In this document: positions 1 to 64,000 of the stretch, piece by piece
How positions within the stretch are numbered: position 1 is the first letter of the stretch
Layout of the letters: the number at the start of each line of letters is the position of its first letter
From: Podarcis tiliguerta
Lineage: Eukaryota
Assembly (NCBI GenBank): GCA_965153285.1
Contig: OZ229112.1
Direction: 5' to 3' (one strand)
Length of the DNA stretch: 64,000 nucleotides
The notes under the pieces: model-generated
The model's database searches: none
What the model was told of the DNA's origin: nothing
The model's input: only the letters and a program-made list of their open reading frames with translations
Position numbers and translations under genes: made by a program

Positions 1-3000
1 GAGATAGTGGCAGTGCCTCCTCCCATGTCTGTCCTGGTGAACCCTTAAGCCTTCAGGACAAATTTGGTGATGACAGGGAACTGCAAAGCTAAGAATCAAT
101 AATAAAGGCCTCTCTCCCTGTTCTACTGGTGGATGCCTTTTGTCAGCAAAGTGACCCCAACTGGATTCCACTCAATAAGTTGCATTTTTGGCAATGCCAA
201 TTTTATACTAAGCTCTTACATAACTGTTTTGCCCTACTCTGGACCAGCCTTCTAAACATGTCTTTTTCCCTAAGGCCTTTAAGCTGTAACTTGAGTGTAC
301 AAATAATGACAACTAAACTTTCCCTTTTTTTGTACCAATGTTACTTTTTTTTTAACCCTTTCAATGGCAAATATTAAGAATTAGTATTTTGTCAAATAAA
401 ATTTCAGTTCAACAGTTCTGCAAAAATGACTTCATAATTGATTAAATGGAGTGGAATGGAAATATGCAGCCTGTTGAATCCTATTCAAATGTCCTGGTTT
501 ACGGATTGCTTTACTCATTTATAATAATTAACATTTAAGATAATTGAAGGAAATAGTTGCTGGGCATAAAACAACTGTTTTGATGTGGAATGCTTTGATG
601 AGTAGGGTGGGCTCCCTGCTTCAGAATATTATTCTTCAGCATATGCAGGGCATCTAAAACAGTGGAGGGGTGTGTGGAGCTTGTGTACTTATGGCTGTAA
701 CCTCCCTTGTGCAGTTACTTTGCACAGAGTTTGAATGCCTGAAGAAGCTTTGTGTCTATTAGGCAGATACTCCTGGAAACCAAACTTGTCTGTATAAGCT
801 AGCGACAGAAAGACATTTCTAGTCCTTAATTTATACACCACACCAAACCATTGTTTTTACTAATCATAGTTCAGGTGTTAAACAATGATTTGAGAGTTAA
901 ACACACAATGGTCACAGCATGGTTATAAGCTGTTCATTTGCTCTTAATTTTATATTTGCTTAGCATTATTTTCATTCTACAGAATCTTCTGGAGTTGCAG
1001 TAATTGATGAGACTTGGTTTGTGAATTCAGGCATCACACCAAACTACAGCTAGCCCCAAAGAACTGTACTTAAAACATGGTTTTTGATTTATTGTTTGCT
1101 TGTCAATTTCAAATGCTAATTTGTCCATTGAGAAATGTATCTCAGCTTCCTCAGCCATGGTGGGATGTGATGCCTGAATTTAATCAAGCTTGCTTTTGTG
1201 TACTATAGTCTTGAGTTTTAGATATTCTAATAAAGCAGAAATGCAAGAAAAAACCAAGAAAAAAAAGCAGTAGCTCACTTTTTCTGGCTATATCGTAGTG
1301 CCAGCTATTCACTAAATTAGAAGTAAGAAATAGGATGTAACACCCCTTCTGCTTCGGTGTCATACCAAGGGCAATTTATTTGTTCCCTGTAGCCATTCAG
1401 GGAAGATTCTCCCATGTAGTCTTGTTTGCATCTTTATGTGTCTAGTGTAAGCTTGAGATGGCGTATATTTAGTTGTCCTGTTCCAAGCTGCATCTGCATA
1501 TAGGAAAATGCTCTGCACCTGGTGGCGCAACCAATGGATGGTTGGTAGCTGAATTCACGTGTGCACAATCTCATGATTTAAGAATGCTTTGGAGGATAAC
1601 ATCTGTTTTAATGAGATTAAAAGTGTGTGTCTCCTTCCATCATTTGCCTTAAAGTGTTTTGAACTAGTGAAATTTGACTCTTTTAGGTTGGCATTTTGCT
1701 TAGCAAAAAATGCAGCTGCCTATTCATCAGAACATAAATGGAACTTTATCCCCAAACCTGAGTCCTTCTAGAGCATAGTTCATGGAGTCCTCAGCATGAT
1801 ACTTTAAACCAGAGTAGCCATAACTGATATCACTTAATACAGTAGCTCAAGACAAAAATCAAGTAGGCCAATGTTGTGGTTCAATTACAGCATCCAAGTC
1901 TCTAGTGGTCACTTTCACCCTACACTATACAACAGCAAAATGAAATTTAACTTGCATATACTCGTGATCACATCTCAAACGTGAGATAACAAAAGAGATG
2001 GGGAAATTCAAGCAGGTGCCAATTCCTGATATATTACACACACGCATATACACCCCCTCCCCCGTTTTTTTGGAGTAAGTATAAATACATGTAAAGAGCA
2101 TGTTTTTCCCCCAAGATCACTGTTATTTTAAATATGTGCATTAGATTAGAATAGCAGTTCTAATCTAATGTAGTATGCATTTCACCTCTAACATACATGT
2201 GATGCACTGGTAAAGTGGCTAATAAGGAAAAGTTACTTGGATCACAGTCACTTCCCCCCAGGTCCACATGCACAGCCTCCTAACGCAGTTCTTGAGCAGC
2301 AGCCCTACTTTTGATGCCTGCTAGAAATTCCTGTGGAACTCGGAAAAAATGACAAAACCATTTTGTGACATGCCATGCAGCTGTAGGCAGGGCCTCCTGT
2401 TTAAAATGGACTTCAAGAAAACTCCTACTAAATGTAAACAAGTCCAGGAGATATCCAAAAGTATTTTTGTTCTGTGAACCACCTTGAGACCTCCGGGTAT
2501 AGGGCAGTATATAAATTCAATTAATAATAATAATAGTAAAGTAGTGCATAGGATCGTAGTCACAGAGTATTCAATCTGGGTGGTTTTGAACATGTTTTTT
2601 CTTCAAATGTATGGCGACTTTTATATTAAGTTTGACCAATAGTCTTTGCATTGTAAGCCTTCTGACAGGGCCTTGTTTAAAATAAATAAATGCTGTCTTG
2701 CTGTGTCCTAATGCAACAAAAATAAGGCCCTATAAATAATATGGTCGGGAAATGGAAAATTAATAATTACTTTATCTGCTTGTTGTGCAATTAATGAAAG
2801 ACTGCTATTGATAATGATAAAGCAAAGCACTGAGAGTCATTGTACAAACAGGAAAATGTAAATACCATTCTGCTGCCATTGTAATAAAAAGTACTTCTCC
2901 TAGGCCTCAAGGTGATTGTTCCTCTGTATTTACAATGAATGGAATACTATGTGTCTTCCAAGCATGTTTACTTCTGTGGACTGATTAAAATGTCAGACAG

Positions 3001-6000
3001 GTTTGTTCACTAGATGGAAATACTGAAATAGTTTCTCAGAAAGTAATTCTGAGATAATTGATTTGTATGAATTTATTTTATGGATTCCTTAACATCTTTT
3101 GCAAGTAATTGTAATGAGAAAGTTACGTTGGAGCTACACATTATTTGAACTAAGGGGTTCAGAGAAAGACTTTGAAAAGCATACTGTTATCCCTAGGACA
3201 ATAGTCATAATCTGGCTGTGCATAAAATGTTGCATTTTAGCACATAAGAATAGGAATGTTCGAATAAACACCCTGCTTCAGTTGTGCAGTCAGAGGCACT
3301 CTGGATTTGTGCCTGCCATTTCTGATGGGGCACAGAAACAAGCTTGCCTATCTCCTTAACTAAATTAAGGCCAGACACAATTTTCTAGTTATACAGAGTT
3401 CCCCCTGCTCAGATAACTCTGCAGCTTTTCTTTTTTTAAAAAAGAAAACCATCCCGAAACACAGTAGTGATTGAAGAATGTAAATGAGAATATAATAACC
3501 AAATAGCAAGTCATGTCCGCATCATCTGCTGAATTCCTTCCCCAAGAATTTAATGGAAATTGCCCTAATGCCAAAAGGTGACTTTGCATGTTGTTTCCCT
3601 TTCCCAATATTCTCCAGCATCAGGTACAGTATATCACTTTTCTACTGATGAAATAATTTCCATTTGATTGCTGAAGAAAAAGAGGGAAATACAATGTATC
3701 ATTAAAGGCTAGCAATTTGTTTTAATCATTTGCCAGCACAGCTGAAAATAATTACTAATAAATAGGAACAACTGACTCTTAACTTCCCACGCTCTCCAAA
3801 ATAGTTTGGTTTTCTATTTCTGAGAGCTTGCATCTGGATTTCGGTATCATTTAGATAATGCGCGCACAGTGTTTGCAAAGGATGGTGGCACTAAAGCCTG
3901 CTTTAAACATGCGCAGATTCCTGTATCCCCATTGAAGAACATAAATTTGCTCTGCTTCATTTTGAATTCCCTTTCATTTTCTGTCTCCCTTTGAAACAAA
4001 AAGTGCCATGCCAGCTCATGTCCTAACTCAAAAGCAGTTGGCCTGTCAGAAGCACGCAGCGAGTGTTTTTGTGAAGAAAGGAATTCCCTTTTCTGCATTT
4101 TGTCTCTGGCGTTTAATGTTATGACTAGACAGTATGAGGCAACTTTTCACAACTCGTAAATAGAGCAGATTTCAGAAACCATTTTAAGAGGGCATTTTAA
4201 TTCAAAGCCCTGTAACTCCACGTTCCCAGATTATCGGACCAAATTCCGATAAGGCTGAGGTTGCTAGTGGTGGGAGTTGTTTTCAGCTGGGGAAACCGAG
4301 GCCTACCCCCTGCTGAGTAGGCAAATGGCTGTGGCTGGCATGTGGTTTTTCTTAAATAAAAGGGGAGGGTAACTAATGCATGAGCATCAAGGCATGGAAC
4401 CCGTCTCACCAGCGTGATGATTCCAGGAAGACTCACGCTGGAGACATAACTCTTACTACACTGTCATATGAAGACAGTCTAGGACATCCTCTTGGGGAAG
4501 TAAAGCAACGATTGCAACTATAACTGGAAAAATGTAAAGCAGTAATGGCTTCTCTTTTTGCATAGGCTGTTAACTGACTTAATTTATTCTTGGTAATTAT
4601 CCTTTTTCTTTAACATTGCTGACAATTTAATCAAGCTTAAATGTTCCCAGGTTTTTCTAATGATACCCTCTTTTGCTGGTTGACGGCTACTTTTCTATCC
4701 TTTGGCAGATAACAGCTTTGTGGTGGTCATAAAGGTTCCATTTTATATTAATTGACATTCTGGAGCATCTGAAGGCTTGCCCTCAGGAAACTATATGTCT
4801 AGGCATGCTTGCTTTTCAGGCCTCCTACTTCAGTGCAAACCCTGTGGAAGAGGATATCAGGAAGAGACTGGTGGCCAGGGGGTGGGGTGGAGTCTTCACA
4901 ATAATCAGTGTTTAATCATATTTCAGAAGAACTGAAAAGAGGAGGAAAAGGAAAGCATAATAACCATGGAAGAAAAAAAGGTACAATAGAAGAACACGTG
5001 ATTCATCAGTTTCATACAATAGAAAGTTGCCTGTGTAAATTTAATGTTGGCAGCCAAGGATGTAGTGTTGTTACTCACCGGGGTGAATGAGTTTGATTTT
5101 CAAGTCATGCCACTTCAAGCAAGGGCTCCCTTTTAGCTCATGTCTTTTATGTTAGAGGAAATGACTCTTAACATCAAGGGCTATGGAAAGTCATTCTTAA
5201 TTTTCATCTATGGTTCTAAAAAAGATCATAGTAATTATAAATCACCGAGAAGGGTTTGCTCAGCTATGATTCTTTATCACTTTTCTTTCTATCACCTGGT
5301 GCCACCCAGTATGAAAAGGGATGGAACTAAGAATTCAAAGTGAATCTGGAGGAAATGTATGTTTCACTTGTCAGAAAAATGTGGAAAAGTGCTGAAAGCT
5401 TTTATCAGAGAGTTGGATCCCTTAAATTTGGTCCTCCATTTTCCAAGACTGGTTCAAACATGCATGTATAACACTTGGATTCTCTGTTCTGCAGGCGGGT
5501 TCACATACATGTGCTGAATATATGATAAGTGCAACTTGGAGCTCCTTATGCAAATAGACCTCCATAGATACAACACTGGACACAGCTTTCACATCCCTCA
5601 CCCTGCTTTCAAAGCTATGCTTTCAACTGAACAGTTAGTTCACATGCTCAGCTGCCAGTAGTAATGGGTTGGATCCAGACATACCCTTCCAGGAAGCACT
5701 TCTTCCATTTTCCTGCTGGAGGAAGGGGATGGGTGGAGGATTTGAGTCAATTGCCTCCCCTGTTGTCACCCCCACCACCACCTCCCGCCCTGTTCCAGTG
5801 GGTCACACTCCAGATCAGCTTTTTATGGAGTCTTTAGGTAGAGGAGGAAGAGGCAGAAATTGCTACTTCTCTCTTCTGCCTATGGAAGCATCTCATGGGG
5901 AAAATTCTCCTCTCAAGCCCTGGTCAAGGGTGCTTGAGGCCACTTCCGTCACCTCCAACCTTGCCACATTCAATGATGTGGTCTGACGGGAGTCTTACAA

Positions 6001-6177
6001 GCCACCCTGTGATCAGGAAATGTAAAAGGTACCTTAGACTGCAGTTTCTGGGGAGTAAGCATCCTTAATGCAACAGGACTTACATCTGAATAGACATGCA
6101 TAGGATCACATTGGAAGCCTGCAATCCTAAAGACATTTTATTTGGGGTAAACCCCATGGAAACCACTGGGTTGTAAT

Positions 6178-6313
6178 CAGGGCTTTTTTTCAGCTGGAAC
6201 TCACACGAACTCACTTCCAGCACCTCCCAGGTGGGCGTCATTGCCATTCTAAGAGAATGAAGGAGATGTTCATGGTGAGTTCCGGCAACTCTATTTCTTG
6301 AAAAATAGCACCA
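6178..6313. mobile_element. hAT MITE
   Basis: Termini CAGGGCTTTTTTTC / GAAAAATAGCACCA; 8-bp TSD GTTGTAAT / GTTGTACT. Confidence 0.75.
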
Positions 6314-7689
6314 GTTGTACTTCTGAATGAACATGCATAAATCAAGTGATGTGCATGCCATGTGAATGAGGCCTGTCTATTCCAATTTCTTTCCTGCAGT
6401 TTGTCTTCATATTCTGTATGAAAAAGTGGGCTATGTTGTTTCTGGTTCGCTTCTGTGGGCTGTTGGATGGGTGTGTCTTTTCTGGGTAATTTTGTAACTA
6501 ACAAAAAAAAAGTTTTTTTAAAAATAAAAACTTAATTAATTTTGAAAAGGTACTCAGTGAAGTAATTCTTGTTCCTCCTAAAGGCAGAATAAAATGCTTA
6601 AGCAACCTTAGTATTAGACATTATGTGTAGTTCCACCTACACCAACATGAAAGCTTTGTAAACACCTAACCCTAAATGGCAGGCAGCAACTCTGAATGAA
6701 GCACTTAGATCTTGTGCAACTTTCTGGGGTCCCCCCACCCCCGCTCCCAAAACAGCAATGCACCATTAAGGGTGTGTTCCTGTGCCTTTGGCTAGAGTGG
6801 TTTCCCAAACCAAGCTTGAGAAGTATATGTTCTATGCAAATTAGATCACCCATAGGGAGTTAAATGCTCCATGGTGGTTTATAGCACAACACTTTTATTT
6901 GTTTAATTTTGAAATTATATATATATGGACATAAGAAGAACCTTCTGGAGCAGGCCAATAGCCCATTTAGTCCAGCATCCTGTCCTCACATTGGTCAAGT
7001 GGATGGAATTGTTGTGCATTTGATTAAAGTGAATGGGATTAAAAAGTGATTGATTTTTTTTAAAACAAAAGTGTTGAATTTGGGCTGGATTGTGGCCAAA
7101 CTGTAAAGGGTGGAGGGTGGGGGTCAGGGTGGTAATGATCAACTACAACACATTTCTTCCAAAGAAGTGATTACAGAACAGAGACTCCCATTTGTTCCTT
7201 GACTTACAAGTATATGCAGGTGGAACAGGAATCAACTCTGGCATTAAGTGTTTGCGTGAAAAAGGGGTGGGGTGTGAGGGAAAATGAATCATAATCACGA
7301 CTAAGAGAAACTCTATTACTTAATTACAATCTTTCAAATGAGCAATGACCCTTCACCTGCAGATTCTGAAAGAACTTCACTTTTAATGAGTAGGAAGTTA
7401 CACCTTGTGGCAGATACGCAAGGGCGCCCTGAAACCTGGGGTGAGAGTTAGTCAACAGCTATTGCTACTATTCATATTCAGGATTTTTTGTAGCTCTGTG
7501 TTGTGCTAGTTGCCGTACAGAGAGCTAGAAGTGACATGGTCCCTTCCCAGAGGTAATTCCAATCAGTGTTAAGTGGGCAACAAAATGGGAGACAAGGGAG
7601 CTTGAGAAATTATTAGTAGGGATGGGGTAAATTACAGTGAAGTGGGAGAAATGATAAGGATGTATTGCCCTCACTGTGAGAGGCAATAT

Positions 7690-7860
7690 GCTTCTGATAT
7701 CAGTTGCAGGAAAGCACAGGAGGGGAGAGTGCTGCTGCTGCTGCTCTCAGCTTCTGCCTGTGGGCTTCCTGGTACATGTGGCTAGCCATGGTGAGAACAG
7801 AGTCCTGGAACTAGATGGCTCTTGGGCCTGATCCAGCAGGCTCTTCTGATGTTCTTATGA
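7690..7860 (-). repeat. Short interspersed repeat; inverted partial copy at 6927-6998
   Basis: Reverse complement of cataagaaga...ctggagcaggcc...cccatttagtccagcatcctgtcctcac. Confidence 0.65.
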
Positions 7861-8646
7861 AAGGATTTCATGAGCAGCGGTGGTTCCAGGCATGTGCGGC
7901 AGAGAGACAGGAGTGGAAGGACATGATGTCACAAAGAGGCCAGGGACAGATGAGTTTGTGGATACCAGGAAAGGGAGCAGGTGATGGGATTGTAGGGAGG
8001 ATGAGTTAATAGTTCTGGATATTTTCGGAAGCAATTCTCAGCTTCTTAGGAGGGCAGCTGAGGGCCGTTGGATGTTGTTGATCCTCCTGTGACAATGGTA
8101 GAAGAAAAAGTGCTGGGTATGTGAGTGGCAGATCAGAAAAGAAGCCGGATCCTGATAATTAAAATATGGTCTTGTGCCGTTGGCATGCCCCTGACAAGGG
8201 AGGGAAAACGATGCCAGCACTGGAACTCATGCAGTTATTTTCCCTTCCACTGAAACCAATTGGAGTAAAAATATAAAACAGAAAAACTGGGAAAGGGGAG
8301 GAGGAAACTGCTGGAAACTACTAGTTAATTCTGATGTCCCATGTGTGTGCATGACTGCCTGATTGCCTGAATTAAAAAAAAAAAAGTGTGCGATGCTTGA
8401 CTCATTGTCTAGTCAAGAGAGACATACGTGCATTGTTTGCACAGTGTGGGAAATATAGGTTGTTAGAGTATTAAACACCCATGATTGTGCTCCCCCGCCT
8501 CTACCCCTCTCACAGTGAATTGACTACAACATTAAGTAAGTTTAAATACTTCACTTAACAGTAATCACAGGTCTCACTCATGCATCGTTCAGCGCTACAG
8601 CAAAAACAACACAGGTAAAGTATTCTTTGTTACAAAATACAGAAGT

Positions 8647-8790
8647 TACCGTATTTTTTGCCCTATAGGACGCACCGGCCCATAGGACGCACCTAATTTT
8701 TTGAGGGGGAAATAAAGGGGGGGGGAATAAAGCCCGAGCTTCCCCCGACCCCAGCCCCCAGAACAGGCAGTTCTCCGCAAGCCGTGGGAG
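8647..8790. mobile_element. One end of a Tc1/mariner (pogo-type) non-autonomous element
   Basis: TA|CCGTATTTTTTGCCCTATAGGACGCACC terminus with an internal repeat of ATAGGACGCACC; no second TIR seen. Confidence 0.65.
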
Positions 8791-9043
8791 CCTAGCAGTT
8801 AGATAGCACATCCAAAGTGCAAGTAGATAAATAGGAACCACTCCAGCAGGAAGGTAAATGGCGTTTCCATGCGCTGCTCCGGTTCATCAGAAGTGGCTTT
8901 GTCATGCTGGCCACATGACCTGGAAAAACTGTCTGCAGACAAACACCAGCTTCCTTGGCCAGTAAAGCGAGATGAATGCTACAACCCCAGAGTTGTCCGC
9001 GACTGGACTTAACAGTCAGGGGTCCCTTTACCCTTTACCTTTA
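8791..9043 (+). mobile_element. 5'-truncated Sauria SINE
   Basis: Colinear with 12305-12543 (cctagcagtt...aagtagataaa...ggaaggtaaa...cctttaccttt). Confidence 0.88.
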
Positions 9044-10544
9044 TGTTTAGATTAACAGCATTTCCATCCTGTTAGCTATTCCATGTTTACCTGTGCTCAG
9101 AGGCATATAGATCAGCTGTGAGGGACCTTTGATGCTCTGGAGGTTGCTGAAGTACCACTCTCACCATCTCTGGCTATTGGTCATGCTTGCTAGGACTAAG
9201 GGGAATTGCACTTCTTCAACATCTTGGGGTCGGCGGGCAAATATTATCTCCCTGCCCCTATCATATGTGACACTATGCATATTTACACAGAAGGACTGGG
9301 TGCAATGGGACTTCCTCCTTCTTCCCCAGTGTTTGTGTATAGCATTGCAGTTTTTCCTGCTTTTCTGGAATACCAATTTCACCTCCTTGTCGGTTGTTGT
9401 GCAGTCCCCTTCCACTAGGCACTCTATTTCTTTCACCATCACCCCCTTCTCCAGCACCTCTTTTTACCTTCCCAACCTTTTCCCTCCCGATTTATATTCC
9501 TTCTCATTTTTATTAAATGTATGCATATGCTCTAAGTGTTTGTGTTGTAGATTAGTTATTAGAAAACAAAAATGGGAAGAGGAGAAGCTTCATGATGCCA
9601 ATGGACAAAGGTAAATGTCAAAATGGTGTCAGCAAAGAAAAAGAAGAGAATGAGGAATGAGGGTGTTCAACTAGATTCTTAACTAATGGGCTTTACAGCC
9701 GAAGCCCAGAAGTGTTTTGGGTGTGGTGTGATGGCCATCAGACTGACACCACTGAATTACACCGCACCAATCTAGGACAAGGAGCAATAAGATGGGTCAA
9801 ACATATGCCACAGGGAGATGGAGAAGCCCAAGAGGGAGTGTGATGTTAAGGGCACGTTTAAGGATTAGCAGGACTGATGCTGATTCTGTCTTGTTCCAAA
9901 GAGTTGAAAATTATGTTGGTGTGTATCCTTTGATCTGTCACCATAATTTTGGGGTGCAGGTGACTAAATTGTATCTTTGACTTGACTTCACTGTCAAGGG
10001 CCCTTGCTTTCTAATACAAGGCCAACAGAGAAATCAGATTATTTGGACCCTGAATATAACATAAGCCAATTGTGTGGGTTAAAAGATTTAAAACAATCAC
10101 TGTTAAATCTGACACATTTCACTCCAAGCTCTTTATTTTGGTTCTCGGTTAAGAGGTGATTGAACTATTTGGAGAAGAGCCAGACTATGGAATCTCCAGG
10201 CCAGACTCTGGCACTGTTGACAAGGAGTCAAAAAGTATTGTGTTGTAAGAACTGCATAGCATTTGGAGACACTCCTTGGGCAAATCAAGAACTTTGTATT
10301 AAAATACAAAACTCTCTGGAAAAATCCGGGGGGACCAAGGTTATCTGTGTTGTGTGACCCATCTTGTTATGGCTGGTTTGTTCTTATTCTACACTCAGCA
10401 TGGATGTAACCAAATCCAACAAGTTCCAAAGCTGCTGCCATAAAGCACCACTGCAACAAAAACCTTCACATTTCTTGTGTTCTGAGCTTACTAACACCTC
10501 TAAATGACTTACGAAAATAGCAGGAGCAATCAATTCATGAAGGA

Positions 10545-10692
10545 AAGTGGTGGACTCTCCTTCATGGGAGGTTCTTAAGCAGAGGCTGGATGGCCATCTC
10601 TCATGAATGCTTTAGCTGAGGTTCCTGCATTGCAGGGGGTTGGGACTAGATGATACTTGGGGTCTCTTCCAGCTGTACAATTTTATGATTCT
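10545..10692 (+). mobile_element. CR1 LINE 3' end
   Basis: gtggtggactctccttc...aagcagaggctggatggccatct...ggactagatga...cttcca...tatgattct, a typical CR1 terminus. Confidence 0.85.
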
Positions 10693-11635
10693 GCAGTTTT
10701 ATGGAACTCCTCCAGAGGTGCCTGTAAGACAAGTTAAGCTAAGTTAAGCTTAGATAAGTAGTACTACTGTCTTGAGCACAAGAAGAAGCCTCCTGTGGCT
10801 GATCAATGACAAACTTTTGAATTGATTGACATCCCTAGTACAACTTATTCCATCTCAGGACAGGTAAGCCTTCTAGGTGTAGGTTTTGTGTACAACATCA
10901 ACGTGCATAAAGTAAAAGGGATGCACAGAAGGTCATGTGGTGACGGACTTGTTAAATTATTGTTGTGCAAGGCCTAAATGCCAAAGTGTGGCTGAAGGCA
11001 CGAGGCAGAACACACCCTACATATAAAGTTAATAATATATAGTGGCCTTCCTCCCGAACGTCTAATTGCAGAAATTTGGCTTAACCTGTCGGAAGGGCGT
11101 GTTAATTAAGAGGCAGAACCTGATAGACAGCTCTATTTTAAGGGACTGACAAGTACTCATCCTTCCTTTTGAGCAGCTGCTGAGCCCATTTGGCCCCAAC
11201 ACTTAATTCATGTGAGGAAACTGTTGACTGCAACAACCAGTTTTACTTTGCTTTTACCAGAGGCTAATTAAAGTTTTAACAGAAAAAAAACCATATACAG
11301 CTTGGGAGGCCTCACTGTCATGTCACAAAGGCTGAACACACTGACAACTGATCTGTCATGTGGTCAGGTTTTCTGCCATGTGGTTACTTGCTTTCTTGTA
11401 TTAGTACAAACATAAGAGTGCGGGTGGGTGTTTTTCCTGCCACACATTCTAATATGTGGTAAAAGTCCGTGGTCTTATCAAGTGTCAAGGCTTTCTCACA
11501 TTTACCTACCTGGTAGATTGGTAATCTGCCTGAGTACTTAATGGAAGGACAAACCAGACAAGCGTTCTTACAATTAATGCAGTTGTTAGTTTGGTTAAAA
11601 GTGGAGGGTGAGGTGATTCTTCTTTAACATTAAAA

Positions 11636-11773
11636 CAGGCTTGGGAAACCTCTGGCCCACCCAGTACTGTTGGACTACAACTCCCATCATCCCCATCCAG
11701 CATGACCAGTTCTTTGGGGTGATGGAAGTTGTAGTCCAACAACAGCTGGAGGACCATGGGTTCCCTAGCCCTG
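11636..11773. mobile_element. Palindromic ~135-bp MITE; further copies at ~9110-9240, 16858-16985, 33550-33665, 33705-33833, 39125-39250, 56127-56448 (interrupted) and 61110-61245
   Basis: Internal inverted repeat TGTTGGACTACAACTCCCATCA...TGATGGAAGTTGTAGTCCAACA shared by the copies. Confidence 0.8.
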
Positions 11774-12185
11774 AACTAAACCTGGATATTGGAGTGAAGC
11801 CCAACCCCTTTAGTCTACTGCCTTAAGATATTCATCTCAAGCCCATCTATTATACTAGAAGTAGACCAGTAGAATGGGAGTGAAAATATTCTTTAAGAAG
11901 CGGAGACAGTTAAGGCATGAAGCAGGTTTTGATCTTTCTGTTAGTCAACTTTAACCGCTATACCTGTGCTGTATAGCCCAATGGATGAGAGTTTGCTTGG
12001 TAAACATCTCTGTCTCTGGTTTGGATACCTTTCCTTAAGGAAAGGTTACAGGTTTTTTGTTTCATATCTAAGGAATGATTTGTCCCTCCTTGCTTCATCA
12101 TGGTTTGTAAAAATCCTGTTTTTTTGTGGTTCGAAAGGTAAAAATATTTGCCATAGTCCTATCTCTGACACGGGTGGTGTATCTT

Positions 12186-12543
12186 GGGACGCGGGTGGCG
12201 CTGTGGGTAAAACCTCAGCGCCTAGGACTTGCCGATTGTCAGGTCGGCGGTTCGAATCCCCGCGGCGGGGTGTGCTCCCGCTGCTCGGTCCCAGCGCCTG
12301 CCAACCTAGCAGTTCGAAAGCACCCCTGGGTGCAAGTAGATAAACAGGGACCGCTTACTAGCGGGAAGGTAAACGGCATTTCCATGTGCTGCGCTGGCTC
12401 GCCAGATACAGCTTGTCACGCTGGCCACGTGACCCGGAAGTGTCTTCGGACAGCGCTGGCCCCCGGCCTCTTAAGCGAGATGGGCGCGCAACCCCAGAGT
12501 CGGACACGACTGGCCCGTACAGGCAGGGGTACCTTTACCTTTT
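12186..12543 (+). mobile_element. Full-length Sauria SINE (tRNA-derived head, BovB-related tail)
   Basis: GGGACGCGGGTGGCGCTGTGG head with A box 12196-12206, B box GGTTCGAATCC 12249-12259, (ACCTTT)n tail; CpG-rich, so probably young. Confidence 0.93.
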
Positions 12544-13802
12544 TATCTCTGAAGCTTTGGTTCTGTATGCATGTATTCTCAATCATAGGGGTGAGTGGAG
12601 TATGCATATATACCCCATTCAAACATATGGTTAATCCTGGTTTTAAGGTATAAAGTAGGGAGACTGTGTGGTAAATTACTTCAAACACTTGGGGTACAGG
12701 CCCACTGTACAAATGCCCATTAAAACTTGCACGTGCTAGTTTATATTTATAGATGCACATTTAGGTTGACTGTCATAGGGCAAAACGTACTCTGTCTGTC
12801 AGGACTTATTCTGAGATATGGCGACCAACAAGATTTTCTGGTTTGAGTGCACTGTGTCATACCATCTAACATTTTCCAATGCCATGTGCCTTCCAAGATG
12901 TGCTCCTGGGCAAGTAACATGACCTGGGCCTCATTCTGCCTCCCCCCCCCCCCCAGTGCTTTTTTTGGGGTGTGAGAGTGCTGCACCTATAATGGCTATC
13001 TAGATTTCACCTGAAAATATGGGATGTCCCATTTTTTCTGGGGCACTTGGAAGGTATGCTGTGTGTTGAGTGGACCCTCTACCCCCACCCCACATAACCT
13101 ATTCAGAAGATCTTATGTACATATTAAAACTACTAGTAGCTGAACCCCTTCTCGACAATCCCTCCAGACCTCACCAGCTCCCTGCCACTCCCCTTAGACC
13201 TTGCCAAGCACCTTACAGCTGACCCAAACTCCCACCCTGCCCCTAGGCCTCCTCCCACCTCTCTACATATAGGACCTGCCTCAAACAGAGGTGGACAGCA
13301 GCAGTGGCAGCAGAGCAGGCTGGTTGCTGGAGAACTGGCATGTCCTGACTGTTTCTCTGCAGCTTGCCTTGGCTTCTGGGCAAATTAAGGCGCATACACA
13401 ACATACATTTAAAGCATATATCCCCACCCTCCAAAAAAAGAATCCTAGGTGAACTGTAGTTCACCTCTCACAGAGCTTACCAAGCTGGAGTGGCCTAGAG
13501 TTTTTGAGAAGGATAGGGTTCAAATGTGCTTTAAATGTGTGTACACAGCCTGGGGTGTGTGATAGCTAAAGTCTCACATGCATCTCACTCTGTAGCACTC
13601 CCAATTGCCCTATATTTTTTAAAAAAAGACAAAGGAAGTTAAAAAGAGGGAGAAGGCAATCTGAGGCCTGGCACAAAAGGCCTGGGCCTTAGGCCTTGTG
13701 GGCCTAACATCCCAACAATGCCCTGGGTGTAAAATGAACGTTTGCTTCTTAAAAACTGTAATTGCAAAGCACACATGTGCAAAGCGTGCACATTTTGTAA
13801 TT

Positions 13803-14428
13803 TGTCATGAACTGGCAAGATGACAGCGGGGAGGAAGAGGATCCCTGCGAGGGGTGTAGCAGACTGGGCAAGCAGGGCATGGGGAAGGAAGTACTCACAG
13901 GGTGACGGAGGATGATGAGGGGATGGAGGTCAGTGCGCACAAACCAGAGCAGCAGCACCTATCACCAGAGCCAGAGGGGCCCCAGTCCCCACAAACACAG
14001 TGGGCCCTGAGGTATGAGGAGCCGTGGGAGTGGTGCTCTAGGAGGTTGAGGCAAGCAAGGGCCCACAGCCCAGCTCCCTAGTTCTGGGAGGAGGGGTGTG
14101 ATTCCTCTGCTGGAGCAGGACTGGAACAGGTGAGGGTCACCTGCCTCGTCAAGCCCAGATGCTGCAATCAGCAAAGTACAAAAGGGGAGCAGAGCTGAGG
14201 GGCTGTGTCTGCTATCCATGTTGATGAACCTTGGCTTGGGTGTTCTTGGAGCCCTACAGGGCTGTGCTTTGGAACTGACTCTATCCTGACTGCTGGACTT
14301 TGGAATTGGCTTGACCCTGAAGTGTGTTTCCTGACTGTTGGACTTTGCTTGTGTGGATTGACCCTTGGACTTTGAACGTTGGGCTTGGCATACTGACTTG
14401 CTGCCAGGTAGGCCAGGGGTTCTGGATA
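13803..14428. mobile_element. Solo LTR (probably Gypsy-type)
   Basis: GC-rich ~626-bp island. Begins TGTCATGAAC and ends GTTCTGGATA (imperfect inverted termini); flanked by TAATT/TAATG candidate 5-bp TSD; repeated GGACTTTG units. Confidence 0.6.
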
Positions 14429-17131
14429 TAATGGCACACACACACACACAAAAAGATAAAGACACCCCTAAAACAATAACTTTGCACCATAAACCCCAAT
14501 GGACTTTCCTTCTTAACAGCAACCAATATATGTATAAAGTTTAATTTCCATTGTTACCAAATTGTGCGTTGGAAGAGAAAGAGGTGAGCCCATTCAATTA
14601 GTCAGGAGAGACATAATGGAAGAAACCAGGAAGCATTTTAAAACAAAACAAAACACCAGGGCCTACTAAATACTGGCAAGGTCACCACGGTAGGAGTAAT
14701 TTGTGTTTGTGTGGGTGTACAGGGAATCAACTGACAGTTAATGCAGTAACACTCACTGTGTGTCACTGCAATAACACCTGGAGCAGAAGTGAACACAGCA
14801 CCTATCTGTTTAAGAGCTCCACTCTGTTTATATTATCCTCTCCCTCACACATAGAAGTGAAGTGAGCAAGTGAGGCTGGGAGAAGAAAACAAATGGTGCT
14901 AAATGGGTGCAATCTCCATGTGTAATATTTCTACTCCTGAGTCCTACTTCAGGGTCAAACTTACAAGATAAACTAATGGAAGATAAATGACTGGAGTTGT
15001 TGCACCACTTGTATTAATACATCAGTTTGTAAAAGGCCAGGAAACAGAGAATTGAAGTGAGTGGGGAAAGGCAACTCTGAAGCCACCTACTTGAGATCAC
15101 TTCACTTGGATTAGATGGCTCTTAGACCACTTTGACCACCATGCCTTCCTCAAAAAGTGAGCTTGTTCAAGAGTGGGGGAAAGGGTTAGCTTCCCTCACA
15201 CTTTCAATACAAGCTTATGAATGAAGTTAAGAGATTCTGAGCATAGAACTAGGGTTGATAGTTATTGCTCTTCAAATGTGAGAGAACAAGATGTGTAGTC
15301 ATCTTCTGTTTGCCTCACCAATCACACACTTGGTTTGAAGATAACAAAATGCTGAGGGTAGGTAGAGAGGAAGTTTTATCGAGCCAGTCTGACACACAGT
15401 TATTCTGCCTTTGAGAATGTGCAATTAATGGTTGTTGTTACCATTGCCGTTACCATTGCCTTACATTTCTTTGTTATTGTTCAGTATTTTTTTTTATTTG
15501 GGATTTTTGCACACATTATTCCTAAAAGCTCAGGGTACATAACATTCACAAATGCATCATCAACATACTTTCCCAGCATTCAAGTAAAAGCATATTACAT
15601 TGCATTGTGCTGGCTTCTTTGAAACTTGGAGGAAGTTAGTTCCAAAGCTGATGAGTGGCAACTGGGATGTTGCTTTTGCTGTTCAGGGTGTATGACTGGA
15701 GAGGAAGTTTCTAATTGTCAAAAGAACTGCTTGCTAGAATTGTCAGCAAGAGCTCGTTTAAAATACCGCCTCTCCAATTTTGCAGGAATGTGAGATTTCT
15801 GTTCCATCTGTGTGTGTTTTTGTGAAGTGGAAGGATTGCAAAGCAACAGAAAAGTAATCCAAGTTCATAGGCGCAGAATGCAGAATGAACATGTGAATAA
15901 ATTAGCATAGGTGTCTGCATTTGGAAATCATCAAGAGTGGCAAATATATGTAGGAATAAAAAATGATGCTCCAATTTCGTTATATCATGTCAGGCAAAAT
16001 CGAGTAATGCAAAAAGAAGCTTCCCTTTCATCGTCCTCTCAAAGAACAGTGCTATGATCTCTGGTTTGGGAAGAAAATGTAACTTTTATTTCTTTGAGTG
16101 GTTCAAGATCTGAAGCAGGAACAAAGATGAGTGTCCAGTCCAATACCCATTTGTTCCTAAGTTACATGAAGTGATAGGCCACTTGGTTTCAGCACATTTT
16201 TGAAGATTCCAGCCCTCTAATGGCGTGGAGTATTTCTGGCAACAGATGAGAGATAATAAGTTTCTCTGGGATGAGTTGTAGGACCAGCTGTAGTTTTGAT
16301 GTGAAGATAATGCATTTTGGAGAAGTGATGGAGGGGTGGAGGAATGGAGGGAGGACAGTGTCTGTTTCAGCCTGGAGCCCATATGTAGAACTAAAAAAGA
16401 TGAAAATACCCAGTTCACTGCCTGAGAGTCAAAATCTTCTCCAATATTCACTTCAATCAGCATTGAAAAGTTTGCTTAAGAGTCCCAAGAAGTCTAGCAG
16501 CAGTTGTCCTGTACGGAAGAAGTCCAGGGCTCCCTCCAGATTGGTGTTTTCTTCCAGGTATCTTCTGCAAAATGTTCTTGGCACAATACTGGTACATTGC
16601 TGGTGGATTCCTTCTGCTTTAGTTTCTTCTGTGATGCTTTCCCAGTGTTGCCACGTTATTGCTATCTGGAGGGACTATAGCACAAGAAGACAAAACTAAA
16701 CCCTGGCCTAAACTAAACACCTAAGGTTAAAAAGCTACAGGATTTCAGCAGCAATTTATGGGAGATGCACTGATTGAATTTGGAGCAATCTGATTGAGTC
16801 AAAACCTTTGCAGGTTGAAACAGACAATACTTACATGCTCCTATTTCTCTCCCTATCCCAGTCATGGGGAACCTCTGACCCTCCAGATGTTGTTGAACTC
16901 CAACTCCCTACCCATTGGCCACACTGGCTAGGACTATTGGGAACTGGAACTCAAGAAACATCTCAAGTGCCACCGGTTCCCATCAACAGAACTGGGATAA
17001 AGTGAACCTACTGGTGGTTTCTTGAACTGGAAGAATGTGAAGAAGAGTAACCAGATAAAGAAATCATTGATGAATCATAGTATAGGGACCTCAGTTTGAA
17101 AGAGAAGCAGATGATGGAAATTATTATTATT

Positions 17132-17772
17132 AGATGAAGGTCTACCAGGCTTGCATGTTGAGCACACTGCTTTATGGAAGTGAGTTGTGGGCAACTTACA
17201 CCCGCCAGGAGCAACACCTCAATGCCTTTCTTATGCATTGCCTCAGGAAGATTGTGGGCATCACCTGGCAAGACAGCAAACAAAGATGTGCTTTTCTGAG
17301 CCACATTCCCGGCATGTTTGCACTTTTGTCTTAGCAATGTCTACACTGGCTTGGTCATGTACACAGAATGGATGATGGCAAACTTCCCAATAAAGCTCAA
17401 TGGGGAGCTGGTTTCAGGCACTAGGCCCGTTGGCAGACCAAATCTACCCTACAAAGATGTCTACAAACGTGACCTGAAGACTGGCAACATTAACCCCACT
17501 ATGTGGGAATCCCTGGCAGGCGAATACAGTGCCTGGAGACAGTCAGATTGTGTATCTACAGAAGTTACCAGAGAAGGAATGACCGCTGGGAGGAGTGCAG
17601 AGAGACGAAATGCGATGATGCACCTGTAGCAGCAACCAGATACCTTCATCTGCCCCAGCAGCAGGCACTGTAACTCTCCAACAGTTTGAGTTTACCTCTG
17701 AAGGCACACTTTTCAATTGTCTCCTGAGACAGACAGACAGATGCCAACGGCAATCACCACAACTACTACTAA
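17132..17772 (+). mobile_element. Degraded RTE-clade LINE 3' fragment (distinct from BovB)
   Basis: KVYQACMLSTLLYGSELW...HCLRKIVGITWQD and GELVSGTRPVGRP...YKDVYKRDLK are post-RT motifs in shifted frames; short CTA-repeat tail. Confidence 0.85.
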
Positions 17773-18965
17773 TGTCTTAAGGCCCAGTGCACAGGGCAGC
17801 ATTCCCATTCCTGCCCACTGAAAAATACACTGAGTTTTGGCGATAACAAGGCTTACTAGGATGTTTCCTTACTCATCATTGGTTGTTACCAATGTTAAGA
17901 GAAAAGGTAGAATATTGCTGGAAGTTTGACAGAGCACTAAAAAGGCACTTTGGTTCCATATTACAATTCACCTTCCAAGGCAGCTTCTGGCAAACTGACT
18001 GACTTTATTGACTCACTTAATTTTATTGTAGAAAGGCACTTTAGGTTTTGCTGGGCAGATCTGTGATGAAGTCATGCTGTCAATATTCTGTGGTGATAAG
18101 TCAAGCACAGATTGTCCTCAGGGTTTCTGAAGGCAAATCAAAATGAAACTTGCCAGTAGGGGAGAGCAAAGATACTTCACACCCACAGAGACGACATGCA
18201 CTCATTTTTGTAAAGGGAGGTTAGAACACGAGCCTCGCACTCCAGCTCAAAGGTCCTGCAAAAGCAATTCTCCATATGACTCGACTCAAAGAGTGTTTTA
18301 AAACCTCATGACCACACAGCATTTTAACTGCTTGTTCATAAGCCCAGTTTTCACTTTTTTTAATAATAAAAAATGTACCTTTCCACCTTTCAAATTTGCT
18401 GACAGTTTGAGAAAACAAATTTCTTCTAACTGGGCCAAATAAGACTGCTCAGATGGGCCTTGAATAATTGTGTGTGTGTGTTTTACTGGTGGTGATGGGG
18501 AAGCTGATTAAAAATGAGGCAAATTCTGTCAGTTATTTATATCTAGAGGAGCACCGAGGCTTCATGTGGCTGCCTGGCTTCATTTTGCATTGACCATTTG
18601 ATAGGCAAGAGTACACAAAGAGGATAAACAATGAGCAAACTCTCAAAGAAGCAACTGTGGTACTCTTTACCTCAGTAGAAAAGAGAGTTCTCATTTCAGT
18701 TTTCTCAGGAGCTACACTGAAAGATACTCTATAACTGCCTTCCTGAACCTGGTGCTCTCTAAATGTTTTGGCCATGCTCGTTGGAGCTTATGTAGTCCAA
18801 AAAATCTAGAGTCTGCCCGTTAAGAAACCCAAGGGTGGCTAATATGGATGACTCCTCCTGCTACAAATTTGCTGCTGGTCTGGTAGCCTTGCTAATACTG
18901 TTGGTTTTCTCCGGTTAAGTTTTACCAGTTAAAGAGACCCATTGAAATTAATGGTTCTTAAGTTA

Positions 18966-19557
18966 CTTTCTTGGGCTCCATGATCACTGCAGATGGTAAC
19001 AGCAGTCACGAAATTAAAAGACGCCTGCTCCTTGGGAGAAAGGCGATGGCAAACCTAGACAGCGTCTTAAAAAGCAGAGACATCACCTTGCCAACAAAGG
19101 TCCGTATAGTTAAAGCCATGGTTTTCCCAGTAGTGATGTATGGAAGTGAGAGCTGGACCATAAAGAAGGCTGACCGCCGAAGAATTGATGCTTTTGAATT
19201 ATAGTGCTGGAGGAGACTCTTGAGAGTCCCATGGACTGCAAGAAGATCAAATGTATCCATTCTTAAGGAAATCAGCCCTGAGTGCTCACCGGAAGGACAG
19301 ATCGTGAAGCTGAGGCTCCAATACTTTGGCCATCTCATGAGAAGAGAAGACTCCCTGGAAAAGACCCTGATGTTGGGAAAGATTGAGGGCACAAGAAGAA
19401 GGGGACGACAGAGGACAAGATGGTTGGACAGTGTTCTCGAAGCTACAAACATGAGTCTGAGCAAACTGCGGGAGGCAGTGGAAGACAGGAGTGCCTGGCG
19501 TGCTCTGGTCCATGGGGTCACGAAGAGTCGGACACAACTAAACGACTGAACAATAAC
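18966..19557 (+). mobile_element. BovB (RTE clade) LINE, 5'-truncated 3' end
   Basis: GSMITADGNSSHEIKRRLLLGRKAM...FEL*CWRRLLRVPWTARRSN...RALVHGVTKSRTQLND, with a single TGG>TAG at 19202-19204. CAA-type tail; candidate TSD AAGTTA (18960-18965 / 19558-19563). Confidence 0.95.
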
Positions 19558-21679
19558 AAGTTAGTCATGTTCATTCATTTCCATGGTTCTGCTAAGTACA
19601 GCCAGCATTGGATACAACCCTGCCCTCAAATGCCTGTTGTGCATGTCTTTTTCACACAAAACTACTACTATCCCACTCGTGTATGAAACTCCTTTAGTAG
19701 GGCTGGCACGGCGGTCCTCTTTGTTCTAGCAAGATTGTGGGTTCCTTTTCCTCCCTAGGCAGGAATCTGTAGCTTATTTCCAGCAAAAGGGGGCTTGAGG
19801 ACACCATGTATGCTCAACAGCCTTCCATCTTACAGCACCCAGATCTTCGGTATATAAACACCTTTCCAAAAAAGAATAACTGGCAAAGCACAAGTGAGCA
19901 TCTATAAAACCAGTAAGCATCTGTATTACAGCGCTGTGATAAAGAATCTTCCACAAGAGTTGTAGAAACCTGCAGCAGTGTTAAGAGGCAATTGATAATG
20001 CCAGGGCTTAATTTTATCAGTGGTGTTTATTACTTATACTGGGTGTTTCCTTCCAAGTCCAATCAGTCTATTAATTGCTTTCTTTTAATCTTAGGAAGGG
20101 CAGTGGATTTTGTTCTCAGAGGGAACTTGCTTCAGTTTTGACAGAACAGCAAAAGCAGCAGCTGCTGGCCCATTGCAGCCCGATGAGATTGCTGGCTCTA
20201 ATACACTTTGCCTTTTGACTGTAATGTGTTTTATGAAACATCTTCTAAAGCTTACAAGTGACCCCAGGACATAACTCTCCAGCACTAATGTCTCTCTTTG
20301 CCAAGTAATGAAGTATGATTTATGGTGGTAATGGTTAATCTCAGGTGTGTGTGTGTGTATGTGTACCTGTGTATGTGTGTGTGTTGTTTTTTTATATAAA
20401 AAAACCTGTAGAATATAGGAGTATAACATGCACCATTTGGCACATTTATGACAAAGGTGTTCTGGTTTTCTTAACTCCACAGTTTTGTGTTGGCAGTTTT
20501 TCAAATTCCTGAGACAGATGTTTAAATGAATTTAAGAGGACAGAGGAATACTTTTAAAACATCATACGGAGTTGAGTGTCTCAATATGAAAAGGAACATT
20601 ATTCCTCTACCAGTTTAGATAGGAAAGGATGCCACATGGCCTATCCTGTTTTAGATCTGCTGTTAGCTGATAGAAATAGCAAATGTGGAATTAGCTTTGT
20701 GGGAAAAGTCCTGTTTATTATGCAGTTGAGACTGGTGCAGAGGGAAGGAAGTAAGAATGCTCCGTGACTCTCTGAGACTTAGCTTGTATTCACATCTAAT
20801 TTCTTAAAAATGTATCAGGACTTGTCTGGCATGCAGAATATGGGACTATTGCTGTCCAGGTAGAAACCAAACTGCAATACAGAGACACAGAGGCTTTAGG
20901 TATCTAATGTAACAACTTCCAAATGTTCCCCTCTCAAAGGAAAATAAATAATTTTGGAGAAGCTTGGCATGCTGAAAGCCCATTGGCGTGTCTATAGTAC
21001 TTAAGCACAATGCATAACCAAGAGCAAAGTTATCAGAAGACTGGTTTGTCAACATGCAAAATGCTTTAGAAAAGCAAAGCCCATAAAGGGTGAGGGTGGG
21101 TGGCAATGAACCCAAATACAGCCTAACAAGAGCAGAGCATATTCAATGGCCACACACACACACAAAATCCCCAAGTGTCTTTTGGGCGGCAGGGGAGAAT
21201 GGAAAAGCAGTGAGAGGACATGGAATTGTATATCCTCACAAAGGAAATAGCTTGCTGACTGAAAGTCTTGAGTGGAAGCTCATTCCACACTGCAAGATTT
21301 TGTTGTGGCTCTCCCTTGTATATACTAACAGCAAACTCAAGTGCTGTTTATGATGGCAATGAAGCCAAAATGGGGCTACTGGGGGAGGGGAAGGTGGCAT
21401 CAGTATGCACAGGGGAACCCCAAGGTTTGCAGAAATTGAAAAACGAAAACACCATTTAAGTTAAAAACCTAAAGAAGCAACTTGATGCCCCAAAACAGCC
21501 CGATGAGGACTGACCATGCTCAAGCAGTCAGACTGAGTGCCTGTTTTGGGGCAGAGTGGTGGAAGCCTCAAGGTGGGAAGAATGGAATGGAGTGTCCTGG
21601 AAAAGGGCCCTGCTATGTGCCCTCCTTTGTGTGTGATTGAAATGTGTCTTTGAACAGGCCCCTCCTCCAATCTGGGGAA

Positions 21680-22496
21680 CTCAGGTCTGCAGCTGCTGTT
21701 GCTGAATGCCAGGTTGGCTCTGAGTAACACCCCCATGATCTGATTATGGATGAAGCGGCCGATCTGGCCTGTACCACCGAGACCTGGGTGAGTGAGCAGG
21801 GTGGAATTGGTCTCACCTGGCTGTGCCCACCTGGGTACTCAGAACTTTGTCAGACTTGAAGGTTGGGGAAGGGAGAGTTGCTGGGGTCTATAGAAATTTT
21901 TTCTCTTCAGTCTTTCTGTCCAGTTGTGTGGGGGCTGATGGATCCAATGGGCTTCCAGATGGCTCTGGGGGATTTTCCAGTTGATATGACTGGCACCTCT
22001 GTCAAAGCCCCGGTCCATCTCTGGAACATCCAAATGGCTCACGTCATTGACATGAGTGTCTCTGAACACCCTCGCCCACTTCATGGAGCCTATTCAGGAT
22101 TGCAATACCCCAAGGACCACCTCACTCCCTATAAACCAACATGGTTATCATCTGAGGCCCTTCTTTCGGTGCTTCCATCCAGAGGCCCAGAAGGGGGCAA
22201 CATCAGAACAGGCCTTTCCTGCAGTGGCTCCATTTGTTGAATGCTTTCCTCAGGGAGGCTCGCCTAGTGCCTTCATTACATATCTTTAGGCACCAGGCAA
22301 AAACATGTCTCTATAACCAGGCCTTTGGCTGGTTAACATTCTATGGCCTTTTAAATGTGTTTGTGGGAGCAGAGTTATTGGTTTCTTTTTGTTTTGTGAT
22401 GCATTTTGTGTTCTCATTTTGTATTTTTATGTCGTGAACCACCCAGTGATCTTCAGATGAAGGGCGGTATACAAAATCAATAAATAATAAAATAAA
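21680..22496 (+). mobile_element. L2 LINE relic: endonuclease remnant plus 3' end, internally deleted
   Basis: LLLLNAR.../HDLIMDEAADLACTTETWV...LCPPGYS (APE endonuclease N-terminus) at 21687-21841; L2 3' terminus gggcggtata...aataaataataaaataaa. Confidence 0.75.
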
Positions 22497-22769
22497 CACT
22501 ATAACAGTGCCTTCTGTTTGCCTGGACAGAGCTATGTGGGGAAACCTCTTAAGTTTTGCTACAGGGCAAAGGTTACACCCATTGCTTTGCACACTTTTGT
22601 CTGTGGTCTCATCCACCCATTGGCATTTGACTTCAGGAAGTCCGTCCCCCCAAGGTAATGTGACCATCCGGCTGAGAAACGTTCTTCACCTGTCATATAC
22701 CTTATGTTACTGAGAAGTGGAAATGAAATACCACAAGTTATCTAAGAAATGGAGCTGACTCATTGGGTA

Positions 22770-25360
22770 AAGCAATGAACATTTTATATTTAATTTACAT
22801 TTTGACATTTTTGCACATAAATAACAATGTAAACCAGTACGTAAACATAAGATAGTTTGTTCTAGCAAAGTAAAAAGCCTGTTAACTTTGGTCAGAGCCT
22901 GTTCTTTAAAAAAAACAACACTGATTGTTGCTACATTCACATGTAAAGGTCCTAAACTGAGAGGAGAAGATTGGACATAAAGGAAGCAAATTTTAAAGCT
23001 GATGCATATAAATCTTTGTAAATTTTGTATCAAATACAGGAAAGCACTACAGGCAATTAATAAAAGCAACAGTGTGTCCAGTCATAGTAGTGGTACTTTG
23101 GTTTATCCTACAGTTAAATCCTACATTTATGAAACATTGCTACATTTAAATATGTTTGCCTCACAATTTACGGGAGCAGAAATGTAATGAACAGTAGCCC
23201 TTCCTTCAAAAAAGCTATATTTAAAGTTTTCCTTGAGCTACTTTTAGACCAGAGATATGTTTGGTATCTTAAATAAGAAGGCATTAGATTGATATCATTT
23301 CTGAAACAGTCTAACTCTTTAAGACTATGTTGAGATAGGAATGTATATACACACAGTAGAACAGGGTGTAACAACGCTGTAATTTTTCCCCTCCGTTACG
23401 TACATGTGATCACGCGATCACCTTTTAAGAAGCAGAGGAAACAATGGCAGACTTCACTCGACATTTTAAACAGCTCTTCCTACCCTTTACCAATCTGTAT
23501 TATCTCAATCAATCTATTTATTGATCCAGTCAACAGACTGCGCAATAAAAACAAATTACCATTCTGTATTATATTTATACCATACATAGGTGAGTGAGAT
23601 TTTGTTTTTCCCCCCAGCAACGATTTCTTAAAGTGTCCCCCCCCCCCACAGACGTGTCTTCTGCAAGAATATGAGAGGGATAGAAGACTCAGCCACATAA
23701 TCTTCACAGAATTCTGTGGGAATTTTATAATATGTGAACAAATAGTTTGTGAGTATTGGTTTGGAGGATTAAGACTCGGAATTAAATTACTGATTTCCTT
23801 AGCACAGTAGCATGGGCTGGAGGCTGTTAAGTCATACCTTTGGAAGGTGAAGCAAGCTATGCAAGTAAGATTTCATTATAAGGTTTGTCTCACAAACTTA
23901 AGTGGTATAAAATATACGCATGCACACACATACATGGTATATTGGCATAAATATCTATAAATATACATGTATTCTTTGCTACACCTTGTATGCCGACATG
24001 GTATCTTTGGGCTTAGCAAAACAAAAAAGATTTACAAAAAAGAAAAGAATGTGCCTTCTATCTTCTCCTCTGCACATTTTGGTTTGTTCTCTAAAGTAGC
24101 AAAGCATTAGATAAAACAACATCTTCTGCACCACTGGACACACTCAATGAGGTAACTGTTGTTCAGCAACTTTGCAATGCCCCTTTTATCTTTAATTAAA
24201 TTAACCACAAAACGTACTAATACAAATACTGAGCGAAATCTTGAGTCATATAGGGAAAGGGTGGGGAACCAATAAAGTATGCCAAGAAAGGACTTTGTTA
24301 GCAACTTCTACCCAAGGAAAGTAGATAGAGGGAATGGGGTTGGGGGAGATCTGGCACATCTTTCCCAGGGAGCCTAGGAATCAGATTCCCCCTAGTACTT
24401 CACTGGCAAAAATCTCAGCAATACTCTCCTTTCAGACAGCATCTTTGGGATATTATTCCTTGCATATGTATACAAACAGTTTGTAAGAAGGAAAAAAATA
24501 AGTAATTTTGTAATACTATTGCTCTCAATGTCAAGGTATGCAACATGTTTGTTTAGAAAACCTATTTGATGCATTATTTCTGGCAGATGATTTTACTTTC
24601 CTATTCATCTTAGACACTGAGGTGCTGTAGACAGAAAATCATTGCATCACTCTTTTCTATCCCTATACCAATATGACGTTTTCCTCTTGGCTGCGGCATA
24701 CATTTTGGGCAATTTCATACTTCTACCCACTTTGTTCAGTTATACAGCACTGTTCTAACTGGAGGAAACTCTAGTATTTACCTTTGGCAAAACAAAAACC
24801 TAATTTCTAAATCAGGAATGTAAAATTCCCCCCTTTGCTTCCCCATCAATCTTAGGTTGCTGGTTTTTAATTTGCTAAACAGATGCACAGGAAGAAATTA
24901 TACAAAGAATGGCCACAAGACAATATATATATATATATATATATGAACACTTATATTCAACCTTATAATGAAACTTCCTATCATTGTGAATATTTTCTAT
25001 CTATTGCTTTGTTAATGGTAAATTGCATAATAAATTATTACTGGAAAATGATTATGGATAAAAGATTGTCTTTTTTGGAAGTAGCAGAGGTAATACACAG
25101 TCCTTGCCTCTTTTCATGCCCTGAGAATACAACTTTGGAGTTCCTTCTTTCAAATGGAGTAAGATAAACTACTGTAAGCCAAGATTGCTTTGCAGCATTG
25201 ACACTATATACAAGCAACTGCTACAGGCACCCTGACTTGCCAAGTCATAAATTAAAAAACAACAACACAAACCACTTTGCCATACATACGAATGCACATG
25301 TAAGTATGCACATGTGTACACACACACACTTCTCTCTCGCACACGCACACCCCACAGCAT
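22770..25360 (-). other. PRDM1: PRDM1 3'UTR (~2.6 kb) with multiple miRNA seed matches
   Basis: AT-rich stretch without recognisable transposons after the stop codon; seed matches for miR-125, miR-9 (x3), let-7, miR-181 and miR-30 (x2); ends at ATTAAA. Confidence 0.75.
22789..22794 (-). terminator. Poly(A) signal ATTAAA of PRDM1
   Basis: Plus-strand tttaat at the distal end of the UTR block, preceded by UGUA-containing U-rich sequence; cleavage expected ~22770. Confidence 0.6.
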
Positions 25361-25936
25361 TTAAGGGTCCATTGGTTCAACTGCTTCTTGCTTGACCTTT
25401 ATAGGTACCCGAGGTAGTGGATGACCTTGAGGCAACTTCACAATTGACATATCTGATGATTCATAAAGGTTACATCCTGAGGAAACCAGCCCATTTCCCA
25501 GGTTCCTCTGCAGCGATGCTTTAAGAGTAGCTCCTTCCATCTCTCGTTTAAGCACAGCAAGTATTTCTTTTTCTACTATAGATGCCATGTCAATGTTGTC
25601 CTCAACATCGTCCAGCCTGTCTGCACTGTCACTAATGTCAAATTTCTCAATCTCTTCATTGATCCGGTTGAGGTCCTCTGTCGAAAGGGTGGGTTCAGGG
25701 ACAACAGGGCAGTTGCCTTTCAGGTGGACCTTGAGGCTGCAAAGGTGGATATAGCTCTTGTGGCAATGGATACACTTGTGCGGGCGCTCTCTGGTGTGGA
25801 GCCGTTTGTGCAGTTTCAAGTGCACAAACTGGGTAAATTTAGCAGTGCAAAGCTTGCACTGGTAAGGCTTCTCTCCAGAATGTAGTCGCAGGTGGGTCTT
25901 CAGGTTGCTCGTGCTGCTGAATCGCTTATGGCAGAC
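25361..25936 (-). CDS. PRDM1: PRDM1 exon 7 coding part: zinc fingers 3-5 (ZF5 is C2HC), acidic tail, VKQE SUMO-type motif, TAA stop
   Basis: Acceptor tcctccctgatcag|GTC; in frame with ORF 25361..25825; ends ...IKVKQEAVEPMDP*. Confidence 0.97.
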   Translation of the reverse strand, partial: VCHKRFSSTSNLKTHLRLHSGEKPYQCKLCTAKFTQFVHLKLHKRLHTRERPHKCIHCHKSYIHLCSLKVHLKGNCPVVPEPTLSTEDLNRINEEIEKFDISDSADRLDDVEDNIDMASIVEKEILAVLKREMEGATLKASLQRNLGNGLVSSGCNLYESSDMSIVKLPQGHPLPRVPIKVKQEAVEPMDP

Positions 25937-26160
25937 CTGATCAGGGAGGAGAGAATGAGAACCTTAGAAGAAAGGTGGTAGTTTGCGCTTTGAAAATGCG
26001 TAAGTAATTCTGAAAAAGTGTCATCCAGTCTTTTTACTTTTTCATTTATCTCCATTTAGAAAACCACAACTGACAGCAACAAACAGTTGTGTGCTCAAGT
26101 CTGCCTCAAAGTTATTTTGCACCCAAGTCATGATCTCATTATATACTGATTGTGACATAC

Positions 26161-26289
26161 CTGACATTCATGGGGCTTTTCTCCTGTGTGTACCAGATAG
26201 TGCTTTTGGAGGTGAGCCAGCTGAGTGAATCCTTTATTGCAAGTAGTACATTTGAATGGTCTTTCTCCGCTGTGTACTCGAAGGTGAAC
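26161..26289 (-). CDS. PRDM1: PRDM1 exon 6 ([43 protein letters not shown]), zinc fingers 1-3
   Basis: Hand-translated; 129 nt, phase 0/0; acceptor tttcttaaaag, donor CAG|gtatgt; C2H2 linkers SGERP and TGEKP. Confidence 0.97.
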
Positions 26290-26920
26290 CTTTTAAGAAA
26301 CAGAACATTTATTATACTTTCGTAATAGCTTCCAAGATAGTGTGTTAAATATCCTAATCTAATTATTGAGTATCTAAAATACCAGGCACTGTTGCTTTTA
26401 TTACTTTTGCCCAAAGTTGCACAATATACAGTTAACTTGGATAAGCTTTTAAAAAGGCTCCCTAAAAAGTATGTTTTTAAAAAATGCAGCAGTGGAACTG
26501 TTCTCTAAGTTTCTAGGGACATTTTGCACTTATTGATGATCCAACGAAGAACACAAATTAAATCTGGCTATTCCATGGATGCTCTCACTTAGCAGTTATC
26601 AGAACAAAAGCCCCACAAGGAATGAGAGTGAAAAGATTATGTCCACTACATGCTAAAATCAACTTGCTCAATTGTTGCATGGAGTTATCATTTGAAAATG
26701 TCAAAAGGTAATTAAACCTCAAAGGTTTATTAAACCTCAAAATTTATTACCACAATATCAAGAAACTATACTAAAATCAACATTGGTGATTAAAGCCTAG
26801 AAGAAACAGGTGCTTAAGAAAGACATTCCAGAGAGACAGTAACCAGATTGGTTTGGGGTTTTGTTTGTTTGTTTGTTTATCCATGAGGTCTAGAAATGAT
26901 ATTTTCCTTCAAAGGCCTAC

Positions 26921-27966
26921 CTTCAAATTAGAGAGCTGACCAAAGGTTTTGGAGCAGACATTGCATTCATACTTTATTTTCCCATTCTGTTTCTTCAGTG
27001 GGTATGGGAGGGTTTTGTAACCAGTCATGTTTCGCTTGCTCTTGATAAGATTCATGGCTTCTTCACTGCTGGTGGCAGCCAACACTGCTGAGGTAGGTTT
27101 AGGTTGCATTATGTGTTCTGAAGTGGCTGCTGTGCCCGCTGTGGGCGATCCACTAGTTGGGCTACATGGCTTGTCTTTCATACTGGCAGCTGCCCCTGTG
27201 ATAGAGAAGGCACTGTTATGTGCAGGGATGAGGAAGTCCCTTGGATGGTCAGGTTGCAGCAGCTGTCGGCTTCCATCAGATGGCAAGGAACTTGGAAGTC
27301 CTGGAGAGGAGTTCAGCATATGATTGGGGATGCTTCCTCCACTGAGTAGGCTGCTGTAGAAAGGATACATCCTTGGAAAGAGGTTGAAATTGTTGATGCT
27401 CATGCCATATGGTGGTAACAAAAATTTGTGGTAGGGAAAGGCTTGTGGGAGATGGCTTGAAGGTGCATACCCAGAATATGCCCCTAATCCTTCTGAGTTA
27501 TAGAGTCCATTCAAGTAAGGATAAGGTTCTCTGTGCTCTTGAGTCATAGAAGCTAGGGGTGAGACTGTAACTGGGCTGCTGTGAGGGCTTGAGCTTTTCA
27601 AACTTTGGTCTGGACTACTTCTTGCTGAGGGGCTTGGTGTGGTAGAAGACTGGATAGGCGAGTGGGCAATGTAACTTGGCCTCTCAATCCTATAAGCCTT
27701 CAGGTAATCTTCAGGGATGGGCGGTCGGATTGGGTAGACAATACGAGGATAGAAAGGCTTTTCAGGACTACAATTTTTTCTCAAGCCCTCCAAGTCTTTT
27801 TCTTGAGTATGTGGATAAATGTGGCTATAAAATAATTCCTTTCCTTTGGGATTACTGGAATCAGTTTTCAGGATTTCCTTCACACTGTGCTCTCTTCTGG
27901 GAACAGTTTTTAGATAAAGTTCATCTTTGTCATTAGCTGGCTGCTTTGGATTAACATGGCTTTGTG
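26921..27966 (-). CDS. PRDM1: PRDM1 exon 5, Pro/Ser-rich repression region and first half of zinc finger 1
   Basis: Lies within ORF 26909..27988. Acceptor tttttatatttcag, donor AAG|gtaggc; 1046 nt (phase 1 to 0, junction codon A|CA=Thr); ends [17 protein letters not shown]. Confidence 0.97.
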
Positions 27967-28954
27967 CTGAAATATAAAAACAAGGCAATGAATTTTTAAG
28001 GCCAATAAAGACAATTTACAGACATTGGTCATTAGCCTCTGCCTTAAAACACACATATAAATAGTCATTCCTAGGTATTTGCATTGGTGGAAGGACTAGC
28101 ACAGCATTAAACTCAACAGAAATAAACGCAGTAGCTACTTATTAAATCCTGGGTGATTATCATGATCCAGTCAGTTCATTTCTGCTACATTTGTTCTAGT
28201 CTCACCTTTCTTGTATATTATTGGATTAAACTGATTACAGAAAACACAGTAGCAACTGATGCATACTTTGTAGATAACAAGGCAACTTACTATATACCTT
28301 TCTAAGGCAAAAGGATTTGGCTGTTCCAGCTCCCTCGACTGCTTCTAACGAAAACAAACAAGTTTCAACACTCATCACTTTAAAAGGTGACTGAGTGCCT
28401 TGCAATCATGCATGAATAACAGAACTATGGGTGAGACACACAAGAGGTGCTACTAAAAGCAAAAAAAAAAGACTATTGTAGCTCCTTAAAGACTTTATTG
28501 ATTTAGCAAATAATTTTGTAAATTTATTATGGCATGAACTTCTGTGGACTCATACCCACTTCCTCAGATGCAGGAAATGAAATCTTACTAGGCATAAGAG
28601 AGGAAATTGTAAGGTGGGAACTGAATGGTAATAAGATGCAAAAATTACAATCAGTGATAATCAGAGTTTAAACAAATATTAAGTAGGCACACCTTTTACA
28701 GTAGCAGATTGGTGATAATTGCTGCAACATTGCTAACTGCATTAAAACTTGTAGTGAGCCAAAATACCATTCTCAAGAAACAGTCATGATTAATTTACCA
28801 ATGACAAATATACTGTCACTGGTAAACTAATTAACACATCTAGTGTGATATATAACCCCAAAAGTGATAGCATTGAACTTCTTGATTCAGTTGTTACTGT
28901 GAGTCTTACTCTTGTCCAAAATCTAACATTTTGAATTAGGCTCCATACCTAGTA

Positions 28955-29088
28955 ATCCACACAACAACCCTGTGGGCCAGTAAGTGACTGGCCCAAGTTC
29001 ACCCAATGAACTTCAAGACTGCGTGGGGATTTGGTCTCCCCTGATCTCTCATGCCCTAGTCTAATACTCTAACCACTATACAACACTT
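28955..29088 (-). repeat. MIR/CORE-like SINE relic in intron 4 (related + strand piece at ~40585-40690)
   Basis: cacaacaaccctgtg...agtgactggcccaagttcaccca...ctagtctaatactctaaccactatac. Confidence 0.6.
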
Positions 29089-30471
29089 GGTCTAGAGTTT
29101 ACTAGTTCCACATTTTCCTAGAGGCATTGGGAGGGGAAAGTTATCTTCCTATATTTTTATTTTTATTTTTGCTTTTGATCAGCTAGCTCTTCATTAAGCC
29201 AGCAACTTAGAAAAAAATTCAGAGGAACATATCAGAGGAACAGATGAAAAGTGATGTGTGTATGCCCACATGCATAGCAGAAGAATGGAGTGATAGATGT
29301 GGAGCTATTAGACAGACAGTCTGCCATGCTCCTATCAGCCTTCTGGCAAAGTCTTGTCAGAAAGGCAAGAAGTTAATTTGTCATTTGTGGTGGTGGTGGT
29401 GGTATACACACACACACACACACACACCAAGATAAATATCAGAGAGAAACACAACACTCCTAGATAAGTTACAGGAACCAGAGCACGTTTCTGCTGGTTC
29501 ACATACTGGTCCAGCATGTTCACGCTAAATGCAGTGAAGTACTGAAGTGAGTCTTTTGTGGTCCCTTCACAATATGCTTTATGTTCAGCGTCATTTGTGC
29601 AAAAATCCCTATTAAGCCTACATCCTCGCCTACAAAAAGCACCTGCTTCCCCCACTCCACAGACTTCATAAACTAAATTTAAGCCATAGTTTTCACTCTG
29701 CCAAAAAAATGCTGTTCCTTGTCTTAATACATACAAATCAACTGTAAAGTTAGCATATCTTCATCACAAGTTACACTCAAACTGAGGGGCATTTTTACCA
29801 GTATAGCTACCTAGTGCTCAATGAAACAACATAAACGGCAAATGTACAGTGAATCATTTTCTGCCCAGAGCTAGTTTAAAGAACCTTTCTTTTGTGGACC
29901 TCCTAATAGTTGCCTGAGAGATTTAATTCTAATTCTTTCCCCTGAGACCTTGAAAAATAGCTGTGGGCGTGCAGAGTAATTTCTTGAGTAAATGCTGCTG
30001 AACATTTTGAGTAGTGGATTTTAATAATGCTGATTCACATTTTTGTGAGATGAATGAGAACCTAGAAGTTCTGAGGTAAAAGAATTTCCAGACAAGCTAA
30101 GAATGGAGATGATGTTTATCGTTACATCATTCATGACCCATTTAGAAACAAATTACGTTCACAACAAATTCTGCTGAAGTGTTTGGCCATGATCTAGAAC
30201 CACCATGAGTGTGCTGTGTGACCTACTCTGGTTACCAGGAGGGTGTCATCCCTGTGGTCCTGATCTAGATAGAGGCCCCCAATTTGCAGCCTTCAATTTG
30301 CAGTGGGGGGAAAGCTACTATCTTCTCATGTCAAGGCCCTAAATTATAGCAAACTTCATGATAAATTTTGTGTGTAGTTTGGCCCATTCTGCAGGTATAA
30401 TGCATATTTTAGACACACAACCTATTGGCAAAAGACATTATTTGCATGCAAGTCTGCTGTAATCTACTTAC

Positions 30472-30721
30472 TTATATTCATCACCAGGTCTCCAGTGGAA
30501 GGATAGTGTAACCTTTCCGCAAAGTCTCGGCAATACCACACGAGCAATTCCTGGCCAGGTGGTATGGGTTTGATAGTATAAAAGTAGACATCCATTCCAT
30601 TCTGACAAGCAGCCAAGTTCTGCTCCTGAACAGAATGTGCTGGGTTTACATAACGCATCCAATTGCTCTTTTCCTCATTAAATCCATCAATGAAGTGGAG
30701 AAGCTCACCACCAGAATATAT
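30472..30721 (-). CDS. PRDM1: PRDM1 exon 4, PR/SET domain ([28 protein letters not shown]...ELLVWY...VMNI)
   Basis: Lies within ORF 30464..30727. NWMRYVN and ELLVWY PR motifs; acceptor tctttgcag, donor A|gtaagt; 250 nt, ends in phase 1. Confidence 0.97.
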
Positions 30722-33700
30722 CTGCAAAGAATGGAAGATAGAAATGTAAGGTATAAATGGAAAAGAACCCTTTTTTAAAAAAAGGCAATGATATATACTA
30801 GTGGATGGTAAGTACCCTTTATAGAATGTAGGAGATCATCCAAATGGAATATGCTTTGTAACTTTTTTCTGATGCCATGTGTTATTTTGATGCTTAGCAT
30901 TCAAATGAAAGCATGCTACTTAAAAGTTCAGTATTCAGTGCCTCTGCTTTAAGACTCTTGGACTGCTGGTCAACAAGTGGGTGGTATTATTGACTTAAGG
31001 TCTGACTGTGTGCTTGCAATAATGTGGTGACTCACTTTTGTAAAGACTGATTAGCATGGTTATGTCACAACCAATTCCTTGCCCTTGTCTCTCCCCCCCC
31101 CCCCCTTATGGCCTCTTTACTTGCTGTTTCCTACCATCACCACCCAAAGCTTTAAGCTACGCAAATATCAACCACCCCAAAGTCCTAAAGTGACACTTGA
31201 GCATACTTGGAATGTAGCCCTTTTGTTAAAGGGCTGGTGGGGTAAAGTGAACTGTATTTCGTATATCTAACAGGAGATCTGGAAGCGGGCCAGATTGTGA
31301 CAGCAAGAGAAATATTTTTCTCTCTCAGCTGGTATGTTTGAGAAAATATGACTCTACAGCATGTGATGGAAGAACAAATAATGTACTGATTCGATATATC
31401 CTTGTTTTCCAGTGTGCATCTGAGAACATGAAAGTGAATATAGAAAATCCCTGACAAAGCTGTACCTGTAGACTGTAGTGTAGCCTTGCTTTCAGTTTAC
31501 CACTGAAACTATGGCACAGTTAACTATAGTTAACTGGTAACTATAAGGTTGTGAGGTTTTTTTTAAAAAAAGTTTCACAAGTCATCATGTTCAAAAAGGA
31601 AATATTTATTCCCCCCTCTTTCCTGCATTGTTCTAAAGGGCTCTGGGCCAGTGACAATATGCATCCCTGTTTCGTTTTACTTAAAAATAAAATCCCCATG
31701 AAGTTAGTGCCATAGATTAGTGTAATGGCTGGGATAGAATTTCAGTTTGGTTTTCCCATGTCCGAATGCAATGTTGCACCATTTCCCTGTGCTTTTTGAC
31801 ATGCACGTTCAATTTCTTCTGAATGCTGTTTGATGTAAGAATCGACTGAGAAGTCATTAAAAAAAAAGCAGCAACAAAAGCTGGCCTTTTAACACAGGCA
31901 GTAAACACCAGAATCACTTTCTTACTTCCTGTCATTTGAGGCTGAGGAAATACATGTGGCTTCATCAAAGAAGCTTGAGAGATTTTGCGGTGTTTTTGTT
32001 ATGAGAAAGATGGAACAAAGCCTGAAGAATTATGCACTCAAGAGGAGTTTGTTAGCTCCGATTTGCAAGCTTCCAGGAACTGAGTTCCATTGATGTACAC
32101 TTCTATTACAGATAGAAACTACTTTCCGAAGTTAGACCAAGTGACTTCCAGTCATCTTTCCAGAGCTAGTAGAATTTACTGTATTGCTTTCTTCAAAACA
32201 CACACATCTCACTGCAGTAAGATCGAATGGCCTCATAAAACTTTATTTTGCCACCTCACCAGATTTCCGTGTATCGTATGGAAGATTAAAAATGTGCTGA
32301 GTCATACTGTAGCAATTACAAGAAATGACATCACCCTGGAGTTTGCACAGCATATTCATGCCTTCTCTTTTTAGAGGGTATATTTTGAATGGAACATTTA
32401 TGCTTACATACAACAGATGTTCCTGTTCCTGCCAGCCAAATCAGGATGTCTTTTATATGACATGTGGGAAATTATCTTCCACAATTTCCTTTGCATGTGC
32501 AAGACTGTTTTCAGGCCCTTAGCAAAGAACCTTTTCTACTTGGAGAGTGCGTGAAGCAAAAGAATAAACAAAAGTAAATACCAAGACTTTTCAGAAGGCA
32601 CATAACACAAGCATGATGTTAGCTTCCTCAATGAAAGTCTGGAATAACATCCTGTTACATAGTCAGAATCCTCTTGTAAGATTTGTTTAATTACTTAAAT
32701 GTGCTAATGACTAGTCTGAAAGCATGCATGCTTCTAGGGTGAGGCCAAGATATTTTCCTGCCTGAGATGAAGGAAAAAATGGCACCCTACTCCATTCCAT
32801 GTACTGACGCATGGCATACAAAAGTCTATCCTTCAACACCTCACCACTGCTCTCTGCCCCTTAGCAACTGCCGCCTAAGGCTGCTGTCTTACTCTGTCTA
32901 ATGGTAGGGCCAGCTCTGCACTCTTCTTTAGTTCTCCTGATGTGAGCACTGAAAGGACTTGATGACAGATGCCAACTGGCATCTCCCAGTGCAGGAGATC
33001 CCTTAAAGTGTATTTTATTGAAAAAATACTAATAGTTAAGGAGAACAGAGAATCAAGTCACACTTGTTTCTATTGAATCATTAAGATGTAACAAAGGAAA
33101 ACATGGAAACATTGTTTAAACGGCCAGCTTTCAGAATGACATGTGATGTTGGAATGATCTGATACGTGGCAAACACTCAGATGCAACAAGACAGTTTCCT
33201 GCTGCTGCCACACAAAGGTTTAAGCTATGCAAATATCCCCCACCCTGAATCCTAAATTAAAACTTATTTATACTTGGAATGCAGCCCTTTTGTTGAAGGA
33301 TTGGGTTGGGTATAGTGGATTGAAGTTGGTATACTTTAGTAAGCCTCTAGAATGGAAGAAACCTGACAGCTTTGACATTAGACACTCGTGTCTTCGGTAA
33401 TTTTCTTCCTGCAGCCTTTTAAAAAAAGAATGATGTGTGTGTTGTTGTTGTTGTTGTTTTTAAAAGCTAAATTCTTTTTATAATATTTATTGCGCTAAGA
33501 AGTGACATCTTGCCTAAGGCATTACAGAGGCACATATCTGATATTTTAGCCCAAGGATGGGGAATGTCTGGCTTTCTGGATGTGTTTCCATTCTCACTCC
33601 CATCAGTCCTGGCATAGCCAGTGTTCATGGATGGTGAGAGTTGTAGTCCAACAACTTCTGAATTTTTAACCTTACAGCAATCCTATGAGTTAAGTTAGAT

Positions 33701-34427
33701 GAAGACAGGTGTAGCCTACCTTATGTCTCCAGATATTGTTGGACTACAGCTCCCATCATTGGTCATGCTGGCTGCAGCTCTTGGAAGATGGGAGTCCAAC
33801 AATATCTGAAGGGCACCACATTGCCTTCCCCTGGATTAAGAGACAGGGCCTTGCTCAAACCTATCTGGTCAGTGAGTGTCCAAGCCCAGTACTCCAGCCA
33901 GGAAGTGCTATTTCACTTTATCACAACTATTAAGTAAGGGCATCTTGAGACAACAGGCTTGGCAGCATTTTAGGAAGTGGCCCTACTAACTTGTGCAATG
34001 GAAAACAAATAGCTTATTATAATAGTTCAGTATTTCAAAAAGTAATTCATCACAGAGTACAAGATTGAGAAATATTACTAATTAGTCTGAGAAACATCCT
34101 AGGGTAAGGTTCATAGTGAAATTAAGGGATAGATGATTTAAAAAAAAACTGGCACTGTATAGGATTGTGAATCAGCGGGCTTTTAAAAAATCTGATCTAA
34201 CAATGAAGTATTGTAGGGCAAATAAAAAAGATGCTTTCTATCATTCTCAGTTCACTCAGTTGTATTTCACTCAGTGTATGTTCGCTCAGTTCACCTGTAT
34301 TTCTGTTAACATATTGCCACCTCAACCATCACAACTTAAGCAGGTGTCAACACTGAAGTGTGGTTTCTTTTCAGTGGTGCTTATTTAATGAACTATTTAC
34401 ACATAACCATTAGTTTTTCCTACTTAC

Positions 34428-34547
34428 CCGCCAAAAATATTTTCTGTTTGCATCCTTAGGAACTGTGCCATTGGTATAGATTTCACCAACCAGGGGTCCA
34501 AAGCGTGTTCCTTTGGGGATAATGTCTTTGCTAATAACTCCAATAAC
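34428..34547 (-). CDS. PRDM1: PRDM1 exon 3 ([40 protein letters not shown]), PR/SET domain
   Basis: Hand-translated; absent from the ORF track. 120 nt, phase 0/0, acceptor cttttcctttcag, donor CGG|gtaagt, PR-domain GTRFGP motif. Confidence 0.97.
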
Positions 34548-35159
34548 CTGAAAGGAAAAGAGCACATGTCAAACCATTTAAGTAAGTTTATGCATTCACA
34601 CAGGAAAAACAGTTTGATACAAAAGTGCCCTACATTGTTATTACAGGGAAGCAGTCACTGTAAAGGCAAGGGATCCCCCACCCTCCTTTGACTCCAGAGT
34701 GGCATTTATTTCAGCACTTAGTGATGTTGCAAAACTATAATCTTTTGGAAATAACACATACCAAAAAGCATTGCAAAGGTGAGTAGAATTTGTTTATGTT
34801 TCTGTGATCACCTGGCAGTATGACTTGAGTACTGGCTCACTCTCAAAGATCTTATAGGTGAATGAACTATAAAAGTGGCCTTAGGAGATTAGAGAGGGAA
34901 AAAAAGCTGAGAAACACTGGTGACCAATGGTCTAACTGCCTGATTTTTGCATGGAAGAAATGAACTCAGAACTTGAATGCGACACTAAGATGCAATTATC
35001 ACATGCTATAATACCCATTAATAAATGAAATTTCTGTGGAGAAATAGAGACCAATAAAGCCTGCAGACATGACATTTGAAATCTACCTTGCTAGTTACAT
35101 ATTTATGTTTATAATCCTGGAATTCTGATGACACACAGCCCTGTTTCTCTGTTAATTTG

Positions 35160-36078
35160 AGTCAGGTGTCACAGTGCAGGCCCTGAACCAGTTCTTGGAT
35201 GCGGTGGTGGGCGGGATGAGGGCCAATAAAAGCTGGAGTGGAATCCTAACAAGATGGAGGCTCTGCAGGTGAGTGGTTCATGGATTCAGGATCTGGGCCT
35301 GGCTAGAGTTGCACATCCCTGCCTGAAGTAGATGTTTTATAGCTTGGGGTGCTGCTTGATCTTTGTCACTGGAGGCTCAGGTGACTTTGCTGGTCCAGAG
35401 TGCTGGTTACCACTTTTGGCTCGTGTACCAGCTATGCTCTTTCCTGGACAGAGTCACCCATGCACTAATAGTAGCCTCTGGATTGAATTATTGCAATGTG
35501 CTCTATATGAAACTGCCCTTACAGCTGGTATGGAATCAGCAGCTAGTGCAAAATGTGGCAGCTAGGATACTTAGCGGAGCTTCCCCCAAGGCACACATTG
35601 CATCTGTGCTAAAAGGCACTGGCTGCCAATTCACTACTGAACCAAATGTAAGGTTTTGTCACTGACTTGTAAGGCCCTGAAATGTTCAGGACCAGGATCT
35701 CTGACAGAGTGCCTCCTTCCTTCCGCACATTTCAGTCTGTTCACAGAGATCGTAGGAGGATGCCCTTCCAATTTCACTGTGCCCATTGGAAATGCATCTG
35801 GTGGTGACCTGAGAAAGGGTTTCTCTGCAGTGGCCCCCATGCTGTGGAATAACCTCTCCTTAGAGACATGGTGGGCATCTGCAATGGTGGTATTCTACCA
35901 GTTCCTGAAGATTTATCTATTTGTGAGGTCGTTTCCGAGAAGCGATTTCTTATAACAGCTCTATTAGAATATCAGTGGTATTTCTGTTTTAATGTCTGTT
36001 TGCTTTGTTGCTTTTATCTTGTAAACTCCTTGTTGTTTTACAGTGAAAGGCAGTATATAAATGTTGAAATAAATAAAT
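35160..36078 (+). mobile_element. L2 LINE 3' fragment in PRDM1 intron 2 (antisense to gene)
   Basis: THALIVASGLNYCNVLY..LPL....QLVQNVAARILSG is a post-RT L2 motif; ggcagtatataaat...aaataaataaa tail. Confidence 0.85.
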
Positions 36079-39000
36079 GTGCTCTACCCAGTGAGCATAA
36101 ATAAATCTTACACCAAATGTGTCTTAAGTCTAAATAGTATAGTCACTGATCACCTTTGTATGTAGATCTTTAACTTTCTTGATGTGGATATGATCAAGGA
36201 AAAACAGAGTCACTATGGGAAGTGTAGAATATACTAGCACTTCAGCTTCCTCCTTACCAGTAATTAAACCATGCACCCCAAAACAGGAATAAGGTCATTA
36301 TTTATCAGAAAGGCATGCCTGTCAGTATCTCCTTTACAATACAGTGCTTAAGTAAAGGGGCTTTCCTCTCATTCTTTTCACCTCCACTAAGCCTGCTAAA
36401 TTTTAATTTGCTCTCTATATTGTATATACCAACAGAGTCAGTAAACTAGGAAACATGAATAAGGACTTCAAAATACTGGTGTCTGCAGCTTGAATGGAAA
36501 GTGGGGGATGAATATAAGACATTTGTTCCACAGACTTAGTAAACATTCATGTTAAAGCTAATGAGTCATGTTCTTCTCACATTACTAACCAGTTTCATTA
36601 TGTCTGCCAAAATAATGAAAGGACAAAATTGCATTATGGATCCACTGTACTTAACTTGAAAATAGGCATATTAACTACAACGTAACATCCCAGTATGGCC
36701 TCTCCCTTTACTCAAGTCTACAGTAATATAAGTACTGTACTTAAATTACAGTGTGCAATTATTAGTGAATGTAATATATTCAATATTTTGCAAAATTAAC
36801 TAGCTTTTGAGCCACAGTAACTATCTACTGTTTTTATACTGGAAGACCAGAGGCAACTCTCTTGCTTTATTTTATTTTTATTTATGGAAAGGATTATTGC
36901 TTCATGAGCAGGCAGCAAAGGTTTAACTTTCTGCATCCTTCCCATGCCTGTAACTATCCTCCACCTGGTCTTTGAAGAACTTATTCAGAAACGAACACAT
37001 CTCTTAAGTATTCAGATATGTTATACTAAACGTTTTCAGATAAAGGACATCTAGCTGCTTGAGTCTATAATTAGCATTATTCAACTGATCATACTGTTGC
37101 CTGCCTGCCTGCTTTGCCAATTCTTTGTGCTGACACACACACCCCACTAAATACTCCACAGTCTACCAGCTAAACTCTTGAGGCCCTGTCTCTACTACAG
37201 AAACATAATTTTACTGGTATGGCTTCTCAAAGAATTATGGGAATTGTAGTTGCACAATGCCTGAGACTTCTCTGATAGAAGTCCCTGCCCTTCCTGCAAA
37301 ACTACAATTGCTAGCATTCTCTGTTAAAGCAGTTTATGTCGGCAGAGTGGAAATACCCTTAACAGAACAGAACAAGAACAAACACTGAAATGTAGGATTC
37401 TGCCTGCCATGACTCTGATTGGAGAGTTTGTAGCTATTGTTTCATGTATGTTTTCAAAGTCTTTTTTTTTTTTTTTAAGTCAAACCAGTTGTGCATCTGC
37501 ACTGAAAACAGAATGAACAGGGACTTTCAAAAACAAGTAGAAACATGCCTAATGACTGTGTTTATTTTTGTCATTCCCGTGCATTTTTCATAGAGAGGTG
37601 AAAAAGGCAGATGTTCTTCTTGCTTTCCCCATCTTTCTTGATTTACATTCTGTTAAACTTTCAAGAAAAGTTCACAGCCAGCATACGACGTGTACTTGCA
37701 GTTTGAACGTAAGATAGGTCTTTGCTCTTAATGCAGTTAATACACACACACATACACTCTGATATCTTTTAAGTTTAATTCAAAGCATACTGAGGTTTTC
37801 AGAACGTCTAGGAATCAGTATTACTTGGAACTTGTCAAATAGAAACAGTTTGGGGATTTTTGTACAGTCATACAAAGCATGCATGCCCCAACAGTATTTT
37901 ATACTTTGAACTATGCCCTTTGGAAAGATGACTGTGTGATATCCTATTCCCATAGTGTGTGCATATGGAGGAGGGAATGGGCAGCAAATAGGTGAGTTAA
38001 GCCTATTGGTGGAAAGGGAAATGAGGACGGAGTAGAATGTTTGCATCTTGCTCAGAACCCTTGCCAGTTTGGACCATACTGCCTGAAGGGTGCAAACTCT
38101 AAACAGAAACGAAATACACAACCTTCCCAGTTTTTTTCCTTTTAAAAAATCCCATCCTATAAAAACTTCTCAGGTGGTAGATTATTGCTTGAAGAAGAAA
38201 AGGGAGACTGAGAGAGAGAGAGAAAGCTGTGCCACTTTTTGCAATTCACTTCAAGGGCAGTAACCAACAGGTGCCCTTTACAGTTGCATGGCATTCCAGA
38301 AGGCAAGGCAATACCATCAGATGTGCTTTCTGAGAGGGAAGAGCAATGCAAATGTATCCAGGGCTGGGAAAGTGTGCATCAGAAAGATGCATGAAAAACG
38401 TCTTGTCTGCAAAGGCCTATTTTACTAGCTTCTGTGATACCTTGTTACTTCAATATTTACTGTAAACAGCACGTACCTCTTTCACAATATGCAGAATATT
38501 GTCATAGGTCATTAACCAGTAATTAAGCAGATGCTTTAACAAATACATTTTAGAACAGCTATATCTAAATTGTGGTTTCTAGGGATTTAACAACAGGGAA
38601 AAGCTTTATAGTACTAAAACAGGAGATTCTGAATGTTACAGTACTTCTGTATACACCCAAGATTCTGCCCAAACTGGGGGAAAGATTTTGGCTGGGGTTC
38701 ACAAGAAAGTTCATATCATGATGAACTGGCCTATTTCATGACCATATTATTGTTATTAGTCATCACAAACACCAGAAAAATACTCCCATTACAAACCAAA
38801 AGACAGAAATGGAAGTTAATTAGGCCTTATTGGCTACTCCAGGCATAAACTGACATTTCACACTTGTCCACAAGGTGTCATTAGGCACACCTGTTTTATA
38901 AATGACACTGTACAAACTTAGAACATCAAATATATGACAGACCCTGTAAAAACTATATAGGTGCTCTTATGAATGTTAAAAACCCCTCTTTAGCATCTGT

Positions 39001-40694
39001 TTTCTTCCAGATTCTCATGTCAATCATAATGGCATATTTTTTAAAGTTCACTACATTGTTACAGTTTAATATTACCTACAATGATAACAGTTAAGGACAT
39101 TTTCTCTCCCTCCCCCCCTCTAAAGCAAGGGTGAAGAATTAGTCGTCCTCCAGATCCTACTGGACAACAAGTCCCATCATCCATAACTATTGGCTAGGGC
39201 TGATGGAAATTGAAGTCCAACAACATTTAGAGGTTTCCTTATCCTTGCTCTAAAAATACAGCCACGACATCAACACCTGGAAACATGCATACCTCTCCCA
39301 ATGAAATATTTTTACACTTAAATACTACCCAATTATTCCCTCAGTGCTTAGGAATTACATACCTGAAGTATATAAAGCCAGAGTTCCAGCACTAAAAGGT
39401 GGAGTTAACGTGTCCCCCTGCCTAGTGAGTTTAACATGGTATGTGGCATAATGACACTAACGTCATCCTGTGACAGTCAGCTGAAAGCCAACTACGAACA
39501 GGCAGGCAGCTGTTTCTTTACTATCAGAAAGCAACAGGATCTCAAATATTCCAGTTCATCCTGGTTTGTAAGAAGATCCCCACTCTGCTTTTACTAGTGC
39601 TTCAGGTGTACAAGCTACAGAATTACTTCTTTACTCAAGTGGTGTTTAAAAGGCCCTTTAAAAAGATGACACATTTTCTGAACTCAGGAAGAAAACAACT
39701 GTTGGAACTGACCAGGGTCCTAATGAATTATTGCCGGAGCTACTGTATGCCTTCTATAAACACTTCAGTGTGCAGTTGAAAAGATTCAGTTCTCTCGTTC
39801 TTCATCTGTCCTGACAGAAGCCACTTCCAAAGATACTTTATGGCCATCCCTGACCTTTCAGCTATTTCACTACATTTGTCTCTGTCACTAGCCTGTGCCG
39901 TAGAGCACAACCTGACATGATGGGAGCCTCTGGACAAGAAATGGTACCCCATAGTTTTCTCTCCAATTCTTTTTTTTTTTAATTTTTAAGGAGAAAGAAA
40001 TGGGAATATGTCTCCTGAAGAGTTCTTTCTTTCTTAAAAATAGCTTTAGAAATAACTGCCATCAAGAGCAATATGTATGTAGTTAAACACACATGCTATT
40101 ACTATTTCAGTGGGCCCTAACAATACCGAATCAAACAATACTTAACCAAACAAGTAGGAACTGGATTGACAGCCAGGTGTCGAGAAAGAATGATTTAATT
40201 TTAACTCCCTGTTAATTTAACTTCCACTTCCCCAGTATTACCATGATGACTTGTTCACTTAGCATGTTGTTTTGAACAATGAAAACTTTCGTTCTTTTGT
40301 TTTTCAGCTACGGTGACTGAAAGAATGATGCAGCTGAAAAGAGGGCCTACATCCTATAATTTATTCTTTTTAGAAGGGTGGAGCGAGAGGAAATGTTTTC
40401 TTATTGTTTCCTTTTCACAAATACACATAGCAACAGCATTAGCAGCTATCCTTTTATACATAAAGAAGGCACGTAAGTGATGGATGTCTAGCTCATGGGT
40501 CAGCATACTATGTTATATAAAGGTTAAATACTGACTTTCTTCAAGCCACCTTGATAAATTTTATGTTTATAAAAATCTAACACTGCTTCTCAGCCTAGCC
40601 TAATTCATGGGGTTGTTGTGGGGATTAAATGATGAGTGGGAGAACAATGTGCACCAAGGTAAGATGTAAATGCAATGTAATAAATAAAATGTGT

Positions 40695-41176
40695 TTTATG
40701 TGGGCTAACCTTTGAAGACCACTCATAAAGTGCAGTTACTACAAAATATGGCAGCTAGGATATACTGGGGCAATGTGTGTGGAACACATCTCACTACTCT
40801 TAAAATATCTGCAGTGGTTTCTGGACCCAATTCAAGGTGCTGGCTTTGACTTTTAAAGCCTTAAATAGTGGGACCTAATATAACTCAAAGGCATGCTTTC
40901 TCCCACATGAGTCTATCCAGGTATTAACGTCCTCACTGGAAGCTACTCTGTAGGTTCTTCATGATGACCCCTCAATAGAGCTTTCTCTGTCATAGCAGCC
41001 TTGGCTTAGAATGTTCTCCCAAATAAGACCTGCTTAGTCCCATCTCTGTTTTATTTTGCAGGCAAGGCAAACACCTATTTACCCAGGCTTTTTCATGTGT
41101 ATTAGCTCCCCCCCCCGCCCCCTAGCCTGCTTTCAGTATTTTATCGTTGATCATAGAAATAGTATAAATAAATAAG
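40695..41176 (+). mobile_element. Older L2 3' fragment in intron 2
   Basis: Degenerately colinear with 35510-36078 (caaaatatggcagctagga, caattcaaggtgctggctttgacttttaaagcc); aaataaataa tail. Confidence 0.65.
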
Positions 41177-43897
41177 ATTTAGGAGTAGTTACAACACAGA
41201 TCATATGTCCAACAATTTATCCAATTTCACTTGAATTAAATTATTTAGCTGTGATCAAACAGCCGAATATACCTTACAATGAATGTTCCTATATAGATAA
41301 ACAAAGCCTCAAAAAATAAGAACTGAAGTCAGTCACTTTAAAATGATACCACTACATAATCTCCAAGTATTTGACAAGACTTCATGGAAAGGTTAGTAAA
41401 AAAATACAATCCAAACACATGCATGTGCACATACACAACACAGGTGTATCTCAGAACATTACTCTAACTACAGATGTTAATGACAGCATTAATATTTCAT
41501 AAGCATGTTTTTCTCCATTAAATCAGCTCATTACTTACATAATTACATGAGGTGATATTTGAGTAATCTCTCAAAAATATTATGACAGAGAATGTTTATT
41601 TGTGCAAATTGAGCCTACCAAAATCTACCAAAAGCTTTGTTTAGCCCATGCCTGTATAAAAGATGCTGTTCTCCAACCATTTATTTGTAAATGAGGAGTA
41701 AGTATTAGATTTATTGAGTTATATTGGCATTATTCTTGAAAGCAGAGCAGGTATCTCTTATTTTGTTTTCCATTAATGAATCAGCTGAAATCCAGACCAG
41801 TAAACAGATTATTGGATTTTGATCTGGGGCTAGCCACAAGATTGGGCAACTCACCATCTCTTGATCTTAGCCCCTCCACCCCACCTTGCCGATCAAATGA
41901 CAATTATGAGAATGTGAAAAGGAACATGGTAAAGGCCCCAAACATAGTTAAATCTGTGGCAGCACATAATGAAGAAAGTTACAGATATCTCAATTCTAAA
42001 GGGAGTGTGAGGGGCATGGAATCAAGGAAGAATAAGTATTTCCTTCTGCTAACTTTTCACTTGACAAAGGAGACTATAATGAAATCAAATGAGGATACTG
42101 GCTATCCAGATTCCTTAGAAGAATCCAGATAAGTAGTTAATTATGAGAAACAACCACAAACATTTCAAGAACTTAAAGTACTGTTCAAAACAGCCTCGGC
42201 AGTAGTTCCAGACCTGTGTGTAGTAAGACAGATGTAACCCAGTATTCTCAGAGTTCAGCGTATATAAAAGAGTAAATGGGAGCTGGACTTCCTATTCCCT
42301 ACAGCAAACCACCAGAGCCCAAAAAGCTCTACTGAGGATTAGGAGCCTCTGCTGAATGGATTATGGGGGAAGGGGAATCCCCCCCCCCCAAATCATGCCA
42401 TGGTACCTTCCATAAGTGGAACTCCCACAGGTAGAAGGTGCTTCTGCCTCATTTTGGGGGACCCCCCTTCTCCCACAGTCCATCCCACTCAGCAGAGGCT
42501 CAGACCTCTTGGTGAAGCATGTTTGGGGGCAGGGGGGTGGGTTGCAACGGCAAGCAGGAATGTCAGCTAGCTCTGTGCTTAACTCTGGATCCAATCCATT
42601 ATTTACACATATTCATGTTTGCCAATACAAAGCCAGCAATTTTAAAAAAGTTTTTTTCAGCCAGCTTGTGATGTGGCAAAGAAGATCAAACCAAGCAAGC
42701 GAGGCCACCGTAGCACAGAAAAATGATGTTAGCTACATCCTACATATTAGCTGATGTTCAGGCTCATCAATTAAGTGCCATTTGTCAACAGTTTCACAGT
42801 ATCCCCACCTAAGTCATGTGCATGGTATATACTAGGTACATTTTAAATCTTCTAATTCTGTTTCTCATAGCTAATCATTTAATTGGGCTATATGGGAGTG
42901 TGAAATAATGCAAGTCCATAGAGATAACTAGCCTATTACAAGTTTCCTGGTCATTCCCCAAAACTGTGACATCCGGATACAGTTTATATCAGTTGAAGTT
43001 CTGGTCTCCTTTCTACATGCAAGCCTTTCCATGCTGTTTGTTGTAGGAGGATACATTTAATAACTAGAAAGGAATGAATTTACACCCTCCCTTAGCTCCG
43101 TGGTCAGTTTATTTAGCCACAGTAGCAGCACAGGTTATAGCTGTTCCACCACAAGTTGCAGGACAGGGACAAAAATGATGGGCCGTCCCTACCATTATTA
43201 ACTAGCTGAACTTCACGCCTAGCTATAATAGCTACTCTATATGAAGGAATAAACAGGCAACCAATTGCTCATCCGGGATAATTTTTTCCAGCCCTTCTGA
43301 AACAACAACAAAGAATGTACCCACTCCAGAGACATGGACTGAAATATACCTGTGCGTCCAGCTACAAATAAAGGTGCACTGCCCTAGATAAACAAGTCAC
43401 ATAAATACAGGCTACTTATTTAATGACCTGGCCTTAACATCATCCTTTCTTCTTGGAACCCTATAAAGAACTGATACAATAAGCCTATTAAAAAAAAAAA
43501 CACCTTTGTCTAATAATTCAAGGAAAAGCAACCCATTTCAATGCAACCATAGTATTTCACTACCTGATCCAGGAGTAGAGAATATTATTATCTCCTACAG
43601 ACAGGTATGCTTAGAACCCAAATCTACAATACAATCTTTAGAAATTTCCATTCCTAAATTAAGTAACATTCTTGTCTATTTAGCAACGCAGACATTAGTC
43701 GATTTATGCCAGTTTGGAGATGTTTGTGCTTCCCTGTGCAGAAGGTATTTTCTCCAGGTGCATTTCTAGGGGTGAACCTTGGAAAGCCGTGGCACCCAAA
43801 CATTAGAGAATGTAGAAATCAAGAAGACAAACCCACTTCCAAGAACAATGTGATCTGGCTACCAGGTTTGAATCATCCTTTGCAAACATGTTCTTAC

Positions 43898-44080
43898 CTC
43901 TTTGCCATGTCCTGCATATTTGAAAATCAAGTTCCTTGGCAAGGAAGACTCAGCCTGGGTTACATTGCAGCCTTCTGTGCTGGGCTCCGTGGGGTGATCA
44001 TTTACAATGTAGGTACACTTGTCTTCAAATTCAGCCTCTGTCCATAGAGTCATGTCAGCATCCTTCATGTCCATTTTCAT
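43898..44080 (-). CDS. PRDM1: PRDM1 exon 2, coding part (start [30 protein letters not shown]...KYAGHGKE); full exon 43898-44147
   Basis: Translation matches the Blimp-1 N-terminus and start of the PR domain. Acceptor ttttcttttccag|GCT at 44147; donor GAG|gtaaga at 43898. ATG at 44080 has in-frame TGA stops upstream. Confidence 0.95.
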
Positions 44081-44116
44081 TATCAACTCTGGTCCTTTTC
44101 TTCACTGCTCTGGGAT

Positions 44117-45760
44117 TCACAATATACGAGCTACACAGTGTGGCAGCCTGGAAAAGAAAAGAAAATTTACTTCCCATTCCTTTCTCAGCACCTCTAGCAT
44201 TGTGACCTAAATGCTGTCTATTGGCAAATAGATGGCATTAGTGGGATAGCTGAGGACTGACACCATATACCCTATACCCTATAAATTGAGCTGCCTTCTT
44301 TGAAGGAATGCTTTCAAGAGCTGGGGCTGGTAAAAATAACAAAGTCACAAAAAGTAATAGGAAAAGCATGTCTGAGAACAGCACCTGTGCACACCTCTTT
44401 AGAACCTTCCCTCAGTATCTGAACAGTAGGGGTGGGGGGATGAATCTGCAGATTCAAGGCTTTGTGTGCAAAAGAGCCTGTGGAAAAGCTGCCTTGGAAA
44501 AGTGTCATAAACAAGGAAAGGAAAAGGAAGGAACTGCTGTCTGCGTCTGAATGGGCTAAAAATGGAAAGTGCACGTTGGACGAGCGGAACACAGGCTTGC
44601 CTTTTCCAAATGGGGAAGGCTGAACTTTCCCACCGGCTTCTAACACACAAACAACTTTCAAAAACAACGCTCCCCTCCCCTCTATTGACATCCTCTTATC
44701 CTCTGACACACAGACAGCTGAGGGAGACTGTATCCTACCAACATCAGTCTGAAAACAGCCAGTCTGAAATAACTAGAAATATCCACTTGGATCAGAAAGA
44801 GACAAAAATACAATAGTATTGTTTTCTGTGCCTTCCAACAGAATTAAATACAAAGTGCAAAATCTACCATCAATACAGGGATTGAACTGCATTAGATATG
44901 CTGTATGGCATTGGCTCACTATTTCAAACCTCAGCCATGTACTCTCTTTCCACAGGCAAGCCTCCCCTCTGCTTCAGTTTCCCATCTACAATATCAGGAA
45001 AAAAATTTTTTAGGGCTCCTATAATTGTTAGCACATACTATTTGTCTTCTACTCTCATTCAGAAAAGAACATATTTTAAAAGAGGCGGAGTAATAGTATT
45101 CTGTGGAAAAACTAAATATCTGAAGAACACACTTACAGAATTAAGTTTTACTTACCCATTAAAAAGATAATGTTAACACATCATTTTGTTTCCCCAGGTA
45201 TAAAGTTACTGGATTAAACTACAGCATTTTCCAAAACAAAGGCTTTAGGCTCCAGCATTGTACTGCTAATCCTACCAGAGATTTTCATTTGTATCTGAGT
45301 AAAGCAGGGTCATATTTCCAACTCAAAGAAGTGTTTTTCAGAAGATGAAGTGTTTGGAAGAACAAAGTTATCAACTTAATTCCACACTTCCTCACAGCAT
45401 TGAGCAGATTTAATAGTTCTTCATACGGTGCTTTTAGTGGGCTTGATGAGATCAAACCCTAGTACAATCTGAACAATACCTTTACCACTTTGTAGGCTAT
45501 GACAAGAGAACTAATACTGAAACTCAGTGAACCGGCAGTTGCCACTAGCAGTGAAAGAATTAATCATCATAAAAACAAAGGTCTCTCGAACTTAAAGAGA
45601 AAGTCTCCAAGGAGAACCTTAACAGGTTTGCCGTCTCCATTCAAAAGAGTGCTAAAATCATCTGTCTCCCGGACAGGGCTAGGAAGAAAATTTCTTACCA
45701 AGGTACAGTCCACAAATAATTCCAGCTGGCAGCGCAACGTTTCAGGTAAGTCTCACACAT
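44117..45760 (-). other. Spliced uORF2 (45760-45699 joined to 44147-44117): MCETYLKRCAASWNYLWTVPWLPHCVARIL*, 30 aa
   Basis: Read directly across the exon 1/2 junction. Starts 2 nt after the uORF1 stop and ends 36 nt before the main ATG. Confidence 0.7.
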
Positions 45761-45946
45761 ATCTACAGAGTAAACATTACTTCTTCCACTGGCCGGGTTC
45801 AAGTAATACCAATAGAGCTAGCTTCTTTTGCTTCTGCTTCTGCTTCTGGCTCTGTCTTTACTGTCAGACAGGTGCTGCTGCACTTACTGCTTCAACTTCT
45901 TTGAAACACTGGAGGGCTGAATGTTACGATACTTTCAGTCTGTGTT
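45699..45946 (-). other. PRDM1: PRDM1 exon 1 (5' leader; not in frame with the main ORF)
   Basis: Donor ACCTTG|gtaaga at 45699. The 5' end AACACAGAC...CAGCCCTCCAGTGTT resembles the mammalian mRNA start as recalled; TSS position is approximate. Confidence 0.8.
45763..45777 (-). other. uORF1 in PRDM1 leader: ATG TTT ACT CTG TAG (MFTL*)
   Basis: Read directly; first AUG of the predicted transcript. Confidence 0.75.
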
Positions 45947-46250
45947 AACCAAACAGACTCTTCCTTTCTCCTCCCTGTTTCAGGTTTCCTATTAGCCACT
46001 CATCTGATTTACTCACAGTCACGGCTGCCAAGAGCAGGGGGTGGGGCTATACCTGTAACTCACACAGGTATATCCAATGAAACTCTGATCCAGTCAGAAG
46101 GAATTTTTCCTTTCAGCAGATCACACCAATACAGTTTTTCCTGTTAACACGTATGCTTGCTAACATTCTACTGGCATCCAGCTTAACTCACATGCAAAAG
46201 GACAAACATTTGGTGGTGTAACACTAGAAACTATGACCTAGTGCTTAAAT
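45947..46250 (-). promoter_or_regulatory. PRDM1 proximal promoter (no obvious TATA box; GT/CACCC box, CCAAT, kB-like site)
   Basis: Immediately upstream of exon 1. GGGGTGGGGC at ~46038-46047, CCAAT at ~46074, GGAATTTTTCC at 46100-46110. Motif function is inferred. Confidence 0.55.
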
Positions 46251-46373
46251 CTGTTCATTTTAACTGGGCATTTTTCGAACAAACATGCTTACAATTTCCA
46301 AGAAAAAGTATTTACAACAATATTGTTCTCCAGGTTGCATATTTTCTTACAATTCTGAGTAGTTTTATATTTT

Positions 46374-46468
46374 ACAAGGTAATCTTACACATGTCTACTG
46401 AAAAGTAAGCCCCACTGAGTCCAGCAGGACTTGCTCCAAGGTAAGTGAATGTAAGATTTCAGCCTTAA
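46374..46468. repeat. Short (~95 bp) palindromic interspersed repeat; related copies at ~6115-6350 (interrupted by the hAT MITE) and 52690-52778
   Basis: aatcttacacatgtctact...aagtaagcccc...ggacttgctcc...gtaagtgaatgtaagatt self-complementary pattern recurring in the window. Confidence 0.6.
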
Positions 46469-48620
46469 CTTTGCACTATTTTAAAAGTGCATCATTTCAA
46501 AGCGGAAACTAAGCCTGCCCCTGCTTTAAGAGAGAATGGGTCATATGCTAACAGAAAGAAAAGTTCCATCAATGATGCTTTCATTAGACACAATCACTTA
46601 AAGAGCATGTTGCTGATCAAAGAAGTATTGGTGTGAATATAATTAAGAGGAACATGTGCTGTTTCTTTTTCCTCCTCTCCCTGTTAGTGAATTGCCTTGA
46701 AGGAAGGACATCCTGTGATGATGGCATACAGTGTCCTGTTTGTTTATTATTAAGCGCACAGACCTTGCATTCCTATTTCTCATTACCAAACAAACCAGAT
46801 GCCTAACTTCCTTCAGTGGTCCTTGTCCTTCATTGAGGAATCCTTCAGCTTACAACAGTTATGATGATGCATAGTTCCAATTATAGTCACTCACAATATT
46901 ACAAACATCACCCAGTCAGTTCACCAAAGGACAAGTCTCCTACTTTTCCTTTTTACATCACATCAGCAGACATGTTTTTTTTTTTATTATTATTATCATG
47001 CCTTTCCTCTTACGTGGGCAGAAACTTGTTTTGACTTGCTATAAAAATGCAAAACACAACTACCTGTCTATATGGAAATCTGCATTGTTCGAAGAAATGT
47101 CCATTCTGTCTGATGCATACACCATACCATCACCCTCCTGAAGTTCTTACAGAAGAAGGTGAAAGGGATTATATGTCATTCTAGGTGACGCAGTACTGAG
47201 AATAGTACATATCTGTGTAAAGACCTTTGGCATCTTCTAATAGAGAAGTACTCATACCGTTGGACATAAGTAGGACAACAGCGCCAAACAAGTGTCCTGG
47301 CTTAACTGTTACTGGTACGTAATTCCACAAGAAAGGTGGTAAGGGCATCACGCTGATGGGTATAAAGGTAATTGGATATGCAGTAGGAAGAAACATTTGT
47401 TTAAAGCAAAGAAATCTGGCCACCTTGACTTGGGTAATTAACTGATGCTGAGATAGAATCAGAGGACTATTAACAACAATAGAGGCTACTTAAAAACATA
47501 CTCAGCATTGACATAGTAAGCCTGTGGCCTATAGATATATGGTAACCCACACACCAACACATTCCTGTAGCTACTCAGAAATACATTGATTTGGGGAGGG
47601 ATCTTCATAACCTCAGCTTTATCACATGGCTGGAAGTTACAAATGGCTAGCTCTCCAAATCAGGAGTATAAATTAAAATGACCACCCCCACAGCTAATGG
47701 TTGTCTCTTTTCATTCAGGGTGGCCAGTGATCAGTTTCTGTCTATTGCTCCCATAACATCTGTGGGAACAAATCATGTAAATCATGTGACTGACATGGTT
47801 TCTTCCCACCATGTCACTGTCCTACAGTGATGGGCAACCTTAGATATCCATGGCAACTGACATGACAGCTTCCTATAAATGTTACTTCTAATAAGCAACA
47901 GAACTTGTCCTACAGAAGCAGTGAACATGCAACTCATGTAACATGAAGTGGCCTGAATCACTTCACATGGAGTGGAAAAACAATGTAGTCATACTGAAGC
48001 TGTCTACCCCACCCACTATACCAAGATATAAGTCTCACTTTGACATGGACATGTCTCAGAGCTTTCTAGGTCCCTGGTAATTTAAAAATAAAAAGAAATT
48101 ACAAAAACAAAATTATTAACAAACAACTTTTCAACGCAGGCTTTTTCTTGCCCCATCACTAAAAAAGAATGGTGATTCTTCTTGCCTATCATGAAATAGC
48201 TATTTTGCTTTTCATTTGATAGAAACAATGACAGTGGGTGTTGGAAGGCTAAACTCTGTTTGCCCACCATTGATTGTGTGGGCACTGAAGATATTCAGCA
48301 GAGTACAAAAGCGAGCTGCCGGCACAGCATTAATTACCATTGTAGAGCACAGTTGCAGTTACTGCTCCTATGCACATACCTGCGTTACACTAGGACTAAG
48401 GACACTTAGGATCCAATCTCTGTTCAGCCATTCAATATATGCTAGACTAACCTACCACAGCAGTTAAAATGCGGGTGGGAGAAAACCATGTATGCTAGTT
48501 AAAAAATTTTGAGGAATTTTTATATAAAAGGTGGAGCTCATATGTGATGCCGCAATGAAAAATGAGATATACCACTTCCCCCTGCCCCTTTTGCCTTGTG
48601 ATTACATTGCCATCAGTGTA

Positions 48621-48846
48621 CAGTGGTACCTCAGGTTAAGAACTTAATTCGTTCCAGAGGTCCGTTCTTAACCTGAAATGGTTCTTAACCTGAGGCGTGC
48701 TTTCGCTAATGGGGCCTCTTGCTGCCGCTGCACCACTGTCGCACGATTTCCGTTCTTATCCTGGGGCAAAGTTCTTAACCTGGAGCAACCACTTCCTGGT
48801 TAGCAGAGTCTGTAACCTGAAGTGTCTGTAACCTGAGGTACCACTG
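48621..48846. mobile_element. Tc1/mariner (Tigger-like) MITE
   Basis: Perfect 18-bp TIR CAGTGGTACCTCAGGTTA / TAACCTGAGGTACCACTG with TA on both sides; internal TAACCTGA repeats. Confidence 0.92.
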
Positions 48847-51800
48847 TATCATGGAGAGTTGCAAGAACTGCATAACACTAACTGTGACTGTTCAGAAGGG
48901 ATTGAAGCTTTTTAGTGACATCCCCCCCCCAAGGCTTCATATGTATGTAGGTCTTTCTTAGTAAAAGTACTGGATCAGAATATCAGTATCTCCAGCAAAG
49001 CAAAGTGAAGATGAACACATAACATAGCAAACGTATCAGATTAAAGATGGCAAATAGGACATAGCTTCTGTCCCTTATATATGCACACAGCCAATGATTT
49101 CATGACTTGTGTGCGCACACAAATGTGTGCTTGTACCTATATTTATCAAGGTGTGAGTGACTTGACTGGCAGTTTTTTTGTTTTTGCATAGGATTCTTTC
49201 ATAGCAGTAGGTGCTGTCATCTAGAAATTGCAGTCTCAGTGTTGTTCATTTCAGAAAAAGGACTTTTTAATCATTTTCATTTTCCCCTCTTTGCTCACAG
49301 AAAACCTCAACTACCTTATTAGTCAGCATTTCTGAGACAGGTCTCTCTCTCTCTTTCTCTCTGTATGTGTGCAATAGCTTGCAGTCCAGCAGCAAATCAT
49401 GAATGGCTCCAACAGGCGCTGATGTCAGAAACTCTCTCTTCACCCCCACCCCACTTCCTTTGATGGTATCAGCCACTCTAGCTCCACAGTAAACTGATGC
49501 TACTCAAGCTTCAGCTGCAGCTGCTGTTTTCTTCAACATTTTTTTTATTCCTATGCATATACATCATTTAAAAAAAGGGGGGGTAGGGGGACCAAGAGTG
49601 CAATGCACCTGGAAAATGGCTGGAGAAACTTTCTTTAGGGGCCTTAAAGTGCCCCAAAGATTAACACACAGCTATTTTCACATCCTCCCCCTTCTTACAC
49701 AAAGAAGGTCAGTGGCAGAATGACCACATCAACAGAAGCAACAAATCCCTTCATTTTCCTCCTCCTCCATATTGGCATTGTTATGGCTGTAAACATTTGG
49801 GAGGCAACCAGATCATGATCCTAAAAATGAGGATAAAGGCACCGATGCATGCCTTTTACAAAGTGACATGCTTAAAAAACAAATCCTAATGTACTCTCCT
49901 CCAATTTATTATTGCATTTATATCCCGTTTTTTCTTCCAAGGACTATAAGGTGGTGTACATGGTTCGTTTCCTTGCAAATTAAATTAAAATTAAATTAAT
50001 CTGGTCACTTCAGGCCCCTCCAAATCTGGAAACAACAAAATGCTCTGCACACTTCAAATGCCAGCTTGAGAGCAATAGTACTCCAAGATGCTTTCTTGAG
50101 AAAGCAGCTTTTCAGATGAAGAATAAGAGTGCATTCCAAATTTACCTAAGGTTTATTATTAGTATTATACGGTGTCAACACACACCTCATTTTTGAAAGA
50201 AAAAAATGTGCATGGTGCTACGTTATTTATCTTATTCCTTGCCATATGTTGAAGTCAGAGGCTGCCATCTGGATGTGGAAGATGTCACTGAATTGCTTTT
50301 TTACACCTTGTGCTAAAGGGTTGCATGAGAAAAATCAAATCATGCAGGATGACCACCGGGGTTGTGGGGCCCTCTGGAGCTGATTTGGGGTGTGGGGGGA
50401 GAGAAAGAGGGCAGGTCCACTTATGCAACAATAGATGTTGCCTGCATTGTGCAAGCATTTGTGGGACAATGCTACTGGCTATTTTCTTTCCACCCATGGA
50501 AAGATACTAAATGTCCCAGAGGTAGCAATCCATGGGGAGACCTAGCTTTATTATAATTTATACGACCCTTCTCCTGCCTCATTGTGAGTCTAAATGAATG
50601 CGCAAAGCATTGTAACTTGTTCTGGAATACCCAGTACTAGCTAAATTCCACTTAGTTTGACATTCATTCCCTTCTTAAAGGGATTCTAAAAACAAGATAA
50701 CTCTAACAGAAAATGCTTAGGTTTACCAGCTAGCTCTGAATAAATACAGGTAAAGTTTTGTATCTCCCTTCTCAATCTTGCCCACTGGATGAACAAGCAC
50801 ATGTTGCATTAGGGATCCTACTGTAATGACTATAAAATCAGTCATTAATCATACCATTGTACATACATTTCTTAATATTTCTTTATAGCTTCTTCTATCA
50901 AATATTCTCCCCTCTTTACAGATAAGCGAATCAAAGTTAATATATGGCAGCTTTTCCAAAGCCACCTGCAAAGTACATGCATTAGCAGTAATTTGAACAC
51001 AGGACACGTTTCTATCCATTGAATTGACTTAATTAATTGAAGATGTTCTGATGATTTAGACTGTACATTTTGTTTTAAAACAAGGTTGGCAACAAAGGAA
51101 GAGAACAGGCACAAAGACTTCTTAGAACTAAAAGTGTGATCAATGGTTGAAGAGGTGTGGCTGCATTACGTTTAGTGGTGAGTAATAAGTGGTGACCTTA
51201 AGGAGTTTTGCAATTGCTATTTGTTTTTAAGTAAGTGTCTCTTGAAATAACATTATACAATCTCCTAGCTGAAATGCACTTATGAACATCACTTAACTCC
51301 TAAAAACCAACCCTTAAGCAGAATGAAACAACAAAACATACTCTTTAGAAACCGATTGCCTTAATTCCTAAAGGCACTCCATTACCATTGATCACATTTT
51401 CTTACTCTAAGAAAGTTATCCCTTTTCCTCATTCTCTGGAGAGGTGGTTTTCACTTCCTACCTATCTGACAATGGTGGCTGCACCCTTTCAATCCAGTCA
51501 AACTGGCATGTATCAAAACAAAAATTTCATCTGTTCTCATTAAATAGCTGACACCTTATCCTTCTTTCCAAATGTTGTAAATGTTTGCTTTGCAAAATCC
51601 AGGAAAGCTTTTAAAACAAAGAGAACCGAGAGCCCTCCTTCCCTCCCACTCCCCCTTTATAATGATGCATCTCTGCTTATCTGCTCGATTATCAACAGGC
51701 TATTGTTTTCCCACTGGGGCTCGTTGAGTAAGGTTGACCTAAGGAAGGTTAATGTTCAAATAGGTGTTTCTCAGTTCCAGCAAAAGAATACAGGTTGCTG

Positions 51801-51864
51801 ACAGAAAGGCATCACAAGGGTCTTCATCCTGACTTCCTTAAGAAGACAACATTTCAAGGAAGTG

Positions 51865-51890
<26 letters not shown>
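51865..51890. repeat. (GT)n microsatellite
   Basis: Direct reading. Confidence 0.9.
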
Positions 51891-51896
<6 letters not shown>

Positions 51897-54800
51897 TGGA
51901 GACTACCAAAAGGCCAGGCCTGTTTTTGTTTTTTATTTTTACTTCTTTTGCATCTCCCAAAACAACAACTTTTAAAGAAAGACACTGTCCCCTAGAAGAG
52001 ATAATCCCACAATGGAGAGTCCATTAGAGGTATTAAGGCACTGGCAGCAGCCTGATCTACAAGAGCAGCTCTGTCCTGACAATAGACAATTAAAGCTGAT
52101 AAATCTGAACTACTTGTTGCTGTTCTAATTCCTTGTAATTGTGTGCTGCTTGTCCCTGCCTCCTGCACACAGGGATGAAGCATGCTTCTTTAATCTCCAG
52201 AGTACCTGACCTAGTTCCTATGTGGTCTTTTCAGGACCTGTTTTCTTCCCATCTGGACCTCTCTCCACCCCTTCCCGCCTCCTCCAAAAGCACAGAGGAG
52301 TGTTAGCAGAGAGGAAAAGAGAAAACATCAGAACTCAGCACCAGGATAATATTTCTGTAACGCCAAACAATATTCTAATCTGCAAACAGCAGCCAATTTT
52401 GCCACTTTGGCAAAATCGTGATTAAACTGTACTTTTTGTTATTAAAAGCTCAACAAGTGGAGCACATGCACAATGACAAGCCATATTGTCTGACCAATAC
52501 TGGCTGCCAAACTTGCACGTTACACTCATGTCTCTGTGTGTGTTTTCATATACCACCCACACACTTTGAGATTTTACTTCTATCCATTCACTGGTATGTG
52601 TGTGTTCAGCTAGATTATATAGGTTTTTTTGAGTGCATTATTCTTCCGATAAGCTATATACATAAGAATACTGTTATGCTAACAAACACTGCAGTTCTAA
52701 CCATACCTACTCAGAAGAAAGACGTGCTGAATTTAAATGGGGTTTACTCCCAGTAAGTGGAGCTAGGAGTGCTGCCCTTCAGCAAATTGAATCCTAGGCC
52801 TTTCATATAGTTTTCACAAGACAGGTAATTATTTATGTTTGTTTGTGTGCATAATAGCAGAGGAAACTTTGTATATCTGCATCTACTAGATTCAAAACAG
52901 CACAATTAATCCTCTTGCGGAGCTCAATTAATAATTTCAGGGTGCCTGGGTTTGGCAGCACAGGAATAAGAAAATATGGTTGTAGGAATGCCTACTGGTC
53001 TTAAAAATTCTATAAATTTATTTACATCTGAACATACTTTGGAGAATAATCTTGGAAATAATGCCTATTTCCGAGTTAGCAGCATTCTACCCTCTTATTT
53101 CTTAAGTGCCTCTTCCTCCACCTTCTTATGCTAGCAGAGCTGACAGAAGAGACTTTTATTTTATTTCCCCATGCAGCATGGCTTAATGTTTTGCGACAGC
53201 TTGTTGTTGGATTTTTTAGACTGGAGTCCTAATTGTCACAGGCTTCTCAAAACATTTCATTTACAGTTTTACCAGGAATACTTTCATGTGCAGAGAGTGG
53301 AGAGTTCCACTGTGCTGCCCCCAGTCAAGCTGTCAGTAATGCCGTTTGCTGGCTTCTTTCAGTTCTCCAAGTCAGACGGGCAGGAAAGCATCACCCCTAA
53401 TGTTTTTACAGTACTAATCTCCATTTGTTTTAAATAACGTTTTAAAAATAAGTTAGTAGTCTCTCTCTATTTCAATAGAACGTTACTAATAAAATAAAAA
53501 TAAGAAACCTACTTATGTTTACCATTTCACTTGTAGCTCCCCACCACCACACTTCTGTAGTAGAAACAACAATACTTTTAAACAAAGAAATTATGGAGAC
53601 TATAGATAAGGTTACTAGAAATGACAGCTCAGCCTATATTTCAACATATGAAGCTTTAGTTAACTAAACAAATGAAGAAGTGCTTTCGAATAATAATAAA
53701 AAAGGGGGAGGGGGGAGGAACAGCTTGTAATAGAGAATGTCCTGGATCTTTTGTTTCCATTTAGGATAACAACTGGGCTTTGCAAAGAAAAGACAACAGG
53801 CAGTTCATACTAAATTGGACTTGCCAACTGCTAGTTAGAATATTGCAAATAATTTACTTTCCATGATAAAAGCAAAAGCAAGCAGCACCCAGCAGGGGCC
53901 CAGCTGATAAAACTGTGTCAAACTCAAACCATTTGTCAACCGGGAAGGAAAAGAACAGAGCTGAAAGATGGACTCAGGAAACAGATTTATCTGGCGCAAC
54001 ACATTAACTAGTATAAATACCATGGGAGGAGGGAGAAAGTAAACACATTTATTCAGTATCTCCAGCTAGCCAGAAGAAGAATCACTCACGTAACTCACTG
54101 CCCGTGCCACCCAAACACTCATTTGTCACAGAACAGTAGCATTTTTCTTTTGTGTACAACGGGAGTGTTGTTTAATGCATAGCACTGAAAGGTTTTAGTA
54201 GCACACACACACACACAAAGTGTGGTTAAACAAGGCAAGATGCAAATTCCTACCATTTTAATCTCAAAGCAATAAAACTTCAGGTCATAAACACATGAGG
54301 TAACACCTACTAAAACTTCCATCTATGTTTTGCACTTCTGTTTACTGAAGTAAACTGATGTTATAGGAGGGATACCAAAAAAGAGGAATGCAATGCAGTG
54401 CTATGAATGCTATGAACTGGGACTGTACCCAAACAAAACAAAAAACTTTTTAAAAAAAATGCTAGCCCTTTTCTTTGCAAAGACATTCGTTTTGAACAGT
54501 TGCATGTAATTTCCGTTATGAAATAGTGTTATGAAAACAGACAAACGCAGGTTGCCAAAGCTAACTGGAGTACATACACAAGAGGTTTTCTGTTAAACTA
54601 AAGTAAAAAAATCAACAACATAGCAAAAGGTATACTGTAAAACCACAGTCAGTTAATACATAAATATTAATCTAATGCAGTATATTCTTTAGCAGTACCT
54701 TTGAACAGCCATGTAGGACAGGTTTCCAATCTTCGTTCATGCATCCCAGGGTTTTAGTCCGTATATTTGTCTTCTGTCACTCACTCATTCACTCACTCAT

Positions 54801-56235
54801 TCACACACCACGCACACACATGCACACATTAACACGCAGGACACATGCTCTCTACCTCTCACACTGAGACACTCCTCTAACCCTGTCTGGAGCCGAGCCT
54901 TGGATTTTAGAATTTCCTCCTGTGAGAAGATTTTCCCCCACCCCTTTCCTTCTACTCCACCCCATTCAGTAATTAGGCTTAACAAGAGCAATTAACAAAA
55001 TAAACTCTGCTTAGGCTGGTGGTCTGATAATTCTGATTACCAAGACCTTTGGGAAATAATCAAAAATATTTAAACAGATACTTTCACAGGGGCTTTAAAA
55101 ACCCACCTTTTCTGTCACAGCTTATTGCAATTATTTGCAGTTTGGGTGGAGATTGGATAGCATGATCTCATTCTAGTGGCTTCAATATGTTATATTTTAC
55201 TGAATTTTACTGAAAGGTTGCAATAGTTTAATAACATCAAATAATTAATAACGCAAAATAAATAATGTGTTGAGATGATCAAAATGTTTTGAATTGTATT
55301 TATTGCATTTTATTGTTTGCGTTTTGATATACCCCTGTAAACCACCTTAGGAAGTGTTTTATTTTTGAAAGGCAGAATAAGCATTTGACAAATAACTTAA
55401 GGAAGTTACCAGCACAAACTTTGTGTGATTGAATTTTCCATTATATAATAATATGACATTAAAACACAGATTTGAGTAGTTTTTAAAAAATCTTTCATCT
55501 ATTTATCAATGTAAAAAGACAGTCAAGTACAAAAATCATGAAACAGTATCCTTAATAAATATACTGTGTTCCTACACAGACTCAGCGCCTTTCCTACCTA
55601 ATAAAGACATTTTTCAAGTTACCTGAGATGTACATTGATTGAATAAAATATGGGCTTTGCTTTCATCCCTGACTTTTGGATTGGATTCAGGACTAATGGG
55701 AATTGTTTCAAAACCAAAAACCAAGTATCTTTAGCTTACTGATAGAAATGTCAGTAAACTATCAGCTGTTTGTGGCAACTTTCTGTTTCTGCAATACAGT
55801 TCACCTAAAACGTAAAGACCCCAATCCAGAGGACTACTGCAACAGCTGAAAGTTGGGTGTGTACTGCCACACTTGCACATATATAACATTCATCTGATCA
55901 CAGCAACCCCATTTCTCCTAAAATGTTCAGAGATTCGCGTTAACAGGTGCTGGTGTTGTATATCTACAATCTGCAACAGTTCCCTCTTGTCGTTAGGTGA
56001 TATTTATATTAGCAGAAATAAATAATACGTTGCTCATATACAAACCATATGCACTGTTTTCTGATCACTTGTTGGGAGAAAAAGGGGAATGTGCAAGGAA
56101 GACTAAATTTCCTTAAGTGGGAAACAGCAGTGGGGAACATGTGGCTCTCCAGATGTTGCTGGACTCCAGTCAGTCCCAGTGAGGATGGCCAATGGTCAGG
56201 GATGATGGGAGTTGTAGTCTAGCAACATCTGCAGG

Positions 56236-56420
56236 CATAGGAGCCAACTCCGAGGGGCAGAGGTCCCTTCACCCCCCCCCCAATACAATATTTTAGCTTC
56301 CTCCCCAAACTTGATGGGCATTGCCAATAAAATGGTGTGTGTGTGTGTGCTGCATCTTATGATTGTGCGGGGCAGGGCTTACCTGGACCCCCCAACATTT
56401 TATTTAAGTTGGCACCCGTG
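56236..56420. mobile_element. hAT MITE nested in another MITE
   Basis: TIR CATAGGAGCCAACT / AGTTGGCACCCGTG; perfect 8-bp TSD TCTGCAGG (56228-56235, 56421-56428). Confidence 0.85.
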
Positions 56421-56745
56421 TCTGCAGGGCCACAGGTTCCCCATCCTGCTTTAAAAAGATACTGGCCTCGTCAGACCGGCCATCTCAGGTAAGGTGAGGT
56501 GTTTGGATTGCAGTAATGAGCCTGCAGCTTTCCACTTTACTCAAACAACTTCGGAGTGAGGACAAAGAAGGTAAGGCACTTTCCCCTGAAGAGCTGGAGT
56601 GCTGCTATAAGAATGTGAAGGGCAAAGCCATGTCATGTCCAAAGAATTTAACTATTATTTTTCTATTTCTACCCTGCCTCTCCATCCAGTAGCATGAAGC
56701 ATGAAGGCTTTAAAGTAAACAATGAGCTGACATATGTCCATATAT

Positions 56746-57084
56746 CAGAGGCGTAGCTAGGGGGGCGGGAGGGGCAGGGAGTACTGGATGCCACACCATG
56801 GAGGGCGGCACTTACTGCGGGGCCTGCAGCACACCAGAGCCACGTCTCACCTGGAAGTGACACAGTGGCTTGGGTGCCTAAAGGCTCTGCACTGCCCAAA
56901 ACGGCAGCGTGGGGCTTGCTTCTGCCCACCACCTCCCCTTCAGCCACCCTACAGGCTCCACACAGTGAGCCCTGCCCCGGCTCGCCCTGCCCAGTGGGCA
57001 GCTTGCCTCGGCCCCATGGATGGTTCTCTCCAGCACAATGCCAACGAGGCACCCTGGGTGCCTGAATGGCTAGCTACGCTGCTG
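56746..57084. mobile_element. GC-rich hAT-type MITE
   Basis: TIR CAGAGGCGTAGCTAG / CTAGCTACGCTGCTG; near-TSD CATATATC / CTTATATC. Confidence 0.7.
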
Positions 57085-57214
57085 CTTATATCTATACTGT
57101 TGACTGCTTCATAAGACAGAATGATTATATACAGAAATAAAATAAATTAATAAAATCTGTAGGGTAAGTCCAACTAACTTAACTCAGAGCAGTTCCTCAG
57201 TAATACGTCTATAC

Positions 57215-57467
57215 CATGGGTAGGCAAACTAAAGCCCGGGGGCCAGAGCCGGCCCAATAGCCTTCTAAATCCGGCTCGTGGATGGTCTGGGAATCAGCCT
57301 GTCTTTACATGAGTAGAATGTGTCCTTTTATTTAAAATGCATCTCTGGGTTATTTGTGGTCATAGGAATTTGTTCATTCCCCCCCCCCCAAAAAAAATAG
57401 TCCGGGCCCCCACAAGGTCTGAGGGACAGTGAACTGCCCCCCTGCTGAAAAAGTTTGCTGACCCCTG
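57215..57467. mobile_element. hAT (Charlie-like) MITE
   Basis: TIR CATGGGTAGGCAAACT / AGTTTGCTGACCCCTG; TSD GTCTATAC / GTCAATAT (6/8). Confidence 0.8.
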
Positions 57468-59657
57468 GTCAATATCAACACCACACAGACACAATAGCAT
57501 CCAACCCTCAAACCTAATTAAAATAAAATAAATTAATTTTATAATTTTATGGCCATCATTTTATAGTGTGCAATTGTATATTAGTGCATGCTGAATATTC
57601 TGAAATAATGTTGCTATGAATACAAATAATTTTTTTAAAATTCCCTATATGAAAAGTACAGTGCACCATAATATTCTTACTTGAACTTTCCCACAAGCCA
57701 GGCAAATGGTAGCAAGTAAGTCTGGAGCTAGAATTAGTTGCATAGAACAGCCACTAACCTGAAGACTTCCCTTCCATAGTCCACTTCAGTCATTCAAGTA
57801 GGCTTGAATGGGGTTATAGCCTTTGATGATACAAAAGCTTCTTTAAACCAAAAATTAAAAAAAGACTGGAAATGTGTGGGAAGTCTTTAAAACCGACACT
57901 ATCATGTAAACCACACAATTGCCTGGGTTTCGTAACAAAGGATTACATTGGCTGATTTTGTGGTGCCTGAAAGGGCATGCCTGCTCCTCAGCTGAGCCAA
58001 GCTTACAAAAGTTTCCCAAGTTCTGAAGGTAAAGCCTTGAGGAAGAAAACTCTTTCCTCATATATTTTATTTGCTGTATTAACCATGCACTGGATTGTTT
58101 CTGGGCTTCTGCACTTACATCATAGCATACATAAGCGCACACCAGGTGTTTTGGACAACAGCTCCTCAGAGATCTCTATCATGCACAACATTTTTCCTAC
58201 ATGGATCTAGATAATGGCAGAGGAGGAAAGCAGATACATCACATGTTTGCTCCTCCTCTGCACATATGTATATAAGGACGCCATCACTTATAAAAGGGTT
58301 AGGATATTTCAAGGAGAAGTTGCAATGCCTGGCCACTAGCATATAAGCTGAGAAAGATGCCTCACTACTCTGTGTCTTGCCTTGATCTCCCCACCAGGAA
58401 AAATGACAAGCTGAATAGTATTATTTATCAGCACACACACAAAAAAATCAGGGTTTTTTGTTGCCAGATTGGAAAATAAATCTGGCATTAGACCCCATTC
58501 CTAAACTTTCAACAGTGATAGAATATTACATACACAAACCATAGGACAGGAACAGAATGCCCCCTCCCCCCCGCCAATCAAAAACTGTTTTTGAAATTTG
58601 CTTATGCAGCAAAAGTTGTGGGAGGGTGGAAAAAGCAGCTGCTTCTGAGAAGGAGCAATTAAAAACTCTGCAGTAGCCATGCAGAAATGCTTGCAGATTT
58701 TGGCCGATATCTTGTGCTGTTACACTAGGGGTAAATGAAGCATGTAAGTGTTCAAACTACAAACAATGGAATGTGGAATCAAGGCAAGACATACACTGTG
58801 GAGCTGGCAGTAAGTTCAAAAACACTGGACTGACCATGCTGATGTAATGCATGACAGAGAGGTTAAGGGCCAGCTGAAATACTCTGGCCTACATGTTAAG
58901 CTGCCAGGAAATGTAGGGCTGCCATACATCCGGATTTTCCAGGACATGAGATTTCAAAGGCGGAATTGTTGTCTGGGGGGCAGTTTCTGAAATGCAGCGC
59001 TAGGAAATGACACAGCAGCAGTGGCTTCATAAGAACTAAGGCTTGTACTACTGAAACAGGAATGTTAAGACTTAGCTTGCCACAGAAAACTCAGTCTTCG
59101 TTGGCACGATGCAAGCAAACCACATAACTGATTTATTAATTTCATTAATTAAAAGTCACTAAATGCATGATGCACGTCAATTTAGGAATTATTTGCTGAA
59201 ACAGAAATACAAAAAACCCCACTCTTTTAGGTTTATTGTTAAACAGAACAACAATTATTGTGTGATTTTTTTTTTTAACTTCTATTATTTGCTAGTTTCA
59301 GGAAATGGTCGATGGACATGGGTTATCCAGAAGGATTCGACAGCTTTCAATTACATTATTTTCGTCAATTAGTCTTAAAGAAAATAACACTTCTATTAAT
59401 CATTTCAATTAACGGCAAGCACCGCATGACACCAGCACCACAGCCCATATGCTGCGCTCCAATCACCCAAATATTAAAGCCTTTTTAATTGATTTATCTA
59501 AAGAACATTCAATAGACTCAAGGTGGCAGCCAGCCAGGAAATCCCGAAAGAAGATGACAAAAAGGTGGGGGTGCTAAACCCGTTTCCCAATTTGTTTTTC
59601 CTCTTTCTCCAGGGTTCACTGTTAATCCAATCACAGCCCATAAAGCTCGCCTTTTAA

Positions 59658-59680
59658 TAAAATAAATAAATAAATAAATA
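59658..59680. repeat. (AAAT)n microsatellite
   Basis: Direct reading. Confidence 0.85.
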
Positions 59681-62600
59681 GATAAAGGGGCACACATGTT
59701 GGCTCGTCATCTGCTTGGAGAAGCCCCCCTTCTCCCACAGTTTGCTGTCCAGTTAAGAGAGGGCTGCTGCGTACAACAGCACATTTTTATCCAGCAGAAA
59801 TATTTAGCTTGGCTACCCGCCAAGGAATGCTGGAAGAATAGAATGAATTAGGGGATTTACCTTCCACGTGCTTCGCACGCGTCACTGAAGAGCTTGCTTC
59901 TTTTCTTTCTCTCCACCCCCCCCTCCCTGCCCCTCTCTTTCCTTTATCAAATATCTCCTACAGTTAAAAAAGTACAGCCTGAAATAGGAGCCGACACGTT
60001 ACCAAGTTTGGTCACAGTGGCGCTATTCTGTGCAAGGTAGACATTTCCCTTTACTGTTGAAATAAAACTTTTGCACCTAGAAAAGCTTAGCTTGTCTTGT
60101 ACACTACTTCATGTGAGAGGTTTCTTTTTCCTTTTTAAGGGACCGTTCACTTTATGCAAAGATTCTTTTCACAGAAGAGCTAGTGATTTGAAAACATATT
60201 CCCACTAGACATTAATATACTAAACTTAGCTTTGTTGATATAAACAAGAAGGATTGTTCTGTCCTGTGACTGCAGGGTGTTTATATGGGCTTTCCTTTGT
60301 TTTTCTTATGACATTTCCTAGCTTCTTGACTGGCCTGGTTTTATTTGTATTGGCAAGTAAGACGGAAAGAGTTAATATTAAAAAAAAAAAGGCAGTTCAG
60401 GAAGCACCCTGTATTGCCACTGACTGAGCTCTTAATGTGAGAAGCTAGGATGATGTTTTAATAGTTCAACAGATGGTGCTACTATACATATTGTACAGAG
60501 ATAAAGGAGGGCTTCGCCAGCATTAAATAGGAGAGCTTCTAACCAGCTACAATTCAATACTGTGCATGCATGCATGTCTTTCCTGAGTTTATACTTTATA
60601 CATCCAGGGTGCTTTTTAAGTTAAATGAAGAGGTATGCTTCTTTCAGTTAAGTGAATGAAGTGTACATAACACAGTCAATGAGCAAGCTATTTTAGTGGA
60701 ATTGGTGGCATTCTGTAATAATATATATAATTTCAAGATACCACTCAGCACGTTAAGCTCATCTGCACTGCAGCCATTAAAGTGCTGGGGGTAAATGGGG
60801 GAGGATGGCAAAATGCAGGACTCAGGTAGGCATGCATGATTCACTGTTCTCCCCTTCCTTCTCGAAGGAATACTATCCTTTTGATCAGCAGTGAATGGTG
60901 GGGAGAGGAAATTCTTGAAAATGTCGGCAGTTTCGCTGTCTTCTGATTTCATCTCTGTATCAGGACCAGCATTATCTGCTATCTTACTCAACTATGCAAT
61001 AGGTCAAATCAAAAAAGCTAAACACGTTTTCTCAATAATTACCACTTCCTAGGAAATACTGCAATTCTGGTGCACAAAGGAGCCATATCGTGGGTGTTTC
61101 TCATATAACCTAGGTCAGCCTTCCCCAGCCAGATGCTTTGGACTACAACTCCAATGAACTCCATCAAGTAGGGCTTTTGCTGGCTAGGGCTGATGGAAAT
61201 TGTCATCTAAAGGATCTAGGAGGGCACCAAGTTGGGGAAGGCTAGCCTGGACCTTCCAGTGTTAACCGAATGTCACAGGATGGGCACAAACTGTTGCATT
61301 TCTCATACTATTCTGATTATGCTAAAATAAAATTTGCTTTGGATGGATTAAAACTGCACTTTATATTTCCAATAAATCTTGCTTATATTCTGTGCGCACA
61401 AAAATACTAATGGAGGGATGGGGAACCCCTGTTTCGAGGGCAAAATGCAGCATTCAGACCTCTCTGTCGGGCCACACCCACTCCCAATCTGTTGCTTCTC
61501 CCCATCAGTCCTGCTTTTCTACTGTCTTGAGAATTTATGCTTCACTCAAATGTGTCCTTGAACTCTGATACTGTTTCTTCCTTGCCTGTTCGGACATGTG
61601 AGTGTGTGTAGAAACAATGCAAACGTAAAATTAACATTCATGGCCCTACATACAACTAACATGAGGCTTCTAGAAGGTTGCCTAGAAGGAAATGTGTCCC
61701 TCAGACTACAGTTCCCTGTCCTTGTGCTAATGGCTGATACTAGACATCCAAGACACTATACCATTTGTCACCTGTTGCCTTATCTGCCATTATGCACTAT
61801 AGGCAGGGACAGTAATCCTGCAGGTTTTAATTTCAGACATGGAATATTTCAGTTCTGCTAGTATAGACAATTACTCTGAACCCATTTTCTGTCCAATTCT
61901 GACTTTCTGTTGGGGCGAAATCATCAATGATTGGATGTGTGAAATCTAGCTACAGGATTGAAGATTGTTGCCCATTTATTGTTGATTCAGCTCGTACTTG
62001 TGACTTGCCACAATACAATCAAATTTGTGGTGATATAATTATTTCTATATTTACAGTCTGATAAACAAAACTGATAATTTTCTCCAACCCCAAAGGCAGT
62101 TCTTTAAGGTAAAAATAAAATATAATTCTGCCGACACACACATTTGGAATGATACTTCAGTGAGATTAAATAATTACTGAATCTCTGTATTGTGTTTTAT
62201 GTTTAATATCTTTGCAATTAATTGATCCCCACCCCCCAATGACTCTGAAAATTCAGGGCTGCACTCAACCTTCTGCAGCACCAGCATCTGTTGCAGATAA
62301 TCCATCAATGGTTTTGGAATTGCCAAATGAAAAAGCAAAAAGCCCAAACTGTTAGCATTCTACTCTTCAGACTGGTGTTTTTCTTTTCTTTTTAAATGCA
62401 GTTGGAAAACTGAATTAGTGCAATGGTCATTAAATTTTAAGACAAGGCACCACCACTGAGGATGTGTTCTCTTGTAAACAAATAAGAAAATAGTCTTTAA
62501 CCAGGCCCTGACCCAATAAATATTTATATGATATATAGCCTTACAAATATGGCATAGTGGACCTTTGCCCACCATAGTATTATGCTCTTGATACTAACCT

Positions 62601-63692
62601 TGTGCCCAAATCAATCAATGTTTTTAACTGGCAAATATCCATCTGTTTTGCATCTGAAATGATTACAAATCAGAGTGTTTAGGGTTGTACTGGCATTCAA
62701 ATAATTCCCCAGTAGGGTTTATTTAATCTAGAGTTGAGATAAATATGTGGCGTAAGGCAAGCTCTACCAAATTTGTTATATTTAAATACAGTGTTTGAAA
62801 TATGTATACAGACTTCTTTCTTTTAGCAGCAAACAAAATTTGCAAGTCTAAAAGGAAACACAAACATGTCTTTTTCTGAAGCAGCAGATTTATCAGTGAT
62901 TGGATGTTTGAACCATTGCAGGTGAGTTTTAATAATACGAGTTTAAAAAACATGCAAGTTGTTGAATCACAATGCAGTAAATTGTCCTTCCACAAACCTT
63001 CCTTCTTCATTAAAATCTTATTTGCCTGGTAATCTCCTTTGATCGCTAAAGTTATAAGAATCCCCCTCTTTTGCTTTTGATACTATCAGTGTAGCTTTTG
63101 ACCAGAGAGCGTGATGAATTAAATGTATGACAGATATGACAGGTGAGGAGTGCTTGGAGGGGGCTTAAACAGCAGGGATAAGACAAAGCCCCCATTTAAG
63201 AACAAAACCTCCACCCGATGACTAGCCCATTAATGACCAATCACAGAATCACTCTATTTGCCCTGTTGGACGAGGAGCAAGCCGATACTACAGACAAAGC
63301 TTTGTTAGCCACAGGGCAGTTGTTCAATCAGGCCACACAGCCAACTAATTGAAAAGTCCGTTCCCTGTTCCTGTTCCCTTGGTATTTGATACACTGGACT
63401 TTTATAGGTAAAACTGCTCTCTTCCTATAATGTTATATCAAGTCATTCACCACAAATTTACAGCTGGACTAAGTGGTATTACAGTTTATAAACCTGAAAA
63501 TCTATCTGCAGGGAATCCAGCTAAGCCTCAGAGAGAAACAAGTCCAGCATTACAAATCCAAGGAATTTTGGAAGTCAATCCATTAGGATTATTGGGGGGC
63601 AGGCCTTTGATTTTGGAACTCAAAACTACAAAAATAATAAAATCTTACAATCTCTCTTTATTATAACCTCTTTCTGAAGGCTTATTGTTTCA

Positions 63693-63697
<5 letters not shown>

Positions 63698-63728
<31 letters not shown>
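63698..63728. repeat. (CA)n microsatellite
   Basis: Direct reading. Confidence 0.9.
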
Positions 63729-63733
<5 letters not shown>

Positions 63734-64000
63734 ATCATTTGCAATAATATTTGGAAGAGATTATTGGGCAGGAGGCCCAACAAAAATATTTGTTTTCCTG
63801 AGGTTTGTAATCACATGCTCTTTAAAGAACCAATTTTAATAACTATTAGTACTCAATATAAAAATCAGATCACAAATATTTAGCAAACGAGCGTATTATT
63901 CATCACTCTGGGATCATCTTAAAAATCTCACTGCTCCCTTTTAAGTATTCAATATGTATCAGAGATATATAGTATCATAAATAAAGTGAACATTCAATAC

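What the first reader, a model, noticed from the sequence alone, without database searches (positions are those of the whole stretch)
44080..45777. Tandem uORF cassette in the spliced PRDM1 leader: 4-codon uORF1, 2-nt gap, 30-codon uORF2; candidate conserved translational switch
Seen: the predicted leader has exactly two upstream AUGs. The sequence is ATG TTT ACT CTG TAG (45777-45763), then AT, then ATG (45760), which opens a 30-codon ORF crossing the exon 1/2 junction and stopping at 44119-44117, 36 nt before the main ATG. From memory (unverified), the human leader reads ATG TGG ACT GGG TAG AG ATG and its second ORF also stops after 30 codons, so lengths, spacer and stop position would be identical across amniotes. 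Established: short uORFs allow reinitiation only after some scanning distance, whereas long uORFs suppress it (ATF4/GCN4 logic). Inference: ribosomes that translate uORF1 would skip uORF2 and reinitiate at the main AUG 131 nt downstream, while leaky scanners would be captured by uORF2. Blimp-1 output would then depend on start-codon stringency and eIF2-alpha status, which is plausible for a plasma-cell/UPR-linked regulator. I do not know of this being described as a conserved system.
Basis: partly seen in the sequence, partly recalled or inferred. Interest (0 to 1): 0.85.

Follow-up and report, generated by a model that had tools for sequence, protein, structure and literature searches.

The report
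Two upstream ORFs in lizard PRDM1 leader
The two small upstream reading frames in the 5' leader of a wall-lizard PRDM1 (Blimp-1) mRNA are real and transcribed, but the second is the out-of-frame shadow of a stretch that codes for an N-terminal protein extension in most other tetrapods, so they look like an ordinary translational damper and not a proven conserved stress switch.

Summary
Observation confirmed. On the minus strand there is a 4-codon uORF (45777-45763), then 2 nt, then an ATG at 45760. That ATG opens a 30-codon ORF across a 1551-nt GT..AG intron and stops at 44119-44117, 36 nt before the PRDM1 ATG (44080). Spliced RNA contigs from two studies carry exactly this junction, and one reaches 45989, so both uAUGs lie inside the mRNA.

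Interpretation partly supported. The genome is a lacertid lizard (Podarcis). uAUG2 sits in the same register as an ATG annotated in rodents, camel and a bat. In those mammals it lies 20 nt upstream of, and out of frame with, the annotated start of a 36-residue N-terminal extension. That extension is annotated in tetrapods from frog and salamander to mammals, and similar in-frame extensions are annotated in sturgeon, bowfin and bichir. Coding constraint could therefore explain the apparent conservation of length and stop position.

In this lizard that start is ACG and one extra base breaks its frame. The 2-nt spacer does not fit ATF4/GCN4 geometry; the nearest analogue is the C/EBP-type uORF.

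The remembered human sequence was not checked. The scan noted the same stretch once more on this genome (s1-830662), not on other DNA. No paper describing a PRDM1 uORF was found.

The parts
45699..45989 (-). Exon 1 of PRDM1 as far as RNA contigs show it (homologue of mammalian exon 1A); the 5' end is a minimum, as the TSS is not mapped
   Evidence: X1 contig covers 45698-45989, X8 45698-45901, X5 45726-45942; both reading frames are homologous to mammalian N-terminal annotations.
45763..45777 (-). uORF1: ATG TTT ACT CTG TAG (4 codons plus stop); context G at -3, T at +4
45761..45762 (-). 2-nt spacer (AT) between the uORF1 stop and uAUG2
45699..45760 (-). uORF2, exon 1 part (frame a): 20 codons plus 2 nt; uAUG2 context G at -3, T at +4
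45738..45740 (-). ACG at the position where mammals, salamanders, a frog and a python have the ATG (frame b) that starts the 36-residue N-terminal extension
45736..45736 (-). Difference from all four runs of the sister taxon (minus-strand T in the window, C in the reads). It changes uORF2 codon 9 from Cys to Arg and frame b from Leu to Ser.
   Evidence: table 3. Model P0310 has Ser here.
44148..45698 (-). Intron 1 (1551 nt, GT..AG)
   Evidence: table 5
44117..44147 (-). uORF2, exon 2 part: completes the junction codon, then 9 codons and TGA (44119-44117)
44081..44116 (-). 36-nt gap between the uORF2 stop and the main ATG. It contains a second in-frame stop (44104-44102) and the lineage-specific extra base within AGAG (44090-44087). 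That base makes the exon 2 leader 67 nt instead of 66 and breaks frame b.
44051..44080 (-). Main start: ATG 44080 (A at -3, A at +4), followed by three further in-frame ATGs (44074, 44068, 44053) in [10 protein letters not shown]
   Evidence: NCBI lacertid models start here

Best explanation
This is the 5' leader of the proximal-promoter (mammalian exon 1A type) PRDM1 transcript of a Podarcis wall lizard.

Shown: it is transcribed and spliced as predicted, and it carries two AUG-initiated upstream ORFs. Also shown: uAUG2 is the positional homologue of an ATG present in mammals. The stretch it reads is, in another frame, the region that in most tetrapods encodes a 36-residue N-terminal extension of PRDM1. 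In lacertids that extension is lost: its start is ACG and one extra base breaks its frame. The protein therefore starts at MKMDM, and the old dual-frame region is now pure leader.

Inferred: the two uORFs act as a constitutive damper on translation from this promoter's mRNAs. Ribosomes that translate the 4-codon uORF1 resume scanning without initiator tRNA. They cannot use uAUG2 2 nt away, and some reinitiate at the cluster of four in-frame AUGs 131 nt downstream, as in the C/EBP-type bypass. Ribosomes that leak past uAUG1 are partly captured by uORF2, whose 30 codons and 36-nt gap allow little reinitiation. Both uAUGs have the same middling context (G at -3, U at +4), so uORF1 protects little in net terms. 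The geometry gives no eIF2-alpha-sensing step.
For: Sequence and frames. Splice junction in RNA contigs of two studies, with exon 1 covered to 45989. AUG contexts and uAUG depletion. No special leader structure (z = 0.12) and no Rfam family. Lacertid identity: 99.4% amino-acid identity of the large exon to the Podarcis muralis/raffonei protein. Frame-a homology with rodents, camel and bat, and frame-b homology with marsupials, monotremes and a python (10 of 14 residues). Frames a and b of camel, hamster and Peromyscus can be encoded by one DNA only at an offset of 20 nt (0 of 300 shuffles), the same geometry as ATG 45760 and ACG 45740. Other squamate models end ...TKLI before MKMDM with 22 codons, while the window has 67 nt. 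NCBI lacertid models start at MKMDM. The C/EBP-beta uORF mechanism is described in PMC4552494 and ATF4 logic in PMC12804389.
Against: There is no translation data, so initiation at either uAUG is inferred from scanning rules only. The TSS is not mapped: a contig end at 45989 is not a cap site, heterogeneous starts could lie downstream of the uAUGs in some transcripts, and a third mini-ORF lies at 46003. uAUG2 has kept its register between lizard and mammals. The residue after the conserved Val varies only among residues whose codons can start with A, which keeps a possible TGA. Both points hint at constraint on frame a itself, which a pure 'shadow' reading does not predict. The Ensembl-type model P0310 reads frame b through to MKMDM in P. 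muralis. I cannot tell whether that reflects a real sequence difference or a frameshift correction in the model.
Confidence: 0.5

Rival explanations
1. One reading: a conserved tandem-uORF translational switch. uORF1 lets ribosomes skip uORF2, and Blimp-1 output depends on start-codon stringency and eIF2-alpha phosphorylation.
For: The cassette is real and transcribed. The uAUG2 register is shared with mammals. An a-frame stop at the same codon is possible in 96% of the leader peptides and nearly impossible earlier. uAUGs are depleted elsewhere in the leader.
Against: A 2-nt spacer gives no distance over which ternary-complex level could decide use of uORF2. uORF2 does not overlap the main ORF. 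With low ternary complex, ribosomes leaving uORF1 would be expected to overshoot the main AUG more often, the opposite of ATF4. Both uAUGs have equal contexts. Conservation is confounded by coding frame b. uORF1 conservation is untested. An alternative first exon bypasses the cassette. No literature support was found.
Confidence: 0.15
2. The uAUGs are effectively neutral leftovers of the ancestral dual-frame exon. They have little effect on PRDM1 output because of leaky scanning, heterogeneous start sites and alternative first exons.
For: Both uAUGs lack G at +4. Frame b has decayed in this lineage through ACG and a 1-nt insertion, showing relaxed constraint on the region. There is a nonsynonymous difference in uORF2 between sister taxa. 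In run X5 the contig with another first exon is deeper (12.6 against 3.4).
Against: A purine at -3 normally gives substantial initiation. Only 2 ATGs occur where 5.2 are expected. uAUG2 has kept its register since the lizard-mammal ancestor.
Confidence: 0.25
3. uORF2 encodes a functional Trp-rich micropeptide. This is the reading of the scan's other note on this stretch, s1-830662.
For: The frame-a peptide shares Met1, Leu6, Trp13, Trp17 and Pro20 with the rodent and camel peptides.
Against: Both Trp codons and the stop are the frame-shifted images of conserved frame-b pairs (Leu-Glu, Val-Gly/Asp, Val plus a codon starting with A). Identity is no higher in frame a (30-40%) than in frame b (43-71%). 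There is a Cys/Arg difference between sister taxa at codon 9. In rodents the same ATG is spliced into a different continuation.
Confidence: 0.05

Closest known systems
C/EBP-alpha and C/EBP-beta uORF (small uORF ending a few nt before the next AUG; Calkhoven-type isoform control, described in PMC4552494)
   Same: A very short uORF terminates immediately upstream of the next AUG. By the scanning and reinitiation rules, post-termination subunits should skip that AUG and reinitiate further downstream.
   Different: In C/EBP the skipped and the distal AUG both start functional protein isoforms in one open frame. Here the skipped AUG opens a 30-codon ORF closed by two stops, so only the amount of protein could change, not the isoform. 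Function and conservation of uORF1 are untested.
ATF4 / GCN4 delayed-reinitiation switch
   Same: A short 5' uORF is followed by a longer uORF upstream of a stress-linked transcription factor.
   Different: The spacer is 2 nt, not tens of nt. The second uORF ends 36 nt before the main AUG and is in frame with it, rather than overlapping it out of frame. No step of the geometry senses ternary-complex level.
Mammalian PRDM1 exon 1A leader with its annotated long isoform (36-residue extension starting MLD..) and the rodent ATG annotated 20 nt further upstream
   Same: It is the same exon, with the same register of uAUG2 and the same splice into the exon carrying MKMDM.
   Different: In the lizard the extension's ATG is ACG and its frame is broken by one extra base, so the stretch is non-coding. 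In mammals uORF2 would overlap an annotated start codon.
Mouse Prdm1 alternative promoters, exon 1A and exon 1B (Morgan et al. 2009, as cited in PMC4497732)
   Same: A second first exon joins the same acceptor in run X5, so the uORF cassette is specific to one promoter.
   Different: The lizard's alternative exon is not in the window, and its homology to mouse exon 1B is untested. The 2009 paper was not held, so its details were not read.

Membership tests
ATF4/GCN4-type delayed reinitiation | Short 5'-proximal uORF that permits resumed scanning | tested here: met
   uORF1 has 4 codons. This is a structural feature only; reinitiation was not measured.
ATF4/GCN4-type delayed reinitiation | Second uORF start far enough downstream that its use depends on the time needed to reacquire ternary complex | tested here: not met
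   The spacer is 2 nt (45762-45761).
ATF4/GCN4-type delayed reinitiation | Inhibitory uORF overlaps the main ORF out of frame (ATF4, ATF5) | tested here: not met
   uORF2 stops 36 nt upstream of the main ATG and is in the same frame as it.
ATF4/GCN4-type delayed reinitiation | Main ORF translation rises when eIF2-alpha is phosphorylated | not testable with these tools
   This needs reporters or ribosome profiling under stress.
C/EBP-type uORF bypass | Small uORF terminating a few nt before the next AUG | tested here: met
   TAG at 45765-45763 and ATG at 45760.
C/EBP-type uORF bypass | Skipped and distal AUGs start alternative protein isoforms in one open frame | tested here: not met
   Two stops lie between uAUG2 and the main ATG in the lizard. 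In mammals the neighbouring frame-b ATG does start a long isoform.
C/EBP-type uORF bypass | uORF conserved across vertebrates and required for use of the distal start | not testable with these tools
PRDM1 exon 1A leader | First exon spliced to the exon that carries MKMDM | tested here: met
   The joint 44146|45698 is in contigs of X1 and X8.
PRDM1 exon 1A leader | Sequence homology to the mammalian exon in the same register | tested here: met
   Frame a: 6-8 of 20 residues shared with rodents and camel, matched by at most 18 of 20000 shuffles. Frame b: 7 of 14 with marsupial and monotreme, 10 of 14 with python. The 20-nt offset of the two frames is shared.
Conserved-peptide uORF / micropeptide | Amino-acid conservation in the uORF frame beyond what nucleotide conservation or an overlapping frame explains | tested here: inconclusive
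   Identity is similar in both frames. The conserved Trp codons and the stop are images of conserved frame-b pairs. Sister taxa differ Cys/Arg at codon 9. DNA alignments would be needed to decide.

The most novel reading that the evidence does not exclude
Across tetrapods, PRDM1 exon 1A would be a dual-frame control region. A mini-uORF abuts a conserved 30-codon out-of-frame ORF (frame a). That ORF overlaps the start codon of the long, 36-residue-extended PRDM1 isoform and ends 36 nt before the MKMDM cluster. Together they would set how many ribosomes make the long isoform, the short isoform or nothing. The lizard, having lost the long isoform's start, would keep only the dosage-setting half of the device.
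Probability: 0.2. Interest if true: 0.6.

Novelty: new member of a known kind. Interest (0 to 1): 0.3.

Why it matters
Blimp-1 dosage decides plasma-cell, T-cell and germ-cell fates, and its control is studied almost entirely at the level of transcription. A leader-encoded brake specific to one promoter would add a translational layer. The overlap of an upstream ORF with the start of the long isoform in mammals would bear on which N-terminus Blimp-1 actually has. As it stands the lizard cassette is an ordinary uORF-bearing leader. Its value is as a natural experiment: the ancestral upstream start has been lost while the out-of-frame ATG and the mini-uORF remain.

Tried and rejected
No cross-species DNA alignment was made, and uORF1 and spacer conservation remain untested.

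2. I searched for more frame-a N-termini with Peromyscus residues 1-46. Only the query's own cluster came back. Cluster listings gave the extra rodent, camel and bat cases.

3. The alternative first exon seen in run X5 was searched for in the window and gave 0 matches, so it lies outside.

4. Leader RNA structure is no better than shuffles. The Rfam scan gave nothing above threshold, only one chance-level hit.

5. Literature: searches combining PRDM1 or Blimp-1 with uORF terms returned no paper on a PRDM1 uORF; the hits were PRDM15/16 or gene lists. Morgan 2009 was not held. The search for '856 amino acids' found nothing.

6. I did not scan metagenome contigs for vertebrate PRDM1. The chance of success was low, and such a scan would most likely store human-derived contigs, which are not to be saved.

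7. No human contig was fetched or compared.

8. The joined exon 1 plus exon 2 sequence was never sent to a search or built in a script. Each exon was handled by reference and the junction codon was read by eye.

9. One repeat finder failed on a strand argument and was not repeated because it was not needed.

Full report
**1. The sequence**

- uORF1 is ATG TTT ACT CTG TAG at 45777-45763, translated MFTL*.
- Two bases (AT) follow, then ATG at 45760.
- That ATG opens 20 codons plus two bases up to a GT donor; exon 1 ends at 45699.
- Exon 2 starts at 44147 after a pyrimidine tract and AG.
- The junction codon TG|G was read by eye. Nine further codons and TGA (44119-44117) follow, which makes 30 codons.
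- The main ATG is at 44080 and opens [13 protein letters not shown]..., the PRDM1 N-terminus.
- The gaps of 36 nt (uORF2 stop to main ATG) and 131 nt (uORF1 stop to main ATG) are correct.

I never joined the two exons for a search or in a script. Each exon was handled by reference.

**2. Is it in the mRNA?**

Yes. Thirty-five sampled words of exon 1 found spliced-looking contigs in small runs of a sister taxon. Laid on 44081-46400, the runs show the following.
- A 4965-nt contig of X1 and a 701-nt contig of X8, from different studies, both jump from 44146 to 45698. They skip 1551 nt with GT..AG ends on the minus strand.
- X1 runs on to 45989, 212 nt upstream of uAUG1.
- X5 covers 45726-45942.
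- The few stranded raw reads of X23 lie on exon 1 in the orientation expected for a minus-strand RNA.

The refuting condition 'TSS downstream of 45760' is therefore not met for the assembled transcripts. A contig end is not a cap site, however. A third mini-ORF (46003-45992) sits 14 nt beyond the contig end.

In X5 the deeper contig (depth 12.6 against 3.4) joins exon 2 to a different upstream exon. That exon is not in the window. The cassette therefore belongs to one of at least two promoters. This resembles the mouse exon 1A/1B arrangement cited in PMC4497732.

**3. Chance**

The 358-nt leader has 2 ATGs against 5.2 expected from dinucleotide shuffles (P = 0.044). That is ordinary uAUG depletion. 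A stop within four codons, and two ATGs 17 nt apart, are not unusual in themselves. The leader folds no better than shuffles (z = 0.12), and no Rfam family matches.

**4. Whose gene is it?**

The large exon found a full-length sturgeon PRDM1. That protein and a gecko protein then retrieved several hundred orthologues. The window's large exon is 99.4% identical to the Podarcis muralis/raffonei protein, so this is a lacertid lizard. Earlier notes on the genome agree.

**5.

The annotated N-termini of orthologues translate this leader in two frames.

Rodents, a camel and a bat have models that start MS[DE]..L.CWIF.WKNVWVRP. The lizard peptide MCETYLKRCAASWNYLWTVP shares 6-8 of 20 residues with the rodent and camel peptides in a fixed register, and at most 18 of 20000 shuffles do as well. 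It shares 4 of 15 with the shorter bat peptide (90 of 20000).

Frame b is the annotated start of the long isoform.
- Its exon 1 part has 14 residues: MLDICLEKRVGTTL in placentals, MLDF.LEKLVDTTL in marsupials and monotremes, MLDFCCEKRVETAW in the frog Ascaphus, MPDLCLDRLLDSTL in salamanders and MPGCQLEVFVDCTL in a python.
- Its exon 2 part usually has 22 residues and runs without a stop into MKMDM.
- Similar in-frame extensions, with different exon 1 peptides, are annotated in sturgeon, bowfin and bichir.
- The lizard's frame b reads TLRCQLELFVDCTL, which matches the python in 10 of 14 residues and marsupials in 7 of 14.

A codon-compatibility test shows that the frame-a and frame-b peptides of camel, hamster and Peromyscus can be written on one DNA only at an offset of 20 nt. 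None of 300 shuffled controls fitted. That is the geometry of the window, with ATG at 45760 and ACG at 45740-45738.

So uAUG2 is an old ATG that in mammals lies 20 nt upstream of, and out of frame with, an annotated start codon.

**6. What happened in the lizard**

- The frame-b ATG is ACG.
- The exon 2 leader is 67 nt, not 66. Other squamate models end ...TKLI before MKMDM. The window reads ACC AGA GTT GAT A ATG, with one extra base in AGAG at 44090-44087.
- Frame b is therefore dead here, and NCBI's lacertid models start at MKMDM.
- RNA contigs of the sister taxon match the 67-nt version exactly.
- An Ensembl-type P. muralis model (P0310) reads frame b through to MKMDM, with Ser-Thr where the window has Arg-Ala. 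I cannot tell a real difference from a model correction.
- The same model has Ser at the position of the only exon 1 difference seen in the reads (45736). In uORF2 that difference is Cys against Arg.

**7. Is uORF2's length conserved?**

This could be tested only indirectly. From 52 distinct 22-residue leader peptides, an a-frame stop is codon-compatible at positions 1-9 in 0-15% of them. At position 10 it is compatible in 96%: Val, Leu or Met followed by a residue whose codon can begin with A. The next compatible place is position 15.

The same Val is also simply a conserved residue of the long isoform, and both Trp codons of frame a are images of conserved Leu-Glu and Val-Gly/Asp pairs. Constraint on frame b therefore predicts most of what looked like uORF conservation.

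A weak hint of extra constraint remains. The residue after the Val varies (Arg, Lys, Asn, Ser, Thr) almost only among residues whose codons can start with A.

uORF1 and the 2-nt spacer leave no trace in any protein. The human letters quoted from memory were not checked.

**8. Mechanism**

By the scanning rules, which are established knowledge, both uAUGs have a purine at -3 and U at +4. They should capture a substantial and similar share of ribosomes.
- After the 4-codon uORF1, subunits resume scanning without initiator tRNA and cannot use an AUG 2 nt away.
- Within 131 nt some will be reloaded. They can then start at the main AUG or at one of the three further in-frame AUGs within the next 30 nt.
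- uORF2, with 30 codons and a 36-nt gap, should allow little reinitiation.

This resembles the C/EBP uORF described in PMC4552494 more than ATF4 (PMC12804389). With a 2-nt spacer the skip of uAUG2 does not depend on ternary-complex level. Low ternary complex would be expected to make ribosomes overshoot the main AUG.

Simple bookkeeping also limits the benefit of uORF1. With equal capture at both uAUGs, uORF1 raises main-ORF output only if reinitiation after it is more efficient than leaky scanning past uAUG2. The net effect is therefore likely a modest, constitutive brake. All of this is inference; nothing here measures translation.

**9. Literature**

Full-text searches found no paper on a PRDM1 or Blimp-1 uORF.

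**10. Verdict**

This is an undescribed but ordinary uORF-bearing leader, most like the C/EBP bypass in form. Its apparent deep conservation is largely explained by an overlapping ancestral coding frame that this lizard has lost. The more interesting and untested possibility concerns mammals, where the same out-of-frame ORF would overlap the start of the long isoform.

Noticed in passing
window 44147-44149 (acceptor of exon 2); the other exon lies outside the window: In run X5 a 4534-nt contig (depth 12.6) joins exon 2 to a different upstream exon (255 nt of loose end) that has no match in the window. It is therefore either more than 18 kb upstream of exon 1 or elsewhere. This suggests an alternative promoter like mouse exon 1B.
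   Followed up: partly
window 44590-44700 and 44352-44510 (intron 1, minus strand): A block of intron 1 translates to a peptide 53% identical over 34 residues (E = 1e-6) to the start of a predicted capuchin PRDM1 isoform. A 159-nt low-depth contig of X1 lies at 44352-44510. This may be a conserved intronic element or an alternative first exon or promoter shared by lizard and primates.
   Followed up: partly
window 45738-45740 and 44087-44090: Lacertids appear to have lost the ancestral 36-residue N-terminal extension of PRDM1. Its ATG is ACG and one extra base breaks the frame, whereas a python, a cordylid, an iguanian and a monitor keep an open 22-codon leader.
   Followed up: partly
window 45992-46003: A third mini-ORF (ATG AGT GGC TAA) lies 14 nt upstream of the farthest RNA contig end. 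Whether it is in the leader depends on the unmapped TSS. A CACCC/GC-rich box lies at about 46035-46050.
   Followed up: no
window 44051-44080: Four in-frame ATGs lie within 30 nt at the start of the main ORF ([10 protein letters not shown]). The MKMDM part is conserved in nearly all vertebrate orthologues seen. This could serve as a landing zone for late-reinitiating ribosomes.
   Followed up: no
window 30464-30727 (exon 4) and upstream intron: Turtle, tuatara and mammalian models start MEKIYS.. at this exon (the PRDM1-beta type, from an internal promoter). Zootoca has a model with a different upstream exon joined here. The window's equivalent reads ..[14 protein letters not shown]. The internal promoter was not examined.
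   Followed up: no
window 45660-45990: Runs of four other organisms hold 9-17% of the sampled 31-letter words of exon 1, so some stretches of this exon are letter-perfect in more distant relatives.
   Followed up: no
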